From Candidatus Eiseniibacteriota bacterium (GTDB lineage: Bacteria; Eisenbacteria; RBG-16-71-46; JABDJR01), in contig CAVXKA010000003.1 in the NCBI GenBank assembly GCA_963762255.1, forward strand, positions 96,001 to 160,000: DNA of 64,000 nucleotides, read 5' to 3'. This document shows positions 1-64,000 of the stretch, in pieces (within the stretch, counting starts at the first letter, position 1; each line of letters begins with the position of its first letter). Under the pieces are notes generated by a model. The model made no database searches. It was not told where the DNA came from and worked only from the letters and a program-made list of their open reading frames with translations. A program made the position numbers and the translations under genes.

Positions 1-1079
1 CACTGCGAGAGGGAGAGCTTGCGCGTGACGAGGCCGGTGAGAATGAGCGCCACGCCCACCGGAGCGTCGCGGCCCAGATGCAGCGCGGGGAGGATCACGC
101 CGCCGTTACCCTCGCCGCCGATGCGCGCTTCCGCGGCAAGAATGCCCTCGACGACATTGGCCTCGCCCACCGGCGTGCGCACGACGCGCTGCCCGTGCGC
201 GCGCGCGACCGCTTCGAGACGGGCGCTCGTGGAAAGGTTCGTCACCACCGGGCCGGGCCGCACCGAGAGCACATGGTCGGCGGCGAGCGCGAGCGTGCAT
301 TCCTCGCCGATCGCGGTGCCGTGCTCGTCGACGAGCGAGAGCCGGTCCACGTCGGGGTCGAAGGCCATGCCCACGTCGGCCCCCTGCTTGCGCACGGTGT
401 CGCACAGGATGCCCAGGTTCTCGGCCAGAGGCTCGGGGGGGCGCGGGAAGAGTCCCGTGGGCTCTTCGAAGAGGATGGTCACGTCGCAGCCGAGGCGTTC
501 GAGCAGCATGCGCGCGATGGCCCCGCCCGCTCCGTGGACCGCGTCGAGCACCACGCGCGGACGGCGCGCGGCGATCGCCTTGGCGTCCACTTCTTCGAGG
601 CCGAGGATGAGATCGACGTGGTGCTGGATCGCGTCGGTGATCTCGGTGCGGCGGCCGAGCGCGTCCCATCGCGCGGAGAGAGCCGGTTCGTCCACCGAGG
701 CGAGAAACCGCGCCGCGTCGGCGGGCCCGAGAAAGCGCCCGCTCGGACCCACGAACTTGAGCGCGTTCCACTCCACCGGATTGTGGCTCGCGGTCAGCGC
801 GAGGCCGCCCGCCGCGTGCTGCCGCTCGACCTCGATCTGCACCGTGGGCGTGGGGACGATGCCGATCTCGATCACGTCGCGCCCGGCGCCCTGCAGCGCG
901 GCCAGCACGGCGTGGCGAAGCACGGGGCCGGAGGGGCGCGAGTCGCGTCCGAAGACCACGGGGCCGGGGCCGAGGGTGCGCGCGAAAGCCCCCGCGTAGC
1001 GAAGGATGACTTCGGGGGTCAGGCTCTCACCCACCACCCCACGGACACCGGACACACCGGCCATCAGTTTCGAGGTCAC
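1..1079 (-). CDS. glmM: Phosphoglucosamine mutase / alpha-D-phosphohexomutase (3' end runs off the window)
   Basis: Manual translation gives VTSKLMAGVSGVRGVVGESLTP, GRDSRPSG, IVPTPTVQ, the catalytic TASHNP motif and the metal loop DPDADR. GTG start with GGAGG upstream. Not in the ORF track because there is no stop in the window. Confidence 0.85.
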   Translation of the reverse strand, partial: MTSKLMAGVSGVRGVVGESLTPEVILRYAGAFARTLGPGPVVFGRDSRPSGPVLRHAVLAALQGAGRDVIEIGIVPTPTVQIEVERQHAAGGLALTASHNPVEWNALKFVGPSGRFLGPADAARFLASVDEPALSARWDALGRRTEITDAIQHHVDLILGLEEVDAKAIAARRPRVVLDAVHGAGGAIARMLLERLGCDVTILFEEPTGLFPRPPEPLAENLGILCDTVRKQGADVGMAFDPDVDRLSLVDEHGTAIGEECTLALAADHVLSVRPGPVVTNLSTSARLEAVARAHGQRVVRTPVGEANVVEGILAAEARIGGEGNGGVILPALHLGRDAPVGVALILTGLVTRKLSLSQ

Positions 1080-1183
1080 TCGATCCCTCCATGCGCCCGG
1101 CCACCCGAGGGCGCACGGAGCGGGCGGGAGAGCGTCCCGGGAACCCGACGGACGCGCGTCCCCGGAGTCGGGGAGATGAATGC

Positions 1184-1259
1184 TGGAGCTGGTGAGCGGA
1201 ATCGAACCGCTGACCTGCGCATTACGAGTGCGCTGCTCTACCGGCTGAGCTACACCAGC
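1184..1259 (-). tRNA. tRNA-Thr(CGT)
   Basis: 76-nt cloverleaf GCTGGTGTAGCTCAG...GGTTCGATTCC...ACCAGCTCCA, anticodon loop CTCGTAA, encoded CCA. Confidence 0.96.
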
Positions 1260-1272
1260 CCCGAAAGAAAGT

Positions 1273-1348
<76 letters not shown>

Positions 1349-1407
1349 ACCGAAAACCGGCGCAGTAGACTAGCAAGGGCTCCCGATCGAGGCAAGCCCG
1401 ATCGTCC

Positions 1408-2760
1408 TCAATCGCGGCGACGGTCCCTGGCGCCTCGTCGATCCCGGAGTTGGCGGCGCCGATCCTGATTGCCCGGGATGGGAAGGGTGAGCGCGAAGAC
1501 CAGCGGCCAATCGCTGTTCGAGACCACCCGCAGCGTGCCGCGGTGGTCCCGCAGAACGCGCTCCGCGGCGTCATAGCTTGGCCCGTCGCGATCGGCGTTC
1601 TCCGGGTGGAAGGGCGCCCAGAGCTCGTCGAGAGTATGACCGGGGTCACGGACACCGTCGGCGGCGACCAGCGCCTCGACCACGTCCCCGCGGCGACGCG
1701 TCTCCACCTTGACTCTCCCACCCTCCGGCGCGCGCTCCATCGCCGCGCGGAGCAGGTTCAGGAAGAATCGGCGCAGGAGCGCGCTATCGAGAAGGAGTGA
1801 CGGCAGCCCCGGCGCAAGCCGGCGCGTGACTCGCAGCTTGCGTCGCTGCATCTCGGCGTCCACCAGCATCAGACATTCGGCGAGCAGTCGATTGAGATCC
1901 TCCGGCCGCAACTGCGGCTCCCTCAGCTCGGCGAGATCGATCTGATCGGTGAGCAGGCGATCGAGGCGCGCCACCTCCTGTGCCATGACCTCGAGCAAGG
2001 GATGCCGCGGATCGCTTTCCTCGGTCTCACCGGCGAGGCGGGCGGCGATGCCGCCGAGACTCGCCAGGGGCGCCTGCATCTCCTGCGCGGTTCGCGCGGC
2101 GGTCTCGCCCGCGAAGGCAAGCCGTTCCGCGCGCAGACGCGCCTTCTCGCTCTCCTCGATCGTCGCGGTGAGCACGGCGAGGCCACGGCGCGTGCGGTCG
2201 AGGCGAACCGCGAGGGCGGCGAACCGTGCGGCCGCACCGAGCGCCGGCAGGAGCCGGCCGGCCCGCGCGGCGTCTGCCGTCGTGGCGGCGCCGGCCCGTG
2301 CGGGATCGCCGTCGGTTCCGGGATCGAAGACGACGAGCGCCCCGTCGACCGCCCCCTCCGACAGGAGCGGGACGACATGGACGGGGCCGGTCCGGTCGGT
2401 GAGGTCGGCAAAGCGCGCATCGCCGGCGGGGTTCGCAACCGAAAGCGGGAGCTTGCTCGCCGCGACCCACCCGGCCAGGCGGCGCGCGAAGGCGAGGAGT
2501 TCTCCACGCCGGTCCGCCTCGTCGAGGCCCGCCGAGCCCAGGATCGCGAAGTCCTCGCGATCCCGTTCCCGGCCGAATACGAGCACGTGATCGAAGCGGA
2601 ACTCGCCGGCCAGCCGGGCCGCCACGTGGGCGGCGGCGGCTCGCGCGCCCTCGGCGAGCGCGATCGCCAGCGATTCCAGGCGCGACCACTCCGCAGCCGG
2701 ATCCCCCGCCGCGTTGACGCTGCTCGCGGTGCTGCCTAGACTCTGTCTCTTCGATTCCAT
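1408..2760 (-). CDS. GAF-domain histidine-kinase-like protein with degenerate catalytic motifs (probable pseudokinase)
   Basis: GAF-like N-terminus (GWVAASKLPLSVANPAGDARF, VVPLL). HisKA-like ERLAFAGETAARTAQEMQAPL. HATPase-like NLLRAA...WAPF...HRGTL. ATG at 2760 (MESKRQ) chosen over the longer ORF start. Confidence 0.7.
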   Translation of the reverse strand: MESKRQSLGSTASSVNAAGDPAAEWSRLESLAIALAEGARAAAAHVAARLAGEFRFDHVLVFGRERDREDFAILGSAGLDEADRRGELLAFARRLAGWVAASKLPLSVANPAGDARFADLTDRTGPVHVVPLLSEGAVDGALVVFDPGTDGDPARAGAATTADAARAGRLLPALGAAARFAALAVRLDRTRRGLAVLTATIEESEKARLRAERLAFAGETAARTAQEMQAPLASLGGIAARLAGETEESDPRHPLLEVMAQEVARLDRLLTDQIDLAELREPQLRPEDLNRLLAECLMLVDAEMQRRKLRVTRRLAPGLPSLLLDSALLRRFFLNLLRAAMERAPEGGRVKVETRRRGDVVEALVAADGVRDPGHTLDELWAPFHPENADRDGPSYDAAERVLRDHRGTLRVVSNSDWPLVFALTLPIPGNQDRRRQLRDRRGARDRRRD

Positions 2761-2809
2761 GGTTCTTTCGTTTCTTCTCGGCGCGACGCGCCACGGGAGC
2801 CCAATCTTC

Positions 2810-3145
2810 ATGAGCGAGGACAAACCCACCGAACGCAAGGCCGCGCCGCCGCAGGCACCGGCCCAGAACCTGCAACTCACGATCGACGAAGCCGAAGCGC
2901 AGGGCATCTACGCCAACTTCGCCATCATCGCGCACTCGAACTCGGAGGTGATCCTCGACTTCGCGCGCAACCTGCCCGGTCTGGCCAAGGCCAAGGTGCA
3001 CGCTCGCATCATCCTGACGCCGCCGAATGCGAAGGCACTGCACCGAGCGCTCGGCGAGAACCTCGCCAAGTTCGAGGCGCACTTCGGACCGATCAACCTC
3101 GGCGGCGCGAACGACCCGGAGAAGTCGATCGGGTTCCGGTCGTAG
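2810..3145 (+). CDS. DUF3467 family protein
   Basis: IDEAEAQGIYANFAIIAHSNSEVILDFA...KVHARIILTPPNAKALHRALGENLAKFEAHFGPI is typical of this family. Confidence 0.85.
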   Translation: MSEDKPTERKAAPPQAPAQNLQLTIDEAEAQGIYANFAIIAHSNSEVILDFARNLPGLAKAKVHARIILTPPNAKALHRALGENLAKFEAHFGPINLGGANDPEKSIGFRS

Positions 3146-3202
3146 CTCCGCGAAGGTCGCCGTTTCTTGGGGCCGTGACGGCCGCAAGAAACCGTTCTGG
3201 GG

Positions 3203-4144
3203 TTATCGGCAGGCCGGGGAGACGGGTGAAGGGGTCGTCCGGGGAGGCCGCGTCTTCCACCTGCGGTGAACCCAGAACCAGTGATCGGGATACCGGCGCA
3301 CGTAGGTCTCGACCAGCGCCGTGTAGTGAGCGGCCAGTCGGCGCGCTTCGGCCTCCACCGCCTCCGGGCTCGTGGCCGGTACGGGCATAATCGGAGGGTG
3401 GAGTTCGCCGCGCCAACCGTCCCCTTCGCGCACGGCGAATCCGGTCACGAGCGGCACCCCGGTGCGCGCGGCGAGACGGAACAACCCCGGCTGCACGGAG
3501 GCTGGCCGCCCGAGGAAGTCGATGAAGAAGCCGTTCGGCCCGCCGTCCTGATCGGCGAGGGTGGCCACGAAGTCACCTCGGCGCAGCGCCACCAGGATCG
3601 GTTTCAAGCTCGTGCCCACCGTGATCGCGCCGAGACCCATGCGATTCCGGTAGCGCGCGAAGAGAGCTTCGACGAGCGGGTTGCGCTGGCGGCCGCCCAG
3701 AATCGTGACCGGGTAACCCGCCGCGGCCACCGTGGGGGCCAAGGCCTCCCAGTTGCCGAAATGCGCGGAGAGGAGGATCGCCCCCCGCCCGGCGTGGCGC
3801 GCTTCCGAGCACACCTCATGGTCCGCGAGACGCATCGGATCCAGAATCGGCTCGCGAGGCTCACGCTCGAATCGTGCAAAGGACGCCAGCACGAGACCGA
3901 GATTCTCCAGCATGCCGCGGTAGATCGCGTATCGCTCCTCTTCGGACTTCTCCGGAAACGCGAGACGCAGGTTGGTCAAGGCGACCTCGCGCCGCAGCGC
4001 CACGCACCGTGCGGCGAAACGGCCGAAGCCTCTGCCCCAACGCATCGCCCGCTCGCGCGAGGGGATGCGATACACCGCGAGGAGCGCGGATAGCGCCGCG
4101 TACTCGATCCGGTCGCGAACATCGGGGGTCTCGTGCCGCGCCAT
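3203..4144 (-). CDS. Lipid A lauroyl/lysophospholipid acyltransferase (LpxL/HtrB family)
   Basis: NLRLAFPEKS, AHFGNWE (HX4E), LADQD, IDFLG, YPDHWFWVHRRWK. Confidence 0.9.
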   Translation of the reverse strand: MARHETPDVRDRIEYAALSALLAVYRIPSRERAMRWGRGFGRFAARCVALRREVALTNLRLAFPEKSEEERYAIYRGMLENLGLVLASFARFEREPREPILDPMRLADHEVCSEARHAGRGAILLSAHFGNWEALAPTVAAAGYPVTILGGRQRNPLVEALFARYRNRMGLGAITVGTSLKPILVALRRGDFVATLADQDGGPNGFFIDFLGRPASVQPGLFRLAARTGVPLVTGFAVREGDGWRGELHPPIMPVPATSPEAVEAEARRLAAHYTALVETYVRRYPDHWFWVHRRWKTRPPRTTPSPVSPACR

Positions 4145-4151
4145 CGTCCGT

Positions 4152-4880
4152 CTACCGCCGGCAGACGTGCAGCGCCGCGATGCCGCCGCTCAGGAGTTGC
4201 CACGTGACTTCGCGGAAGCCCGCCCGGCGCGCGATATCCGCCAGCCCGGACGGGTTGGGGAAGCGGGCCACCGATTCCGGCAGGTAGGCGTAAGCGTCGC
4301 GGTGGCCGCTCACCAATCCGCCGACCACCGGGAGCACACTGCGAAAGTACGCGTGGTACAGGGCGCGGAAGGCGCGATTGGGCGGCGTGGTGAACTCCAG
4401 CACCGCGAAGATTCCGTCGGGGACCAGCACGCGCGCCGCCTCGTCGAACGCGCGCGGGAGCGAGGCCACGTTGCGAATGCCGAAGCCGACGCAAGCGCGG
4501 TCCACCGAGCTATCGGGGAGCGGCACCCGCTCGGCGTCTCCGCGCACGAACCAATAGGAGGCGCTCCCCCGCTTCGCCAGCCCGCGTGCCAGCATCCGGC
4601 CCGCAAGGTCCACGCCGATCACGGTCAGGCCCGGCTCCGACCGGAGCGCCTCGAAACCCAGATCGCCCGTCCCCGCGCAGAGGTCGAGCAGACGGTGCCC
4701 CGCGCGCAGTTCGAGCGCACGCACCGTCCGGCGGCGCCAGCGCACGTCGACTCCCGCGCTCAGAACATGGTTGAGTAAGTCGTAGCGGTGCGCCACCCCA
4801 TCGAACATGGCGCCGATCCGCCGCTTCTGCTCGAGATCGCCGGGGCGGGGCCGCTCCGACGGTCGTCTCGCGCTCACCAC
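4152..4880 (-). CDS. menG: Demethylmenaquinone methyltransferase (UbiE/MenG)
   Basis: MFDGVAHRYDLLNHVLSAG, SAM motif LDLCAGTGD, FGIRNV, AYAYLPESV; lies in the mqn operon. Confidence 0.92.
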   Translation of the reverse strand: MVSARRPSERPRPGDLEQKRRIGAMFDGVAHRYDLLNHVLSAGVDVRWRRRTVRALELRAGHRLLDLCAGTGDLGFEALRSEPGLTVIGVDLAGRMLARGLAKRGSASYWFVRGDAERVPLPDSSVDRACVGFGIRNVASLPRAFDEAARVLVPDGIFAVLEFTTPPNRAFRALYHAYFRSVLPVVGGLVSGHRDAYAYLPESVARFPNPSGLADIARRAGFREVTWQLLSGGIAALHVCRR

Positions 4881-4884
4881 GAGG

Positions 4885-5508
4885 TCACTCCCCTGCGCCC
4901 CAGCGCGGGAAGAGATCGTGCGAGGGCGGAATGCCGAGCTGCTCCATCACCCGCGCCGCGATGAAATCGCCGAGGTCCTCCATCGAGCGGGGCTTCTGAT
5001 AGAAGGCCGGATCGGCGGGGAGGATCACCGCGCCGGCGTCGTGGAGCCGGAGCAGGTTCTCTAGGTGGATGCGGCTGAGCGGCGTCTCGCGCGGCACGAT
5101 GACCAGCGGCCGGCGTTCCTTGAGCGTCACCATCGCCGCCCGATCCACAAGCGTACTGCAGAGCCCGGACGCAACGGCCCCCACCGTGCGCATGCTCGCC
5201 GGACAGATGGCCATGCCGTGAACCGGAAAGGAACCGCTCGAGATGCTCGCCCCCAGATCCCGGTTCGAGTGGGCGACGACCTGCCCGTCGCTCATGATGA
5301 GCTCGTGTCGCTCGCGCAGTTCATCGATCAGGCGGCGCGGATCGCCGGAGAGTTCGCGCTCCTCCTTGAGCAAGCGCGCGCCGTACTCGGACAGGACGAG
5401 GTGCACGCTGTGCCCGTCCTCGATGAGCGCCTTCAAGAGCCGTTCGGCGTAGATGGCCCCGCTGGCGCCGGTCACCGCGAGCACGATGCGCTTGGGCGTC
5501 TCGTTCAC
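4885..5508 (-). CDS. ubiX: Flavin prenyltransferase UbiX
   Basis: RIVLAVTGASGAIY, SISSGSF, RAAMVTLKERRPLVIVPRETPL, PAFYQKP. GTG start overlaps the upstream stop. Confidence 0.93.
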   Translation of the reverse strand: MNETPKRIVLAVTGASGAIYAERLLKALIEDGHSVHLVLSEYGARLLKEERELSGDPRRLIDELRERHELIMSDGQVVAHSNRDLGASISSGSFPVHGMAICPASMRTVGAVASGLCSTLVDRAAMVTLKERRPLVIVPRETPLSRIHLENLLRLHDAGAVILPADPAFYQKPRSMEDLGDFIAARVMEQLGIPPSHDLFPRWGAGE

Positions 5509-6395
5509 AGCATCACCCCCGCCGCCGCCGCGGCCAGAAAGACCATGCCGATCACCGCGTTCATGTCGAAGAACGCACGATTGATCCGGCTCAAATCGTC
5601 GGGCTTCACGAGCCGATGCTCGTAGGCCAGGATCGCGGCGACGATCACGAGCCCGGCGTAGTACCACACCGAGAGCCCGAGCACAGGCCCCAGAGCCGCC
5701 AGCGCCGCTACCGCTCCCAGATGCAGCGCCCGTGCCGCACCGATCGCCCCGCGCACGCCGAAGTGGGCGGGAATGCTGCGCAGGCCCTGCGCGCGGTCGA
5801 ACTCGATGTCCTGAAGCGCGTAAAACACGTCGAAGGCCGCCGACCAGCAGAGCACGCCGAGCGCGAGCAGAAACGGCGCTGCGTCGAGACGGCCCGTCAC
5901 CGCGACCCAACCGCCGACCGGCGCCACCGCCAGCGAGAGCCCGAGGAAGAGATGGCTCGCCCAGGTGAATCGCTTCGTATACGAGTAGCCAAGCACAATC
6001 GCCAGCGCCAGCGGCGACAGCGCGAAGGCGAGCCGGTTGAGCATCGCCGCCGCCAGGACGAAGAGCGCGACCGCGATCGCGGTGAAGGTCCACGCGGTGG
6101 CGACGCTCAGCGCGCCGCGCGGGATCTCACGGTCGCGCGTGCGCGGGTTCACGGCATCGATGCGCGCGTCGGCAATGCGGTTGAAGGCCATCGCCGCCGA
6201 GCGCGCACCCACCATGGCCACGATCACCCAGAGCCAGACCCGTGCCGGGGGCCACGCCCCTTGCCGGTGCACCGCGAAGAGAACCCCGGAGAGCGCGAAG
6301 GGGAGCGCGAAGACCGAATGCGAGAAACGGATCATGTGCCCGTAGAGGAGCACGCGCTCCCCCAGGCCGCGGGCCGGGCTCCGGGCGGCGTCCAT
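5505..6395 (-). CDS. UbiA-family polyprenyltransferase of the futalosine pathway (MqnP-like)
   Basis: MIRFSHSVFALPFA, ARSAAMAFNRIADARIDAVNPRT, YSYTKRFT, FDVFYALQDIEFD. Confidence 0.9.
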   Translation of the reverse strand: MDAARSPARGLGERVLLYGHMIRFSHSVFALPFALSGVLFAVHRQGAWPPARVWLWVIVAMVGARSAAMAFNRIADARIDAVNPRTRDREIPRGALSVATAWTFTAIAVALFVLAAAMLNRLAFALSPLALAIVLGYSYTKRFTWASHLFLGLSLAVAPVGGWVAVTGRLDAAPFLLALGVLCWSAAFDVFYALQDIEFDRAQGLRSIPAHFGVRGAIGAARALHLGAVAALAALGPVLGLSVWYYAGLVIVAAILAYEHRLVKPDDLSRINRAFFDMNAVIGMVFLAAAAAGVML

Positions 6396-6400
6396 GGCCT

Positions 6401-7513
6401 CTACGCCGGCGCCCCCGCCGGCTCCAGGACGTCGTAGCGCATGCCGCGGCGGATCGGCTCGAACCCCGCGCGCTCCACGCAGCGGCGGATCTTCGCCTCG
6501 TCCAGGTCGTAGATCGTGCCCGCCGCCGAGACCACGTTCTCCTCCATCATGACGCTGCCGAAGTCGTCGGCGCCGTAGAAGAGCGCGAGCTGCCCGATCT
6601 TCTCCCCCATCGTCACCCAGGAGGACTGGATGTGCGGGACGTTGTCGAGGAAGAGACGCGCCGTCGCGGTGACCCGCAGGTACTCGACCGCCGTCGCCGG
6701 CCGCTTCACGCGCTTCTTGAGCGCGGTGTGGTCGGGCTGGAACGGCCAGCAGATGAACGCGGTGAACCCGCCGGTCTCGTCCTGCAGGTCGCGCAGCATG
6801 CGCAGGTGCTCGATGCGGTCCCGCGCGGTCTCGATGCTGCCGAACATCATCGTGGCGGTGGTGGGAATGCCGAGGAGATGCGCCTGGCGATGCACGTCGA
6901 TCCATGTCTCGCCGTCGCACTTGCCCACCGCGATCTCGCCGCGGACCGGCGCGGCGAGGATCTCCGCTCCGCCCCCGGGAATCGAATCGAGGCCCGCGTC
7001 CTGAAGCCGCGAGAGCGTCTCGCGGATGCTGAGTCCCGACAGCGACGCGATGGCCACGATCTCCGGCGCACTGTACGCGTGGAGCCAGAGCCCGGGGAAC
7101 TCCTGCTTGATGCGACGCAGCATGCCCGCGTACCAGTCGATCCGGTAGTCGGGATGCAGCCCGCCCTGGAGCAGCACCTGGTTCCCGCCGATCGCGCGCA
7201 GCTCGCGGATCTTCTGCGCGAGTTCCTCCCACGAAAGGACGTATCCGTGAGGAGACGTCTCGGGAACATAGAACGCGCAGAACCGACAGCGCGCCGTGCA
7301 ATAGTTGCTGTAGTTGATGTTGCGGTCGATGTTATAGGTGACCCGCGGCTCGGGGTTGTGACGGAAGCGCGCCTCGTGGGCGAGTGCGCCCAGCCAGCCC
7401 AGCTCGGCGTGGTCATGTAGCCATAGCGCTTCGTCCGCGGTGATGCGGCCCCCTTCCGAGAGGCGCTCCTCCAGCGAGAGATCGCGCTCCATCGTGTCAA
7501 CCGGTGACGGCAT
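6401..7513 (-). CDS. mqnC: Cyclic dehypoxanthinyl futalosine synthase (radical SAM)
   Basis: VTYNIDRNINYSNYCTARCRFCAF, QVLLQGGLHP, SIPGGGAEIL, HIQSSWVTMG, GADDFGSVMMEENVVSAAG. Confidence 0.93.
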   Translation of the reverse strand: MPSPVDTMERDLSLEERLSEGGRITADEALWLHDHAELGWLGALAHEARFRHNPEPRVTYNIDRNINYSNYCTARCRFCAFYVPETSPHGYVLSWEELAQKIRELRAIGGNQVLLQGGLHPDYRIDWYAGMLRRIKQEFPGLWLHAYSAPEIVAIASLSGLSIRETLSRLQDAGLDSIPGGGAEILAAPVRGEIAVGKCDGETWIDVHRQAHLLGIPTTATMMFGSIETARDRIEHLRMLRDLQDETGGFTAFICWPFQPDHTALKKRVKRPATAVEYLRVTATARLFLDNVPHIQSSWVTMGEKIGQLALFYGADDFGSVMMEENVVSAAGTIYDLDEAKIRRCVERAGFEPIRRGMRYDVLEPAGAPA

Positions 7514-8282
7514 GCGTGCTCCCCGCCGAGGCGTCCGCGAAGTATCCCGCCTCGCGGCCCCGCTGCAAGTAGGTGTCCATTCCCTGGCGCTCCCGCGCCC
7601 CAAGACGGTAACGAACATGGTGGCGCAGATAGCTCTCGATCAGCGCCTGCCGCGCGGGGTCGCCGGGAGCGGCCTCGCGAGCCAGGACATCGAGCCGCGT
7701 CGCGTTCTCTTCGTAACATGCGAGCAGCGCGTCGGCGAGGCCCGGCGCCTGCGCGCCCGGACCCGCCCACACCGCGAACACGAAGGGGAGCCCCGTCCAG
7801 GAACGCCACGCGCCGCCCAGATCCACGCGCTCCAAGACGCGACCGGGCCAAAAGAGGGCGTCGTCGCCGATGACGACCGCGGCGTCCCCCGCTGCGAGCC
7901 GCTCCTCAACGCTCTCCCCGCCCGGGACGATCTCGACGTCGCGCCCCAACCGCTCGCGCAACCAGAGGCGCGCGAGAACATTGGATGTGCGCGACGCGGG
8001 ATCGATCACCAGGCGCCGCGTCTCATCGATCGGCCGGTTGGCAAGCAGCAGCACCGAGCGCACAGGCCCGTCGGAGACGATCCCGAGGCCCTCGGCGATC
8101 GGCCACTCGGGATGCGAGGCCAGAGCCGCCACCGGCACGATTCCCACGTCGAGTGTGCCCTCGGATAGCCCGTCGGCGATCATGGCTGGCGTCGCCGGAC
8201 GGATCTCGGCGCCGGGAAGATGCCGGTTCAGGCCCGTGGCCAGCGGCAGCGTGTTCGCGTAGCGCACGACGCCGATCCGCAT
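7497..8282 (-). CDS. mqnA: Chorismate dehydratase (menaquinone biosynthesis)
   Basis: MRIGVVRYANTLPL, GPVRSVLL, SRTSNVLAR, IGDDAL, DLGGAWRSWTGLPFVFAVW. Confidence 0.9.
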   Translation of the reverse strand: MRIGVVRYANTLPLATGLNRHLPGAEIRPATPAMIADGLSEGTLDVGIVPVAALASHPEWPIAEGLGIVSDGPVRSVLLLANRPIDETRRLVIDPASRTSNVLARLWLRERLGRDVEIVPGGESVEERLAAGDAAVVIGDDALFWPGRVLERVDLGGAWRSWTGLPFVFAVWAGPGAQAPGLADALLACYEENATRLDVLAREAAPGDPARQALIESYLRHHVRYRLGARERQGMDTYLQRGREAGYFADASAGSTHAVTG

Positions 8283-9433
8283 CAGACCGGGTACTCCCGC
8301 ACGGTGCGATACAGCGCGTCGCGCTCGATCGGCTCGCGACCGGCAGCGCGGATGAGTTCGACGATCTCCTCCACCGACATGGCCTGATCGGTCGTCGCGC
8401 CGGCCATATGGTAGATGTGCTCCTCCACGACGGTGCCGTCGACGTCGTCCACGCCCATCCACAGCGCGGCCTGGGCGAGCTTCGGCGTGTGCATGGGCCA
8501 GTACGCCTTGATGTGGGGCACGTTGTCGAGGAGAAGCCGCCCGATGGCGAGGTTCTTCAAGTCGTCCAGCCCGGTGGGCGGGTCCAGCTTGCGCAGCCGG
8601 TTGTTTTCGTTGTGGAACGCGAGCGGGATGAAGGCCTGGAAGCCGCCGGTCTCGTCCTGCAGCTCGCGGAGCATGAGCAGGTGCTCGACCCTGTCCTCGT
8701 CCTTCTCGATGTGGCCGTAGAGCATCGTGCAGTTCGACTTCACGCCCATCCGGTGAACGCGGCGCGCGGTGTCCAACCAGCCCGCTCCGTCCACCTTGCC
8801 GCGCACGATCTTCTTGCGCACGCGCTCGCCGAGGATCTCCGCCCCACCGCCGGTGCATGCGTCGAGCCCGGCCGCCTTCAAGTCGGACACCACCTCCTCG
8901 ATCGACTTCCCGGAGATCTTTGCGAAGAAGACGATCTCGGCCATGGTGTACGCCTTCACGTGCACCTCGGGCCGGACCTCCTTGATCCAGCGCAGCGTGT
9001 CCACGAAATAGTCGTAGCCCACTTCGGGGTTGTGTCCCCCCACGACATGCACCTCGCGGATGTCCTCGGTGACGATCTCGCGCACCCGCTGCTGGATCTG
9101 GGTCTTCGACAGCGTCCACCCCCGCGGATCGCCGGGATCTGCCTTGTAGGCGCAGAACATGCAGTCGGCTTCACACACGTTGGTGGGGTTGAGATGGCGG
9201 TTGCGCACGAAGTACGTGCGGCCGCCGTGGAGCCGCTCGCGGGCGATGTTGGCGAGGAGGCCCAGCGCACCGATATCGGTCTGCGCATAGAGCGCGAGGC
9301 CGTCGTCGTAACCGAGTCGCTCCCCCGCCTCCACCCGGTCGGCGATCAAGCCCAGCCCGACCCGCTCCAGGCGGCGGCGAAGCGCGGGGGTCGACGGGCG
9401 GGCGTCCGGGACGGCGGGTGCGATGGGGTTCAC
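8282..9433 (-). CDS. mqnE: Aminofutalosine synthase (radical SAM)
   Basis: RNRHLNPTNVCEADCMFCAY, EVHVVGG, HVKAYT, NCTMLYGHIE, HIKAYW, DGTVVEEHIYHMAGA. Start position uncertain. Confidence 0.92.
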   Translation of the reverse strand: MNPIAPAVPDARPSTPALRRRLERVGLGLIADRVEAGERLGYDDGLALYAQTDIGALGLLANIARERLHGGRTYFVRNRHLNPTNVCEADCMFCAYKADPGDPRGWTLSKTQIQQRVREIVTEDIREVHVVGGHNPEVGYDYFVDTLRWIKEVRPEVHVKAYTMAEIVFFAKISGKSIEEVVSDLKAAGLDACTGGGAEILGERVRKKIVRGKVDGAGWLDTARRVHRMGVKSNCTMLYGHIEKDEDRVEHLLMLRELQDETGGFQAFIPLAFHNENNRLRKLDPPTGLDDLKNLAIGRLLLDNVPHIKAYWPMHTPKLAQAALWMGVDDVDGTVVEEHIYHMAGATTDQAMSVEEIVELIRAAGREPIERDALYRTVREYPV

Positions 9434-9648
9434 TGGCTGCGCTCCGTGAGACCGGGGAGGCGCGGTGACCCCGGCGGTATCGAGATGGCATCGCCCGACG
9501 GCCGAACGACCGTCCGCATCATAGATGGAACAGGATAGCGAACCCATCCCGGCTGCGTCAAAAGTGTGGGCCGTCGCCCCGGGAGGCGCCGGACCGAGGC
9601 GGGAACGAGCCGCGCGATTCGAGCCCCCTGGAAAACCTAATACGATTC

Positions 9649-9657
9649 TGTTATAGT
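9649..9657 (+). promoter_or_regulatory. Putative extended -10 promoter (TGTTATAGT) for the 9729 gene
   Basis: TGn-TATAGT in an AT-rich patch about 70 bp upstream of a GAGGAGG RBS. Confidence 0.45.
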
Positions 9658-9728
9658 GTAGTCCTCTCCGGTCTTGGCCGGGACAGCCCGTTCTTTACGC
9701 ACCCATTGCTCATGCTGAGGAGGTCCCC

Positions 9729-11309
9729 ATGTCCCGACTTCGCGGCACCCTGCTTGCCGCTGTCTGCCTCGCCCTGCTCTCCTGGATCCTTCCTTCCGTC
9801 GCCCTGGCCCAGGATGCCACTCTCCAGGCGACTCTCAGCTACGTTGGACCGGGGCCGTCCGAGACCTCGGTCTTCCGCTACGACTACACCCTGACCAACA
9901 ACGCAGTGACCCCCCGGATCATCGAGTTGATCATCTTCTTCGACAGCAACCCGGACAACGGCGTCGATTTTATGGGGGATCTGTCCGACCTCAACAACAC
10001 CCCGGAGTTCAGCGGCAGCTTGACCGCGCCGGCCGGGTGGTTGATGGATGCTTTCGAGGATCCGGATCCGAACGCCTGGGCGGTGGATTTCTTCACCCCC
10101 ACCGGGCTCAATTCCATCGCCCCCGGCCAGAGCATCTCCGGTTTCTCGGTGACTTTCCTCTGGAAGGGCGCCGGCCTGCCCGGCGTGCAGTTCTACGAGG
10201 CGCTGGACGGGTGGGCTCACGAGGGCCAGTCGACCATCATCGACATCGTGCTGCCGCCGATCACCGGCACGATCACCTCGGCGTGCGACGGACATCTGCT
10301 CGCCGGCGTTCCCGTCGACCTATACAACGAGTTCGACGTGCTCATCGCATCGACGCTCACCTCGCTCACCGGCGCCTACACCTTCGCCAACCTACCGCCG
10401 GGGACCTACACGGTGAGCATCTCCACCCCCATCGGCTATGAGGAGCCTGGCGACTACATCGCCGCCCCCGGCCAGCCGACGGACTTCTCGCTCCAGTGCC
10501 TGGGCGAGACCTACGACCCGCGCACCATCGGGTTCTGGAAGCACCAAGTGAGCGTGTACCTGACAGGAAAGGGCAAGGCCCAGATCACGAAGCTGGCCTT
10601 TGTCGGCTACCTGAACGCGATCTACGACCACTACGCGCAGAGCCCGGCCCACCCCGTCTCCGTCTACACCGTGCCGCCGGGAGCGACGGAGCTCCAGAAG
10701 CTCCAGGCCGCCGACGATATCCTCGGGGTCAACGGCTGCGTGCCGATGGAGATTCGGGCCCGCCAGCAACTCATGGCCGTGCTGCTGAACTCGGCCTCGC
10801 TCAAGCTGGCTCAGACCCGGGTCGTGAGCTGCGACGGCGCCACCGCGTCGCAGGCGATCACCTATGCCTGGGATCTCATCGCTGACGGCAATCCCGTCAA
10901 CGACGAGCGGGCCAAGACGATCGCCGACGAGATCAACAACGGACGGAAGATCCCTGCCGGTTGGATTCCGCTGGGAACCCCGAACTACACCTACAGGGAG
11001 CCGGGCGTGGGCATGCGCGAGCTGCCAGGGATGACCCAGCTTCTCCCGAACGCGCCCAATCCGGTCGCGGCGATGGGGACCGACATCCGGTTCCGTCTCT
11101 CCCAGGACGGCGCGGTGCGCGTGTCGATCTTCGATGTGCAGGGCCGCGTCGTGCGGACGCTGGCCGAGGGCTTTGAAACCGCGGGCGAGCACGCCGTGCA
11201 CTGGGACGGCCGCGACGCGCGCGGTACGACGCTGGCGAGCGGACTCTACTTCTACACCCTCACGAGCCCGGACGGGACGCTCACCCGCAAGCTCGTGGTG
11301 GCGAACTGA
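9729..11309 (+). CDS. Secreted multidomain protein: beta-sandwich domain, carboxypeptidase-regulatory-like domain, C-terminal FlgD Ig-like (T9SS-CTD-like) domain
   Basis: Signal peptide ending ALA-Q; GAYTFANLPPGTYTV; RTIGFWK; C-terminal PNAPNP...IFDVQGRVVRTL...WDGRD..G..LASGLYFYTL...RKLVV. Confidence 0.8.
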   Translation: MSRLRGTLLAAVCLALLSWILPSVALAQDATLQATLSYVGPGPSETSVFRYDYTLTNNAVTPRIIELIIFFDSNPDNGVDFMGDLSDLNNTPEFSGSLTAPAGWLMDAFEDPDPNAWAVDFFTPTGLNSIAPGQSISGFSVTFLWKGAGLPGVQFYEALDGWAHEGQSTIIDIVLPPITGTITSACDGHLLAGVPVDLYNEFDVLIASTLTSLTGAYTFANLPPGTYTVSISTPIGYEEPGDYIAAPGQPTDFSLQCLGETYDPRTIGFWKHQVSVYLTGKGKAQITKLAFVGYLNAIYDHYAQSPAHPVSVYTVPPGATELQKLQAADDILGVNGCVPMEIRARQQLMAVLLNSASLKLAQTRVVSCDGATASQAITYAWDLIADGNPVNDERAKTIADEINNGRKIPAGWIPLGTPNYTYREPGVGMRELPGMTQLLPNAPNPVAAMGTDIRFRLSQDGAVRVSIFDVQGRVVRTLAEGFETAGEHAVHWDGRDARGTTLASGLYFYTLTSPDGTLTRKLVVAN

Positions 11310-11322
11310 CCATGAGCGGGAG

Positions 11323-11346
11323 GAGGGCCGGCTTCGGCCGGCCCTC
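11323..11346 (+). terminator. GC-rich TTCG-tetraloop hairpin between the two secreted paralogues (terminator or mRNA stabiliser)
   Basis: GAGGGCCGGC-TTCG-GCCGGCCCTC, a perfect 10-bp stem with no U-tract. Confidence 0.45.
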
Positions 11347-11407
11347 ACCGCGCCTCCGCGGGTCGCTCCATCGCGGCGGACACCATGCATTCGGAGGACA
11401 CAACATC

Positions 11408-11983
11408 ATGAGGACTTGGATTCCGATTCTGGTCTTGGGCTTGCTGGCGATCACAACCGTGTCCGCCCAGGCGCAGGTCGGCGGGACTGCCAGCGTTACC
11501 TACCGTCTGTATCACTTCGAGGGCGGAAACTGGGTCGAGTACGGGCCCAACGCGACGCTGCCGGCCGGAGGTGACCAGCCTGGCACCAATCTGTGGCGCT
11601 ACACCTACGAACTCTGCAACATCGGGTTCTCAACGGGGGTGCGGGAGCTCCACATGTTCTTCAACTCGGACAACGTGCTCTGTGCGACCTTCGTGGGCTC
11701 CACGCAGCCCGCGAACTGGACGGCACCCCTGATGGGTCCGATCGCTCCCGACAATAACTGGCGGATCCGCTATCGGACCCTGGTCACAGCGGCCCGCGTG
11801 GCACAGGGGGCCTGCAACGACACGTTCAGCGCCGATTTCACATGGGTCTGCCCAAGCCTCCCCGGTGCACAGAACTTCGACGCCATCGCCGGTACCGGGT
11901 CCTATGCCGCTCAGAGCATCTCCGGCGCGCCGGTCCCGGTCGAGTCCAGCACGTGGGGACGGGTGAAGAGCCTCTACAGATAG
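11408..11983 (+). CDS. Secreted hypothetical protein with C-terminal PVESSTWGRVKSLYR tail
   Basis: GGAGGA RBS; signal peptide MRTWIPILVLGLLAITTVSAQA; its domain is paralogous to the N-domain of the 9729 protein. Confidence 0.8.
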   Translation: MRTWIPILVLGLLAITTVSAQAQVGGTASVTYRLYHFEGGNWVEYGPNATLPAGGDQPGTNLWRYTYELCNIGFSTGVRELHMFFNSDNVLCATFVGSTQPANWTAPLMGPIAPDNNWRIRYRTLVTAARVAQGACNDTFSADFTWVCPSLPGAQNFDAIAGTGSYAAQSISGAPVPVESSTWGRVKSLYR

Positions 11984-12016
11984 TCCGTCGTTTCGCAGAG
12001 AGTCGGGGAACACGGG

Positions 12017-12047
12017 GACGGGGCGGCGCTGAGCCGCCCCGTCTTTT
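12017..12047 (+). terminator. Rho-independent terminator
   Basis: GACGGGGCGGC-loop-GCCGCCCCGTC followed by TTTT, between convergent genes. Confidence 0.75.
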
Positions 12048-12048
12048 C

Positions 12049-12930
12049 TCATCCGCCGGAAGCCACGAGCGCGTACCCCTCGCCTTCGCGGACGATGTGT
12101 CCGGCCAATTCGAGAAGCGAGAGCGCCTCGAGCAGCGCCGCCGCGGTGAGTCCGGAGCGGCGGGACAAGGTCTCGGCGTCGGCCGGGCCGTGCACCGCGA
12201 TACACCGCCACACCGCTGTCTCGCTGCGAGCGAGACCGGGAGGAACGGCCGAGTTCGCGACGCGATCTCGTCCCGCTTGGGCGAGACCGATCGAGACCAG
12301 CACGTCGAGCGCGTCGAGCACGACACCGGCCCCGTCTCGAAGCAGTCGGTTGCTACCCCGACAACTGGGGCGGCGCGGATCTCCGGGCACCGCCCACAGC
12401 TCGCGACCGAGTCCGGCCGAAATTCCAGCAGTGATGAGAGCCCCACTTCTCGCCCCCGCCTCCACGACCAACGTCCCCAGCGAATAGCCGGCGACCAGCC
12501 GATTGCGTTCCACGAAGCGGTAGGCCAGGGGCGGCGCGCCGAGGGGATATTCCGAGGCGATCGCTCCTCGTTGGAGGATCTCTTCCCCCAGGCGGCGACT
12601 CGACTTCGGGTAGACGACGTCGATGCCGTTGCCGAGGAACGCCACCGTGCTCCCTCCGGCATCCAGAGCGCCTCGATGAGCGGCCGAGTCGATCCCCCGG
12701 GCGAGGCCGCTCACCACGACCGCCCCGTGCTTCGCCAGACCGAAGGCGATCTCGTAGGCCACCTGCTCCCCTCCCGGCGACGCGGCGCGGCTTCCCACGA
12801 TCGCGATCTTGGGAATCGCTTCAGGGGGAAGCTCCCCTGCAACGAACAACTCCTGGCAAGGACGGGGTAGGGCGCGCAACGAGGCGGGCAGCGCCTCGGC
12901 GGTCAAACGGCGGACATCCTTCACATCCAT
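12049..12930 (-). CDS. dprA: DNA-processing protein DprA (short form)
   Basis: IAIVGSR, VVSGLARGIDSAAHRGAL, FVERNRLVAG, VVEAGARSGALITA, AVPG, GSNRLLRDGA, C-terminal winged helix LSLLELAG. Confidence 0.95.
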   Translation of the reverse strand: MDVKDVRRLTAEALPASLRALPRPCQELFVAGELPPEAIPKIAIVGSRAASPGGEQVAYEIAFGLAKHGAVVVSGLARGIDSAAHRGALDAGGSTVAFLGNGIDVVYPKSSRRLGEEILQRGAIASEYPLGAPPLAYRFVERNRLVAGYSLGTLVVEAGARSGALITAGISAGLGRELWAVPGDPRRPSCRGSNRLLRDGAGVVLDALDVLVSIGLAQAGRDRVANSAVPPGLARSETAVWRCIAVHGPADAETLSRRSGLTAAALLEALSLLELAGHIVREGEGYALVASGG

Positions 12931-13013
12931 GGAGGTGCTCCACGGACGGGGGAAGGGGAGGCGGACTTGACTCGAACGGATCGCCGGATCGTGATGCGGT
13001 CCGGCCGGTCAGA

Positions 13014-13616
13014 CTAGGCGCTGTTTGCGGCGTTCTTGGGTCCGAGACCGGTCGGTTCCGTGACCTCACCGGCCCGCGGGACTTCCTTGAGGAACTGCGA
13101 GGGCTCGGCGAGAACCTCCGCGACCTTGCCCCCCGCGTCGGGATGTACGGCGATGAGCAGCCGCTTCACGTCCTCCGCCCGCCGAGCCCCCAGACCCCAG
13201 ATGACTCGCGCGGTTTCCTGCGCGTGCCCGCTGCGAACGAGATCGGCCACGGAGGCGAGCGCGGCCCCCTGCACCGTTCGATTCGACTCGGCGAGAAGTT
13301 CGATCAACTTGGGAAGGCTGGCCGCGTGACCGACACGGCCGAGCACGCGCGCAGCCGCGGCGCGGGTGTACCACAGCCCGCTCTCCAGAAGCGGCAGTAG
13401 ACGAGGCACCGCCACATCACCGACTTCGGCCAGAGCGTTCACCGCCTGGTCGCGCAGATACCAGGAGTCGTCCTCGAGAAGTTCGACCAGGATCTCCACC
13501 GCCTTGTCGGTCTTGCGGCGGCGCAGGTCCGCGATGAGCGCGCGCTTCCCGTCGAGGTTGCGGCGCTTGAGCGCTTCGAGAAACTGATCGGGAGGAACCA
13601 TGCTCAACTCTTCCAT
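13014..13616 (-). CDS. HEAT-repeat protein
   Basis: Repeats LLEDDSWYLRDQAVNAL, LLESGLWYTRAAAARVLG, LLAESNRTVQGAALASV. Confidence 0.75.
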   Translation of the reverse strand: MEELSMVPPDQFLEALKRRNLDGKRALIADLRRRKTDKAVEILVELLEDDSWYLRDQAVNALAEVGDVAVPRLLPLLESGLWYTRAAAARVLGRVGHAASLPKLIELLAESNRTVQGAALASVADLVRSGHAQETARVIWGLGARRAEDVKRLLIAVHPDAGGKVAEVLAEPSQFLKEVPRAGEVTEPTGLGPKNAANSA

Positions 13617-13698
13617 GTCGGCTCCGTTCAGGAGAATTGAAGTTGCTCGCGTCGGGGCGGTGCGGGTCGAGCTCCGAACCGGCACCCGGGAGTTTCGT

Positions 13699-14703
13699 TC
13701 ACGATCCGAGCTCCTCGCTCAATTCGGTTTCAACCAAACGGTATAGGTCGCGCACGACCTCCTCAAGCCCCCGTTTGGAGTGGGACGAGATGATATACGG
13801 TTCGGTGGAAAGACGCGAGAGACCGGGGGGGGATTCTCCCGAGGGGAGCTGATCCGCCTTGCTCAAGGCCACCAGAAACGGCTTTGCCGCAAGGAGTTCC
13901 GAGTGGGAGGCCAACTCGCGGCGGAGGGTGGCCAGAGCGCGCTCCGGCTCGGGATCCACGGCATCGATGAGAAAGAGGAGCACCCGGGTCCGCTCGAGAT
14001 GGCGCAGGAACTTGATGCCGAGCCCCTTGCCTCGGCTGGCGCCCTCGATCAACCCGGGGATGTCGGCGAGGACGAAGGACCCGTACTCCCCCACCCGCAC
14101 GATTCCCAGGTAGGGCTCCAAGGTAGTGAACGGATAGTCGGCGACCTTGGGGCGCGCTGCGCTGAGCGCGGCGAGAAGGGTGGACTTGCCCGCGTTGGGG
14201 AAGCCGACGAGACCGACATCGGCCAGAAGCTTCAGGGTGAGCACGATGTCCCGCTCCTCGGCGATCCCCCCCTCCTCCGAGAACTGCGGCGACTGCAAGG
14301 TGGACGTCGCGAAGTGCTGGTTGCCTCGTCCGCCTTTCCCGCCGTGGGCCACGATGAAGCGGTCTCCGTCGCCGACGAGATCGCCGAGAATCTCGCCGCT
14401 CTCCGCGTCGCGAACCTCGGTCCCGACCGGAACGCGGATCACGAGATCATCGGCGGAGCGGCCGGTGCGCCCGGCCCCCCCGCCGTGTTGCCCCCGCTCC
14501 GCGCGATACTCACGCCGGTAGCGGAAGTCGAGGAGCGTATGGAGATTCCGGTCGGCGAGCAGCACTACATCGCCGCCGCGGCCGCCGTCGCCGCCGCTGG
14601 GTCCGCCCCGCGGCACGTATTTCTCCCGGTGGAAGGCGATGAGACCGCTCCCGCCGTTGCCCGCGATCACCCGGCAGCGCGCTTCGTCGACGAAGATGCT
14701 CAA
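13699..14703 (-). CDS. obgE: GTPase ObgE/CgtA
   Basis: FVDEA..GNGGSG..FHREKYVPRGGPSGGDGGRGG, LKLLADVGLVGFPNAGKST, DYPFTTL, ADIPGLIEGA. TTG start overlaps the upstream TGA. Confidence 0.95.
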   Translation of the reverse strand: MSIFVDEARCRVIAGNGGSGLIAFHREKYVPRGGPSGGDGGRGGDVVLLADRNLHTLLDFRYRREYRAERGQHGGGAGRTGRSADDLVIRVPVGTEVRDAESGEILGDLVGDGDRFIVAHGGKGGRGNQHFATSTLQSPQFSEEGGIAEERDIVLTLKLLADVGLVGFPNAGKSTLLAALSAARPKVADYPFTTLEPYLGIVRVGEYGSFVLADIPGLIEGASRGKGLGIKFLRHLERTRVLLFLIDAVDPEPERALATLRRELASHSELLAAKPFLVALSKADQLPSGESPPGLSRLSTEPYIISSHSKRGLEEVVRDLYRLVETELSEELGS

Positions 14704-15053
14704 TGGCTGCTCGACTTTCCCTTGGCGGTCTTGGGCTTCTGCTTGGTGTCCTTCGGCTTCTCCGCCTTGGCCGCGCTCTCGGGCTTCGCGCCCCCCTCGA
14801 CCTTGGCGGCGCTTCCTTCGATCTTCGCCGGCGCACCCGAGTCGGACTTGGCATCCCGACGGTAGTCTTTGCTGCGATAGTCGGTGGCGTAGAACCCGCT
14901 CCCCTTGAAGATGATGCCGGCGCCGGTACCGATGAGGCGCTTGACCTTGCGTCCCTTGCACTTCGGGCAGGTCTTCAGCGGCGGGTCGTTGATGCCTTGA
15001 AATCTCTCGAAGGTATGTCCGCACTTCGGGCATTCATAGTCGTAGGTCGGCAT
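14700..15053 (-). CDS. FmdB-family zinc-ribbon protein
   Basis: MPTYDYECPKCGHTFE...CPKC...IFKGSGFYATDY with a Lys/Ala-rich tail. Confidence 0.9.
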   Translation of the reverse strand: MPTYDYECPKCGHTFERFQGINDPPLKTCPKCKGRKVKRLIGTGAGIIFKGSGFYATDYRSKDYRRDAKSDSGAPAKIEGSAAKVEGGAKPESAAKAEKPKDTKQKPKTAKGKSSSH

Positions 15054-15072
15054 GCTCTGTCTCGCGTTCCCT

Positions 15073-15567
15073 TCAGCGGTTGTATTTCTTGCGCAGCGCT
15101 TCCAATACCGGCGCCGGCACCAGACCGGAGACGTCGCCGCCAAGCCGCGCGACTTCCTTGATCACGCTCGAGTTGAGATAGGAGTACTCCGCGCTCGGCA
15201 TGAAGAAGAGCGTCTCCACCTGGGGGGCGAGGCGGTAGTTCATGAGCGCAAGCTGCAGCTCGTATTCGAAATCGCTCACGAAGCGCAGACCGCGCACGAT
15301 GGCCGCCGCACCTCGCTCCCGCGCGAAATTCACGAGGAGGCCGTCCATGACCTCGATTCTGGCCCCGGGGATTCCCTCCACGGCCGCGCGCAGGAAATCC
15401 TGGCGCTCCTCGAGCGTGAAGAGGGGCTCCTTGTGATAGGCCCTCGCCACGGCCACCGTCACCTCGTCCAGCACCTTGAGTGAACGGCGCAGGATGTCGA
15501 GATGCCCCTCCGTCACCGGATCGAACGTCCCCGGGAAGATGCCACGTCGCATACGGATCCCTTTCAC
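15073..15567 (-). CDS. coaD: Phosphopantetheine adenylyltransferase
   Basis: FPGTFDPVTEGHLDI, IVRGLRFVSDFEYE, SSVIKEVARLGGDVSGLVP. Confidence 0.96.
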   Translation of the reverse strand: MKGIRMRRGIFPGTFDPVTEGHLDILRRSLKVLDEVTVAVARAYHKEPLFTLEERQDFLRAAVEGIPGARIEVMDGLLVNFARERGAAAIVRGLRFVSDFEYELQLALMNYRLAPQVETLFFMPSAEYSYLNSSVIKEVARLGGDVSGLVPAPVLEALRKKYNR

Positions 15568-16160
15568 TCACCCACCGGAGGCGCGGCGCCCGCCCACCGG
15601 AAGAATGACAACGTCGTGTCGCCGTAACGCCGGCGCTGGAGCGCTTCCCAGGCCGTGTGGACCGGCTCGGCCCCGGTTTCGTGCTCGATCACCAGCCACC
15701 CGTCCGCGGCAAGCGCCTCGCACCGGGCCAGAGCGTCGAGAAACCGTTCCGGCCAGCCGCGCCGGTACGGCGGATCGGCGAGGATCACGCCGGCCGGCTG
15801 CGCATCCCCGCGCCACGAGACTGGGCGCAACGCGTCTCCTGCCACGACCCGCGCCTCGACCGGGCTTCCGACCCGCTGGAGGTTGCGCCGCAGGACGGCC
15901 AAGCTGGCCGGCTCGTGCTCCACGAATACGATCTCGGCCGCACCCCGACTCAAGGCCTCGATGCCCAGAGCGCCCGTGCCCGCGAAGGCGTCCACGACAC
16001 GCGCTCCCTCCAGGCGTGCACCCAGGATGGAGAAGAGGGCTTCCTTGACCTTGTCCGATGTGGGACGGAGGTCGAGCCCGGGAAGGGTCTCCAGCTTCAG
16101 GCCTCGGAAGCGGCCCCCGGTCACCCGGACCCCGGCGCCTCGGCTTGCCTCACTCGCCAT
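15564..16160 (-). CDS. rsmD: 16S rRNA m2G966 methyltransferase
   Basis: RPTSDKVKEALFSIL, DAFAGTGALGIEALSRGA, DPPY, RRYGDT. Confidence 0.93.
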   Translation of the reverse strand: MASEASRGAGVRVTGGRFRGLKLETLPGLDLRPTSDKVKEALFSILGARLEGARVVDAFAGTGALGIEALSRGAAEIVFVEHEPASLAVLRRNLQRVGSPVEARVVAGDALRPVSWRGDAQPAGVILADPPYRRGWPERFLDALARCEALAADGWLVIEHETGAEPVHTAWEALQRRRYGDTTLSFFRWAGAAPPVGE

Positions 16161-16269
16161 GCGATGTGGACCCTCCCCGGCGCCGCAGCACGCGGGCTAA
16201 CTTGGCGGAAGGCAAGAAGCTAGCAGAGGGCCAGGAGCGAGTCAACCGGGGGCGGTGCGGCCCCCCGGC

Positions 16270-16797
16270 TCAGAACGTGCTGAGAATCTCGATGATCTCG
16301 TCGCGGAGGTCTTCCGGGGCCGTTTCCCGGCGGCAGTCGATCGCGCGATGGCAGGCTTGCGCGTAGAGCGGATCGCGGCGCGAGGCGAGCCCCCGCAGCA
16401 CGAACAACGGGTCGCCTCCCGTCAGGAGCGGGCGCCCCTTTCCGCCCGCGAGCCGCCGGGCGGCCTCCTCGGGAGCGATGCGCAACCAGACGACGGTGAA
16501 CGCCTCGCGCAACCGGAGGATGTTCCCCTCGCCGGTCACCATCCCCCCGCCGGTGGCGACGACGAAGGGGGGCGGCGTCTCGGCGAGATCCGCCAGCACG
16601 CGCGCTTCGCGAGCCCGGAAACCGGCCTCGCCCTCCGCGGCGAAGAGACGCGGAATCGTGAGCCCGCTCTCGCGCTCGACGAGGATATCCGCGTCATGAA
16701 ACGGCCAGGAGAGCGCGGCGGCGACCAGACGACCGACCCGGGTCTTGCCCGCACCCATGAGACCGACCAGCGCCAGGCGGCAAACGACAAGCGGCAT
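16270..16797 (-). CDS. aroK: Shikimate kinase
   Basis: LVGLMGAGKTRVG, GEAGFRAREA, VVATGGG, RPLL, RDPLY. Confidence 0.93.
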   Translation of the reverse strand: MPLVVCRLALVGLMGAGKTRVGRLVAAALSWPFHDADILVERESGLTIPRLFAAEGEAGFRAREARVLADLAETPPPFVVATGGGMVTGEGNILRLREAFTVVWLRIAPEEAARRLAGGKGRPLLTGGDPLFVLRGLASRRDPLYAQACHRAIDCRRETAPEDLRDEIIEILSTF

Positions 16798-16824
16798 GAC
16801 CTCATGCTAGCCCATGCCCGCCCC

Positions 16825-16873
16825 AAAGAAGAAGGGCGCCGCCGTGCCCTCCAGCCTCGGCGGCGCCCTCTTC
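16825..16873 (-). terminator. Hairpin terminator downstream of pilQ
   Basis: Stem AGGGCGCCGCCG / CGGCGGCGCCCT, followed on the minus strand by a T-rich run. Confidence 0.6.
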
Positions 16874-16902
16874 AAGTGCTCGGGGTCGTCCCCCGACCTA
16901 CC

Positions 16903-18690
16903 CTATTCTGACGAGGTCTGCGCCGCGTCGAAGGAGTTGATGATGCGCGGGGTCACGAAGATGAGCAGCTCGCGCTTTTCCTTGACCTCGGAAGTCTGCC
17001 GGAAGAGCCCGCCGATGAGCGGGAGGTTCTTCAGGAACGGCACTCCTCGATTCAGGGTCGTGGTGTTGGACCGGATCAGACCGCCGATGACCGCGGTCTC
17101 GCCGTTGCCCACCATCACTCGCGTGTCCGCCTCGCTCGTCGTGATGATCACGCCGCCCTGCACCGTGGCCTGACTCGAGAGGTCGCTGACCTCGGGGTGC
17201 AGGTCCAGAGTGATGCGGTTGTTGTCGTTGATGTGCGGCGTCACCCGCATGGTGATGCCGATGGTGGTGAGCTGGGTCACCGCGTTACCGGCCTCGTCGA
17301 GCGTGATGAGCGGGATCTTCTTGCCGACCAGGATGCGCGCTTCGCGGTTGTTCACCGTGGTGATGCGCGGGTTGGAAATGATGTTGGCCTTGTTGTCCTG
17401 CTCCAGGGCCTTCAGCATCCCCGATACCGCACCCCAGGACTTGACGAGCCCGAAGCGGACGGTCCCGGTGGGATTCGCCACGTCGCCGGAGCCCGCGCTC
17501 CCCTCGATCGATGCGCCTCCGCTGGAGTGGAGCCCCGCGGCTTCCCAGAGCACCCCGAGGTCCTTCGAGTAGCGGGCGTCTACGTCCACCAACTTGGCCA
17601 CGATCTCGACCTGCGGAGTCTGCGAATCGAGGTGCTGGATCATCTGCACCGCCGACTCGACGCGGCTGGGAATGTCGCTCACCACCAGCGAGTTCGTGCG
17701 CTGATCGACCTCGATCTGGCCGCGCTTGCCGAGGCTCTTCTGAATCGGCACCTGAAGTTCGGCGGCGTTCGCGTACACGACCTGCACGATGCGAGTCGTG
17801 AGCGGCATCACGTCTTCGAGCAACCGGTCGGCGGAGGTCCGTTCGAGTTCCTCCTTGCGGAGGTTCTCCTCGGTATCGACGCGAATGATACCGTTCTCCT
17901 CGCTGTACCAGAGGTGATTGCTCCGGAGCACCATCTCCAGAGCCTCTCCCCACGGCACGTTTTCCAGATGCACCGATACCGGATCCTTGACCGCATTGCG
18001 GACATCGTAGCCCATGACGATGTTCACGCCGCTGTACTCCGAAATGCTCCGCAGCACGGTGTAGATGTCGGCGACCTGAATGTCGAGGCTCACCCTCGAT
18101 CCGCCCCGGCTGGCGAGACTCGAGTGTTCCTGAACGTTGAAGCTCGCCACCGCGGGGTCGGTGCGGGTGTAGTCGGCGGCATAATCCGGGCGCGTGGGGA
18201 GGGCGTACTCGAAACGCTCCTCCGCCGGAGTGAGATCCTGAGCCTTCTCGGGCTCGGGGGCGGCGCTCGGAGCCAATCCGCCGCTCACCTCCGGACGGAG
18301 CGTGATCATCACGCCGTCCTCGACTTCCCGAACCTCCGACACAACCGGACGCTGGAGCTGTACGGACAGGCGGGTCAACGCATGCGCGCCGTCCCCCTTC
18401 CACACACTCGCCTCCATGCCGCCGGCCAGTCCCTCGCCGGCCGGGAGATCCGCCAACGCCACCGCGTCCACTCCTTCGAGATCGACGTAGAGGCGCGCCG
18501 GATCCTGAAGGACGAAGTGACTGAATTCCACGGGCTCATCGAGCGTCACGTGGATTCGGGTCACATCGCCCTCGGTGGATACCGACATCCCTGTCAGAGT
18601 GGCGGCGGCGGACCACCCCGCCGTGATCGCCGCTCCGAAGAGACAGAGGGCGGCGGTGCGAACCGCGGCGCTCAAGTTACCGTTTCTCAT
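16903..18690 (-). CDS. pilQ: Type IV pilus secretin with AMIN domain
   Basis: AMIN motif FVLQDPARLYVDL; N0 motif LENVPWGEAL; DQRTNSLVVSD; secretin IISNPRITT...GETAVIGGL...GVPFLKNLPLIGGLF...RELLIFVTPRI. Confidence 0.95.
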   Translation of the reverse strand: MRNGNLSAAVRTAALCLFGAAITAGWSAAATLTGMSVSTEGDVTRIHVTLDEPVEFSHFVLQDPARLYVDLEGVDAVALADLPAGEGLAGGMEASVWKGDGAHALTRLSVQLQRPVVSEVREVEDGVMITLRPEVSGGLAPSAAPEPEKAQDLTPAEERFEYALPTRPDYAADYTRTDPAVASFNVQEHSSLASRGGSRVSLDIQVADIYTVLRSISEYSGVNIVMGYDVRNAVKDPVSVHLENVPWGEALEMVLRSNHLWYSEENGIIRVDTEENLRKEELERTSADRLLEDVMPLTTRIVQVVYANAAELQVPIQKSLGKRGQIEVDQRTNSLVVSDIPSRVESAVQMIQHLDSQTPQVEIVAKLVDVDARYSKDLGVLWEAAGLHSSGGASIEGSAGSGDVANPTGTVRFGLVKSWGAVSGMLKALEQDNKANIISNPRITTVNNREARILVGKKIPLITLDEAGNAVTQLTTIGITMRVTPHINDNNRITLDLHPEVSDLSSQATVQGGVIITTSEADTRVMVGNGETAVIGGLIRSNTTTLNRGVPFLKNLPLIGGLFRQTSEVKEKRELLIFVTPRIINSFDAAQTSSE

Positions 18691-19168
18691 GGGAACCCTC
18701 TCCTTCATGGATCTGGATCGTCACGTTGGCGGTTTCACCGAAGAAGTAGTGCTGTACGGTGAGACTGGTCTGCGTGATCTCAACGACTTTGCCGTTCACC
18801 ATGCGGTCGCCGATGCGCAGGGTATGCACGTTGTCGCGCTTGTCCTGTACGACCGCAAACTTGTCATTCTCGCCCCAAACCACACCGACCAGGATCAGCT
18901 CGCCGATGTCGAGAAGATCGTCGCTGCCGGTGCTGGCGAATCTTCCCTTGAGCAACGAACCGAAGGGATCGCGCCGCGAGAAGCTCGTGTAGAAATAGTG
19001 CCCGCGGCTCAGGAGCAGCTCGTCCCCCACCGTAGCGGGAGCCTTCAACACGGTGTTGGAGTCGTCGCCGCCGCCGCCGGTCGCGGCGGGAGGCGCGGCG
19101 AAGACCGCCGAAGCGCTCACGACGAGCCCGACCAGGGCCAGCGCGCGCAGCAGGTGCTTAGCTCTCAT
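18677..19168 (-). CDS. pilP: PilP-like pilus assembly protein
   Basis: Signal peptide, RRDPF motif, LILVGVVWG..AVVQD...LRIGD..NGKVVEI; lies between pilO and pilQ. Confidence 0.7.
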   Translation of the reverse strand: MRAKHLLRALALVGLVVSASAVFAAPPAATGGGGDDSNTVLKAPATVGDELLLSRGHYFYTSFSRRDPFGSLLKGRFASTGSDDLLDIGELILVGVVWGENDKFAVVQDKRDNVHTLRIGDRMVNGKVVEITQTSLTVQHYFFGETANVTIQIHEGEGSHEKR

Positions 19169-19895
19169 TCTTCTTGCCTCCCTCACGCTTGGACGGCCGC
19201 TTGGCTCCCTTGTCCACCTTGGTTCCGTCGTCGACCAGCTTCGCTTCCTTCCCGGAACCCTCCGGCGCACTCTCCTTCACATCGCGGACCGCGTCCGGTT
19301 CGGACGCCGCTTCCGCGGGCGGAGGAGCGCTGGGGTTCAAGGTGTACGCGGTGGCGGTGAAGAGGGCCTCCACGGTCAACCGCTGGGCCTCTTCATCGCT
19401 GTTGGCGGTCAGGGCGAGGTTGGAGACGTTGACGATGCGATCGAGGTTGGCCACTTCGGCGAGGAAACTGCCGACCTGGTGGTATCCCCCGAGCACCCTC
19501 ACCTCCACCGGGTTCTCGTTGTAGAGTTCGCCCGACACGACCGCCTTCGGCCGGAAGAGCAGGAACTCCACGCCCGATTGCTGCCCGACGAGGGTCACCT
19601 TGCGCAGGAGTTCGGCAACCTCTTTCTCCTCGGGGAGCAGCTCGGCCGCGACCTGCCAGCGCTGGCTGAGGATCTCGTACTGGCGCTCCACTTCGGCGAG
19701 GTTGTTCAGGGTCTGCCGCGCCTTGCTGAGGTCGGCGGAAAGCTGGCGGTACTCCTGCTCGAGAGCCGCCCGATCGGCGGCCACCGCTCGGTGCCCGAAC
19801 GGCACGAACGTGCTGAAGAAGTACAGGTAGAGGATGGCCGCAGCCGCAATGCCGGCCAGCACCATCCTCTGGGTGCGCGCGTTGTGCAAATCCAT
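19158..19895 (-). CDS. pilO: Type IV pilus biogenesis protein PilO
   Basis: TM segment, coiled coil, LLPEEKEVAELL, GGYHQVGSFLAEVANLDRIVNV. Confidence 0.9.
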   Translation of the reverse strand: MDLHNARTQRMVLAGIAAAAILYLYFFSTFVPFGHRAVAADRAALEQEYRQLSADLSKARQTLNNLAEVERQYEILSQRWQVAAELLPEEKEVAELLRKVTLVGQQSGVEFLLFRPKAVVSGELYNENPVEVRVLGGYHQVGSFLAEVANLDRIVNVSNLALTANSDEEAQRLTVEALFTATAYTLNPSAPPPAEAASEPDAVRDVKESAPEGSGKEAKLVDDGTKVDKGAKRPSKREGGKKNES

Positions 19896-19898
19896 GGC

Positions 19899-20513
19899 CT
19901 AGTTCGCCTCCTCAAGCATTTCGTCCAGGATCGCCTCGGCGCTGAAGTCGGAGGGCGCCTCGTCGGGGGTCAGTTGCGCGGTGACCGCGAACTGCACCAC
20001 CTGGCGTCCGTCGATCTCGCCGCGTTGGGTGCTGATCAGGTCCACGCCGGCGAACATGGGCGACCGTTCCAACCGCATCATGAAGTCGGCGACGATGAGG
20101 TTGGAGAAGGTGACCCCTTCTACGCTGACATTCGCCGGGCCCTGCTGGGTGAGCTTGGTCAACCAGAGGTACTGCGGGGTCTCGCGGCTCAGGTCGTCCA
20201 TGGTCCGCACCCCGAGGCAACGCCCCTCGTCGAGCTGCCGGATGACGTTCAACCGGCGCTCCAGCTCTTCCCGCTGGGCGGTGAGCTTCTTCACACGGTC
20301 GACCTGCGGTTGAATCGCCCGCACCTCGTCGCGGATCTCGGAGACGTCGCTGCGAAGCGCCGCCACTTTGGTCCGCTCGAGAGCGGCGGTGACCCCCACC
20401 AGCACCACGACCGCCACCAGAGCGGCAAGCGGGGCCAGCGACGCCGCTTTGGGCAGCGCGAACTTGCGGGTGGTGGCGCGCTCTTCCTTGGGAAGTAGAT
20501 TGATCCGGATCAT
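19899..20513 (-). CDS. pilN: Type IV pilus assembly protein PilN
   Basis: MIRINLLP N-terminal motif, TM segment, P.YLWLTKL, FMMRLERSPMF. Confidence 0.92.
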   Translation of the reverse strand: MIRINLLPKEERATTRKFALPKAASLAPLAALVAVVVLVGVTAALERTKVAALRSDVSEIRDEVRAIQPQVDRVKKLTAQREELERRLNVIRQLDEGRCLGVRTMDDLSRETPQYLWLTKLTQQGPANVSVEGVTFSNLIVADFMMRLERSPMFAGVDLISTQRGEIDGRQVVQFAVTAQLTPDEAPSDFSAEAILDEMLEEAN

Positions 20514-21565
20514 CGGTCATCGACCTTTCTCAGGGCGAGCCCCAGGCCGACCGTGAGGCTGGAGGCCACCGTTTCCGGCCTCCGGTCTCCGAACAGCGCC
20601 GGGTCGTACTGGACGCGCTTGAGAGGGTTGGCGATCTCCACCGGAGCCCGGTGGCGCTCGGTGAGGAACGGAACGAGGCCGGGAATGTGCACGCCGCCTC
20701 CGGTGAGGAGGATTCGCGAGAGAGGCTGAGTCTCACCCGAGGTCTGCAAGTAGAGGATCGATCGCTCGATCCCCATCGCCAGTTCCTCGGCGGTCAGACG
20801 CACGACCTGCCCCAGATCGAACTCCACCTGCTCGTTGCCGCGCACTGCCGCCTCGGCTTCGGCCTGGCTCACGTTGTACGTCTTTTGCACGGCGTCGATG
20901 AAATTGATGCCGCCCAGGCTGAGATCCTGGGTGTAGAGCGGAACGCCGTTCTTCACGATGTTGATGTTGGAGATCTCGGAACCGATGTCGACCATCGCCA
21001 CGACCTCGTCGGCGGCGAAGTCGTAGTTGAGGCTCAAGATGTTCTGGACGGCGAACGCGTCGACGTCGAGCACGAGCGGGCTCAAGCCCGCCTCGCGCAG
21101 GAGGTCCGCGTAGGAGACGAGCATCTCGCGCTTGGCGGCGACGAGAAGAACTTCCATCCGCTTGGGATCGGTGTTGCCGTCGAGGATCTGAAAGTCGAGG
21201 CAGACCTCGTTGATGTCGTAGGGGACGTGCTGCTCCGCTTCCCAGTTGATCGCTTCGCGCGCGTCTTCCGGAGTCATGCGGTCCATCTGGATCTTCTTCA
21301 CAATGACCGCGCGGCCGGAAACCGCCGAGGCCACGTACCGGGTCTTGACCCGCTTGGACTCGAACAGATTCTGGATGGTCTCGACCACCAGTTGCCGGTC
21401 CATGATCTCGCCGTCCACGATCGCCTCGGGGAGGAGTTCGGCGATGCCGAAGTCCTTCAGCCGGACCTCGCTCCCCGATCGCTCCGCCTGCACGAGCTTG
21501 ATCGAGCTGGACCCGATGTCCAAACCGACGATGGGTTTCTGACGATTGAAAAGCATGTTCGCCAC
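20510..21565 (-). CDS. pilM: Type IV pilus assembly protein PilM
   Basis: VGLDIGSSSIKLV, EAEQHVPY, VLLVAAK, DVDAFA, MVDIGS, LLTGGG, GLGLALR. Confidence 0.95.
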   Translation of the reverse strand: MANMLFNRQKPIVGLDIGSSSIKLVQAERSGSEVRLKDFGIAELLPEAIVDGEIMDRQLVVETIQNLFESKRVKTRYVASAVSGRAVIVKKIQMDRMTPEDAREAINWEAEQHVPYDINEVCLDFQILDGNTDPKRMEVLLVAAKREMLVSYADLLREAGLSPLVLDVDAFAVQNILSLNYDFAADEVVAMVDIGSEISNINIVKNGVPLYTQDLSLGGINFIDAVQKTYNVSQAEAEAAVRGNEQVEFDLGQVVRLTAEELAMGIERSILYLQTSGETQPLSRILLTGGGVHIPGLVPFLTERHRAPVEIANPLKRVQYDPALFGDRRPETVASSLTVGLGLALRKVDDR

Positions 21566-21773
21566 CAGCCCCTCTTGAGGTCCCGAGATGTGGGTGGAGC
21601 CCGGTCCTTGACTTGGCTCCCGCGATCCCTGGATGCTTGGCCCTCGCTCCGCCCGCCTGTGGGACGGGGACCGGGCAACCCGGCCTTGGCCCGGGGCGCC
21701 GCACGGGCGCCGAGCCACAGCAGAGCGATAGACCCTCTCCAGGGGGTTCTGCCGTCATGGATCGGATTCGGCC

Positions 21774-23849
21774 ATGGAAGCTTTAGGAAAATGCGCCCAG
21801 GGGCGCTGCACGCTGCATGCTGTGGGGTATCTCGCCCTTGCCGCCGCCCTGGGAATCTGGGTGGCGGCCATGACGCTCAGGGCTTGCGGCGGGGAGATGA
21901 TCCCGCCCCTGGACGACACCTACATCTACCTCCAGTACGCCCGCGGGGCCGCCTCCGGACAGCCCTTCAGCTATCAGCCGGGGGTGGAACCGACCCGGGG
22001 GGCGACGAGCCTCCTCTACCCCCTTCTGCTCGCTCCTGCGGCCCGCGTCGTCGCTCCCGAGCGCCTGCCGTGGGTCGCCTGGGGACTAGGAATCGTCTTG
22101 CTCGCTTTCTCCGCGCTGGCCGCGGACCGATGGGCCACCCGGCGCGTTTCCCCCGCCGCCGGCTGGGCCGCCGGGCTCCTCACCCTTCTCTCCGGCCACT
22201 ACCTGTGGGGCGCGGCGAGCGGCATGGACATCGCGCTCTACGGATTCGCACTCGCGGGGACGATTGCGGCGGTCCCCTGGTATCAGGACGCGCCCGACCC
22301 CCGAAGCGGGGCGCGACGCCTCGCCGGGCTCGCCGCCTGGCTCTTGTTTCTCGGGCTGGCCCGCCCCGAGGGGACCGCGCTGGCGATGGTGATCGCGCTC
22401 GCAGTGGCGCTGACCCATCGCACCCCGAACAGACGGCGCGCGCGCGCGGCGCTGCTACTCGTCCCGCTCGCGGCGGTGGCGCTGACCGCCGCGACAACGA
22501 TGCTCACCATCGGGGAGCCGACCCCCAACACGCTGGCCGCGAAGGCCGTCTGGAGCGAACAACGTCCCGACGTGCGCGCGAACCTTCTGCGGCATCTGCC
22601 CTCGGTGTTCGTGCAGATCACGCGCGCTCTCTTTAGCGACTTCCATTCGAGAGCGTTCGGGTTCGGGAGCGGTCGGCTGCTCGAAGCGCTCCTCCTTATC
22701 GGAACGGGGTGGGGCGCCGTGACCTCGCTCGTCGGCCGGCGGCGCGATCTCGCCGGGTTCACGCTCACCGCCGTCGTGTTCACCGGGCTCGTGACCGGTC
22801 TCGCTCCCATCGACTTCAACATGCACCATCACCGCTATCAAATCCCCTACGTGCCGCTGGCCGCGATGCTGGTGGTGACGGGATGGTGGCGCGCGTTCCC
22901 GGAACGGGCCTCGTGGCGTACACGCACCCTTCCTCTCGCCCTCATCGGCGTGCTCCTCCTCCCGGGCACCGCGCGCTACGCGCGCATGGTGGCGCGCAAC
23001 GCTGCCAACATTCACGACCAGCAGGTGGCGATGGGCCGCTGGATCGACGCGAATCTGCCCGGCGATGCGGTGGTGGGTGTCAACGACGCCGGCGCGATCG
23101 CCTATTACGGCAACCGCCGTGTCGTGGATCTGGTGGGCCTCGTCACCAACGGCTCCGCGCTTCCCAACCGCGCCGGACCCGGCTCTCTCTTCGAGTGGCT
23201 GGCCGCGCTACCGGCGCGGGACCGGCCCACCCACTTGGCGATATTCCCTGCATGGTTCCCCTACCTCCGGCACACGTCGCTGGTGGGGGCCAAGCTCGCG
23301 CAATTCACCCTCGGTGAGAACACGATCTCGGGCTCCGACGTGAAATCGCTCTACGAGACGGACTGGAGGCACGTGGACGCGAGTGGTGGTCCGGTCGTTC
23401 GGGCGGAGCTCGTGGAGCTATGGGGATTCCGGGTGATGGATTCCCTCAACGTGGCGAACCTGGAGAGCCAACGGGAACACAGGTATGCGGCGTTCGATTC
23501 ATGGCGCGATACGCTCCGCGAGTTCCCCGTCTCCGGGCGGCCCGGTGTAACGCTGATCCAAGGCGGCCGTCAACCCACGCGCGGCGAGCGCTTCACGTTG
23601 CGTTGCCGCCCTCGCGAACCCGCCGTCCTGGTGATGCGCACCGAGGCGTTCCTCCCCTTCCGGCTGCAACTCACCGTGAACCGCGCGGCGGTCGGGGTGT
23701 GGGACGTTCCTGCGGAGCCTCTCGTCTGGAGCGAGCCCTTGATCGAGATCCCCGACACGCTGCTCGCCGGAGCAACGGCGACCTTCGAGCTCACGCAGGC
23801 GGACGGAGCGCCACCCTACCCGTCCTTCCGCTACTGGCTGCTGCAATAG
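21774..23849 (+). CDS. Polytopic GT-C-fold glycosyltransferase-like membrane protein
   Basis: DDTYIYLQYAR after TM1, GATSLLY, SGMD, ARPEG, RYQIPY, DAGAIAYY...VVDLVGLV, many TM segments and a C-terminal soluble domain. Start uncertain. Confidence 0.7.
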   Translation: MEALGKCAQGRCTLHAVGYLALAAALGIWVAAMTLRACGGEMIPPLDDTYIYLQYARGAASGQPFSYQPGVEPTRGATSLLYPLLLAPAARVVAPERLPWVAWGLGIVLLAFSALAADRWATRRVSPAAGWAAGLLTLLSGHYLWGAASGMDIALYGFALAGTIAAVPWYQDAPDPRSGARRLAGLAAWLLFLGLARPEGTALAMVIALAVALTHRTPNRRRARAALLLVPLAAVALTAATTMLTIGEPTPNTLAAKAVWSEQRPDVRANLLRHLPSVFVQITRALFSDFHSRAFGFGSGRLLEALLLIGTGWGAVTSLVGRRRDLAGFTLTAVVFTGLVTGLAPIDFNMHHHRYQIPYVPLAAMLVVTGWWRAFPERASWRTRTLPLALIGVLLLPGTARYARMVARNAANIHDQQVAMGRWIDANLPGDAVVGVNDAGAIAYYGNRRVVDLVGLVTNGSALPNRAGPGSLFEWLAALPARDRPTHLAIFPAWFPYLRHTSLVGAKLAQFTLGENTISGSDVKSLYETDWRHVDASGGPVVRAELVELWGFRVMDSLNVANLESQREHRYAAFDSWRDTLREFPVSGRPGVTLIQGGRQPTRGERFTLRCRPREPAVLVMRTEAFLPFRLQLTVNRAAVGVWDVPAEPLVWSEPLIEIPDTLLAGATATFELTQADGAPPYPSFRYWLLQ

Positions 23850-23854
23850 CCGGT

Positions 23855-25132
23855 TCAGCGTTCGCGCCAGCTCGACACGACGTAGGGGCTCAGCGTCGCC
23901 AGACGGGCGAGAGCTGCACTGGAGTACTTGATGTCCGCGTTGCCGCCCACGACCTGCCCCGTCACGCCGCCCTGGCAGAGCACGGAGCCGTAGATGTGAA
24001 TGCCCATCCCGCCGCCGGTGAACTTGATGTCGCCCAGCACGAGAACCAAGCCGTACCAGATGAACTGCCCCGTGCAGTCGAAATCGCCGTCGACGATCAG
24101 GAGACCACCCCCCTCGCACTGCCCGGAAGTGTGCATGTCACCGGTGCAGTGCACGACTTTGTAATCGTCGTACCCGCCCCATGTGTCGTTCGCGTAGTTT
24201 CCGCTGGGAAGGACAATCGTCGCCATCGCGCTGTACGCGGCGGCCATGGCCTGCAAGTCGAGATCGACCGGAGAGGAGAGTATGGACGGCTCCGCCCCCT
24301 CGCCCTCGACGTTGTTTTGCTGGTTGCCCTTGAGGTCATCGGCGATGTCGGCGGGATCCTTCGTTGTCAGGATGCCCGGGACCGACGGGTTGCCGATGAG
24401 AGTATCCCCCGTGACCGGATCCCAGTCCAGCCCGCTCACCCGGAATGCGGTGCCGTGGAACGCGAACTCGTCATCCTCGCAGTAGAGGGCGGTATTGACG
24501 GTCTGAAACGGATACTTCACCGCCTCCACTTCCACGGTACGGTTCGCGGTCCCCTGCTCTCCCTGGCTGGTCACGACAAGCACCGGCATACCGCGGGTCA
24601 GGTTGAGCTGCGGCGCTGTCGTGATGTCGTTGTCATGGTCCCCGAAGAGCATCGGCAGGTTCGAAGCATTGAGTTTGTAGCGCACCTTGGCCCACGGGTA
24701 CGGGATGATATCGGAGCCGGTTTGCTTCGTGGTGATCTCGGGATAGCGCTCGCCGGTTTCGTCGATCGATCCGTCACCGTCGTTGTCGAGACCGTCTGCT
24801 GCGGCGAGGGCAGCATCGGGATCCTGCACCGAGGCCTGCGCGGCGGTCACCACGTAGGTCCCCCAACCCGGATCGGCCACCCACTCATCCTGCTGCTGGC
24901 CGATGTAGTTGGCGCTGTCTACGGGATTGGACATTCGCGCCAGCACCTCACCGTAGCCCGCTTCGGCGTTGAAGAGCGACTGCGTCCACCGCTGATCCTG
25001 TCCGGCGATCTGAGTTTCAGTATTGGTCTGCACCAGAAACATGGTCCCGATCACGGTGAGGACCAGGAGCACGAGAAGGCTGATCACCATCGCGCTCCCG
25101 CGCTCATCGCTCCGAAATTCGTGGCGTTTCAC
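23855..25132 (-). CDS. PilX-like minor pilin with large C-terminal domain
   Basis: ERG|SAMVISLLVLLVLTVIG...AEAG is a PilX-type N-terminus with no Glu5; DGLDNDGDGSIDE motif; GLLIVDGD repeats. Confidence 0.75.
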   Translation of the reverse strand: MKRHEFRSDERGSAMVISLLVLLVLTVIGTMFLVQTNTETQIAGQDQRWTQSLFNAEAGYGEVLARMSNPVDSANYIGQQQDEWVADPGWGTYVVTAAQASVQDPDAALAAADGLDNDGDGSIDETGERYPEITTKQTGSDIIPYPWAKVRYKLNASNLPMLFGDHDNDITTAPQLNLTRGMPVLVVTSQGEQGTANRTVEVEAVKYPFQTVNTALYCEDDEFAFHGTAFRVSGLDWDPVTGDTLIGNPSVPGILTTKDPADIADDLKGNQQNNVEGEGAEPSILSSPVDLDLQAMAAAYSAMATIVLPSGNYANDTWGGYDDYKVVHCTGDMHTSGQCEGGGLLIVDGDFDCTGQFIWYGLVLVLGDIKFTGGGMGIHIYGSVLCQGGVTGQVVGGNADIKYSSAALARLATLSPYVVSSWRER

Positions 25133-25141
25133 GGCGATCTC

Positions 25142-27271
25142 CTAGGGGGTAAGGGTCCAGACGTACGGATTCAGGTAGATCACGATCTCCCCCGTAGTGC
25201 TCGTGATCGCTGTGCCGCAGACGATGTCGTTGAGCAGGTCAAGATACGGCGCGGTCCAGGGCGCCTCGACCTTACCGATAGCAACCGCCGTCACGGTGCC
25301 GCCCGCGTTTGCGTCGCTCCAGGATTCTCCCACCGGGACGATCTCCGAGGATGTCGCGGCCTCGCTGTCGCAGAACCAGGACTGCACCCGTCGGCTCGAA
25401 GTGCCGGCAACGATGTCGTTCGTCGTGTTTCCGTAGTCGATGGGGCCCACCGCCACGCACAGCACGATCTTGTCCGCTACGGCCGCATCGGAGAGGGTCA
25501 TGCCTCCCATGCCGTCGTTGAGCCACACTTCGACCTGGCCGGTATTGGTTCCGGTCTTGGTCCCGGTGACGAGATCGATGTACCCGTCCGCATTCATGCG
25601 ACCGGCGGCGATGGCATTGACCTTGCCGCCCGATAACCAGGGTCCCTTTCGCGTAAAGGAGTCGTTGGTGCCGTTGATCCAGACCTCGACCTTGCCCGCC
25701 TTATCGTTGGTGGAGGTCTTGGTGCCGGCGGCGATGTCGGCCCAGGTGTCGCCGTTGAAATCGGCCACGGCCACGGCGTTGACCGCACCTTCGGCCGAGT
25801 ACACGACCTTTTGGGTGAAGGCTCCGCTTCCATTGTTGTACCAGACCTCGATCTTGCCCGAGGTCGCCCCGGTGGCCACCCCCAGGACGACGTCCGGGTA
25901 CCCGTCCCTGTTGAAATCTCCGACCCCGACCGAGCGGCCACTGCCGGACCCCTGGGCATAGAAGGCACTGGGCGAGGTCGTGACGGCGCCGCTGCCCACC
26001 CATCCCGGATGAGCGCTCGCCTGGTTCAACCAGACCTCAAAACCCCCGCTGACGGTGCTGATCGACACCGCGGCCACGACGTCCCGGGCGAGAGGGTCCC
26101 CGCCGTTGAAATTCGCCGATGCGAGGGCGTTGATGGTCCGCGAGCTGCTGCCGGCGTAGTTCGACGTTGCGTTGTAGTACCGGTCTGCCGGGTACTTGAG
26201 TGGATATCCCTCGAACCACACTCTCAGGTTGTTGACTCCGCTCACCTGGGTGCCCACCGTGATGTCGCGGTCATGCTGGCCGTCTGTGGTGACGTTGGAG
26301 CCTTCCTGGGAGTCGCGTTCATTGAGATCCGCGAGCTCGAGGCTCAGCACCTTCTCGGTGGGGATGCGGATGGGCGGCTCCATCGGCGGCATCGGCGGCT
26401 CCGGGGTGGCGGTCGTGTCGACTCCGGTACTGTCGGCGGTCGAATCACCCTCGTCCGGGACCGGCTCGCCCTCGGGAATCGCCACTCCGGTCAGAAACGC
26501 TCCGCCGAGTTGGAGATTCCGCGGGTGGATGGTCCCGGTCACCCGCACCTGCCGGTAGGAACCCGAACTCGGATCCTGCACGCTGGCCTCGGTCACCACC
26601 GCCACCCGCAGCGAGTTGTACCCGATAGGCAAGGAAGACCCCGCCGGCTTGCCCAGCGCTGTGTCGGGCACGGTCTTCCCGTACTCCGCGCCCGCGGGAT
26701 CGGCGGCGGCGCCCACCAGCGAAGCGCCGTCGACGGCGAGAAAGTCGAAGAGGCGCACGTTCCAGCCACTGTGATTGGGAGTCCGTTGGGTCACCCCATA
26801 GGCAATCACATCCCCCTTGCCCGCGCCGGGCTCGGCCAGGGAGTCGGCGGACGTGCTGATCACCCGCCGCAACACGTAGTCGTTGGGATTGGGCGAGCCG
26901 GCCACGATGGGGTCGCTCGCGTTATTGTCCATGAAGTAGGTGATGCGCTCACCGGGCTCCACGGTTCCGTCGGCATCGCGGTCGATGACCAAGGTCACTC
27001 GATACTCGCTCCCGATCTCGACCGGCACCGTCACGGCGGTATTGATCCCGTAGCCGGCCTGGCGCAGGTCGCTCAGGATCGCGTCGAGCGCAACCCGCGC
27101 GTTCTGCTGGGCCTCGGCGACGGTCGTGCTCACCCGTTCGCTCTGGTTCGTGCGAATCATGACCTGGTAGACGGTCACGCCGATGATCGAGAAGACCGCG
27201 AGGGCCAGCATCGTCTCGAGAAGGGTGAAACCGCGATCACCGCCGGTGCGGATGCGCTGTCGGAGACTCAT
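25142..27271 (-). CDS. PilW-like prepilin fused to FG-GAP/VCBS repeats
   Basis: RG|FTLLETMLAL, QQNARVALDAILSDLRQAGY; C-terminal repeats GDFNRDGYPDV, ADFNGDTWADI, GRMNADGYIDL, each followed by EVW.N. Confidence 0.8.
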   Translation of the reverse strand: MSLRQRIRTGGDRGFTLLETMLALAVFSIIGVTVYQVMIRTNQSERVSTTVAEAQQNARVALDAILSDLRQAGYGINTAVTVPVEIGSEYRVTLVIDRDADGTVEPGERITYFMDNNASDPIVAGSPNPNDYVLRRVISTSADSLAEPGAGKGDVIAYGVTQRTPNHSGWNVRLFDFLAVDGASLVGAAADPAGAEYGKTVPDTALGKPAGSSLPIGYNSLRVAVVTEASVQDPSSGSYRQVRVTGTIHPRNLQLGGAFLTGVAIPEGEPVPDEGDSTADSTGVDTTATPEPPMPPMEPPIRIPTEKVLSLELADLNERDSQEGSNVTTDGQHDRDITVGTQVSGVNNLRVWFEGYPLKYPADRYYNATSNYAGSSSRTINALASANFNGGDPLARDVVAAVSISTVSGGFEVWLNQASAHPGWVGSGAVTTSPSAFYAQGSGSGRSVGVGDFNRDGYPDVVLGVATGATSGKIEVWYNNGSGAFTQKVVYSAEGAVNAVAVADFNGDTWADIAAGTKTSTNDKAGKVEVWINGTNDSFTRKGPWLSGGKVNAIAAGRMNADGYIDLVTGTKTGTNTGQVEVWLNDGMGGMTLSDAAVADKIVLCVAVGPIDYGNTTNDIVAGTSSRRVQSWFCDSEAATSSEIVPVGESWSDANAGGTVTAVAIGKVEAPWTAPYLDLLNDIVCGTAITSTTGEIVIYLNPYVWTLTP

Positions 27272-27291
27272 GGCAATCGTTCCCTTCGCTG

Positions 27292-27687
27292 CTAGTTTGC
27301 GGTGACAAACGTGGTCAACCGGGCGGTCCTGGTCCCGGTCAAGACCGGCCAAGACGCGACGAGGTTGATCCGCTTGCTCCCCGGCACGGGGGTGTTGTCG
27401 GTAATGGTCCAGCTCAACGTGTAGTTGCCGACCGTTTCCGTGTACGTGCCGGCGGTGAGCGCGGCCGACGTGAAGTCCTCGGCCTGGAGTTCATCCACGC
27501 GCATTTGCGCCGCCTGCACGGCGTTGGTGCGGACACGCGCCTGGGTGATGCCGGCCATGCCCGCCGGGACGAGCTGACCGACGGCCAAGAGCCCGATGCC
27601 CAGGAACGTGATGGCGATCATGACCTCGACGAGGCTGAATCCCTCGCCGCGATTCCCGGAATGATGCATGCTCTTGCGATCGATCAT
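27292..27687 (-). CDS. PilV-like minor pilin
   Basis: EG|FSLVEVMIAITFLGIGLLAV prepilin cleavage motif; small size; position in the cluster. Confidence 0.8.
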   Translation of the reverse strand: MIDRKSMHHSGNRGEGFSLVEVMIAITFLGIGLLAVGQLVPAGMAGITQARVRTNAVQAAQMRVDELQAEDFTSAALTAGTYTETVGNYTLSWTITDNTPVPGSKRINLVASWPVLTGTRTARLTTFVTAN

Positions 27688-27697
27688 GGCCGTCTCC

Positions 27698-28177
27698 TCA
27701 ATTCAGTCGCACCTGACCGGTGGGCGCCAGCACCGTGAGTTCCTGCGAGTAGCCTGCCTCGTTGGTCAGGACCACCGTTCCCGTCCCCGACGCGCTGCCG
27801 TTCGGACCGAAGACGATCTGGTCGCCGGCGAAGCCCTCCCCCGCTTTGCTCTCAATGTCCAGTCCTTCGGGCAGGAGGAAGGGTCCGAGTACGGGCTCGC
27901 CCACCTGCGCTTGCCCGTCGGCGTTGCTGTCCCGCACGATCGAATAGGCGTCGGCCTCGAAATCCCAGACGGCGATTCGCGGAACGCCCTCCGCCACCGC
28001 GCTCTGGCGAGCCAGGCGCAAGCGCCCGGACACCTCACGACTTGCGTCGTTGACGCGGTTGCTCTGGAGATACCCGCGGAACGAGGGCAAGGCGGCAAGC
28101 ATGGAGATGCCCATGATGGCGACCACCACCATCACCTCCACCAGCGTGAATCCGGATTGAACTCTATCGGGACGCAT
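27698..28177 (-). CDS. FimT/FimU (GspH-like) minor pilin
   Basis: SG|FTLVEVMVVVAIMGI..LP, LRLARQSAV, IVFGPNGSA, TGQVR; GGAGG RBS. Confidence 0.85.
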   Translation of the reverse strand: MRPDRVQSGFTLVEVMVVVAIMGISMLAALPSFRGYLQSNRVNDASREVSGRLRLARQSAVAEGVPRIAVWDFEADAYSIVRDSNADGQAQVGEPVLGPFLLPEGLDIESKAGEGFAGDQIVFGPNGSASGTGTVVLTNEAGYSQELTVLAPTGQVRLN

Positions 28178-28230
28178 GGATGCCTCCAGGCTCAATGAAC
28201 CCTCGTGCGCATAGTGCCGCCTTCCGGAAC

Positions 28231-28245
28231 GCAAGTTCGGTGCCA
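28231..28245 (-). promoter_or_regulatory. Sigma54 (-24/-12) promoter of the minor pilin operon
   Basis: Minus strand TGGCAC-CGAAC-TTGC is an exact TGGCAC-N5-TTGC match; IHF-like AACAATGGGTTA at 28310-28321. Confidence 0.85.
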
Positions 28246-28445
28246 CCTGAGAGGGGAGGGTGGCGAGAAGGCCAACCGCTTTGCGGCACACGTGTTAAGA
28301 ATCAGGAACAACAATGGGTTAACGCACCCGCACTGCAATCCGAATCGTCTCGTCGCTCATTCGGCAACGCGGGCGCGGCGCGGCGGGACGGGGCGGCGCG
28401 AAACCGTCTGGGGAATCGCGCTCGGGGATGGCTTGATTCAGCCGG

Positions 28446-29234
28446 CTACTGACGCCGCGTCAGGGCGAGATACCAGCCGAGCAGTCCTGGCCCCCAGATG
28501 TAGACCAGCACCCCCACCGGGGCGAGGAAGGTGCCGAAGGGAAGCGCCGTGCGACGGCTTCCCCGGCCGCGAGCGATGAGCGCCAGCCCGGCGATGCTCC
28601 CGCTCAAGGAGGCGAGGAAGATGGTCATGAGCAAACCCTGCCACCCCAGGAATGCGCCGAGCATGGCCGCCAACTTCACGTCCCCCCCGCCCATTCCCTC
28701 GACACCCGTAAGCCTCTGGTAGCCCCGTCCCAGGCCCCACAGAAGCGCGTAGCCGAGGGCGGCGCCGGCGAGCGCCCCGATGAGCGTCACCGGGGTCAGG
28801 AAAGAGGCCAGAATGCCGAGCGCGATGCCGGGAAGCGTGATGACGTCGGGAATGATGCGATGATCCCAATCGACGAGCGTCACAACGATCATCGCCGAGG
28901 CGAAGAACAGCGCGGGCGGGAGCGCCCAGCTCGCACCGTATCGCCAGGCCAAGCCAAGAAAGATCAGCGCGGTGAGCGCCTCGACCGCCGGATATCGTGC
29001 GGAGATGCGCGCCCGACAGGACCGGCAGCGCCCCCGCAACCAGATCCAGGCGAGGACCGGAACGTTGTCGTAGGGAGCAATGCGCGTTCCGCACGCCGGG
29101 CAACTCGAAGGGGGGGAAACCACCGAGCGGCCAAGCGGGATCCGGTAGATGCAGACGTTCAGGAACGACCCGATCACCGCCCCGAACAGGGCGGCGACCA
29201 TGGGTGCGAACCAGAGCGGGCAAGCCGCCGTCAT
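28446..29234 (-). CDS. pilD: Prepilin peptidase/N-methyltransferase
   Basis: GSFLNVCIYRIP, SSCPAC, LRGRCRSC, ISARYPAVE, GMGGGDVKL, LPFGTFLA. Confidence 0.96.
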   Translation of the reverse strand: MTAACPLWFAPMVAALFGAVIGSFLNVCIYRIPLGRSVVSPPSSCPACGTRIAPYDNVPVLAWIWLRGRCRSCRARISARYPAVEALTALIFLGLAWRYGASWALPPALFFASAMIVVTLVDWDHRIIPDVITLPGIALGILASFLTPVTLIGALAGAALGYALLWGLGRGYQRLTGVEGMGGGDVKLAAMLGAFLGWQGLLMTIFLASLSGSIAGLALIARGRGSRRTALPFGTFLAPVGVLVYIWGPGLLGWYLALTRRQ

Positions 29235-29908
29235 TGCGCTCCGCCGCTCGGCGCCGCATCGAGCAGGACCTGGAGCGAGTCCGCCTTGGCCACGGCCATC
29301 TCCCGGATCCAGGGATTGGAACTGCGCTGCGATACTTCCCGCCATAGCGCGACCGCCATGCGCTGGTCCCCCGCGCGTTGCGCGGCGAACGCCGCGAAGC
29401 GGCTCGTGTACTCGGGAGCGTCGGGCAACGATGCGGCAAGCGTGAAGTAGCGGGCGGCCTCCCTCTGGTTCTCGAGGAAGACGTAGTTGGCGAACCCGTT
29501 CTCGAAAGCGACCTCCCACGATCGCGGGTTGGCGGCGAGACCTTTCTTCAGGAGTCGCTCCCCCTCCTCCGGTCTCCGGCCATCGGTGAACAGCACGTAC
29601 GAGCCGAACAGGTAGGGCTCCGTGAAGGAGGGATCCAGGTCGGTGACGATGTCGCAGAGGTGGTACATCATGTCGAATTCCCGGTCGCCGCGCCGATGCG
29701 CGCCGTAGTACTGAACGGTGCGCAGCCAAGTCCATGCGGCTGCGGCTTGATCGTAGCCCAGCGCGGCCTCTTTGAGAAACCGCCCCGAGGGGTAATAGAG
29801 CAACTCCTCGCGCTGCGTCCGGCTCGCCTGCGCGTGCGGTGACAACGCGGCGGCGGCGATGAGGAACACGGCACCGGCGAGGAGCCCCAAGGCCATGGCG
29901 CGGCGCAT
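29231..29908 (-). CDS. TPR-like protein of the pilin-associated ABC system (Geobacter XapA / Myxococcus PilG-like)
   Basis: N-terminal TM, WLRTVQYYG, VTDLDPSF, LLKKGLAANPRSW; adjacent to the ABC genes and pilA. Confidence 0.65.
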   Translation of the reverse strand: MRRAMALGLLAGAVFLIAAAALSPHAQASRTQREELLYYPSGRFLKEAALGYDQAAAAWTWLRTVQYYGAHRRGDREFDMMYHLCDIVTDLDPSFTEPYLFGSYVLFTDGRRPEEGERLLKKGLAANPRSWEVAFENGFANYVFLENQREAARYFTLAASLPDAPEYTSRFAAFAAQRAGDQRMAVALWREVSQRSSNPWIREMAVAKADSLQVLLDAAPSGGAQ

Positions 29909-30672
29909 CACCGAAACTCCCTCCGCCCGAAGATCACCGAGGCGGTGACCAGAAGGAAGGCCGTGTAGAGAAGCGCGTACCCCGCCGCCGAAGCCACTCG
30001 CTCCGGAGTCGGGCTCAGGCCGTAGGCGGCCTCGGCCCGCAGGTTGAAGGCGTCGAGATGGGGAAGGAGATAGTAGAAACCGCGGGCGAGGAAGGCCAGA
30101 GCGGCCGACGGGGCCTTCTCGGCGAAGCGGAGCAGATCGCCCGAGAAATGACCGAACACGAAGACGGCGAGCGTGAACACGCCGGCCAGAGCCGGTGACA
30201 CAAAGGTCGAGAACGCCACCACCACAGCGGTCATCACGGTGAGTTCGCCGAAGGTGAAGGCCGCGGCCCACAGCACCGCCGCCGGCACCGTTCCTTCGCG
30301 CAGCCAGATTACCGCGGCGAGAAGCGCCACCATGGCCACGAACACGAAGAGCACCATCCCCATCATCCCCAGGTACTTGCCGATCAGGAATTCCGGTCGG
30401 CGAACCGGCTTGGCCAGCACGGTGAGCACGGTGCGCCGGTCAATTTCCTTCTGCACCATCCCCGCGCCTACCAGCACGATGAGGATCACTCCCACGAGCG
30501 ACAGGGCGGCGAGGCCCAGGTCACGGACCACGCGAGGTCCCTCTCCCATGGCAAGCGGGGTCAGGATATAGGCGCCCCCGAGCACGACCGCCGCGTAGAG
30601 GAGGAGGATCCACTGCACGCGGTCCCGGCGGGCCTCGCGAAACGTGTTGAGCGCGATGGCGAGCGTTTTCAT
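29908..30672 (-). CDS. ABC transporter permease (PilI-like)
   Basis: IALNTFREARRDR, KEIDRRTVLTVLAKPVRRPEFLIGKYLG, C-terminal FGRREF. Confidence 0.85.
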   Translation of the reverse strand: MKTLAIALNTFREARRDRVQWILLLYAAVVLGGAYILTPLAMGEGPRVVRDLGLAALSLVGVILIVLVGAGMVQKEIDRRTVLTVLAKPVRRPEFLIGKYLGMMGMVLFVFVAMVALLAAVIWLREGTVPAAVLWAAAFTFGELTVMTAVVVAFSTFVSPALAGVFTLAVFVFGHFSGDLLRFAEKAPSAALAFLARGFYYLLPHLDAFNLRAEAAYGLSPTPERVASAAGYALLYTAFLLVTASVIFGRREFR

Positions 30673-31676
30673 GCCGCCCCCTTCCGCATCGCGACGGCGG
30701 TCCGATCCGCTTCGGCGCGAGCCCCGTCGAGTTCGGCGAAGAAGACATCCTCGAGGGAGACCCGCCGAGGTCGCACCGCGAGCAGCGACGCCCCCGACCG
30801 GATGATCTGCTGCACGCGCTCTTCCATCTCGTCCTGGGTCGCCGCGCCGACCAGCACGCGGTCGCCGCCTTGACGCGCAAGTCCCTGCTCCGACCAGGTC
30901 TCCCAGAGCGACGCCGGGAGTCCAGCCGCTTCGATCTCGAACCCCGCCTCCTCGATCCGCATGAGATCCCCCACCGCACCCACGCGCCGAAGCCTTCCCT
31001 CGACCAGGATCGCCACCCGGTCGCAGAGCGCCTCGACGTCCGGCAGGACGTGAGACGAGAAGATCACGGTCTTTCCCTCCTCCTTGAGAGCCAGGATGAG
31101 GTCGCGCACTTGCCGACGGCCCACCGGATCGAGCCCCGACATCGGCTCGTCGAGGATGATCAGCTCGGGGTCGTGCATGATGGCCTGCGCCAGCCCCACT
31201 CGTTGGAGCATCCCCTTCGAGAACTTGCGCAGCCGTCGCTTCTCGCCCGGGTCGAGCCCCACGCGATCGAGGGTAAGCGCGATGAGATCCCGGCGTCCGC
31301 GGCGGGGCAGGCCGTTCAGGGTGGCGGAGGTGTCCAGGAACTCCGGCGCGCTCAGGTAGTCGTAGAAATACGGGTTCTCGGGAAGAAACCCGAGGCGAGC
31401 GCGGGCACGGACGTCTCCCAGCGGACGGCCCAGGAGCATGCCGCTTCCGCCGCTGGGTTTGAGAAGGCCCAACGCGATCTTGAGCGCGGTGGACTTCCCC
31501 GCTCCGTTGGGACCGAGAAGGCCGAAGATCTCGCCACGGGATACGGAGAGGCTCACCTCGATGAGTGCATCATGGCGGCGTCCCCACGAGTCGCGGTAGG
31601 TCTTGGCCAGCCGATCCAGGGTGAGCACTTCGACGCTCTCCCGCCGGATCGTTGGCAAGGTAAGTGGTCGCACCAA
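30669..31676 (-). CDS. ABC transporter ATP-binding protein (PilH-like)
   Basis: [54 protein letters not shown]. Confidence 0.92.
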
Positions 31677-31749
31677 AGCGGTTCCCTCCCCTCCATCTGG
31701 TGGTCGGCTCGGTTATCGGCTGAAACCAGCCGATCTTGAGCCGGCGGGC

Positions 31750-31785
31750 AAAAAAGAAGCGGCGGGACCCGAAGGTCCCGCCGCC
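31750..31785 (-). terminator. Rho-independent terminator after pilA
   Basis: Minus strand GCGGCGGGACC-TTCG-GGTCCCGCCGC followed by TTCTTTTTT. Confidence 0.9.
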
Positions 31786-31806
31786 AGCTTCGTCCCTGCT
31801 CCGGGA

Positions 31807-32217
31807 CTACGAGCCGTTCGTCAACGTGAGGGTCAGAAGCGCGTCCTTTCCGAACCCCTCGATCACGTACTGGCTGGTGGTGGCGGTGGAGAACCCGATT
31901 TCACCGGAGGCGGCGGGGGCGGCAGCCCAGTCCACCGCGGTCTCAGCGTTGGTGAAAGGGTTGTCCGGATAGTTGCCGTCCGGAAGGTTAGCTTCGACGT
32001 CAGCGGCGTCCGCCGCCAAAGGATAGGTGCCATCGTTCTGAACCGCGAAGTCTTCCACGCCGAGTTGGATCGTGTGCATGTTGGCCTTCACGCTGCCCTC
32101 ACGTGCACGGTCCTGCATGGAAATGAAGTTCGGGATGGCGATGGCCGCCAGGATGCCAATGATGACCACGACGATCATCAGCTCGATCAGGGTAAAACCC
32201 TTGGTGTTCCGCAGCAT
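31807..32217 (-). CDS. pilA: Major type IVa pilin
   Basis: MLRNTKG|FTLIELMIVVVIIGILAAIAIPNF; GGAGG RBS; own sigma54 promoter and terminator. Confidence 0.93.
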   Translation of the reverse strand: MLRNTKGFTLIELMIVVVIIGILAAIAIPNFISMQDRAREGSVKANMHTIQLGVEDFAVQNDGTYPLAADAADVEANLPDGNYPDNPFTNAETAVDWAAAPAASGEIGFSTATTSQYVIEGFGKDALLTLTLTNGS

Positions 32218-32325
32218 TGGATCAAACCTCCGTTTGCAGAAAAGGAACCGGTCTGTCAGATACTCTTGTTTTCGGCTTCGAGACCTCAAACTTGAGTTCG
32301 TCGCCGTCATCGGACACTCATATAA

Positions 32326-32340
32326 GCAGGTGCCGTGCCA
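32326..32340 (-). promoter_or_regulatory. Sigma54 promoter of pilA
   Basis: Minus strand TGGCAC-GGCAC-CTGC; IHF-like TAATCCATTGAC at 32368-32379; adjacent to pilR. Confidence 0.8.
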
Positions 32341-32510
32341 ACCGGCCGACTTGTTACAACAGCCGCATAATCCATTGACCATCAATACGATACAAGGCTG
32401 TCCCTCGTGAACCTGCCGCCCGCTTCCCGCCCCCGTCCGCAACTTCGCAGTGCGCGATGCAGGATGCCCATGCCCATTGCACGGTCTTGCAGGCTGCACG
32501 GAACCAACAG

Positions 32511-32540
32511 AAAGCCCCGCCGAGCGGAGCCCGGCGGGGC
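32511..32540 (-). terminator. Probable terminator after pilR
   Basis: Stem GCCCCGCCG/CGGCGGGGC followed by TTTCT on the minus strand. Confidence 0.55.
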
Positions 32541-32564
32541 GATACCTGTCGGTGAGCGCGGCCT

Positions 32565-33981
32565 TCAAGCCGCTGCGTCGAAGATCTCGTCCTCCGGCTC
32601 GCTGTCTCCCTCCCGGCCCTCGGGCAGGAGCCCCTGCAGCTTGTACGCCTGGAGCTTGCGATAGAGCGTCGACGCATTGATCCCCAGGATCTCGGATGCC
32701 CGTTTCTTCTGCCAGCTCGTGAAGTCGAGCACCTTGAGAATGTACTCGCGCTCCAACTCCTCGAGGGTCACGTCGGGGCGATCGATGACCAGGCTCCCCC
32801 GCGCCGCCTCGCCGCGCACGAGCTTCTCGGGAAGGTCGACGAGGTCGATGTCGTCTCCGTCGGAGAGGATCACCGCGCGCTCGATCACGTTCTCAAGCTC
32901 GCGCACGTTGCCGGGCCAGTGGTACCGAACGAGCGAGTCCACCGCCGCCTTGGTGAGGCGCTTCGGACCGTTAGGCCCCAGGAATCGCTTGAGGAAGTGG
33001 TCGGCCAGGACGGGGATGTCGTCGACGCGCTGCCGCAGCGAGGGGAGCCGGATCGGAATGACGTTCAACCGGTAGTAGAGATCGGTCCGGAACCGCCCCT
33101 CCCTCACCTCTCGTTCCAGATCCGAGTTCGTGGCCGCGACGAGGCGCACGTCGACCTTGATCGGCTTGGTGCCGCCCACCGGGATGATCTCCCGCTCCTG
33201 GAGCGCGCGTAGCAGCTTGACCTGCGTGGCGGGCTGCATCTCCCCCACCTCGTCGAGGAAGAAGGTTCCTCCCTCGGCCACCTGGAAGAGCCCCATCTGA
33301 TCCCGCACCGCCCCGGTGAACGAGCCCTTCACATGTCCGAAGAGATTCGACTCCAGGAGATCCTTGGGGAGCGCTCCGCAGTTGATCGACACGAACGAGC
33401 CGACGGACCGCCGGCTCCGGTAGTGGATCTCCCGGGCGATCAGTTCCTTCCCGGTGCCGGACTCCCCGAAGATCATGATCGTCGAATCGGTGTCCGCCAC
33501 CTTGTCCACCATCTTGAAAACCTGGGACATCTGCTCCGATTTCCCGATGATCTCCTTGGTGGAATGGGTCTTCTTGAGCTGCCGCTTCAGGATACGAGTT
33601 CTCGGTGCGCACCTTACGCAGCTCGACGGCGTTGCGCACGACGAGCTTGATCTCGTCGTTCTTGGCGTGCTTCTCCATATACTGGAACGCGCCGAGGTTC
33701 AGCGCCTCGATGGCCGATTTCTGCGATGCGTAGGCGGTAAGCACGATCACCGGCAGGGTCGCGTCGATCGCCTTCACCTGCTCGAGCAGGGCGATGCCGT
33801 CCATGCCGGGCATCTTGAGATCGGTGACCAGCACATCCGGCGCACATTCCCGGATCATGTCGAGGGCTTCGGGGCCCGAGGAAGCGGAGAGCACTTCGTA
33901 TCCCTCGCGGCGAAGCAGGGCGCCCAGGAACTGCACCATGCTCTGCTCGTCGTCCACCACCAGGATCTTCTCTTGCGCCAT
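32565..33981 (-). CDS. pilR: Sigma54-dependent response regulator PilR, split by a +1 frameshift near 33590-33600
   Basis: Receiver domain (KILVVDDE, TDLKMPGMDG) in one frame; AAA+ domain (GESGTGKE, GSFTGA, FLDEVGEM, WPGNVRELEN) and HTH in another. Total length is 3n+1. Confidence 0.88.
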
Positions 33982-34015
33982 TCTGTTCAGGTCCTTTCGT
34001 CGGCGTAGCCGACCC

Positions 34016-35620
34016 TCACGCCGCGGCAGAAACCAGGGACGGCTCCGCGGCCGGTTGCTGCAACTGCAGGCGAAAACGAGCGCCGCCGGACTTCGTTTCG
34101 AGAAGTTGCAGCTGCCCTTCATGTTCTTCGACGATGCGCGTCACGATCGCAAGCCCAAGACCGGTCCCCCCGGGCTTCGTGGTGAAAAACGGCTGAGCCA
34201 CACGGGACCGGAGCTCCGGCGGGATGCCGGGTCCGTCGTCCTCGACTTCGAGCCAACACTGCCCGCGGCCGGAGATGCCGGTGCGCAGGGTCACGCGCCC
34301 CGCCGGACCGGCCGCATCGACCGCATTGAGAGCCAGATTGCGCACCGCCTGACGGATCTGATCCGCGTCGGCCCACGCCTCGACCTCCGGCCCCTCCACG
34401 ATCACCTCCGCACCGGTCCGGCCGGAAAGCCTGAGATCCCCGACGATGTCGCCGGCCATTTCCTTGAGATCCACTCTTCCCAGGTGGAGGCTCTGCGAGC
34501 GTGTGTAGGACAGAAGAGCGCTGACGAAGCGCTCGACGTTTTCCATCTCGCGCTCGATCACCTCGAACAGCTTGGCCTGGTCGGAGTCGAGGGTCAGTTC
34601 CTGGGCCAGGATCTGCACCGACCCGCTGAGCGGCAGCACGCTGTTGCGAATCTCGTGGGCGATGCCCGCAGCCAGTTCGCCGACCGCGGCCAGCCGATCG
34701 CGCCGCCGGGCCAGGCTCTCCTGATGGCGAACGGCGGTGAGGTCCTGGAAGAGCGCCACCACCCCTGAAGGTTCGTTCTCTGCATCGAAGAGAATCGTCG
34801 TGCCCAGCCCCAGCGGAACGGTTCGCCCCCCGCATACCACATCGATCTCCGCCCGTCGCACGGGCTCGCGGGTGGAGAGGCTGCGCAGGATCGTCTGCAC
34901 CAGGGGCAAGAGGTCTGGAGGAAGCGCTCTGGCCGCCTCGTGACCGCGCACGTCGTCCGCACGGATCGCCAGCGTCTCCTCGGCGACGCGGTTCACGTGC
35001 ACCACGCCGCCGTTTCGGTCCACGCTCAAGAGGCCGCTGCCCAGGTTCTGCACGATGGTGTCGGTGTCCAGTCGCATGCGCTCCAACGCGCGCGATGCGT
35101 AGGCGAGCGCCCGCTCCCGCGACAGGATCAGCGAGCGCATGCGCTCGCTCACCCCGCCGAGAACGAGCACCAGGAGTCCCTCGATCACCACCCAGCCCAC
35201 GTCGATCTGGGGGTGCGGCAGGCCCTGCAGCGTCCCCACCAACGCAAGACCCGCCGTGAGGCTGAGGGCCAAGGCGAGCCAACCGCCGAGACAGAGTCCC
35301 GCCCCGAAGGCGACCAGCGGGAAGAGAAGCGAGAGGCCTACCTCGGCGCGCCCCGCCCCGACCACCGCGGCGGAGATCCACGCGACGTCGGCGACAAAGA
35401 GAATCGTCACCAGCGCGCGGCGGCGCCGCACCCACCACGTCAGCACCGCGGCCACCGAGGCGAGCCCCGCCGCTGCCACCATCAGGGTGGGCCAGCGGTA
35501 GTCCGGGCCGCCCGCGGCAACCAGAGCGCCTAGAAGGAGGGCCGCCCCCGCGCGCCACAGAATCAGCCACCCATGGCCCAGGTCCTGGTGCGGAAGAGAC
35601 GGAGATCGCTTAGTCGCCAC
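34016..35620 (-). CDS. pilS: Sensor histidine kinase PilS-like
   Basis: TM region, PAS domain, AHEIRN, NLALNA, DDGPGI, FFTTKPGGTGLGL; lies between pilC and pilR. Confidence 0.85.
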   Translation of the reverse strand: MATKRSPSLPHQDLGHGWLILWRAGAALLLGALVAAGGPDYRWPTLMVAAAGLASVAAVLTWWVRRRRALVTILFVADVAWISAAVVGAGRAEVGLSLLFPLVAFGAGLCLGGWLALALSLTAGLALVGTLQGLPHPQIDVGWVVIEGLLVLVLGGVSERMRSLILSRERALAYASRALERMRLDTDTIVQNLGSGLLSVDRNGGVVHVNRVAEETLAIRADDVRGHEAARALPPDLLPLVQTILRSLSTREPVRRAEIDVVCGGRTVPLGLGTTILFDAENEPSGVVALFQDLTAVRHQESLARRRDRLAAVGELAAGIAHEIRNSVLPLSGSVQILAQELTLDSDQAKLFEVIEREMENVERFVSALLSYTRSQSLHLGRVDLKEMAGDIVGDLRLSGRTGAEVIVEGPEVEAWADADQIRQAVRNLALNAVDAAGPAGRVTLRTGISGRGQCWLEVEDDGPGIPPELRSRVAQPFFTTKPGGTGLGLAIVTRIVEEHEGQLQLLETKSGGARFRLQLQQPAAEPSLVSAAA

Positions 35621-36830
35621 CGGCCACCACGGAGACGAGCTTGAACATCGGCATGTACATGGCAACCACCATACCGCCCACGACCAGACCCATCACGACG
35701 ATCATGATCGGTTCGATGATCGAGGTGAGGGTGTCGACCGCGGTGTTCACCTCGTCGTCGTAGAACGCCGCGATCTTGTTGAGCATCTCGTCCAGAGCGC
35801 CGGTCTCTTCTCCCACCGAGATCATCTGCACGACCATGGGGGGAAAGACCTTCGATTGCTTCAGCGGGGCGGCGATGGTCTCGCCTTCCCGGATGGAGCC
35901 CCGCGTTTCGAGGATGGCCTCTTCGATGATCTTGTTTCCCGAGGTCTGTGCGGTGATCTCCAGACCGTCGAGGATCGGCACGCCGGAAGAGATCAGGGTG
36001 CCGAGAGTGCGAGTGAATCGCGCGATGGACCCCTTGCGCAGCACGTCCCCCAGGACCGGAATGCGCAGCTTGAGGCGGTCGACGTTGCGCCGTCCGCCCT
36101 CCGTCGCCACGTAGCGCCGGTAGGCGAAGATGCACGCTGCGATCCCTGCGAGGAGGATATACCACGCGTTGCGCAGGAAATCCGAGAGGGTGAGCACGAC
36201 TTTCGTGGGCAAGGGCAAGTCCCCGCCGAAGTCGGTGAAGATCTTGGCGAACGTCGGAATGATGAAGAGGAGCATGAACACGGTGGCCACGATCGCCACC
36301 GTCGCCACCACCAGGGGATAGGTCATCGCGCTCTTGACCTTCCGCTTCAGGGCCTCCGCCTTCTCGATATAGGTGGCAAGCCTGAGCAGAATGTCGTCTA
36401 GCACGCCGCCCGCTTCGCCCGCTTCCACCATGTTCGTGAACAGCTTGTCGAAGACCTTCGGGTGCTTGCGCAGCGCCTCGGCGAGGGTGGCGCCGGCTTC
36501 CACCTCGTGCATCACGGCGACGATCACGCCTCGGAAGTTGGCGTTCTGAGCCTGCTGGCCGAGGATGTCCAGGCACTGCACCAGGGGCAGCCCGGCGTTG
36601 ATCATCGTGGCGAACTGGCGGGTGAAAATCGCCAGCTCCTTCGTCTTTACGCCGCTGGCGCCGGTGAAGCGGAGGCTGAGCGAGACCGACTTGGGCTTCT
36701 CGCGCACGAAGGTGGCGATGATTCGCTTCTTACGAAGCTGCGAGAGCACCTCGTCCTGGCTTCCCAGGGTGAGTTCGCCGGTCTGGACCTCTCCGGAGAG
36801 GGTCTTTCCTTTCCAGATGTACGTGGGCAC
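35610..36830 (-). CDS. pilC: Type IV pilus platform protein PilC
   Basis: FTRQFATMINAGLPL, AGEAGGVLD, KVKSAMTYP, VGEETGALDEML, IEPIMIV. Confidence 0.96.
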   Translation of the reverse strand: MPTYIWKGKTLSGEVQTGELTLGSQDEVLSQLRKKRIIATFVREKPKSVSLSLRFTGASGVKTKELAIFTRQFATMINAGLPLVQCLDILGQQAQNANFRGVIVAVMHEVEAGATLAEALRKHPKVFDKLFTNMVEAGEAGGVLDDILLRLATYIEKAEALKRKVKSAMTYPLVVATVAIVATVFMLLFIIPTFAKIFTDFGGDLPLPTKVVLTLSDFLRNAWYILLAGIAACIFAYRRYVATEGGRRNVDRLKLRIPVLGDVLRKGSIARFTRTLGTLISSGVPILDGLEITAQTSGNKIIEEAILETRGSIREGETIAAPLKQSKVFPPMVVQMISVGEETGALDEMLNKIAAFYDDEVNTAVDTLTSIIEPIMIVVMGLVVGGMVVAMYMPMFKLVSVVAGGD

Positions 36831-36850
36831 GATCTCCTCCTCTTGGCCGG

Positions 36851-38031
36851 TTAGGCCGCGGCCTTAAGCCCGCTCTTGGTGATCATCTGCGTGAGCTCCT
36901 GAGGGTCGAAGCTCCGGCCGATCGCCTCATCGAAGGTGATCGCCCGGTTGGCGTAGGCCGTGAACAGCGACTGGTTCATGGTCTGCATCCCCCACTTCTG
37001 CCCCGCCTGCATCAGGGTGTAGATCTGATGGGTCTTTCCCTCGCGGATGACCGCCTTGACCGCCGGCGTGCAAACCAGGATCTCCGGGATGAGCACGCGG
37101 CCGCCGCCGCGGGCCCTCGGCAGGAGCTGCTGCGCCACGATTCCCTCCAGCACGAAGGCGAGCTGGGTCAGCACTTGCTTCTGCTGCGTGGGGGGAAGAC
37201 GTCCACGATGCGGTTGACCGCCTCGAAGGTCGAGTTGGTGTGCAGGGTGGCGAACACGAGGTGCCCGGTCTCGGCGATGGTGAGGGCCGCCGCGATCGTC
37301 TCCAGATCCCGCATTTCGCCGAGCATGATCACGTCCGGATCCTGGCGCAGCACGTATTTCAGCGCGCTCGCGAAGCTCTCGGTGTCCGCGTTTACCTCGC
37401 GCTGGTTCACGATGCACTTCTTGTGCTGGTGCACGAACTCGATCGGATCCTCGATGGTCATGATGTGGGAACGCCGCTCATCGTTGATCAGGTTGATGAG
37501 CGCGGCCAGGGTGGTCGACTTGCCGCTGCCGGTCGGCCCGGTGATGAGCACCAGGCCCTTGGGCTTCTTGGCGAAGTCCACGATGGTCTTGGGAAGTTGA
37601 AGCTGTTCGACGGTCTGTACGCTGTAGGGAATCTGCCGAATCGCCATCGCCACCACGCCGCGCTGCAGAAAGAGGTTGGCGCGGAATCTGGACAGGCCGG
37701 GAATGCCGAACGACACGTCCAGCTCGCGGTGCATCTCGAACCGCTTGCGCTGGTCCTCGGTGAGCACGGAGTACGAGAGCTTCTCGCACAGTTCCGGTTT
37801 GAGCGGGGCGTACGCGCCGGGCAAGAGCTGTCCGTCCACCCGGAACATGGGCGGCATGCCCACGGTGAGGTGGAGGTCCGACGCCTTCTTGGCGATCGTC
37901 TCCTTGAGGAGATCGTGCATGTTGATGTGCGCCCGACCGCTCTGAGGACCCTCGGGGGAGCCGGGACCCGCCGGCCTCAAGCCCGGCTCTTCGGGTCGGG
38001 GGCTCGTGTTCGGATGTTCCGGGCTAGTCAT
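36851..38031 (-). CDS. pilT: Retraction ATPase PilT, split by a -1 frameshift in a 6-G run at 37190-37195
   Basis: ASDLHL, GPTGSGKSTT, TIEDPIE, LRQDPDVI, AETGHLVFATLHT; C-terminal IREGKTHQI..MQ...GMQTMNQSL is in another frame. Total length is 3n+2. Confidence 0.9.
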
Positions 38032-39715
38032 CTTGGGTCGTCTCCTTGAGGATTTCTTCCGCCGTGGTGATTCCGCTCTTGAGTTTCATGAGCGCATGGG
38101 CACGCAAGGTCAGCATGCCCTCCTGGATGGCGAGGCTGCGGATCTCGGAAGTCGGGGCTCGATCGAGGATGAGGTTGCGGATCGTCGGCGTGATCGGCAT
38201 GACCTCGTAGGCGCCCTCGCGGCCCTTGTAGCCGGTGTTGTTGCAGTCCACGCACCCCGTCCCCTCGTAGACCACGAGATCCTGCGCCTCCTCTTCGCTC
38301 AACCCCAGCTCTCCCAGCACCTCGGGGTGAAGCACGGTGGCCTGCTTGCAGTTCTTGCAGATCCGCCGGATGAGCCGCTGGGCCATGATGAGGTTCACGG
38401 AGGACGCGACCAGGAACGGCTCCACCCCCATGTCCACGAGACGGTTCAGCGTGCTGGGTGCGTCGTTGGTGTGCAGGGTGGAGAGCACAAGGTGGCCGGT
38501 GAGGGCGGCCTTCACCGCGATGGACGCGGTCTCGATGTCGCGGATCTCGCCGACCATGACGATATTCGGGTCCTGCCGCAGGAAGGCGCGCAGGGCGGCC
38601 GCGAAGGTGAGTCCGATCTCCTCGTTGATCATGACCTGGTTGATCCCCTCGAGGTTGTACTCGACGGGATCCTCGGCGGTCATGATGTTCACGGTCGGAC
38701 GGTTGACCTTGCTCAGCGCCGAGTAGAGGGTGGTGGTCTTGCCGCTTCCGGTGGGACCGGTCACCAGCATCATGCCGTAGGGCATCTCGACGGCGCGGAT
38801 CAGCTTCTTGAGCGACGACTCGTCGAACCCGAGCTTGGTGAGATCGATGTTGAGGTTCGACTTGTCCAAAATTCGCATCACGATCTTTTCGCCGAAAACC
38901 GTGGGCAGAGACGAGACGCGCAGGTCGATGTTCTTGTTGAGCATGCGCAGGCGGATGCGACCGTCCTGCGGGATCCGCCGCTCGGCGATATCGAGCTCGG
39001 CCATGATCTTGAGCCGGGAAAGCATGGCCGCCTTGAGCCGGTTGGGCGGGCTCATCATTTCGTAGAGAACGCCGTCGATGCGGAAGCGCACCCGGAGCGA
39101 GTGCTCGAAGGGTTCGATGTGGATGTCGCTGGCGCCCTTGCGAATGGCGTCGGCGAGGAGCGAGTTCACCAGCTTCACCACCGGCGCTTCCTCGGCCGTG
39201 ATCTCGCTCAGGTTGACCGCTTCGTCCTCGATGTTCTCGATGACCTCCACGTCGTCGTCCAACTGCTTCATGACGCTGGCCAGGGACTCGTGGGAATCGT
39301 AGAAGCGGTCGATCGCCTTCTTGACCGCTTCGTCCGAGGCGACGCAGGTCTCGACCTCGCATCCGGTGATGAACTTGATGTCGTCGAGCGCGAAGATGTT
39401 GGAGGGATTCACCATGACGACGGTGAGCTTGCGGCCGCTGCGACGGTAGGGCACGACCTGGAAGCGGCTCGCCACATCGGCGGGGATGAGCCGAATGACC
39501 GCCGGATCCACCTCGGCGGAGGCGATGTCCACCACCGGCGCTCCGTAGAACTTGGCCAGGAAGTCGTTCAGTTCATCCATGGTCAAGGCTCCGGCCTTGA
39601 CCAGATTGGACGCGAGCGACGTGCCGTTCGACTTGGACAGGCGCTCGGCGTCCAGGATGTGCTGCTTGGTGATCTTCTTGGCTTCGATGAGTCGCTGGTT
39701 GAGCGTGTCCTGCAA
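38024..39715 (-). CDS. pilB: Extension ATPase PilB
   Basis: ASDIHIEP, RIPQDGRI, GPTGSGKTTT, LRQDPNIVMVGEIRD, RRICKNC...GCVDC, GYKGR. TTG start after GGAGG. Confidence 0.96.
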   Translation of the reverse strand: MQDTLNQRLIEAKKITKQHILDAERLSKSNGTSLASNLVKAGALTMDELNDFLAKFYGAPVVDIASAEVDPAVIRLIPADVASRFQVVPYRRSGRKLTVVMVNPSNIFALDDIKFITGCEVETCVASDEAVKKAIDRFYDSHESLASVMKQLDDDVEVIENIEDEAVNLSEITAEEAPVVKLVNSLLADAIRKGASDIHIEPFEHSLRVRFRIDGVLYEMMSPPNRLKAAMLSRLKIMAELDIAERRIPQDGRIRLRMLNKNIDLRVSSLPTVFGEKIVMRILDKSNLNIDLTKLGFDESSLKKLIRAVEMPYGMMLVTGPTGSGKTTTLYSALSKVNRPTVNIMTAEDPVEYNLEGINQVMINEEIGLTFAAALRAFLRQDPNIVMVGEIRDIETASIAVKAALTGHLVLSTLHTNDAPSTLNRLVDMGVEPFLVASSVNLIMAQRLIRRICKNCKQATVLHPEVLGELGLSEEEAQDLVVYEGTGCVDCNNTGYKGREGAYEVMPITPTIRNLILDRAPTSEIRSLAIQEGMLTLRAHALMKLKSGITTAEEILKETTQDD

Positions 39716-39918
39716 GGATGCCTCCAGGAGGGCGAGGAATGCGCGCGCCGCCGGTCCTCGCGGGTGCGCGACGACCGGGGCAGATTGCTGCCGCCTGCCT
39801 TGCCTTTTGCATAGAAAGTATCGGGTCCCCCGGTCCGGACTTGACCACGGGCGCGGCCGCCCCCGTGCAAATCGGCACGAGATGGGCGTCTCCACCCATC
39901 GGCGGGGCCGAAGCCCGC

Positions 39919-40368
39919 TCAGGGGAGGCCGAGCAGGGGGCGGATCCGGGCCAGGGTGGCGGGGCCGATCCCCTTCACGCGCAGGAGGTCGGCGGCCTCT
40001 CGATAGGGTCCGTTGGCGGCGCGATCCTCGAGAATCCGCCGGGCGAGGGCGGGGCCGATGCCGGGGAGGGTCTTGAGCGCGTCCAAGTCCGCAGTGTTGA
40101 GGTCAATCGGGCCGGCGGCAGCCCTAGGCTTCTCGGGGAATCCCGCCTTCGGCTCCTCGGGGGATGTCTGCGGGAGCGGCGCGAAGGACGACTGCTCCGT
40201 CGCCTGCGCGGAATCCCCCAGTACCGGTGCCGGGCCTGCCTGAAGCCAGGCATCGATCTCCGGTGAGAGCTCCCGGCCAACCCGGGCCGCTACTCCGATG
40301 AGGCTGAGGGTAAAGAGGAGCGTCGCTAGCCGCCGCTCGGAAGCGGTGAAGAGGTCCGGAATGCGCAC
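39919..40368 (-). CDS. comEA: ComEA-family helix-hairpin-helix DNA receptor
   Basis: FTASERR plus TM segment, IDLNTADLDALKTLPGIGPALARRI, LLRVKGIGPAT. Confidence 0.88.
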   Translation of the reverse strand: MRIPDLFTASERRLATLLFTLSLIGVAARVGRELSPEIDAWLQAGPAPVLGDSAQATEQSSFAPLPQTSPEEPKAGFPEKPRAAAGPIDLNTADLDALKTLPGIGPALARRILEDRAANGPYREAADLLRVKGIGPATLARIRPLLGLP

Positions 40369-40415
40369 GGCGCATTTTCCTTCCGGACGGGGGGTGCGGG
40401 AGGCGGGATCAGAGT

Positions 40416-42926
40416 CTACTGCGTGAGGTACAGCGTCAGCCCGAGAAGAAACGTACGCCCCGGCACGGCAAGGGGGGTGACCGTGTTCGACTCGCGCAGG
40501 TCCGATTCCATGTAGGAGTCGCTCAGGTTCTGGAACGCCAGCGTGAGGGTGCCGTTGTCGATGCGGGCCACCGCCTGAGCGTAGCCGAGCGCGGTGGTGA
40601 CGTAGCGCTCGCCGCCGGGATTGCGGCGCGGGCCGAAGGCGCGCCCACCCGCCGAGGCGTCGAGATCGAGCGAGTCCTTGAACCACTTCCGCCGCCAGTG
40701 CACCGATCCCTCGCCCTGCCACGACGCGAGGTACGGTGCTTCGCTCAGCGGCCGATCGTGGGCCCGGCCCTCTCCGAGGACGAAGACTCCTCGGCCGAGA
40801 TCCACGCGCAGCGACCCGTACGCGCCGAGCACGTCGGCCGCGTCGGGGGGCGCGGTCACCGGAGCGTAAGGGCTCACCCCCGTGATCCAGAGCGGATTCG
40901 CATCGAGCCGCTGGTGGCGCACCCGCGCCGTCCAACCGCCGAACGTGAGTCCCCATCGCCCGCGCGTCCACGCCCCTTCCGCGCGGACCGCGCTGCGGGA
41001 TTCGGGGAACTCCGCGGCCTCGAACCGCTCGAGATGCTTGCGCAACCCGTACTCGAGAATCGCGCGGTCCACACCGAGGACCATCGCGGGGAGATCCTCT
41101 TCGTGGCTGGCCACGATGCGCGCGCGCCAGGCACCCTGCTCCCACGCGAGCGCGGCGGCGCCCGTGGCGGTGCCCCCCCACGGCTCCTGGTGTCCCGCCA
41201 TCGCCTCGGCGGACGCCAGCCACGCCCCCCATCCCCCGCTCCAGAGGAGGCCGGCGGTGAGACCCCTGAACGTGCGGTCGGTTTCCAGCATCTGCCGGCG
41301 CCGGTCGAGATCCCAGCGCGCGCGCGCCATGAGACCGGGCACGCCGGACGCGGCCCAATCGGCCTGGAGCGTGATGCCGTCGAAGAGGACCTCGCCGATG
41401 TCGGAGACGACCTCGCCGTTGCCGGAGGATCCACGGTACACGCTCAGCGCCTGACGGCGTGCCTGCAATGCGAAGCGCGTCTCGCCGCCCAGGAACGGTC
41501 CTCGCAGCGAGGCTTGCGCGCGGCGCACGGAACGCTTGAGCGAGGCGCCGCTGAAGTCGACGGCCTTGTCCGAACCCATCGAGAGATCGAGCGACCAGTC
41601 GGGGCGCCGCCCGGCGCGCGAGTTCACTCGGAGCCAGACGCGGTTGGCGGTGACCTTGTCCAGGTCCACGATACCCAGTTCTTCGCGGTCGCGAAAATCC
41701 ACGCCGACGTCCACCGGGCCGAGGTTGCGGAAGAGCGCGAACTCGTCGCTGCGTCGCCCGAGGCTCCCGCTGGTGAGCGAGATCTGGCTCACGGGGTCGC
41801 CCTCCGCAGGCGGCGGCGCGCTAAGGTCGATCGCCGTGCCCGAGGCCGACGCGCGCTCGCGCCACGTACCGCGCCAGGCCAGCGGAAGATCGGGCGGATC
41901 GGCGAAGGAGTGCACCGGGCCGTTGAGCGGAACGCCGTCGTAGCTCAGTCGAACGCGGTTCCAACCCAACGCCCACCGATCCAGCGCGACCGGGGACGCC
42001 GGCGTGGTCACCCGCGAGATCTCCGACTCGGCTCCCCCGAGGCCCCCAAGCGCACCGGGAAGACCCTCCACCGCAGCGTCCCCGCCGGGATACGCGGTCC
42101 AGAGCGGCCCGGGAACCAGAGCGAGCGGCCGCAGCGGCCGGGCGGGCGCACGCGGCGCGCGAAACGTGTCGGCGGGGGCCGGCTCCGCAGTGCTGTCCGC
42201 CGCCGCAACGCTGTCCGCCGCAGCGGTGTCCGCGGGCGTACCCAGGCTTTCCAGAGGCACCCACACGCTATCCGCCGCCGCGCTCGAGCTGTCCGCCGGC
42301 GATTGCGCGCAGGTCGCCTCCCGCGGCGTCACGCACACGACCCACGCGACGACCAGCGCCGTGCGCGTCCACCATCCCCGGCTTCGCGCCAGCCGCCGCA
42401 ACTGCGAGGCCAGCGCAGGGCCCGCGGTCGCGAAGACGAGCGCGTTCACTCCCATGTCGAGGAGTCCGAACGCCATCCCCGACCAGAAGACCGGCCAGCG
42501 CGCGATCCCCGCTTCCGTGAGCAGGAACGCGAAGACCAAGTTCGTGATCGCCTGGAAGACCGCGGCGAGCGTCAATCCGATCGCCGGAAGCGCGAGAAGC
42601 GCTGTGCGACGAGGCCGCCCGCCGTACAACCACCATCGTCGCCACACGCCGCCGGCCGCTCCGGCGACCGCCATGCCGAGCGCCTGCGCCGCCAGGAGCG
42701 GAATCGGCGAGGGAGGGAAGCCGCGCGCCGCGCTGTTGGCGAACACGTAGAGCGTCATGCCCACCGCACCGACGAGCGCGCCGCGGCCCGCGCCCAGGAC
42801 GATCCCCGCGGAGAAGACGACGAGGGTCACGAGCTCGACATGCGGAACCAGGGACAGGCCGAGGCCGGCCACCACGACGGCAGCGAGGAATGCGGTGAAG
42901 AGAGCGAGTTGTTCGGTTTCGGTCAT
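40416..42926 (-). CDS. Single ORF: ECF S-component-like membrane domain fused to a TonB-dependent-receptor-like plug and beta-barrel
   Basis: About 180 hydrophobic N-terminal residues (LVPHVELVTLVVFSAG..LG...GALVG); internal signal-peptide-like segment; plug-like RVRLSYDGVPLNGP..AD..DLP; amphipathic strands; C-terminal NLSD.Y...PGRTFLLGLTLYL. Confidence 0.6.
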   Translation of the reverse strand: MTETEQLALFTAFLAAVVVAGLGLSLVPHVELVTLVVFSAGIVLGAGRGALVGAVGMTLYVFANSAARGFPPSPIPLLAAQALGMAVAGAAGGVWRRWWLYGGRPRRTALLALPAIGLTLAAVFQAITNLVFAFLLTEAGIARWPVFWSGMAFGLLDMGVNALVFATAGPALASQLRRLARSRGWWTRTALVVAWVVCVTPREATCAQSPADSSSAAADSVWVPLESLGTPADTAAADSVAAADSTAEPAPADTFRAPRAPARPLRPLALVPGPLWTAYPGGDAAVEGLPGALGGLGGAESEISRVTTPASPVALDRWALGWNRVRLSYDGVPLNGPVHSFADPPDLPLAWRGTWRERASASGTAIDLSAPPPAEGDPVSQISLTSGSLGRRSDEFALFRNLGPVDVGVDFRDREELGIVDLDKVTANRVWLRVNSRAGRRPDWSLDLSMGSDKAVDFSGASLKRSVRRAQASLRGPFLGGETRFALQARRQALSVYRGSSGNGEVVSDIGEVLFDGITLQADWAASGVPGLMARARWDLDRRRQMLETDRTFRGLTAGLLWSGGWGAWLASAEAMAGHQEPWGGTATGAAALAWEQGAWRARIVASHEEDLPAMVLGVDRAILEYGLRKHLERFEAAEFPESRSAVRAEGAWTRGRWGLTFGGWTARVRHQRLDANPLWITGVSPYAPVTAPPDAADVLGAYGSLRVDLGRGVFVLGEGRAHDRPLSEAPYLASWQGEGSVHWRRKWFKDSLDLDASAGGRAFGPRRNPGGERYVTTALGYAQAVARIDNGTLTLAFQNLSDSYMESDLRESNTVTPLAVPGRTFLLGLTLYLTQ

Positions 42927-42990
42927 GCTGGTGGCGCCGGACGGGGGGGACGGCCTTTGAATCGTACGCGGCCGGCCGGAAACCCCTGAC

Positions 42991-43836
42991 TCACCGGCGA
43001 GCGCGGCGCGCGCGCAAGCGCTCGACGGTTTCCGCCGGAACCGGCTCCTGGCCGACCAGGGAGTCGCCGACGCGGGTTCCATGATAGTCGGAACCCCCGG
43101 AGGCGACCAGACCGAGGTCCCGCGCCATGCGCAGATAGGTCGCGCGCTGGTTCAGGTTGTGCTTGGGGTGCCAGACCTCCATCCCGTCCAGACCGGCCGC
43201 AGCCATCTCGGCGATCCACCCGTCATGGCGCAGCGGCCCCGGATGCGCGAGAACGGCGATGCCCCCCGCCTCGTGGATCCAGACGATCGCTTCCGCCGGT
43301 GTCGGGCCGGGCTTGGGCACGAATCCGGGCGTGCCGGGACGCAGGAATCGCCGAAACGCCTCGTCCACGCTCGGCACCACACCCATCTCCACGAGCGCGT
43401 GCGCGACATGCGGGCGCCCCACCGTCCCCTGCCCCGAGAAGCGCGCGACATCGTCTTCACGGATCTCGATACCCAGGATCCGCAGGCGGTCCACCATCGC
43501 CGAGCTGCGCGTGCGTCGGGAGTGGGCCAGGTCGGCGAGATGCCGGTTCAGCTTCTCGTTGCCGGCATCGATGAAGAGGCCGAGGATGTGCACGTCGGAG
43601 GACTCACGCCGCGCCGAGATCTCGACGCCGCACACCGCGAGGAATCCCTCGGCGGCGTCTACGAACTCCTGAAGACCGTCCAGGCAATCGTGGTCGGTGA
43701 GGGCGAAAGCAGAAAGGCCCGCTTTGCGGGCCATCGCGGCGACATCGCGGGGAGCGTGATCGCCGTCGCTGAAGAAGCTGTGGCAGTGCAGGTCGACGCG
43801 CTCGGAACTCGCGGGACTAGGCGACCCCCCGCTCAC
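42991..43836 (-). CDS. PHP-domain metallophosphoesterase (TrpH/RNase AM-like)
   Basis: DLHCHSFFSDG, ALTDHD, GVEIS, HILG, GRPH, VLAHP, GGSDYHG. Confidence 0.9.
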   Translation of the reverse strand: MSGGSPSPASSERVDLHCHSFFSDGDHAPRDVAAMARKAGLSAFALTDHDCLDGLQEFVDAAEGFLAVCGVEISARRESSDVHILGLFIDAGNEKLNRHLADLAHSRRTRSSAMVDRLRILGIEIREDDVARFSGQGTVGRPHVAHALVEMGVVPSVDEAFRRFLRPGTPGFVPKPGPTPAEAIVWIHEAGGIAVLAHPGPLRHDGWIAEMAAAGLDGMEVWHPKHNLNQRATYLRMARDLGLVASGGSDYHGTRVGDSLVGQEPVPAETVERLRARRARR

Positions 43837-45703
43837 GACGATCTTCCAGACGCTCGAGACGCTCCACGGCCTCGTCGAGATTCTCGTCCAGCTCGAGCGC
43901 GCGATAGTACGCTTCTTCCGCTTGGTCCCATGCCCCCATGCCTTCGTAGACTCGGCCCATCTGCACGTGTATCCGGGCCGTGCCGTCTCCGTCCGCGCCG
44001 TCGAGGATTTCGCTCAGAACTCGGAGCGATTCTTCGGGCCGTTCCAGAAGAAGATAGCATTCGCCGAGCATCTCGAGCGAGCGCGAACGGTCCGTCTCCG
44101 CCGCCGCCGCCTGCTCGAGCTCCGAGACCGCCTCCGGAAGAAGGCCCATTTCCTTGTAGGTCAGGCCGAGATCGAAGTGGCTCTCGCCGTCGCCCACCTC
44201 GATCTGATCGGTCATCGCCGTCTTGAACTCGTCCAGAATTCGGGAGAGATCGAAGGCGCTCTGCGTCCCGGTGGGCTCGTCCTTGACCGTGACCTGCGCG
44301 CCCCGCACCTCACCGGCGTCGGGGACCAGCTCACCGAAGTTCGCATCGTTCACCCCGGCGATGGTGTTGAGGCGGTTCACCCGGGCGCGGGCCTTGACAT
44401 TGTCCGCATCGAAGGCGAGCACGCGCTCGAACTGGACCTTGGCGTCGGCGTACATCTCGCGGGCCAGAAGCACGTCGCCGAGTTCGGTACCCCAGTGCGC
44501 CATCTTGCCGCGCTCGCCGTTGATGTAGGCCAGCTCGACCAGGCCGCGCAGCGCGTCGAGGTGGTTGGGATCGAGGTGCATGACCTTGCGGTAGAGTTCC
44601 TCGGCTTCCCGGCTCCGCCCTCCCTGGAAGTAGGCCCTGGCCGCGCGGACGAGTTCGCGCTGGGCGCGGGCGATGTCGCCCTTCTCCAGGAACTCCATGG
44701 CGCGCGTGCGCAAGCTCTCCGGGTCGTCGTCGTGTTCGAGAACGATCTCCACGTCCTCGGCGGGTGGTTCCCCGGATTCCGAGAAGGCCGCCTCCGGCGA
44801 GGCGTACTCCTCGATGAATGCGTCGGCGAACCCGTCCGTCTCGACCGTGACTTCCGGCTCCTCGGCTGGAGCCAACTCGGGGGCCGGCTCCACAACACCC
44901 TCACCCGGTTCATCCAGTTCGTTCGCCGTTGCCGGCGAAGACGACTCGAGAAGCACCGAGTGGAGGGCGTCGAACGTGAACCCTTCGAGCGAAAGAACCG
45001 CCGGCTCTTCAGAAGTCCCCTCGGCGAGGTCCACCGCGCTCGGATCGAAGAGCGCCGTGGACGGCGTCGCGGGATGCGAGGAAGGCGCTTCCCGGAACGC
45101 GCCGTTCGGGTGCAGCTCCTTGGCGAGACCCTGCAGTTTCGTATGGTTCTCGGTATCGCCGCGCGCCAGCGCGCGCTGGGCCTGACCGAGAATGCCGCCG
45201 GCAACCGCCTCGCCGAAACCCGCGTCGCGCGCGATCATCGCGATACGTTCAACCATGCTGACCGAAGGGAGTTCGATCTCGAGGAGTTGCTCGCACACAT
45301 GCTGCAACTCGTCCTGGACGCCTTCGGCCTCGCGGTCGACGCGATCCAGGTACTCGGTGTAGTACCGGCACGCCTCCCCTTCGAGGCCCTCGGCGAGGTA
45401 GAGATCTCCCAGACGGCGATGCACGAAATAGAGCTTGGGGGCCAGACGGTGGACCTTCTTGGCCAGCGCGATGGCGTTGCGGCTGAGGCCCGCTTCGGCA
45501 TACGAATTCAACGCTTCGCGATAGCGCTCGACGGCTTCGACGCGCTTCCCGCAGCGGATCAGCAGATCGCCGAGGACCACGTAATCGTAGGACTGCAAAT
45601 CGCCGGCGCCCGCCAACTTCTCATAGATGGCGGTGGCGTCGGCATATGCGCCCTTCTTGATCAGGTCCTGGGCTTTGCGCTTGATGCTGGCATTCTGATC
45701 CAA
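43817..45703 (-). CDS. TPR protein resembling Myxococcus SgmX
   Basis: N-terminal TPRs (LGDLLIRCG, NAIALAKK), acidic linker, C-terminal SHFDLGLTYKEMGLLPEA followed by TPRs. TTG start with RBS. Confidence 0.7.
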   Translation of the reverse strand: MDQNASIKRKAQDLIKKGAYADATAIYEKLAGAGDLQSYDYVVLGDLLIRCGKRVEAVERYREALNSYAEAGLSRNAIALAKKVHRLAPKLYFVHRRLGDLYLAEGLEGEACRYYTEYLDRVDREAEGVQDELQHVCEQLLEIELPSVSMVERIAMIARDAGFGEAVAGGILGQAQRALARGDTENHTKLQGLAKELHPNGAFREAPSSHPATPSTALFDPSAVDLAEGTSEEPAVLSLEGFTFDALHSVLLESSSPATANELDEPGEGVVEPAPELAPAEEPEVTVETDGFADAFIEEYASPEAAFSESGEPPAEDVEIVLEHDDDPESLRTRAMEFLEKGDIARAQRELVRAARAYFQGGRSREAEELYRKVMHLDPNHLDALRGLVELAYINGERGKMAHWGTELGDVLLAREMYADAKVQFERVLAFDADNVKARARVNRLNTIAGVNDANFGELVPDAGEVRGAQVTVKDEPTGTQSAFDLSRILDEFKTAMTDQIEVGDGESHFDLGLTYKEMGLLPEAVSELEQAAAAETDRSRSLEMLGECYLLLERPEESLRVLSEILDGADGDGTARIHVQMGRVYEGMGAWDQAEEAYYRALELDENLDEAVERLERLEDRRERGVA

Positions 45704-45889
45704 CGAGCTGCCCCCTCTCCCACTGCCGCCATCCCGAGATCGGCGGACGACAAACGGTGTTAACGGGTGGGCGCACCGGTGCGCGTCCACTCGTCCTCCA
45801 TGGTTATCGTCGCGGGGATGGGGAACGTTACCCCGAAGTGGGAAGAAATCCGTCCAGGGCCGGGGCGTGGTCGAGGGGCAGCTCCTGGC

Positions 45890-47152
45890 CTAGTCGAGGG
45901 GCGCGCCGAGGACCTGCCGCCCACCCCGGAACACCGCCCGAACATGCGACACGCCAAAGTGATACGGAAGCTGGCGAGCGGCCGGGAGATCCAGCACTTG
46001 CAGGTCGGCCCGGTACCCTGGACGCAGCCGCCCGACGCGGTCGCCCAGCGCGAGCGCCGCGGCCCCGTTGGCGCTACAGGCGACCAGCGCTTCCTCCGGG
46101 GTCAGGCGCAGTTGCACACAGGCCAGAGTCGCCATCATCGGCATGGACTGCGACATGCACGATCCGGGGTTGAAGTCGGAGGCGACCGCGACCGGGAGCC
46201 CGACGTCGATCATGCCTCGCGCCGGCGCCTTGTCGCGCATGTTGAGGAAGAAGGACGTTCCGGGCAGGAGCACGCCGATGGTCCCCGCATGAGCCATGGC
46301 GCGTGCAACGTCCGGAGGCGTGCCATGGAGATGGTCTGCGGAGACGGCGTGCAGCTCGGCCGCGAGCCGCGAGCCGCCGGTGTCGCCGAACTCGTCGGCG
46401 TGGAGTTTGAGTTGGAGGCCGTGGGCACGCGCGGCGTTCAAGATCGTGCGGCTTTCCTCCGGGGTGAAGACTCCCTCTTCACAGAAGACGTCGCAGAAGA
46501 CGGCAAGCCCCTCGCGCGCGACGGCGGGGATCATGGTCTCGCAGACGAGCTTCACGTACCCTGCGCGGTCGTGCTGCCATTCCATGGGGATTTCGTGCGC
46601 ACCGAGAAAGGTGGGGATGATATCGATGGCTTCGGTGTCGCGAAGCGTGCGGATGAGGCGGAGCGCTCGAAGTTCGTCGTCGGTGGAGAGCCCGTAGCCG
46701 CTCTTGATCTCGATCGTCGTGGTGCCGTGTTGGAGCGCGAGCGCCAGGTTGTGCCGTGCGCGCAGAAGGATGGCTCCATCCGAAGTCTCGCGGAAGTGGC
46801 GTACGCTGGCGTGGATGCCGCCGCCCGCTGCGGCGATCTCCTGATAGGTCCTGCCTTGTATGCGCAGCGCGAACTCGTCCTCGCGGGTGCCGGCGAAGAG
46901 GAGATGCGTGTGGGCATCCACCCAGCCGGGGAGCACGGTGCGGCCGCGCGCATCGAGGATCTGTTTCGCTCTGTTGCCGTGTGCGCCCTCAACCTCTTCG
47001 CGAGGACCGGCCGCAATGACCTGGCCGTTCTCGATGGCCAGCGCGGCATTCTTGACGGAGCCGGTGTCGCCCTGTGTCGCGCCCGCCTGCGGGCCGGGCT
47101 TGTCGCTCATGCGGCAGAGCTCGCCGATGTTGGTGAGGAGGAGATCTGTCAT
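45890..47152 (-). CDS. hutI: Imidazolonepropionase
   Basis: PGWVDAHTHL, IAAAGGGI, GTTTIEIKSGYGL, FLGAH, DVFCE, LHADE, SADHL, ASDFNPGS. Confidence 0.96.
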   Translation of the reverse strand: MTDLLLTNIGELCRMSDKPGPQAGATQGDTGSVKNAALAIENGQVIAAGPREEVEGAHGNRAKQILDARGRTVLPGWVDAHTHLLFAGTREDEFALRIQGRTYQEIAAAGGGIHASVRHFRETSDGAILLRARHNLALALQHGTTTIEIKSGYGLSTDDELRALRLIRTLRDTEAIDIIPTFLGAHEIPMEWQHDRAGYVKLVCETMIPAVAREGLAVFCDVFCEEGVFTPEESRTILNAARAHGLQLKLHADEFGDTGGSRLAAELHAVSADHLHGTPPDVARAMAHAGTIGVLLPGTSFFLNMRDKAPARGMIDVGLPVAVASDFNPGSCMSQSMPMMATLACVQLRLTPEEALVACSANGAAALALGDRVGRLRPGYRADLQVLDLPAARQLPYHFGVSHVRAVFRGGRQVLGAPLD

Positions 47153-47510
47153 GTCAGTGGTCCTCGCTGTTCCGTGTCACTCGTGCGGGCGCGGCGTAGC
47201 CGGATCGCCCCGCGAACGACGAAGCGTCTCTGAGCCGCGGCGGGAGCGACGCGGCGCCGTCGTACTGTTTCTGGGCGGCTCGACAACTAGGCGGTAGGTC
47301 GGTGTCGTTTACCCGGGGAAAGTGCGCAGCGAAGCGGGGACCCGCCGCGGCGAAGGAGCGAGCGAAGAACGCTCCTGCGGAGCGTTCGCGCGAGCGCGCC
47401 CGAGGAGTGCGCGGGGCGAGACGACGAGAGCCGCGCCCGCGAGCGCCACGATCCGCGAGCGCATAGAAGTACAGGCAGGCAAACCAGTGCGTGTTAACCG
47501 CAAACAGCAG

Positions 47511-47532
47511 CGAGTCCAGCCGGCTGGACTCG
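47511..47532. repeat. Perfect 22-bp palindrome CGAGTCCAGCCGGCTGGACTCG
   Basis: Self-reverse-complementary; intergenic, next to palindrome copy 1. Confidence 0.85.
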
Positions 47533-47543
47533 AATGGCGACTG

Positions 47544-47563
47544 ATGCTCACCCGGGTGAGCAT
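47544..47563. repeat. 20-bp palindrome, copy 1 (perfect)
   Basis: ATGCTCACCCGGGTGAGCAT, 9 bp past the stop codon of the 47573 gene. Confidence 0.95.
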
Positions 47564-47572
47564 GGCTGCGCA

Positions 47573-50140
47573 TCACCGCGGCAACACCACGATCTTGCGC
47601 GACGCATGTCCGGCCTCGGTATCCAGCCGCAGGAAGTACACACCCGCCGGCACCCGTCTCCCGCGCTCGTCCATCAGATCCCAGGTCATCGTGTGGGCCC
47701 CGCCGACCTGCGGTTCCGCATACAGGAGCGCAATGTGACGCCCCTGCACGTCGGCTACGCGCAGCACCGCAAGACCCGGCTCCGGAGCGAACCAGTCTAT
47801 GGCCACCGGTCCGGCCGCGGGCATGGGAGCGACGCCGAGCGAAGGGCCCCCGGCCTTCGCGGCAGGGTAGGCGTGCCCGTCCCACCGCGCGATGAACGCG
47901 GATGGGTGATTCCCCGCGTAGTCGAAGGTCCCACCCAGGTACAGGGAGCCCTGCCATTCCGCGATAGCCGTGACTCCAACCCAGCGCATCGACACCGTCC
48001 GTACGTCTCCGCCCAATCCCAACCATCGCGTTCCGTCCCACAGAGCGACATGGCGGACCGAGTCTGGAGCGTCCGGCCAGAGCAACTCGCCCCCCACCAC
48101 CAGCCTCCCATCGTAGATGCCCAGCTTGTAGACATCGGAACGGTCCGTCAGCCCCAGGGATTGCCAGTTCAGCGCATCCCATGCGACCAGAGCGCCTGCC
48201 GTTTCTCCCCCCGCTGTTTCGAAGTGAGGGCCCGCCGCGTATAGCCTTCCGTTCAGCACGGCGATATCGTTCACCCGGATGCGGCTCCAATTCACGGTCA
48301 AGCCCTGATCGATGGACAACCAGTCCCAACCGTCCCAGATGGCGAGGCTGTTGACCCCTCGATACCCGGCAAAGGTGAAATAGCCGGAGACGATCAGAGC
48401 CGGCCCGACCGCCTTCATGGCAGTGGCCGACGAGTAGCTGCCGAGAAGACCCCGGCCGAGCGGAGTCCATGTCACCCCGTCCCAGGCGGCGATGCCGTAG
48501 GCCGAAATGCCCCCGGCGGACCGGAACGATCCTCCGGCTATGAGTTGCCCCTGGTACTCCACCAGCGCGTACACAGCTCCGTCCATGCCGCCGCCGAACG
48601 GCTCCCAGCTACTTCCGTCCCATGCGGCGATGTGATTCGCCTCAATCCCCCCGATGTGCTGGAAGGAACCACCGACGATCCAGGTGCCGTTGAAGGGCAT
48701 GAGGACTTGTATCGGACCGTCCATGTCGTCCTCGAGAAGGGTCCACACCGTTCCATCCCAGCGCGCCAGCCCGGTGATCCGGGTCCATTGCCCGGCGGGT
48801 CGGAAGGTGCCGGCGACAAGCAGGCCCGAGTCCGTGGGGAATATCCCGCTGGGCGAGTACACCAGTTCCGGCCCGCGCTCTCCCAGCGGGGCCCAGTCCG
48901 TTCCGCTCCACTTCAGCACTCGACCGGGCTGGGATTCGACCGGACTCAACGTGGGTCCCGGCAACGAGAAGCTGCCGCCGATCACCAACTCGCCGCGGTA
49001 GAGGGCAACCGCTTCGATCTTCCGGTTGAAGGCGGTGCAGGTCTGCTCGTTGCCGGGGCAGTTCCACCGCGCACCGTCCCATATAGCAGCACCCGGGGCG
49101 AAGGTCTCCATCTCCGGCACGAACGAAGCGCCAGCCACAGCGAGCCTCCCATCGAAGGGGACGAGATGACCCACCCAGTAGTCGGGAACCAGGCGCTCGT
49201 CCGCAGACCCCAACGCGCTCCAGGTCTCCCCGCTCCACGTAGCAACGTTCCTGACCGCGGCACCCCCCGCCTGCGCGAAGTTACCCGCGGCCACCAAGTG
49301 CCCCTGGTATGCCGCGAGATCGCGCACCTCGCCGTCGGTGCCGCCGGCCGGCGCCGACCAGTGCTCGTCGTCCCAACGCGCGATGTTGCCGAGCGTATCG
49401 TCGGGCGCTAGACGAAACCGCCCACCCATCCAGAGGTCCCCGTCGCGCCATTCAAGAGCGCGAATGGACGGAGAGAACTCGTAGAGCGTGTCGGGGGTGA
49501 GATCGCTCCAGCCGGTCCCGTCCCAGAGCAGCACGAACGGCGTATCCGGATCCGCCCCGTAGAACGGGAAGGGGTCGAATCGCTGGCCGCAGACGAAAAG
49601 GCTGTCCCCCACCGAGACGATGTCGTTCACCGTGGCGTTCCCCGACAGCAGATCGGCGCCCAACGGTTCCCACTCCGCGCCGGTCCATTGGTGGAGTGCG
49701 CTGGGCAGCCTCGGGTCCAGCAGGCGCGGGTTGGATTCGGGCCTTCCGCGCGCGGCGAGCAGGCGACCCTGATGCGCTGACATCAGTGTCGGAAACCCGG
49801 AGACAGGCAATCCCTGCGGCCAGGCCTCGTACCCCGCTCCGTCCCAGACGGCCAGCCCGGGTGCGGCCACGCCGTTGATGAAACCGAACGCCCCCGCCAC
49901 AAGAAGCTTCCCGTCGAATTCGAGCAGGGAAGAGATCGTCGGGCCGGATCCGCTGCCGGAGGTGGGCAACGCGGCAGGAGGGTAGAACCCGTCCCACCAG
50001 AGTTCACCGCCGCCGAGCGTGGTGTCGGGCGACCCGGGGAGCGCAGCCGCGTTGGACGGCAGCAAGAGCGCAGCGAGAAGCGCCGCGACGCCGGCCGCAA
50101 TGCTCACCCGGGTGAGCATTCGCCGCGCCTCGGTCCGCAT
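47573..50140 (-). CDS. Secreted WDG-repeat beta-propeller protein with C-terminal FlgD Ig-like domain
   Basis: Signal peptide; many repeats like V.AL....G.L..GG.F..AGG...IA.WDG..W..LG; C-terminal DVQGR..WDLMDERGRRVPAGVYFLRL..SRKIVV. Alternative ATG at 50119. Confidence 0.8.
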   Translation of the reverse strand: MRTEARRMLTRVSIAAGVAALLAALLLPSNAAALPGSPDTTLGGGELWWDGFYPPAALPTSGSGSGPTISSLLEFDGKLLVAGAFGFINGVAAPGLAVWDGAGYEAWPQGLPVSGFPTLMSAHQGRLLAARGRPESNPRLLDPRLPSALHQWTGAEWEPLGADLLSGNATVNDIVSVGDSLFVCGQRFDPFPFYGADPDTPFVLLWDGTGWSDLTPDTLYEFSPSIRALEWRDGDLWMGGRFRLAPDDTLGNIARWDDEHWSAPAGGTDGEVRDLAAYQGHLVAAGNFAQAGGAAVRNVATWSGETWSALGSADERLVPDYWVGHLVPFDGRLAVAGASFVPEMETFAPGAAIWDGARWNCPGNEQTCTAFNRKIEAVALYRGELVIGGSFSLPGPTLSPVESQPGRVLKWSGTDWAPLGERGPELVYSPSGIFPTDSGLLVAGTFRPAGQWTRITGLARWDGTVWTLLEDDMDGPIQVLMPFNGTWIVGGSFQHIGGIEANHIAAWDGSSWEPFGGGMDGAVYALVEYQGQLIAGGSFRSAGGISAYGIAAWDGVTWTPLGRGLLGSYSSATAMKAVGPALIVSGYFTFAGYRGVNSLAIWDGWDWLSIDQGLTVNWSRIRVNDIAVLNGRLYAAGPHFETAGGETAGALVAWDALNWQSLGLTDRSDVYKLGIYDGRLVVGGELLWPDAPDSVRHVALWDGTRWLGLGGDVRTVSMRWVGVTAIAEWQGSLYLGGTFDYAGNHPSAFIARWDGHAYPAAKAGGPSLGVAPMPAAGPVAIDWFAPEPGLAVLRVADVQGRHIALLYAEPQVGGAHTMTWDLMDERGRRVPAGVYFLRLDTEAGHASRKIVVLPR
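50099..50120. repeat. Palindrome copy 2 (perfect, 22 bp)
   Basis: AATGCTCACCCGGGTGAGCATT; encodes MLTRVSI at the N-terminus of the 47573 gene. Confidence 0.95.
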
Positions 50141-50144
50141 GCTC

Positions 50145-51812
50145 CTACCCCTCCACCATCGGCATCCGTATCCCCTTCGCCTTCGCGACCGCGATCGCCT
50201 CGTCGTACCCCGCGTCGGCGTGGCGCACCACACCGGTGCCGGGATCGTTGGTGAGCACACGCTCGAGCCGTTGCGCGGCGTCCTCGGTGCCGTCCGCCAC
50301 GATGACCATCCCCGCATGCAGCGACAATCCGATCCCCACACCGCCGCCGTGATGGAAGGAAACCCAGGTCGCACCGGACGCGGTATTGAGCAACGCGTTC
50401 AGGATCGGCCAGTCCGCGACCGCGTCCGAACCGTCCTTCATCGCTTCCGTCTCGCGATAGGGACTCGCCACCGAACCGGTATCCAGATGATCGCGCCCGA
50501 TCGCGATCGGCGCTTTCACGCGCCCGCTCTTGACGAGATCGTTGAAGAGGAGCCCCGCCTTGGCGCGGTCGCCGTAGCCGAGCCAGCAGATCCGCGCGGG
50601 CAACCCCTGAAAGTGCACGTGCTTCGTCGCGAGCGGCAACCATCGCGCGAGCACCTTGTCCTTCGGAAACGCGGCCAGGAGCGCCTCGTCGGTGGCGCGG
50701 ATGTCCTCGGGATCGCCCGACAACGCCACCCAGCGGAACGGGCCTTTGCCCTCGCAGAAGAGCGGCCGGATGAACGCCGGCACGAAGCCAGGATAGTCGA
50801 ACGCGTTCGCCACACCCGCCTTCTCGGCCTGCCCGCGCAGGTTGTTGCCGTAGTCGAAGACGGTGGCGCCGCGCTTCTGGAACTCGAGCATCGCCCGGCA
50901 GTGCACCGCCATCGACTCCATCGAGCGCTTGACGTAGGTCTTGGGATCGCTCGCGCGCAGCCGCAGCGCCTGCTCGTACGACATGCCGTGCGGCACGTAG
51001 CCGTTCAATTCATCGTGCGCCGAGGTCTGGTCGGTCACGTAGTCGGCCGCGAACCCGCGCAGGACGAGTTCCGGCAGGATGATCGCCGCGTTCCCGTGTA
51101 CCGCCACCGAGTAGGGCCGCTTCTCCTTGCGCGCGGCTTCGACGCGCGCGATCGCCTCGTTGAGCGTCTCCACCGCCTCCATGCAGTAGCCGGTGGCGAT
51201 GCGCCGATCGATGCGATCGCGATCCACCTCCACCGCAAGACATACGCCGCCGTTCATGGTGACGGAGAGCGGCTGCGCGCCGCCCATGCCCCCGAGACCC
51301 GCCGTCACCAGCACCTGCCCCGCCATGTCGCCACCCGCGCGCTGCCGCGCCGCCTCGGCGAAGGTCTCGAAGGTCCCCTGCACGATTCCCTGCGTGCCGA
51401 TATAGATCCACGACCCCGCGGTCATCTGCCCGTACATCATGAGGCCCTTCGCCTCGAGGTCGCGGAAGTGCTCCCACGTCGCCCACTTCCCCACCAGGTT
51501 CGAGTTGGCGATGAGCACGCGCGGCGCGCCGGCGTGCGTGCGGAAGACGGCGACCGGCTTGCCGCTCTGCACGAGCAGGGTCTCGTCGGCGGCCAGCGTC
51601 TTGAGGGTACGGACGATCGCGTCGAAGGCCGCCCAGCTTCGCGCGGCGCGACCGGTACCGCCGTAGACAACCAGATCGTCAGGACGCTCGGCCACGTCCG
51701 GATCGAGGTTGTTCATGAGCATGCGCATGGCCGCTTCCTGCGGCCAGCCCTTGCAGGTGATGGCGGCGCCGCGCGGGGCGCGGACGGTGCGAGCGGTGGC
51801 GGTCGAGGTCAT
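50145..51812 (-). CDS. hutU: Urocanate hydratase
   Basis: [63 protein letters not shown]. Confidence 0.97.
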
Positions 51813-53941
51813 GTCGGGTCTCCTTGTCGCGAAAGCTTGCGGGCGCGCCGGGGCTTGGCGGGCGCTGTCGCCGGCACCGCGGCCGGCGCCCGCAACTCCT
51901 CCGGCGCATGCGCCCCGCTATTCCACCACGAAGCGGCCGCCCGCGCCAGCGCCGCGCCGTCCTCCACCGAGGTCACCGGCAGCGGAAGCGCGTCGCGGAA
52001 GCGGCCGCCGTAGTTCTTGCTCAAGAGCCTCGTGTCGAGCACGGCGACGATGCCGCGGTCGGCGCGACGACGGATCAACCGCCCGAAGCCCTGCTTGAAG
52101 CGCAGCACCGCTTCGGGAAGGTAGAGGTCCGTGAACGGGTTGCCCCCTTCTGCCTCCAGCCGCTCCGCGCGCGCCTGATAGCGCGGTTCGGTGGGCACGC
52201 CGAACGGAAGGCGGGTCAGCACCAGCACCTCGAGATCGTCGCCGGGAAGGTCCACCCCTTCCCAGAAGCTTGCGGTGCCGAGCAAGAGCGCGCGCTCGGC
52301 GCGGCGGAACGCCGTGAGCACGTCGCTCGCGGTGCCGTGCTCGCCCTGCGCGAAGACCTCGTAGGCGGATCCGCCCACCAGCGCGCGCACCGCGTCGAGA
52401 TCGCGATACGACGTGAAGAGCGCCATCGTCTTGCGCGCCGGATCGTGCATGAGAGCGTCCAGCGTCTGTGCGGTGGCCTCGGCCCACCCCGGCTCGCGCG
52501 GATCGGGGCCTCGCCGCACTGCCAACGCCAGCGCCTGAGTCGTGAAATCGAAGGGCGAAGGATACGCGATGGCGGGAAGGGCGCCCTCGAAGCCGACCTC
52601 GCGCGAGAAGTAGTTGAAGTCCTTCCCGGCGGCGAGCGTGGCCGAAGTGAAGACGAGCCGCTCCGGCCCGTTCGCGAGCGCCGCCGCCACGCGCGGTCCT
52701 GCCTCGAGCGGCGACGCGTTCAGCGAGAACCCGTCCTCCGACCACTCCTTCCAGTGGACGCGCTCGCGATCCTGCGGATCGGGATGGAGGAGCACGTCCA
52801 TGTCCTTGCGCAGCGCGTCCACCTCCCCCTGGAAGCGGTCGATCTCGGCGAGGAACGCTCCCTCGCTTTCGCTCTCCACACCGTTGCCGTCCAGGTACGA
52901 AGCGAGCGCGCCGGCGTCCGCGGAAAGCGTGCCCAACGCGTGGAACACCGGCTCCGCATCGAGCGGGCAGAGCGCGGCCAACTCCTCGGGATCGCTATAG
53001 CGGCGGCGGTCGTCCCCGTTGCCGCGCGCGCCGTTCTTCTTGCCGAACCACTCGCGGGCGATGCGCTCGGCGGTCGAGAGCGAGCGGTGCACCGCCACGA
53101 GCCGCGACGCCCCCTCGCCGGAGCGCGCAACCTCGGGAAGGCCCCCACCGCCGCCGGGCGACGCGTCCACCAGCGACTGCAACCGCGACGGCCCCGCCGC
53201 GACCGTCAGGTGATCGATCGCCACCCGCACGAACGCGTGCGCCTCGTCCACGATCAACGCGGGGAACTCCGGGAGCACGTCTCCTTCGCCGAAGAGGTGC
53301 GTCGCGAGAAGCGCGTGGTTCACCACGAGGAGATCCGCAGTACCCGCGCGCGCGCGAGCCTGCTTGAAGAAGCAACCCGACTGCGGCGAGCACGCGGAGC
53401 CGCGACAGAAGCGCGGTTCGCTGGCCGCGTGGAGGGCCAGGAACTTGAGATCCCGCGCGCCGCGCTCGCCGCAGGTGCCGAAGTCGCCGGTCTCGGTGCG
53501 CTCCACCCAGGGGCGGATGCGCTCCAGGAGGCGCTGCGTGCCCTCGGTGGTCGCGTCGCGGACGGCCGCTTCGTAGCGGCGTCGGCAGAGATAGTTCGCG
53601 CGCCCCTTCAGGAGAAAGACGCGCAGGTCCGGACCGACCGCGAGCCTGAGCCGCGGCGCCTCCAGGTCGAGGAGTTGGTTCTGCAGCGCCTTGGTGTGGG
53701 TGGAGACCACGACCGGGCCGTGTCCTTCCGCCGCCCAGAGTGCCGCGGGGAGTCCATAGGCGAGCGACTTACCGATGCCGGTGGGCGCCTCCACCGCAAG
53801 TCGTCCGCCGTCCTCGAAGAGGCGCGCGATCTCAAGCGCGAGCTCCCGCTGGAACGGGCGGTCCTCATACGGGGCAAGCGCCGCGGCGAGGACGCCGTCG
53901 GGACCGAGGAGATCCGGCACCTGCTCCGCGTTGTAGCTCAT
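51809..53941 (-). CDS. dinG: DinG/YoaA-family Fe-S ATP-dependent helicase
   Basis: [21 protein letters not shown], Cys cluster [44 protein letters not shown]. Confidence 0.9.
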
Positions 53942-53974
53942 CGTTCCGCCCGTCCCGCGCACAACCGCGTCATC

Positions 53975-56134
<2,160 letters not shown>

Positions 56135-56141
56135 TCAATCC

Positions 56142-57191
56142 ATGAGCCGTCATCACCTCGCCCCGTCCGCTCCCCGGTCCCTTGCGGCGGCCGTGCTCCT
56201 GATCGCCCTCATGGTCGCCGGTTCGGCCTCGGCGGCGGTGGCGGCCTCCCTGAGCGGCGGCTACCGCCCCGACTCCACCTGCACCGGCGATCGCGCGCTC
56301 CATCCCAGCGAGCCCTCGGCCAAGCAGGCGATCGCCTCCTCCGACGTCATCTTTGTGGGCAATCCGTTCGCCGTGCACGATCCGGTGCCGCTCTCGGTTC
56401 AGCTCCCCGAAGACGAGATGGTGATCGACATCGGTTTCCAGGTGCTGCGCGCCTGGAAGGGCGGGGTAGCGGACACGGTCTGGGTACGCACGATGCGTAA
56501 CCCGCAATCGGGCGGATGGGCCATCGGAACCGAGTTCACCTACCTCGTGTACGCGCGCCGTTACGGGGACGTGATCTGGACCGACGCGTGCAGCCGATCG
56601 CGGCTCGCGCGTAATTCCGAGACCGACCTCTACTACCTCGGCAAGCCGACCTTCGACGACGGCTCGGGCGGAGTGCCGGAAGTCACGATCGAGACGCTCC
56701 TCCAGACGGTGCGGGACAACACAGGAACCCGACGCCTCCTGGCCATGCAAGCCGTGTCGCACATCACGGAGGAAGCCGCGCGTGTCCTTCCCGTGCTGAC
56801 GGAGGTCTACCGCACCGGGCGCGGCTCCGAGCGCTCGGAGGCGCTCAACGCGATCGGCAACATGGGCGCGCAGGGTCGCGGCGGGGTGCCGCTCTTGCTG
56901 GAAGCCTCGGCGGATACCACCGCGTACATCCGTCAGGCTGCAGCCGGCGCGCTGGGGCAGATCGGCGATGACTCCCCCGAGGTCGTGGACGCGCTGGTGC
57001 GGCTGACCGCGGATCCCGAGACCGTAGTGCGGGGAATGGCGGCGCGCGCGCTGGGGCGGATCGGCGTCGGCGGCGAGAAGGTGATCGCCGCGCTCAAGCC
57101 GCTCCTCGATGACCGCGCCCGTTTCTGCCGCGAGTCGGCACAGGCCGCACTTGACTCGATCGCCGAGAAGGCGCAGAAGCAGTCGCGCTAG
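56142..57191 (+). CDS. Secreted protein: TIMP-like N-domain plus HEAT repeats
   Basis: Signal peptide; SDVIFVG..FQVLRAWKG..VRT..YLVYA..TDACSRS; HEAT repeats D..AYIRQAAAGALGQIG and DPETVVRGMAARALGRIG; GGAGG RBS. Confidence 0.65.
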   Translation: MSRHHLAPSAPRSLAAAVLLIALMVAGSASAAVAASLSGGYRPDSTCTGDRALHPSEPSAKQAIASSDVIFVGNPFAVHDPVPLSVQLPEDEMVIDIGFQVLRAWKGGVADTVWVRTMRNPQSGGWAIGTEFTYLVYARRYGDVIWTDACSRSRLARNSETDLYYLGKPTFDDGSGGVPEVTIETLLQTVRDNTGTRRLLAMQAVSHITEEAARVLPVLTEVYRTGRGSERSEALNAIGNMGAQGRGGVPLLLEASADTTAYIRQAAAGALGQIGDDSPEVVDALVRLTADPETVVRGMAARALGRIGVGGEKVIAALKPLLDDRARFCRESAQAALDSIAEKAQKQSR

Positions 57192-57289
57192 TCGCGCGGC
57201 GGGTTGCGCCGCTTCGCGTCTCGCCCGTCGCCCTCGCCGACGGGTCCCCCGCTTCGCGGCCCGTCGGACTGCGGTCGACGGGCGTGCCT

Positions 57290-58588
57290 CTACGCGGCGC
57301 GATGATCACCCGGGTGGGCATCAATCCCGGAACCGCGCCGCAGCGGCCATCCCTCGCTGCCGCCGGCCCGCGCGTGAATCATCCCGTGGCACGAGCTGCA
57401 CAGCGTGATCAGGTTGTCAGGATGATTGGCGCCACCGTTCGTGCGCGGCACGACGTGATGCACGTCCAGGAAACGCGCGCTGCCGCATCCCGCGGTGCGA
57501 CAGCGGTGACCGTCTCGCGCCAGAACCTCACGCCTCACGGACGGCGGGATCGTTGCGTGGTTCTTCTCCCCCTTCCGATCCACGCGCGCGTCGCAGAGCG
57601 CGGTTTCGAGCGTCTTCGGCGAGACGGGCAATGGGCCGCGCCCGGTGGCGATCTCCGCGCGGCCACACGTCTCACACTGGCGGATCACGATCTGATAGCG
57701 CGGCTCCGATCGGGCTTCACGTCCACGGGTTTCGCGGACAGTTGCGGGTTGGTCTTCACCGCCAGATCCGGTTTCGACAGCGGACTTGCTCATCCGGGTG
57801 AGCATTTCCCATGCAGCGAGGAACAACTCTTCTCGCGCTCCGTGCGCCCCGGTCTTGCGTGCCTTCTCGAGGATCGCTTCGTACCGCGCGTACTGCTCGG
57901 GTGAAAGCGTGAACGACACCGTGACCGGGACTTCGACCGCCGGGTTCACGACCGCGCCCACAGCTCCGTCCGCCGCGTCATAGGTCCCGGCCGCCAACCC
58001 ATTCGCCGGGCCATCCACGCCATTGGCCACCAGCAGCTCCCCCTGCCCCGGCGCGCGCCGCCGGACCCTCGCCGCGCCCTGCGTCACCGCTATCCGCCGC
58101 TCCAACTCCCGCCGGCCCGTGCTCTGCGCCTGTTCGACCCAGAACCGTTCCGTCTCCGGCGTGGCCACCTTCACGACCTCCCGGGCCTTCGTCCACGGGA
58201 CCGCTCCCGACGCGACCGACTCCTTCAACGCCGGCAGCGCATCGAATGCCCGGCACAGTCGCAGGAAGTACGCGGTGCGCGCCCGCGAGAACCCGAGCCG
58301 CTCATGGGCATAGTGATAGATGCTCGAGCAGCCCAGCTCCAGGTAGAGCTTCCGGCTCAGGATCTCCCCGAACCAGATCACCGCGTTCTTGCGCGCGGCG
58401 TCCAGATCGCTCAGCGCGGCAACCAGACGCGCTTCGACCTCGGCTGCGGGGAGCGGTCGGCCAGACGCAGATTCCGCGGAGTCGGCGAGGGGCGAAAGGT
58501 TCTGGACCCCGGTGCTCACCTCAGCGAGCAGGGTCTCAACAGCCGGAGCAGCGGCGTCAGCATGCAGTGCGACAGTGTCAGCGGACAT
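57290..58588 (-). CDS. HNH endonuclease with DUF222-like helical N-terminal domain
   Basis: LGCSSIYHYAHERLGFS...LPALKESVASGAVPWTKAR; CETC; C-terminal IPPSVRREVLARDGHRCRTAGC..DVHHVVP..GG..DNLITLCSSCH; GGAGG RBS. Confidence 0.9.
   Translation of the reverse strand: MSADTVALHADAAAPAVETLLAEVSTGVQNLSPLADSAESASGRPLPAAEVEARLVAALSDLDAARKNAVIWFGEILSRKLYLELGCSSIYHYAHERLGFSRARTAYFLRLCRAFDALPALKESVASGAVPWTKAREVVKVATPETERFWVEQAQSTGRRELERRIAVTQGAARVRRRAPGQGELLVANGVDGPANGLAAGTYDAADGAVGAVVNPAVEVPVTVSFTLSPEQYARYEAILEKARKTGAHGAREELFLAAWEMLTRMSKSAVETGSGGEDQPATVRETRGREARSEPRYQIVIRQCETCGRAEIATGRGPLPVSPKTLETALCDARVDRKGEKNHATIPPSVRREVLARDGHRCRTAGCGSARFLDVHHVVPRTNGGANHPDNLITLCSSCHGMIHARAGGSEGWPLRRGSGIDAHPGDHRAA
57302..57321. 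repeat. Palindrome copy 3 (2 mismatches)
   Basis: ATGATCACCCGGGTGGGCAT in the last codons of the HNH gene (DAHPGDH). Confidence 0.85.
57786..57805. repeat. Palindrome copy 4 (2 mismatches)
   Basis: TTGCTCATCCGGGTGAGCAT inside the HNH gene (MLTRMSK). Confidence 0.85.
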
Positions 58589-58641
58589 GACGGTCCCTCC
58601 GTGGACGGGTGGAAGGACGGGGGAAGTGGGCGGGCAAGGAC

Positions 58642-58670
58642 AATCTATCGCGACGGTAGAGATACGTCAA
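58642..58670 (-). promoter_or_regulatory. Sigma70-type promoter of the HNH gene
   Basis: Minus strand TTGACG-17 bp-TAGATT with an AT-rich UP-like tract (TTTTATTA). Confidence 0.7.
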
Positions 58671-58705
58671 TAATAAAATGACGACATCGACAACAAAATC
58701 TCACT

Positions 58706-58725
58706 ATGCTCACCCGGGTGATCAA
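58706..58725. repeat. Palindrome copy 5 (2 mismatches)
   Basis: ATGCTCACCCGGGTGATCAA, intergenic, upstream of the HNH promoter. Confidence 0.9.
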
Positions 58726-58757
58726 CAGTCGCTGAAGCGCCTGCGCCGATCGCGCAA

Positions 58758-60275
58758 CTAGAACGCCGCGTCGAGTCGCAGATGGATGCGTCCGTCGAGC
58801 GGGCTCTCTCCCTTGGCCACGCCGTACTCGATCCCGAGCAGGCCGAGCTTGCTCGCTTGCCGCACTCCCACGCCGGTCCCCAGAAGGAACGTGCGGAAGC
58901 TATCGCGCAGTTCCTGTCCGTGGCGAGGTGAGATGAGGGCGGCGTCGGCGAAGAGGTAGAGCGCGGACCCTCGGGCATCTGCGAGCCAACGCCATTCCGC
59001 CTGAACGAGCCAGGCCGCCGGCGTCAGGAACTGCTCCTCGCGGTAGCCGCGCAACGAGGACGCCCCGCCCACCGCGAAGAGGTCGTAGCGCGCGAGCGAA
59101 TCCTCCGGAGTGTCGAGGTACTCGAACGATCCGCGCAGGGCGAGAAGCCACTGCCGTCCCGCGCGGCGATACGCCTCGGCGCCCGCCGTCCAGCGCGTGC
59201 GGTCGATGCGCACCTCGAGCGAGTCCCGCGCCGCCGCGAAGCTCTTCTGGCCCCGCCGGCTCTCCAGGAAAACGCGCCCGCCCGCCGTGGGCACCAGCTG
59301 GGAATTCCGCCGGTCCCACTCCACGCCGAGGATATAGAAACCCTCGGTGACGGTGCCGACATCGGAGGCGGTTTCGACGGCCTGAGTTCCTCCCCGACCC
59401 ACCCGGAATCGCCACCCGCCCGACCGATCCAGGTTGGCCGCAACTTCCCATTTCGTATACGAATAGACGCCCTGGTTCACGTCATGGGTGAGGCTGCCCT
59501 GCACGCCGATCGGGATCAGCGGCAACCACGGCTCGTGATAGCTCAAGGCGAACCGGCTCAAGCCGTCGCCACGGTCCTCCCAACGCCCGGTGGCGCGGCG
59601 CGCGGTGCCGGCGATGTTGGCCAGATCGAGATCGACAAGTCCGGTGACCCGCGAGTCGCGGCCGCTCACTCCCAGCACACCGGCGAAGCGCGTGAAGGGC
59701 GGTTCGGTCACCGGCACTTCGAGAAGCACGTCGTCGGGCGTGCCGCCCGGGTTCAGCCTCACCTCTCCGACCGAGAGGAAGAGACCGGAGCGGGCGAGAG
59801 CTTCCGCGAGCGCGCGATCCTGTCGGCCGGTGTAGGGCTCGCCGATCCGCACGCCGGCGACGCGCAGCGCGGTGGCGGGGCGCGTCACCTTGCCGCCGGT
59901 GAGAAGCAGACCTGCCACGCGCGCCTTGGGACCTACATCCAGCGTGACGGTTCCCTCCAGCCGGCCATCGCGCAGGTCGAAGGAACCCGGCGAGGCCTCT
60001 GCGAAGGGGTACCCGATGTCGGAGAGCCACGCGAGCGCGCGGCGGAGCGCGGGGCCGATCGGCGCGTCGCTCACAGGCCGTCCTTCGAGATCGAGCGATC
60101 GCGCCCATGCGATGCTGTCGATGGGAGCGGTCGTGACCAGGCGAAGTCTCCCCCACCGCAGCGGCTCGTCCGCTTTCGCAGCGTCGGCGCCGGCGAACGC
60201 GCCCGCCGGCACGGACGCGAGCAGCATCGCGACGGCTAACCCCCGCCGCACCGCGCACGAAGCGCCCGCGCGCAT
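58758..60275 (-). CDS. Omp85 (BamA/TamA)-family outer membrane protein
   Basis: POTRA-like LSDIGYPFAE; DLANIAGTAR, YHEPWL, VGGASSLRGYREEQF (VRGY-like loop); C-terminal HLRLDAAF. Confidence 0.85.
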   Translation of the reverse strand: MRAGASCAVRRGLAVAMLLASVPAGAFAGADAAKADEPLRWGRLRLVTTAPIDSIAWARSLDLEGRPVSDAPIGPALRRALAWLSDIGYPFAEASPGSFDLRDGRLEGTVTLDVGPKARVAGLLLTGGKVTRPATALRVAGVRIGEPYTGRQDRALAEALARSGLFLSVGEVRLNPGGTPDDVLLEVPVTEPPFTRFAGVLGVSGRDSRVTGLVDLDLANIAGTARRATGRWEDRGDGLSRFALSYHEPWLPLIPIGVQGSLTHDVNQGVYSYTKWEVAANLDRSGGWRFRVGRGGTQAVETASDVGTVTEGFYILGVEWDRRNSQLVPTAGGRVFLESRRGQKSFAAARDSLEVRIDRTRWTAGAEAYRRAGRQWLLALRGSFEYLDTPEDSLARYDLFAVGGASSLRGYREEQFLTPAAWLVQAEWRWLADARGSALYLFADAALISPRHGQELRDSFRTFLLGTGVGVRQASKLGLLGIEYGVAKGESPLDGRIHLRLDAAF

Positions 60276-63200
60276 CAGAACGACCCCCGCACTTCGAGCC
60301 GTCCCTCGTGAAGCGCGCCCAGCCCGCGCGGATGATCGAGCGCGAGGGCGGCGGTGAGCACGACCCCTTCGCGCAGCCGCGCCTCGGCGAGGAGATCGAA
60401 TCGCCATCCTTCGCTCAGGGACGGCGCGCCCGGGCCGCGCACGCCGATGAAGCCTTGGCGGCGAAGCAACGTTGTGCGCGCGTAGCGCAGGTCGAGACGT
60501 CCGAAGCGAGACAGCGACCACTGCACACGCGGCCGCAGCACCCAGCCCGCGGCATCCCGATCGCGTCCCGTCTCCTCGCTGTAGGTGGCCTCGGCCGAGA
60601 CGCGACCGTTGCCCCCCGCCGCACCGATGCGCCGGCCGCCGCGCGCGGTGGCAGCGCGCAGGTCGGTGGTCTGCGCGAAGCGCCCATCGCCCCCGAGGTC
60701 CACCTCCTCGCGACGCGATCCCAGCGACCCTTCGATCTCCGCATCCCAACCCGGCCCCGGCGTGGCCCGCAGCGTGGCGGCGTAGGTATCGTCCCCGCTC
60801 GTCTCCACGAGCGCGTCCTCCCCCGCGCCGGGCGTACGCGCCACCCGGCGGTTCGCTTCCTGCCGCAGGCGCGCTCCGAACGCGCGGTTCAGCGGCAAGA
60901 GATCGATCGTCTGGCGCTCGTTCAGCCGCCCGTCCACCGTCGTACGTCGGCTCAGGTACGAGCTCGGCGAGAGGAAGTAGCGCGGCGTGACCAGCGGAAG
61001 GAGCGAGGCTTCGTTCAACGTGGCGAAACCCTCCCACGCGACCTTGCGCATCCAGGGCGCGACGCGCACATCCGGTCCCGGCGGCGACCAGCGCAAGCGC
61101 GTGGACATCTCCACCTGCCCCGTGAGCGTCTCCTCTCCGAGCGGCCCGTAGACGACGTCGTAGCCGCCGCCCGAGCCCACGTAGTTGCCGAAGCGATCGA
61201 AGTAGCCGGCGCTGTCGGAGACCGCGGGCACGATGGTCTTCGAGCGCCGCCGCACTCCCTCGGTGCCGATGTCCACGGTGAGGAGCCCGCTCCACGCGCC
61301 GCTCATCGCCCGATGGCGCAGGTCGAGCCGCCCGAGGTCGCGACGCTCGTCGCCGGAGCCGGCCGCATCCACGCGCCGCGCCTCGTAGCGCACGGCCGCG
61401 CTCACCGAGCGCAGGTCGGCGGTGAGCGAAGCGAAGAGGGTGCGCGCATCCTGGGTCTCGCGCCAATCGCCGGTCGCGGTCTGAAGCGAATCGTCGAGGC
61501 GCCTGCCCACCCCGATCTCCCACTCCACCGGCCACACGTCGCGCGGGAACAGCAGCGCGGCCTGCCAGTCGCGATGCCGCTCGCCCGCGCCGGTGGCCGC
61601 GCGGCGGCGCGTCTCGTTCGAGGCCTGGACGCGCGGTCGCACCCACCCCGCGCGCCAGTTCGCGTTGCCTTCCACGCGATCGAGTTCGCCTCGGCGGGTG
61701 CCCGCCTCATCGCGAGCGCTCGTCCACGCGACGCCGGCGCCGAGACGCGTGTCGCTCCAGTCCAAACCCTGTCGCTGGCGAAGCGCGGAGAACGTGTCGG
61801 CGAGCGCGAATCGTCCCCCCTCGGCGGACCAGCGCAGGCGATTTCTCCATCGCAGCTCGAAGGCGGCCTCGCCCAGGCTCTCATCGCGGATCTCCTCGGT
61901 GCCGGTGAGGTTCCACTGGCGCGCGAAGAACGCGGGGCGCAGGCGCGCGGGCGCGTCGAAACCCTGGCCGGTGCGCCGCACGCGGAATCGCGGCGTCCAT
62001 GCGAAGCCGCGGCCGAGGGAGCGCGCGCTCAGGTTTCCTTCTGCGAGGAACGCGCCTCCCTGGTTGTCGCCGTCATCGAGAGGGCTCAGCACGTTGCGGT
62101 CCGCGTTGGCGATCGCCCCTTCCACCGCGAGTCGTCCCGCCGCGCCGTTCAGGTCCCAGCGCAGGCTTCCCACCTCGCGGCGTTCGGGGGCGGGAAGGTT
62201 GCGCCGCACGACGTAGCTTCCTTCGCCTTCACCGACGAAACGGAACACGGTGCGTGTCGTCGCGATTTGCGTGTCGATCGCGTAGTCGCCGCGTCCTTCG
62301 CCCACGCTCACGAAGGTGACGTCGTACTCTCCCGCGCCGTCGAGGAACACGTAGATCTCGCGGCCGGTGGCGGGGTCCACCACGAGTCGATAGTCGCCGC
62401 CGTTGGGGCCGCGATACTTCGGGCCGCCGCTCGCGGAGGCGGAGTCCCCGAGCGCCGCGAGTTGGTCGCGTTCGGCCTCGCTGAGTTCCCCGCCGAAGGG
62501 ATCGTCGGCGCTGTCCCCCTCGCGAAAGTAGCCCGCGCGAAGGGCGCCGAAGCGCGCGTCGGAGCGCGACTCCCCTCCGGCAAAGGTCACGCGTCGCCGG
62601 TAGCGTGATGTGGCGAACTGATAGTCGACGGAGATCTGCGTGTTGGCGGTAACCGGGCGGCGGCCCGTGAACGTGATCTCGCCCAGGCCGTAGTCGATCA
62701 CGTAATCGTTCTCTTCGCCGCGCGCGAGCAGCGCGCCGTCGAACCAGATCTTCTCCGAGCCGGCCACCACCACGACCCCGATCGAGTCGGCGCGGTCGGT
62801 GAGGCGATACGGTCCTTGCTTGCCGTCCACGCCGAAGAACGAGAGGCTGGCGTACTCCCCTTTTGCGGAGGCCACCGCGCCGCGGGCGCGGCCGGGCCCC
62901 ACCGAGGCCTCGGCGGTGAACCCCTCCATCTCGCGCCGCACGTCGAGGAACGCGAGCCCCCCCACGGTGAGCGCCACGTCGCCCAGGTTCGCCTCCGCGC
63001 GCGGCGACTTGACCTGCACGAGGATGCGATCGATCTCCTCCAGCTCCGCGGTGTTTCCCTCCGGCTCGAACGGAATGTCCTGATCGGACAGGATGGCCAG
63101 GAGCGAGACATCGCGCGTCACCTGACCGGTAAGCTTGAGATCGAGGGTCTGGCGGAGTTTGAGATCGCTGCGGTTGCCGACCTCGATACCGAGCGTCTTG

Positions 63201-63649
63201 CTCCCCGACAGCGCGAGCCCCGCGCTCTCCTCGTCGCCGGTGAACGGCGTCGGACGCGCGACCGGCTCCGGAGTCTCCACCGTCGGCGGCCGGCGGCGAT
63301 GCGGATCCTCGCGAAGGCGGTAGGGCCCATCGAGCGTGAGCGGCAACGCGCGATAGATGGCGACCAGCGTGTGCCCCACCCGCAGGGTATCCACGCCGAG
63401 CAGCGTGAAGCACCCGGCGTCCGAGTCGAGCGCGTAGTCGACGCCCGGGACGAGGAGTCGCTCTCCCTCGCGGATCTCCACCGTGGAGACGAGAAGGTAG
63501 CGCCGGCGCAGGCACGCCACGCGCTCGTCGCGCTCCAGGCGAACGGTGTCGCTCTGCGCGGCGATCGCCGGGACGGCGTGAGACGGTGGAGGCGGCGGCC
63601 CGCCCGCCGCGGCGACCGCAAGAAGAACGATCGCGGCGCTCAAGATCAC
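60275..63649 (-). CDS. Large outer-membrane beta-barrel protein with SprA-like N-terminal motifs
   Basis: Signal peptide; LSGSKTLGIEVGN..LDLKLTGQ..LSDQDIPFEPEGNT; VVVAGSEKIWFDG..DYVIDYGLGEITF; C-terminal LEVRGSF beta-signal. Confidence 0.65.
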   Translation of the reverse strand: MILSAAIVLLAVAAAGGPPPPPSHAVPAIAAQSDTVRLERDERVACLRRRYLLVSTVEIREGERLLVPGVDYALDSDAGCFTLLGVDTLRVGHTLVAIYRALPLTLDGPYRLREDPHRRRPPTVETPEPVARPTPFTGDEESAGLALSGSKTLGIEVGNRSDLKLRQTLDLKLTGQVTRDVSLLAILSDQDIPFEPEGNTAELEEIDRILVQVKSPRAEANLGDVALTVGGLAFLDVRREMEGFTAEASVGPGRARGAVASAKGEYASLSFFGVDGKQGPYRLTDRADSIGVVVVAGSEKIWFDGALLARGEENDYVIDYGLGEITFTGRRPVTANTQISVDYQFATSRYRRRVTFAGGESRSDARFGALRAGYFREGDSADDPFGGELSEAERDQLAALGDSASASGGPKYRGPNGGDYRLVVDPATGREIYVFLDGAGEYDVTFVSVGEGRGDYAIDTQIATTRTVFRFVGEGEGSYVVRRNLPAPERREVGSLRWDLNGAAGRLAVEGAIANADRNVLSPLDDGDNQGGAFLAEGNLSARSLGRGFAWTPRFRVRRTGQGFDAPARLRPAFFARQWNLTGTEEIRDESLGEAAFELRWRNRLRWSAEGGRFALADTFSALRQRQGLDWSDTRLGAGVAWTSARDEAGTRRGELDRVEGNANWRAGWVRPRVQASNETRRRAATGAGERHRDWQAALLFPRDVWPVEWEIGVGRRLDDSLQTATGDWRETQDARTLFASLTADLRSVSAAVRYEARRVDAAGSGDERRDLGRLDLRHRAMSGAWSGLLTVDIGTEGVRRRSKTIVPAVSDSAGYFDRFGNYVGSGGGYDVVYGPLGEETLTGQVEMSTRLRWSPPGPDVRVAPWMRKVAWEGFATLNEASLLPLVTPRYFLSPSSYLSRRTTVDGRLNERQTIDLLPLNRAFGARLRQEANRRVARTPGAGEDALVETSGDDTYAATLRATPGPGWDAEIEGSLGSRREEVDLGGDGRFAQTTDLRAATARGGRRIGAAGGNGRVSAEATYSEETGRDRDAAGWVLRPRVQWSLSRFGRLDLRYARTTLLRRQGFIGVRGPGAPSLSEGWRFDLLAEARLREGVVLTAALALDHPRGLGALHEGRLEVRGSF

Positions 63650-63652
63650 CGA

Positions 63653-64000
63653 TCAGTCTCCGGAGACTCGAAACGCGGCGAGCCTCCCCGAGCATCCTTC
63701 CCCCACCAGGAGGCGGCCTCCCGCAGCACCCACGGCGCCGGTGGCGTAGGTGTGGCCGGCGCACGGTCCGGACCCTTGCAGCGCGAACACCCGCCGGGAC
63801 ACGAGCGCGCCGTCGAGGATCTCTACACCGCTTCCGCTCACCACCGCGTAGCCCTCGCGACCCAGCGCCGCCACGCCGCGCGGCGGTTCGGCCCAGCTCC
63901 GCGCCCCGCGCACGCCTCCCAGTTCATCGATCAGGACGATTCGCGAGTTGCCTTCGTCGGCCACGATGAACGGAGGCCGATCCCCGACGGCCACCGCGCC
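63653..64000 (-). CDS. NHL-repeat-like protein (partial; start lies beyond the window)
   Basis: VADEGNSRIVLID..G and EPPRGVAA NHL-like motifs; reading frame open to the window edge. Confidence 0.55.
   Translation of the reverse strand, partial: GAVAVGDRPPFIVADEGNSRIVLIDELGGVRGARSWAEPPRGVAALGREGYAVVSGSGVEILDGALVSRRVFALQGSGPCAGHTYATGAVGAAGGRLLVGEGCSGRLAAFRVSGD

Follow-up and report, generated by a model that had tools for sequence, protein, structure and literature searches.

The DNA analysed here is a 64-kb stretch (the window) in which a gene on the minus strand (57290..58588) encodes an HNH protein of 432 amino acids. This protein runs from a disordered N-terminal tail through a ParB-like helix-turn-helix domain (about residues 45–178), two long helices (230–272) and a variable linker to a zinc ribbon (about 302–322) and a C-terminal HNH domain (about 349–408) with invariant His, Asn and Cys. 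The gene is accompanied by a promoter-like site on the same strand (TTGACG-17-TAGATT; 58642..58670) with a 5' leader that is conserved in five paralogues, and its stop codon is directly followed by a repeat of ~95 nt containing two CCCGTCG..CGACGGG hairpins (module B; 57205..57300) that occurs 24 times in the genome and, in 5 cases, at the 3' end of an HNH paralogue. The HNH gene is itself multi-copy, with seven paralogues in this genome, carried in a ~1.5-kb repeat unit, and many more in relatives, and sources describe the family as McrA-like restriction nucleases. A preliminary description had called the protein DUF222-like and placed it in an actinobacterial frame. The DUF222 label holds through homologues (7 of 20 aligned homologues matched the Pfam family), but the protein in the window had no DUF222 match even at E ≤ 10. 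The actinobacterial framing was dropped: the genome is Gram-negative and Eisenbacteria-like, with Omp85 and FlgD_ig tails, and its relatives are Candidatus Eisenbacteria.

A search of the 64-kb window with the palindromic 20-mer ATGCTCACCCGGGTGAGCAT at ≤ 3 mismatches gave exactly five matches, compared with a mean of 0.00 in 100 shuffles of the window, and no match upstream of 47544. These were the five copies, at 0–2 mismatches and absent from the first 47 kb, that had been reported before. Copy 1 (47544..47563) is exact and intergenic, 10 nt past the stop codon of a gene on the minus strand for an 855-amino-acid secreted protein (47573..50140; DUF5122 beta-propeller repeat, weak FlgD_ig tail), and forms a ~55-nt composite repeat with a flanking hairpin, CGAGTCCAGCCGGCTGGACTCG (47513..47534), whose 16-nt core occurs 7 times in the genome, again beside several palindrome copies. 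Copy 2 (50100..50119), also exact, overlaps the 5' end of the same gene, where it encodes MLTRVS at the head of a signal-peptide-like N-terminus. The remaining three have two mismatches each and lie in or near the HNH gene, as had been claimed. Copy 3 (57302..57321) occupies the last codons of the gene (..DAHPGDH..) at a position kept in paralogues w, p2, p4 and p6; copy 4 (57786..57805; ..EMLTRMS..) marks where the conserved N-terminal part gives way to the variable linker, and the paralogues diverge from its centre onward; copy 5 (58706..58725) precedes the HNH start by 118 nt and is some 20 nt beyond the edge of the conserved repeat unit, with its centre about 55 nt from the -35 hexamer on the upstream side and about 80–90 nt from the expected transcription start. 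A further palindrome in the N-terminal tail (58512..58531) is a degenerate relic here, with only the half coding ..VS.. left, and is intact in p2, p3, p4 and p6. The translated copies are read in different frames, and a direct reading of copy 1 against the reverse complement of copy 5 reproduced the extended match of 25/27 bases.

The motif was initially a candidate for a feature local to an 11-kb stretch, which was ruled out as the family spans the whole genome. Its 12-base core, TCACCCGGGTGA, has 70 exact genomic copies, whereas none of 29 other palindromes with matching composition exceeds 3 copies (median 0); the copies follow the consensus TG[C/A]TCACCCGGGTGA[G/T]CA, and the 20-mer ATGCTCACCCGGGTGAGCAT has 8 exact occurrences, or 48 when ≤ 2 mismatches are allowed. 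The 18-mer was found 56 times in this genome (G000), 3 times in G001, a sister genome of the same genus, and not at all in 39 other relatives; the motif, present in 2 of 41 related genomes, is thus confined to the genus. The symmetry of the palindromes is unbroken at the centre, and some copies form tandems in a 12-base register or mosaics. By the assignments of our own, crude gene caller, the copies are mostly intergenic, many of them directly after stop codons or between convergent genes (about 13 sites, vs about 3 between divergent genes), and some lie 15–130 nt upstream of gene starts. The sites are also clustered: of 57 collapsed sites, 25 lie within 5 kb of another, a number not reached in 2000 random placements (mean 7.2, maximum 20). 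The genes next to them are functionally unrelated, and palindromes also cluster near accessory genes, toxin-antitoxin genes included. Other abundant repeats have no HNH link, namely CGCCGAGGCCTCGGCG (15 copies), the 16-nt hairpin (7) and module B (24).

Enrichment near HNH paralogues was about 60-fold, as 10 of 66 palindromes (≤ 2 mismatches) fell within HNH units, which make up 0.25% of the genome (0.17 expected). Paralogy inflates this count, as a palindrome that was inherited together with the gene is no separate event. The other 56 lie far from any HNH gene. Palindromes occupy conserved positions in five paralogues, and within genes they are restricted to poorly conserved segments (N tail, linker and C tail). 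At mid-gene, the two divergent paralogues have palindromes of other sequence.

The mid-gene site coincides exactly with the boundary between the protein's two functional halves, and across distant family members its place and codon phase stay constant while its sequence changes. Of 68 loci, 35 had a perfect palindrome of ≥ 12 nt in the stretch 200–15 nt ahead of the zinc ribbon, compared with 1–11 of 61–68 loci for windows outside the gene. In 36 of 52 mid-gene sites, the centre falls in codon phase 1 and codes for [P/T/S]-R-[G/V/D/L], and the flanking residues pair as complementarity dictates (P-G, T-V, S-D, S-L, A-A, C-H, F-N and V-T). The fixed phase and the forced residue pairs bear out the earlier proposal that the DNA, not the protein, is constrained here.

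Homologous HNH loci in other genomes (G003, G004, G006, G020, G021 and G038) carry palindromes of their own in matching places, upstream, mid-gene and at the 3' end. In 10 of 75 loci, the upstream and mid-gene windows have one 16-nt near-palindrome in common; when any two of the three positions may match, only 13 of 80 loci pass this strict test. Five pairs of control windows, with 63–69 loci each, yielded no such case. Generic 11–13-mers shared between windows were no commoner than in controls. The mid-gene 14-mer recurred elsewhere in its own locus in 9 of 32 loci, whereas the 14-mers of other clades did so in 4 of 315 tests. Two such palindromes are dispersed in their own genome and nearly absent from neighbouring ones: TTTCCCCGGGGAAA occurs 13 times in G004 (5 of these in its two HNH loci), 7 times in G003 and 0–1 times in three others, and TGGACCCGGGTCCA occurs 25 times in G004 and 0–1 times in four others. 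Nuclease and palindrome thus co-vary across genomes.

Structure comparison points, with moderate support, to a resemblance between the N-terminal domain and the helix-turn-helix domain of ParB, Noc and KorB, which binds 16-bp palindromes. Foldseek matched the domain to Noc/ParB DNA-binding domains (6y93_B, TMt 0.64, prob 0.98; 7ng0, rmsd 2.8 over 107 columns), all at E-values above 0.001, and VIA-align returned ParB-parS (6s6h_B, Z 6.7, rmsd 4.3, 104 aligned), Spo0J (1vz0_A, Z 6.2) and KorB (8qa8_A, Z 5.7; 1r71_A, Z 5.6), Z values of 5.6–6.7 being often reached by helical domains by chance. Pfam HTH_ParB matched 7 of 20 homologues weakly (best E 0.0025), and in a six-frame scan of the whole genome it matched only the true ParB and the N-terminal domain of one HNH paralogue (E 0.0023; 19.9 bits, under the 22.6 cut-off). 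Alignment to the genome's own ParB with hhalign was weak (E 0.17, probability 0.35%) and covered the helix-turn-helix region; a PDB sequence search returned HNH relatives only. Two copies of residues 41–280 were predicted to form a symmetric dimer, with a score of 0.71 vs 0.00 for the best control, a mark that 20 of 30 proteins with structures solved as pairs attained, as did 1 of 23 with single-chain structures; contacts agreed between runs to at least 44%, and the partner's pLDDT was 64 or higher. The model lends support to binding. A preprint (bioRxiv 10.1101/2022.02.28.481274) gives the site of Noc as a 16-bp palindrome centred on CCCGGG, TATTTCCCGGGAAATA, to which the HNH-associated palindromes are close in form.

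Comparison with G001 revealed presence/absence polymorphisms. The HNH repeat unit with its flanks (57188..58757, borders approximate) is present here, whereas the orthologous HEAT-Omp85 junction in G001 lacks the unit and has a 67-nt spacer. There is no palindrome at this empty site, which supports neither simple insertion into a palindrome nor the suggested classical homing. A strain-specific segment of ~3 kb (47175..50143, borders being approximate BLAST segment ends), with the 855-amino-acid gene as its cargo, is also absent from G001, which has in its place a 51-nt spacer holding a different 20-nt palindrome, GATTCCACCCGGGTGGAATC; copy 2 lies 24 nt inside the right border of this segment. 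Seven of eight palindrome sites compared with G001 (75% complete, 360 contigs) touched a G000-specific segment or synteny break or were no more than about 120 nt away from one, a count with BLAST segment ends as borders and no formal control. A single low-depth soil-metagenome contig (1109 nt, depth about 6), from a relative 87–95% identical, joins window position 57786 to 58707 with 920 nt removed, a deletion that runs exactly from palindrome copy 4 to copy 5. Slippage between short repeats, without a nuclease, could have produced it.

Overall, we favour, at a probability of roughly 0.55, the reading that the HNH protein is a ParB-like nuclease paired with its cognate palindromes, a counterpart of REP/RAYT pairs. 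The protein might instead only bind DNA site-specifically, like ParB, KorB or Noc, with palindromes used for autoregulation and perhaps chromosome-wide marking or tethering; dispersed copies would then come from ordinary recombination, slippage or an unrelated process, and the HNH domain would act elsewhere, for example on foreign DNA or at stalled replication. The domain resemblance (KorB is a repressor), the palindromes near the promoter or early in the coding sequence, the 56 of 66 sites that have no adjoining HNH gene, the McrA-like description of the family and the binding of Noc to dispersed chromosomal palindromes all agree with this reading. However, the gene is multi-copy and varies in presence between sister genomes, like selfish elements, promoters are not the main location of the palindromes, which border cassettes and separate convergent genes, G001 has a different palindrome at the same site, and the centre of copy 5 is far from the -35 hexamer for a repressor site; we consider binding alone unlikely. 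It is less probable still that the palindrome is a REP-like repeat in its own right, propagated by host processes or by another enzyme, and simply gathers in the dispensable DNA of HNH genes. Such hitch-hiking would suit the confinement of in-gene copies to the poorly conserved N tail, linker and C tail, the abundant palindromes and mosaic modules with no HNH link and the copies near toxin-antitoxin and other accessory genes, but it does not fit the constant place and codon phase of a mid-gene palindrome of changing sequence, its recurrence in its own clade's loci and not in others', or dispersed families that follow the presence of the matching HNH paralogue across genomes, and no Y1 transposase (RAYT) was found in this genome.

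Action at the RNA level, as transcript hairpins that stabilise mRNA 3' ends or terminate transcription after genes and, in the HNH mRNA, as a pause or processing site parting an N-terminal DNA-binding product from the full nuclease, appears improbable. The many copies after stop codons or between convergent genes and the mid-gene site between the two protein halves speak for it; against it, the logo of 70 copies has no T-run after the palindrome, Rfam contained no matching family, a hairpin needs neither perfect centres nor tandems in a 12-base register, and the cassette borders and the N-terminal fold are left unexplained. No RNA run was found to contain this DNA. An ordinary transcription factor operator or a CCCGGG-centred restriction-modification or methylase site, which the preliminary description had named as a refuting case, can hardly be credited. 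An 18–20-bp perfect palindrome with a CCCGGG centre, at times just upstream of gene starts, has the look of one, but the motif is genus-specific, favours convergent over divergent gene pairs, takes tandem and mosaic forms and adjoins genes without shared function, and only about 60 of the genome's 2564 CCCGGG sites have the arms.

Under the favoured reading of a nuclease with cognate palindromes, the 432-amino-acid protein would belong to a multi-copy family distantly related to DUF222/13E12, in which a ParB/Noc/KorB-type helix-turn-helix domain, acting as a symmetric dimer, would read a clade-specific palindrome of 16–20 bp, and the C-terminal zinc-ribbon/HNH module would supply nuclease activity. 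Each gene would have its cognate palindrome in the 5' region, again in frame where the inter-domain linker begins or ends, and in many cases also at the 3' end, and the palindrome of the five-member clade, TG[C/A]TCACCCGGGTGA[G/T]CA, would have spread to some 55 further sites, mostly intergenic, often clustered and often bordering strain-specific cassettes of accessory genes. We infer that the nuclease nicks or cuts at its own palindromes, and that host repair or joining between palindromes may then copy, delete or move the intervening DNA, with the nuclease gene or its halves among what is affected. Of the HNH-driven, REP-like element originally proposed, the cognate link between nuclease and palindrome is supported, while cutting and spreading of the palindrome are presumed. 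These results point to a so far undescribed pairing, in a soil bacterium, of a DNA-cutting enzyme with its own repeated target, which would act like a REP/RAYT pair but be built on a different enzyme.

Five copies of the 20-nt palindrome had been reported in the preliminary description, and a search of the window for the 20-mer allowing up to three mismatches returned exactly those five sites (none in 100 shuffles). Copies 1 and 2 (starting at 47544 and 50100) were exact, and copies 3, 4 and 5 (57302, 57786 and 58706) carried two mismatches each. Read from the sequence, copy 1 and the reverse complement of copy 5 agreed at 25 of 27 positions, as had been described, because a 16-nt hairpin, GTCCAGCCGGCTGGAC (47513–47534, beside copy 1; 7 copies in the source genome, G000), forms a composite unit of ~55 nt with the palindrome, which was found at several loci. 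The genes around the palindrome sites encoded a secreted beta-propeller protein (47573–50140), the 432-aa HNH protein (57290–58588), a urocanase, a DinG-type helicase, an NAD-dependent DNA ligase and an Omp85-family protein, all on the minus strand; a gene for a HEAT-repeat protein was the sole plus-strand member of the group. Copies 3 and 4, within the HNH gene, were translated as ..AHPGDH.. and ..EMLTRMS.., in keeping with the earlier claim that the palindrome is read in two frames. Copy 2 encoded MLTRVS at the head of the signal-peptide-like N-terminus of the secreted protein; the start codon and charged signal-peptide head of this protein (50100–50140) likely come from the palindrome itself, and co-option of the palindrome as a gene start is suggested in some cases. 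Rough gene calls put the palindrome close to the start (first ~60 nt) of several further genes as well (C1:913992, C3:595591, C1:195194 and C2:548200). Two adjacent tRNA genes (1187–1348, minus strand) were the only Rfam matches in the window at the gathering score.

G000 is a 4.14-Mb genome (67% G+C, three contigs, 93.6% complete) of a Gram-negative organism, in which the window corresponds to C3:96001–160000. The named relatives with homologous genes were Candidatus Eisenbacteria and Krumholzibacteriia metagenome-assembled genomes; the actinobacterial frame proposed earlier does not apply. The 12-base core of the palindrome, TCACCCGGGTGA, occurred in 70 exact copies in G000, and 29 other palindromes with the same half-site composition had at most three copies each (median 0); with its flanks, the consensus was nTG[C/A]TCACCCGGGTGA[G/T]CAn. 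Matches to an 18-mer at up to two mismatches gave 66 sites, 46 of which were outside genes called with our own rough caller (3158 genes, 89% of G000 coding), and ~13 of the intergenic sites lay between convergent genes versus ~3 between divergent genes. Two copies stood in 12-base register at four loci, the core being duplicated in exact tandem at C1:779991, C2:788386 and C2:1314271 and imperfectly at C3:647050. A degenerate 18-mer was present in 56 copies in G000, 3 copies in the same-genus sister genome G001 (75% complete) and none in 39 further relatives. The sites were also clustered, as 25 of 57 collapsed sites had a neighbour within 5 kb (random placement in 2000 trials: mean 7.2, maximum 20). 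Overall, the palindrome behaves as a REP-like repeat and not as a conserved operator, and the REP-like character put forward in the preliminary description was upheld by its shortness, mostly extragenic position, number of exact core copies, lineage specificity and clustering. Another perfect 16-nt palindrome, CGCCGAGGCCTCGGCG, had 15 copies in G000.

The HNH gene was found at seven loci in G000 (the window's own and six paralogues), and the family had matches in 23 of 41 related genomes, in many of them as multiple copies. Homology between the units ran from ~-95 to ~+1385 relative to the start, reaching ~90 nt past the stop, and took in a kept promoter-like TTGACG-17-TAGATT, a kept leader and, 3'-terminally, module B, a repeat of ~95 nt. 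Five paralogues (63–81% protein identity) carried the palindrome at the same three places: codons ~20–26 in the variable N tail, where it formed an island of identity among indels and, in the window's gene, was degenerate; the point at which the conserved N-terminal part ends; and the final codons. In both of the latter places the left half was kept and the paralogues diverged from the palindrome centre onward. Two divergent paralogues (~55% identity) had different mid-gene palindromes, TGTGTACCCGGGTACACA and GATTTCACCCGGGTAAAATC. The anticipated enrichment of the motif near HNH paralogues was seen: the HNH units, amounting to 0.25% of G000, contained 10 of the 66 sites (expected 0.17), a figure inflated by paralogy, and the remaining 56 sites were outside the units. 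Module B (57205–57300 in the window) consisted of two CCCGTCG..CGACGGG hairpins and a repeated GCGAAGCGG; 24 copies were present in G000, 5 of them directly 3' of the stop codon of an HNH gene and another in inverted orientation upstream of paralogue p6, and it was also scattered in G001. A short module, ..GATCGCCCCGCGAACGACGAAG..CTCTGAGCCGCGGCG.. (47195–47250), lay at the left border of a strain-specific 3-kb segment and recurred 3' of paralogue p3 and beside the palindrome in metagenome contigs.

In HNH loci from six other genomes, the upstream region, the middle of the gene and the 3' end had palindromes particular to the locus (for example GTTTCCCCGGGGAAAC, TCTGGACCCGGGTCCACA, AGATACCCGGGTATCT, ATGCACACCCGGGTGTGCAT, TGTCTCCCCGGGGAGACA and TGTTTCCGCGGAAACA). 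Homologous HNH loci were thus found to carry palindromes of their own, different clades having different palindromes at matching places. One such palindrome, TTTCCCCGGGGAAA, occurred in 13 copies in the relative G004 (five in its two HNH loci), 7 copies in the relative G003 and 0–1 in three others; TGGACCCGGGTCCA occurred in 25 copies in G004 and 0–1 in four others. In a further set of 80 HNH loci from named assemblies, the same 16-nt near-palindrome was shared by the upstream and mid-gene windows of 10/75 loci, the mid-gene and 3' windows of 6/78 and the upstream and 3' windows of 5/73, n being the loci that remained after those with windows running off the contig were left out of the shared-palindrome and k-mer counts. 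A total of 13 of the 80 loci shared a 16-nt near-palindrome between windows, and each of five control window pairs gave 0/63–69. Unrestricted shared k-mers between gene regions showed no excess over control windows; among the shared-sequence tests, only the palindrome-restricted ones discriminate. The mid-gene 14-mer of a locus recurred elsewhere in the same locus in 9 of 32 cases, and the 14-mers of other clades did so in 4 of 315.

Counts anchored on the zinc ribbon covered 68 of the 80 loci, 12 being left out because the ribbon pattern was not matched. A perfect palindrome of ≥12 nt was present 200–15 nt before the ribbon in 35 of these 68 loci (windows outside the gene, 1–11 of 61–68), and its centre fell after the first codon base in 36 of 52 such sites. 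These phase-1 sites code for [P/T/S]-R-[G/V/D/L], mostly 11–16 residues ahead of CxxC. There were 14 distinct mid-gene 14-mers, and the residue pairs flanking the centre (P-G, T-V, S-D, S-L, A-A, C-H, F-N and V-T) are the pairs forced by base complementarity. The residues of the in-frame palindrome therefore co-vary at the DNA level inside the reading frame, and the claim that the constraint is on the DNA held, the flanking pairs changing as complementarity forces. In the window's clade, the equivalent site (..MLTRMS..) was at the opposite end of the linker between the N-terminal part and the zinc ribbon. A 14-nt palindrome, TTTACACGTGTAAA, was observed inside the zinc-ribbon coding sequence (..VYTCK..), in a different codon phase, in a clade from metagenome-assembled genomes labelled Fibrobacteraceae (loci L084, L086, L088, L091, L092, L094, L095, L098, L101, L103, L104, L113 and L121); it may be the cognate site of this clade or merely conserved coding sequence.

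In the AlphaFold model of the window protein (mean pLDDT 70), a helical N-terminal domain (residues 45–178, pLDDT >90) was followed by two long helices, a zinc ribbon and an HNH fold, and residues 1–40 were disordered. The HNH domain matched Pfam at E 2.7e-10 and contained the zinc-binding cysteines and catalytic His/Asn; H377, H378, N388, N392, H401, C363, C368, C397 and C400 were invariant in 20 sequences. VIA-align placed it with McrA (Z 8.0) and the HNH domain of IscB (Z 7.3). A PDB sequence search with the family profile returned HNH relatives only, and PADLOC returned HNH-domain-level matches only, apart from two marginal ones between the N domain and a candidate family (E 0.004–0.009). 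Foldseek gave no match at E ≤ 0.001; for the N-terminal domain it listed Noc and ParB DNA-binding domains (probability 0.98–1.0, E > 0.001; 6y93_B, TMt 0.64; 7ng0, rmsd 2.8 over 107 columns). VIA-align, which is independent of Foldseek, listed ParB-parS (Z 6.7), Spo0J (Z 6.2) and KorB (Z 5.7 and 5.6), values that are indecisive for helical domains. Pfam HTH_ParB (PF17762) matched 7 of 20 homologues weakly (best E 0.0025), and a six-frame scan of G000 with this model picked out, apart from the true ParB, just one match, in the N-terminal domain of paralogue p5 (19.9 bits, below the 22.6 cut-off); hhalign against the ParB of G000 was likewise weak (E 0.17), with the helix-turn-helix region aligned. 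No N-terminal ParB/Srx CTP-binding domain was detected in the window protein by Pfam.

Pfam DUF222 (PF02720) did not match the window protein even at E ≤ 10. It matched 7 of 20 aligned homologues (best E 6.4e-7), and ~10 among the 120 homologues listed carry PF02720; through these homologues, the HNH protein appears to be related to DUF222/13E12. When a DUF222-positive homologue was compared with plasmids by tblastn, only HNH-domain pieces were returned, and none of 42 records covered 80% of the query. Plasmid proteins of Bacillus velezensis / amyloliquefaciens annotated as 'ParB N-terminal domain-containing' matched the zinc-ribbon/HNH part of a family member, a hint that other natural ParB-HNH fusions exist. 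For residues 41–280, a homodimer was predicted with a score of 0.71 (best control 0.00). Of 30 proteins solved as pairs, 20 scored this high, as did one of the 23 that were solved as single chains; the runs had ≥44% of contacts in common, and the pLDDT of the partner was ≥64. The predicted dimer supports palindrome binding, as far as a model can. The Noc site is described in one preprint as a 16-bp CCCGGG-centred palindrome (bioRxiv 10.1101/2022.02.28.481274), and the HNH-associated palindromes share this form.

Eight palindrome sites were compared with G001, borders being the ends of BLAST segments and indel rates being compared without a matched control. The HNH unit (~57188–58757) was replaced in G001 by a 67-nt spacer that has no palindrome; a look for empty sites had been proposed in the preliminary description, and the unit is absent from this orthologous position. 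At the orthologous place of copies 1 and 2 with the secreted protein (~47175–50143), next to the urocanase stop, G001 had a spacer of 51 nt with another 20-nt palindrome, GATTCCACCCGGGTGGAATC (L131 2695–2714; G001:C174:4594–4613). This palindrome had 4 copies in G001 and 0 in G000, and its 16-nt core, TTCCACCCGGGTGGAA, had three exact copies and one with a single mismatch in G001 and none in G000. All arm differences between G000 and G001 were compensated, and the palindrome type therefore turns over at a fixed site. Also absent in G001 were a 1.43-kb RibD_C cassette on C2 with palindromes on both sides, a 1.7-kb methyltransferase segment on C1, a 1.1-kb EamA-transporter cassette on C1 with a palindrome at its border, and a ~107-nt insert of palindrome plus module B at C2:884330. 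At C3:204482 the G001 alignment stopped ~59 nt from the palindrome, and at C2:736460 the palindrome was kept. In G000, a toxin-antitoxin island (C1:1209000–1212100, L185) with two RelE-like genes, a PemK/MazF and a Fic/Doc had a palindrome in every gap between modules. A second MazF was observed beside palindromes at C3:595.5–596.3 kb.

Contigs of four soil/rhizosphere metagenomes with relatives covered parts of the window. One of these (1109 nt, depth ~6) joined 57786 to 58707, that is, palindrome copy 4 to copy 5, which removes the HNH promoter and the N-terminal half of the gene. Several other joints, such as 47566 to 58578 (shorter side, 22 letters) and 50119 to 47185 (40 letters in between), look like other loci with the same mosaic repeats and were set aside. 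In one soil-metagenome relative, 166 nt stood in place of the 32 nt between copy 5 and the Omp85 stop (58725–58758), another length polymorphism abutting a palindrome.

Taken together, the evidence fits a nuclease family in which a ParB-like domain recognises a clade-specific palindrome that the family keeps in and around its own gene, the palindrome having multiplied in the G000 lineage, where it marks the borders of variable DNA. We infer that the protein binds and cuts the palindrome and that the nuclease causes its spread. The main rival is that the sites serve binding only, or regulation. Hitch-hiking, with the palindrome as an independent repeat, is less likely: many palindrome sites do share other repeat modules in mosaic combinations, the 16-nt hairpin and module B among them, and different palindromes nevertheless occupy matching places in different HNH clades.

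A role as RNA hairpins, for which the frequent position between convergent genes might speak, is also less likely; no T-run was present 3' of the palindrome in the flank consensus of the 70 core copies, no Rfam model matched the palindromes or module B, and 57000–59000 was without any Rfam score at E ≤ 1. The share of sampled words present in a sequencing run was at most 0.15, and there was no RNA run. An ordinary operator would share the palindromic form and is likewise less probable; this reading, or that of a regulon, was rejected on the distribution of the motif, given its genus specificity, the frequent convergent-gene placement, the tandem forms and the functionally unrelated neighbouring genes.

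Extending the reading of a palindrome-recognising nuclease family, we consider it possible, with a probability of roughly 0.3, that DUF222/13E12-like HNH proteins are the enzymes of an unrecognised class of mobile or genome-rearranging elements that act through a ParB-type dimer and cuts at clade-specific palindromes. A ParB-type helix-turn-helix dimer would read a parS/NBS-like palindrome specific to the clade, which the gene would keep at both ends and, in frame, between the recognition and nuclease halves. Cutting there would open any segment with flanking palindromes to excision, inversion, deletion or capture at a further palindrome; the HNH gene, either of its halves and accessory cassettes (for instance toxin-antitoxin pairs, transporters or secreted proteins) could all move in this way. 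Staggered cuts on either side of the core may have left the 12-base tandem core duplications (the three exact ones and the imperfect one) as footprints. HNH genes of the DUF222/13E12 type are very common, occur in multiple copies and lack a functional explanation, and the analysis offers a concrete model for them, with a proposed ParB-type DNA-reading domain, a predicted cognate site readable from the gene's own sequence, and a proposed role of the sites as boundaries of variable DNA. Should actinobacteria follow the same logic, a mechanism would be available for the 13E12-associated inversions reported in Mycobacterium. The family would be a second, independent case of a short palindrome tied to its own enzyme, beside REP/RAYT, and a natural set of candidate long-site (16–20 bp) nucleases whose specificity appears to shift from clade to clade. 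The in-frame palindrome is a rare and clear case of a DNA-level signal kept inside a protein-coding frame across a whole family.

By analogy, the HNH system would work like REP/RAYT, in which, according to two papers, the repeats flank the cognate enzyme gene and enzyme clades are paired with different repeats (PMC3116915, PMC3337134). REP/REPIN-RAYT sequences and the palindromes of G000 are both short, mostly extragenic and lineage-specific, with copy numbers in the tens to hundreds, and sometimes occur clustered or as doublets; different HNH clades go with different repeats, as RAYT clades do, and in both the gene is flanked by repeats. The HNH system falls outside the RAYT family by its defining feature, because no Y1 transposase (PF01797) was found in a six-frame search of G000, a search that was positive in 6 of 14 control genomes. 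Whereas RAYTs are Y1/HUH transposases, the candidate enzyme here combines a helix-turn-helix with an HNH nuclease; it is multi-copy (7), whereas RAYTs are typically single-copy according to a preprint (bioRxiv 10.1101/119735), and its palindromes differ in being perfect, loopless, inside the enzyme's own frame and present in ~60–70 copies. No HNH appeared in RAYT/REPIN papers among the matches listed, and a literature search combining HNH, ParB, parS-like and endonuclease found nothing, in a search outside which most subscription journals lie.

With DUF222/13E12 (REP13E12), the system shares an N-terminal helical domain with a C-terminal HNH, multi-copy dispersed units of ~1.4–1.5 kb with unexplained function, and the homologues that match Pfam DUF222; the differences are that the window protein is below the DUF222 threshold and that the phylum is another. 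M. tuberculosis 13E12/DUF222 genes are placed at inversion breakpoints and reported as SOS-induced (PMC13157036), and 13E12/DUF222 is treated as a repeat class there and as a repeat or mobile-element class in PMC10589994. Literature on DUF222/13E12/HNH, covered mostly by titles and abstracts and with most subscription journals outside the search, described no cognate palindromes or ParB-like domain. ParB, Noc and KorB sites are 16-bp palindromes bound by dimers (bioRxiv 10.1101/2022.02.28.481274). The likeness to ParB-parS, Noc-NBS and KorB lies in the modelled N-terminal domain, which resembles their helix-turn-helix DNA-binding domain, and in the predicted homodimer; unlike them, the protein here has no detected CTP-binding domain, is fused to a zinc ribbon and HNH, and is encoded by a selfish, multi-copy gene, and the sequence relationship is marginal.

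Shared with free-standing HNH homing endonuclease genes are the HNH nuclease, a promoter of the gene's own, variable presence between close genomes and a long recognition sequence, the last being predicted here. The homing reading of the preliminary description was not sustained, and the gene does not qualify as a classical homing endonuclease, since no recognition palindrome was seen in the empty G001 allele, a weak test given that the intergenic DNA is too diverged to align; moreover, the target-like sequence is intact inside and beside the gene rather than disrupted, and dozens of solo sites persist in G000. Rickettsia palindromic elements are in-frame palindromic repeats of ~100–150 nt that are tolerated in protein-coding genes and are not known to have a cognate enzyme. 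Tolerance of a palindromic repeat in frame in a coding gene is common to both, whereas the unit here is 18–20 nt, sits at a fixed place in one gene family and co-varies with it.
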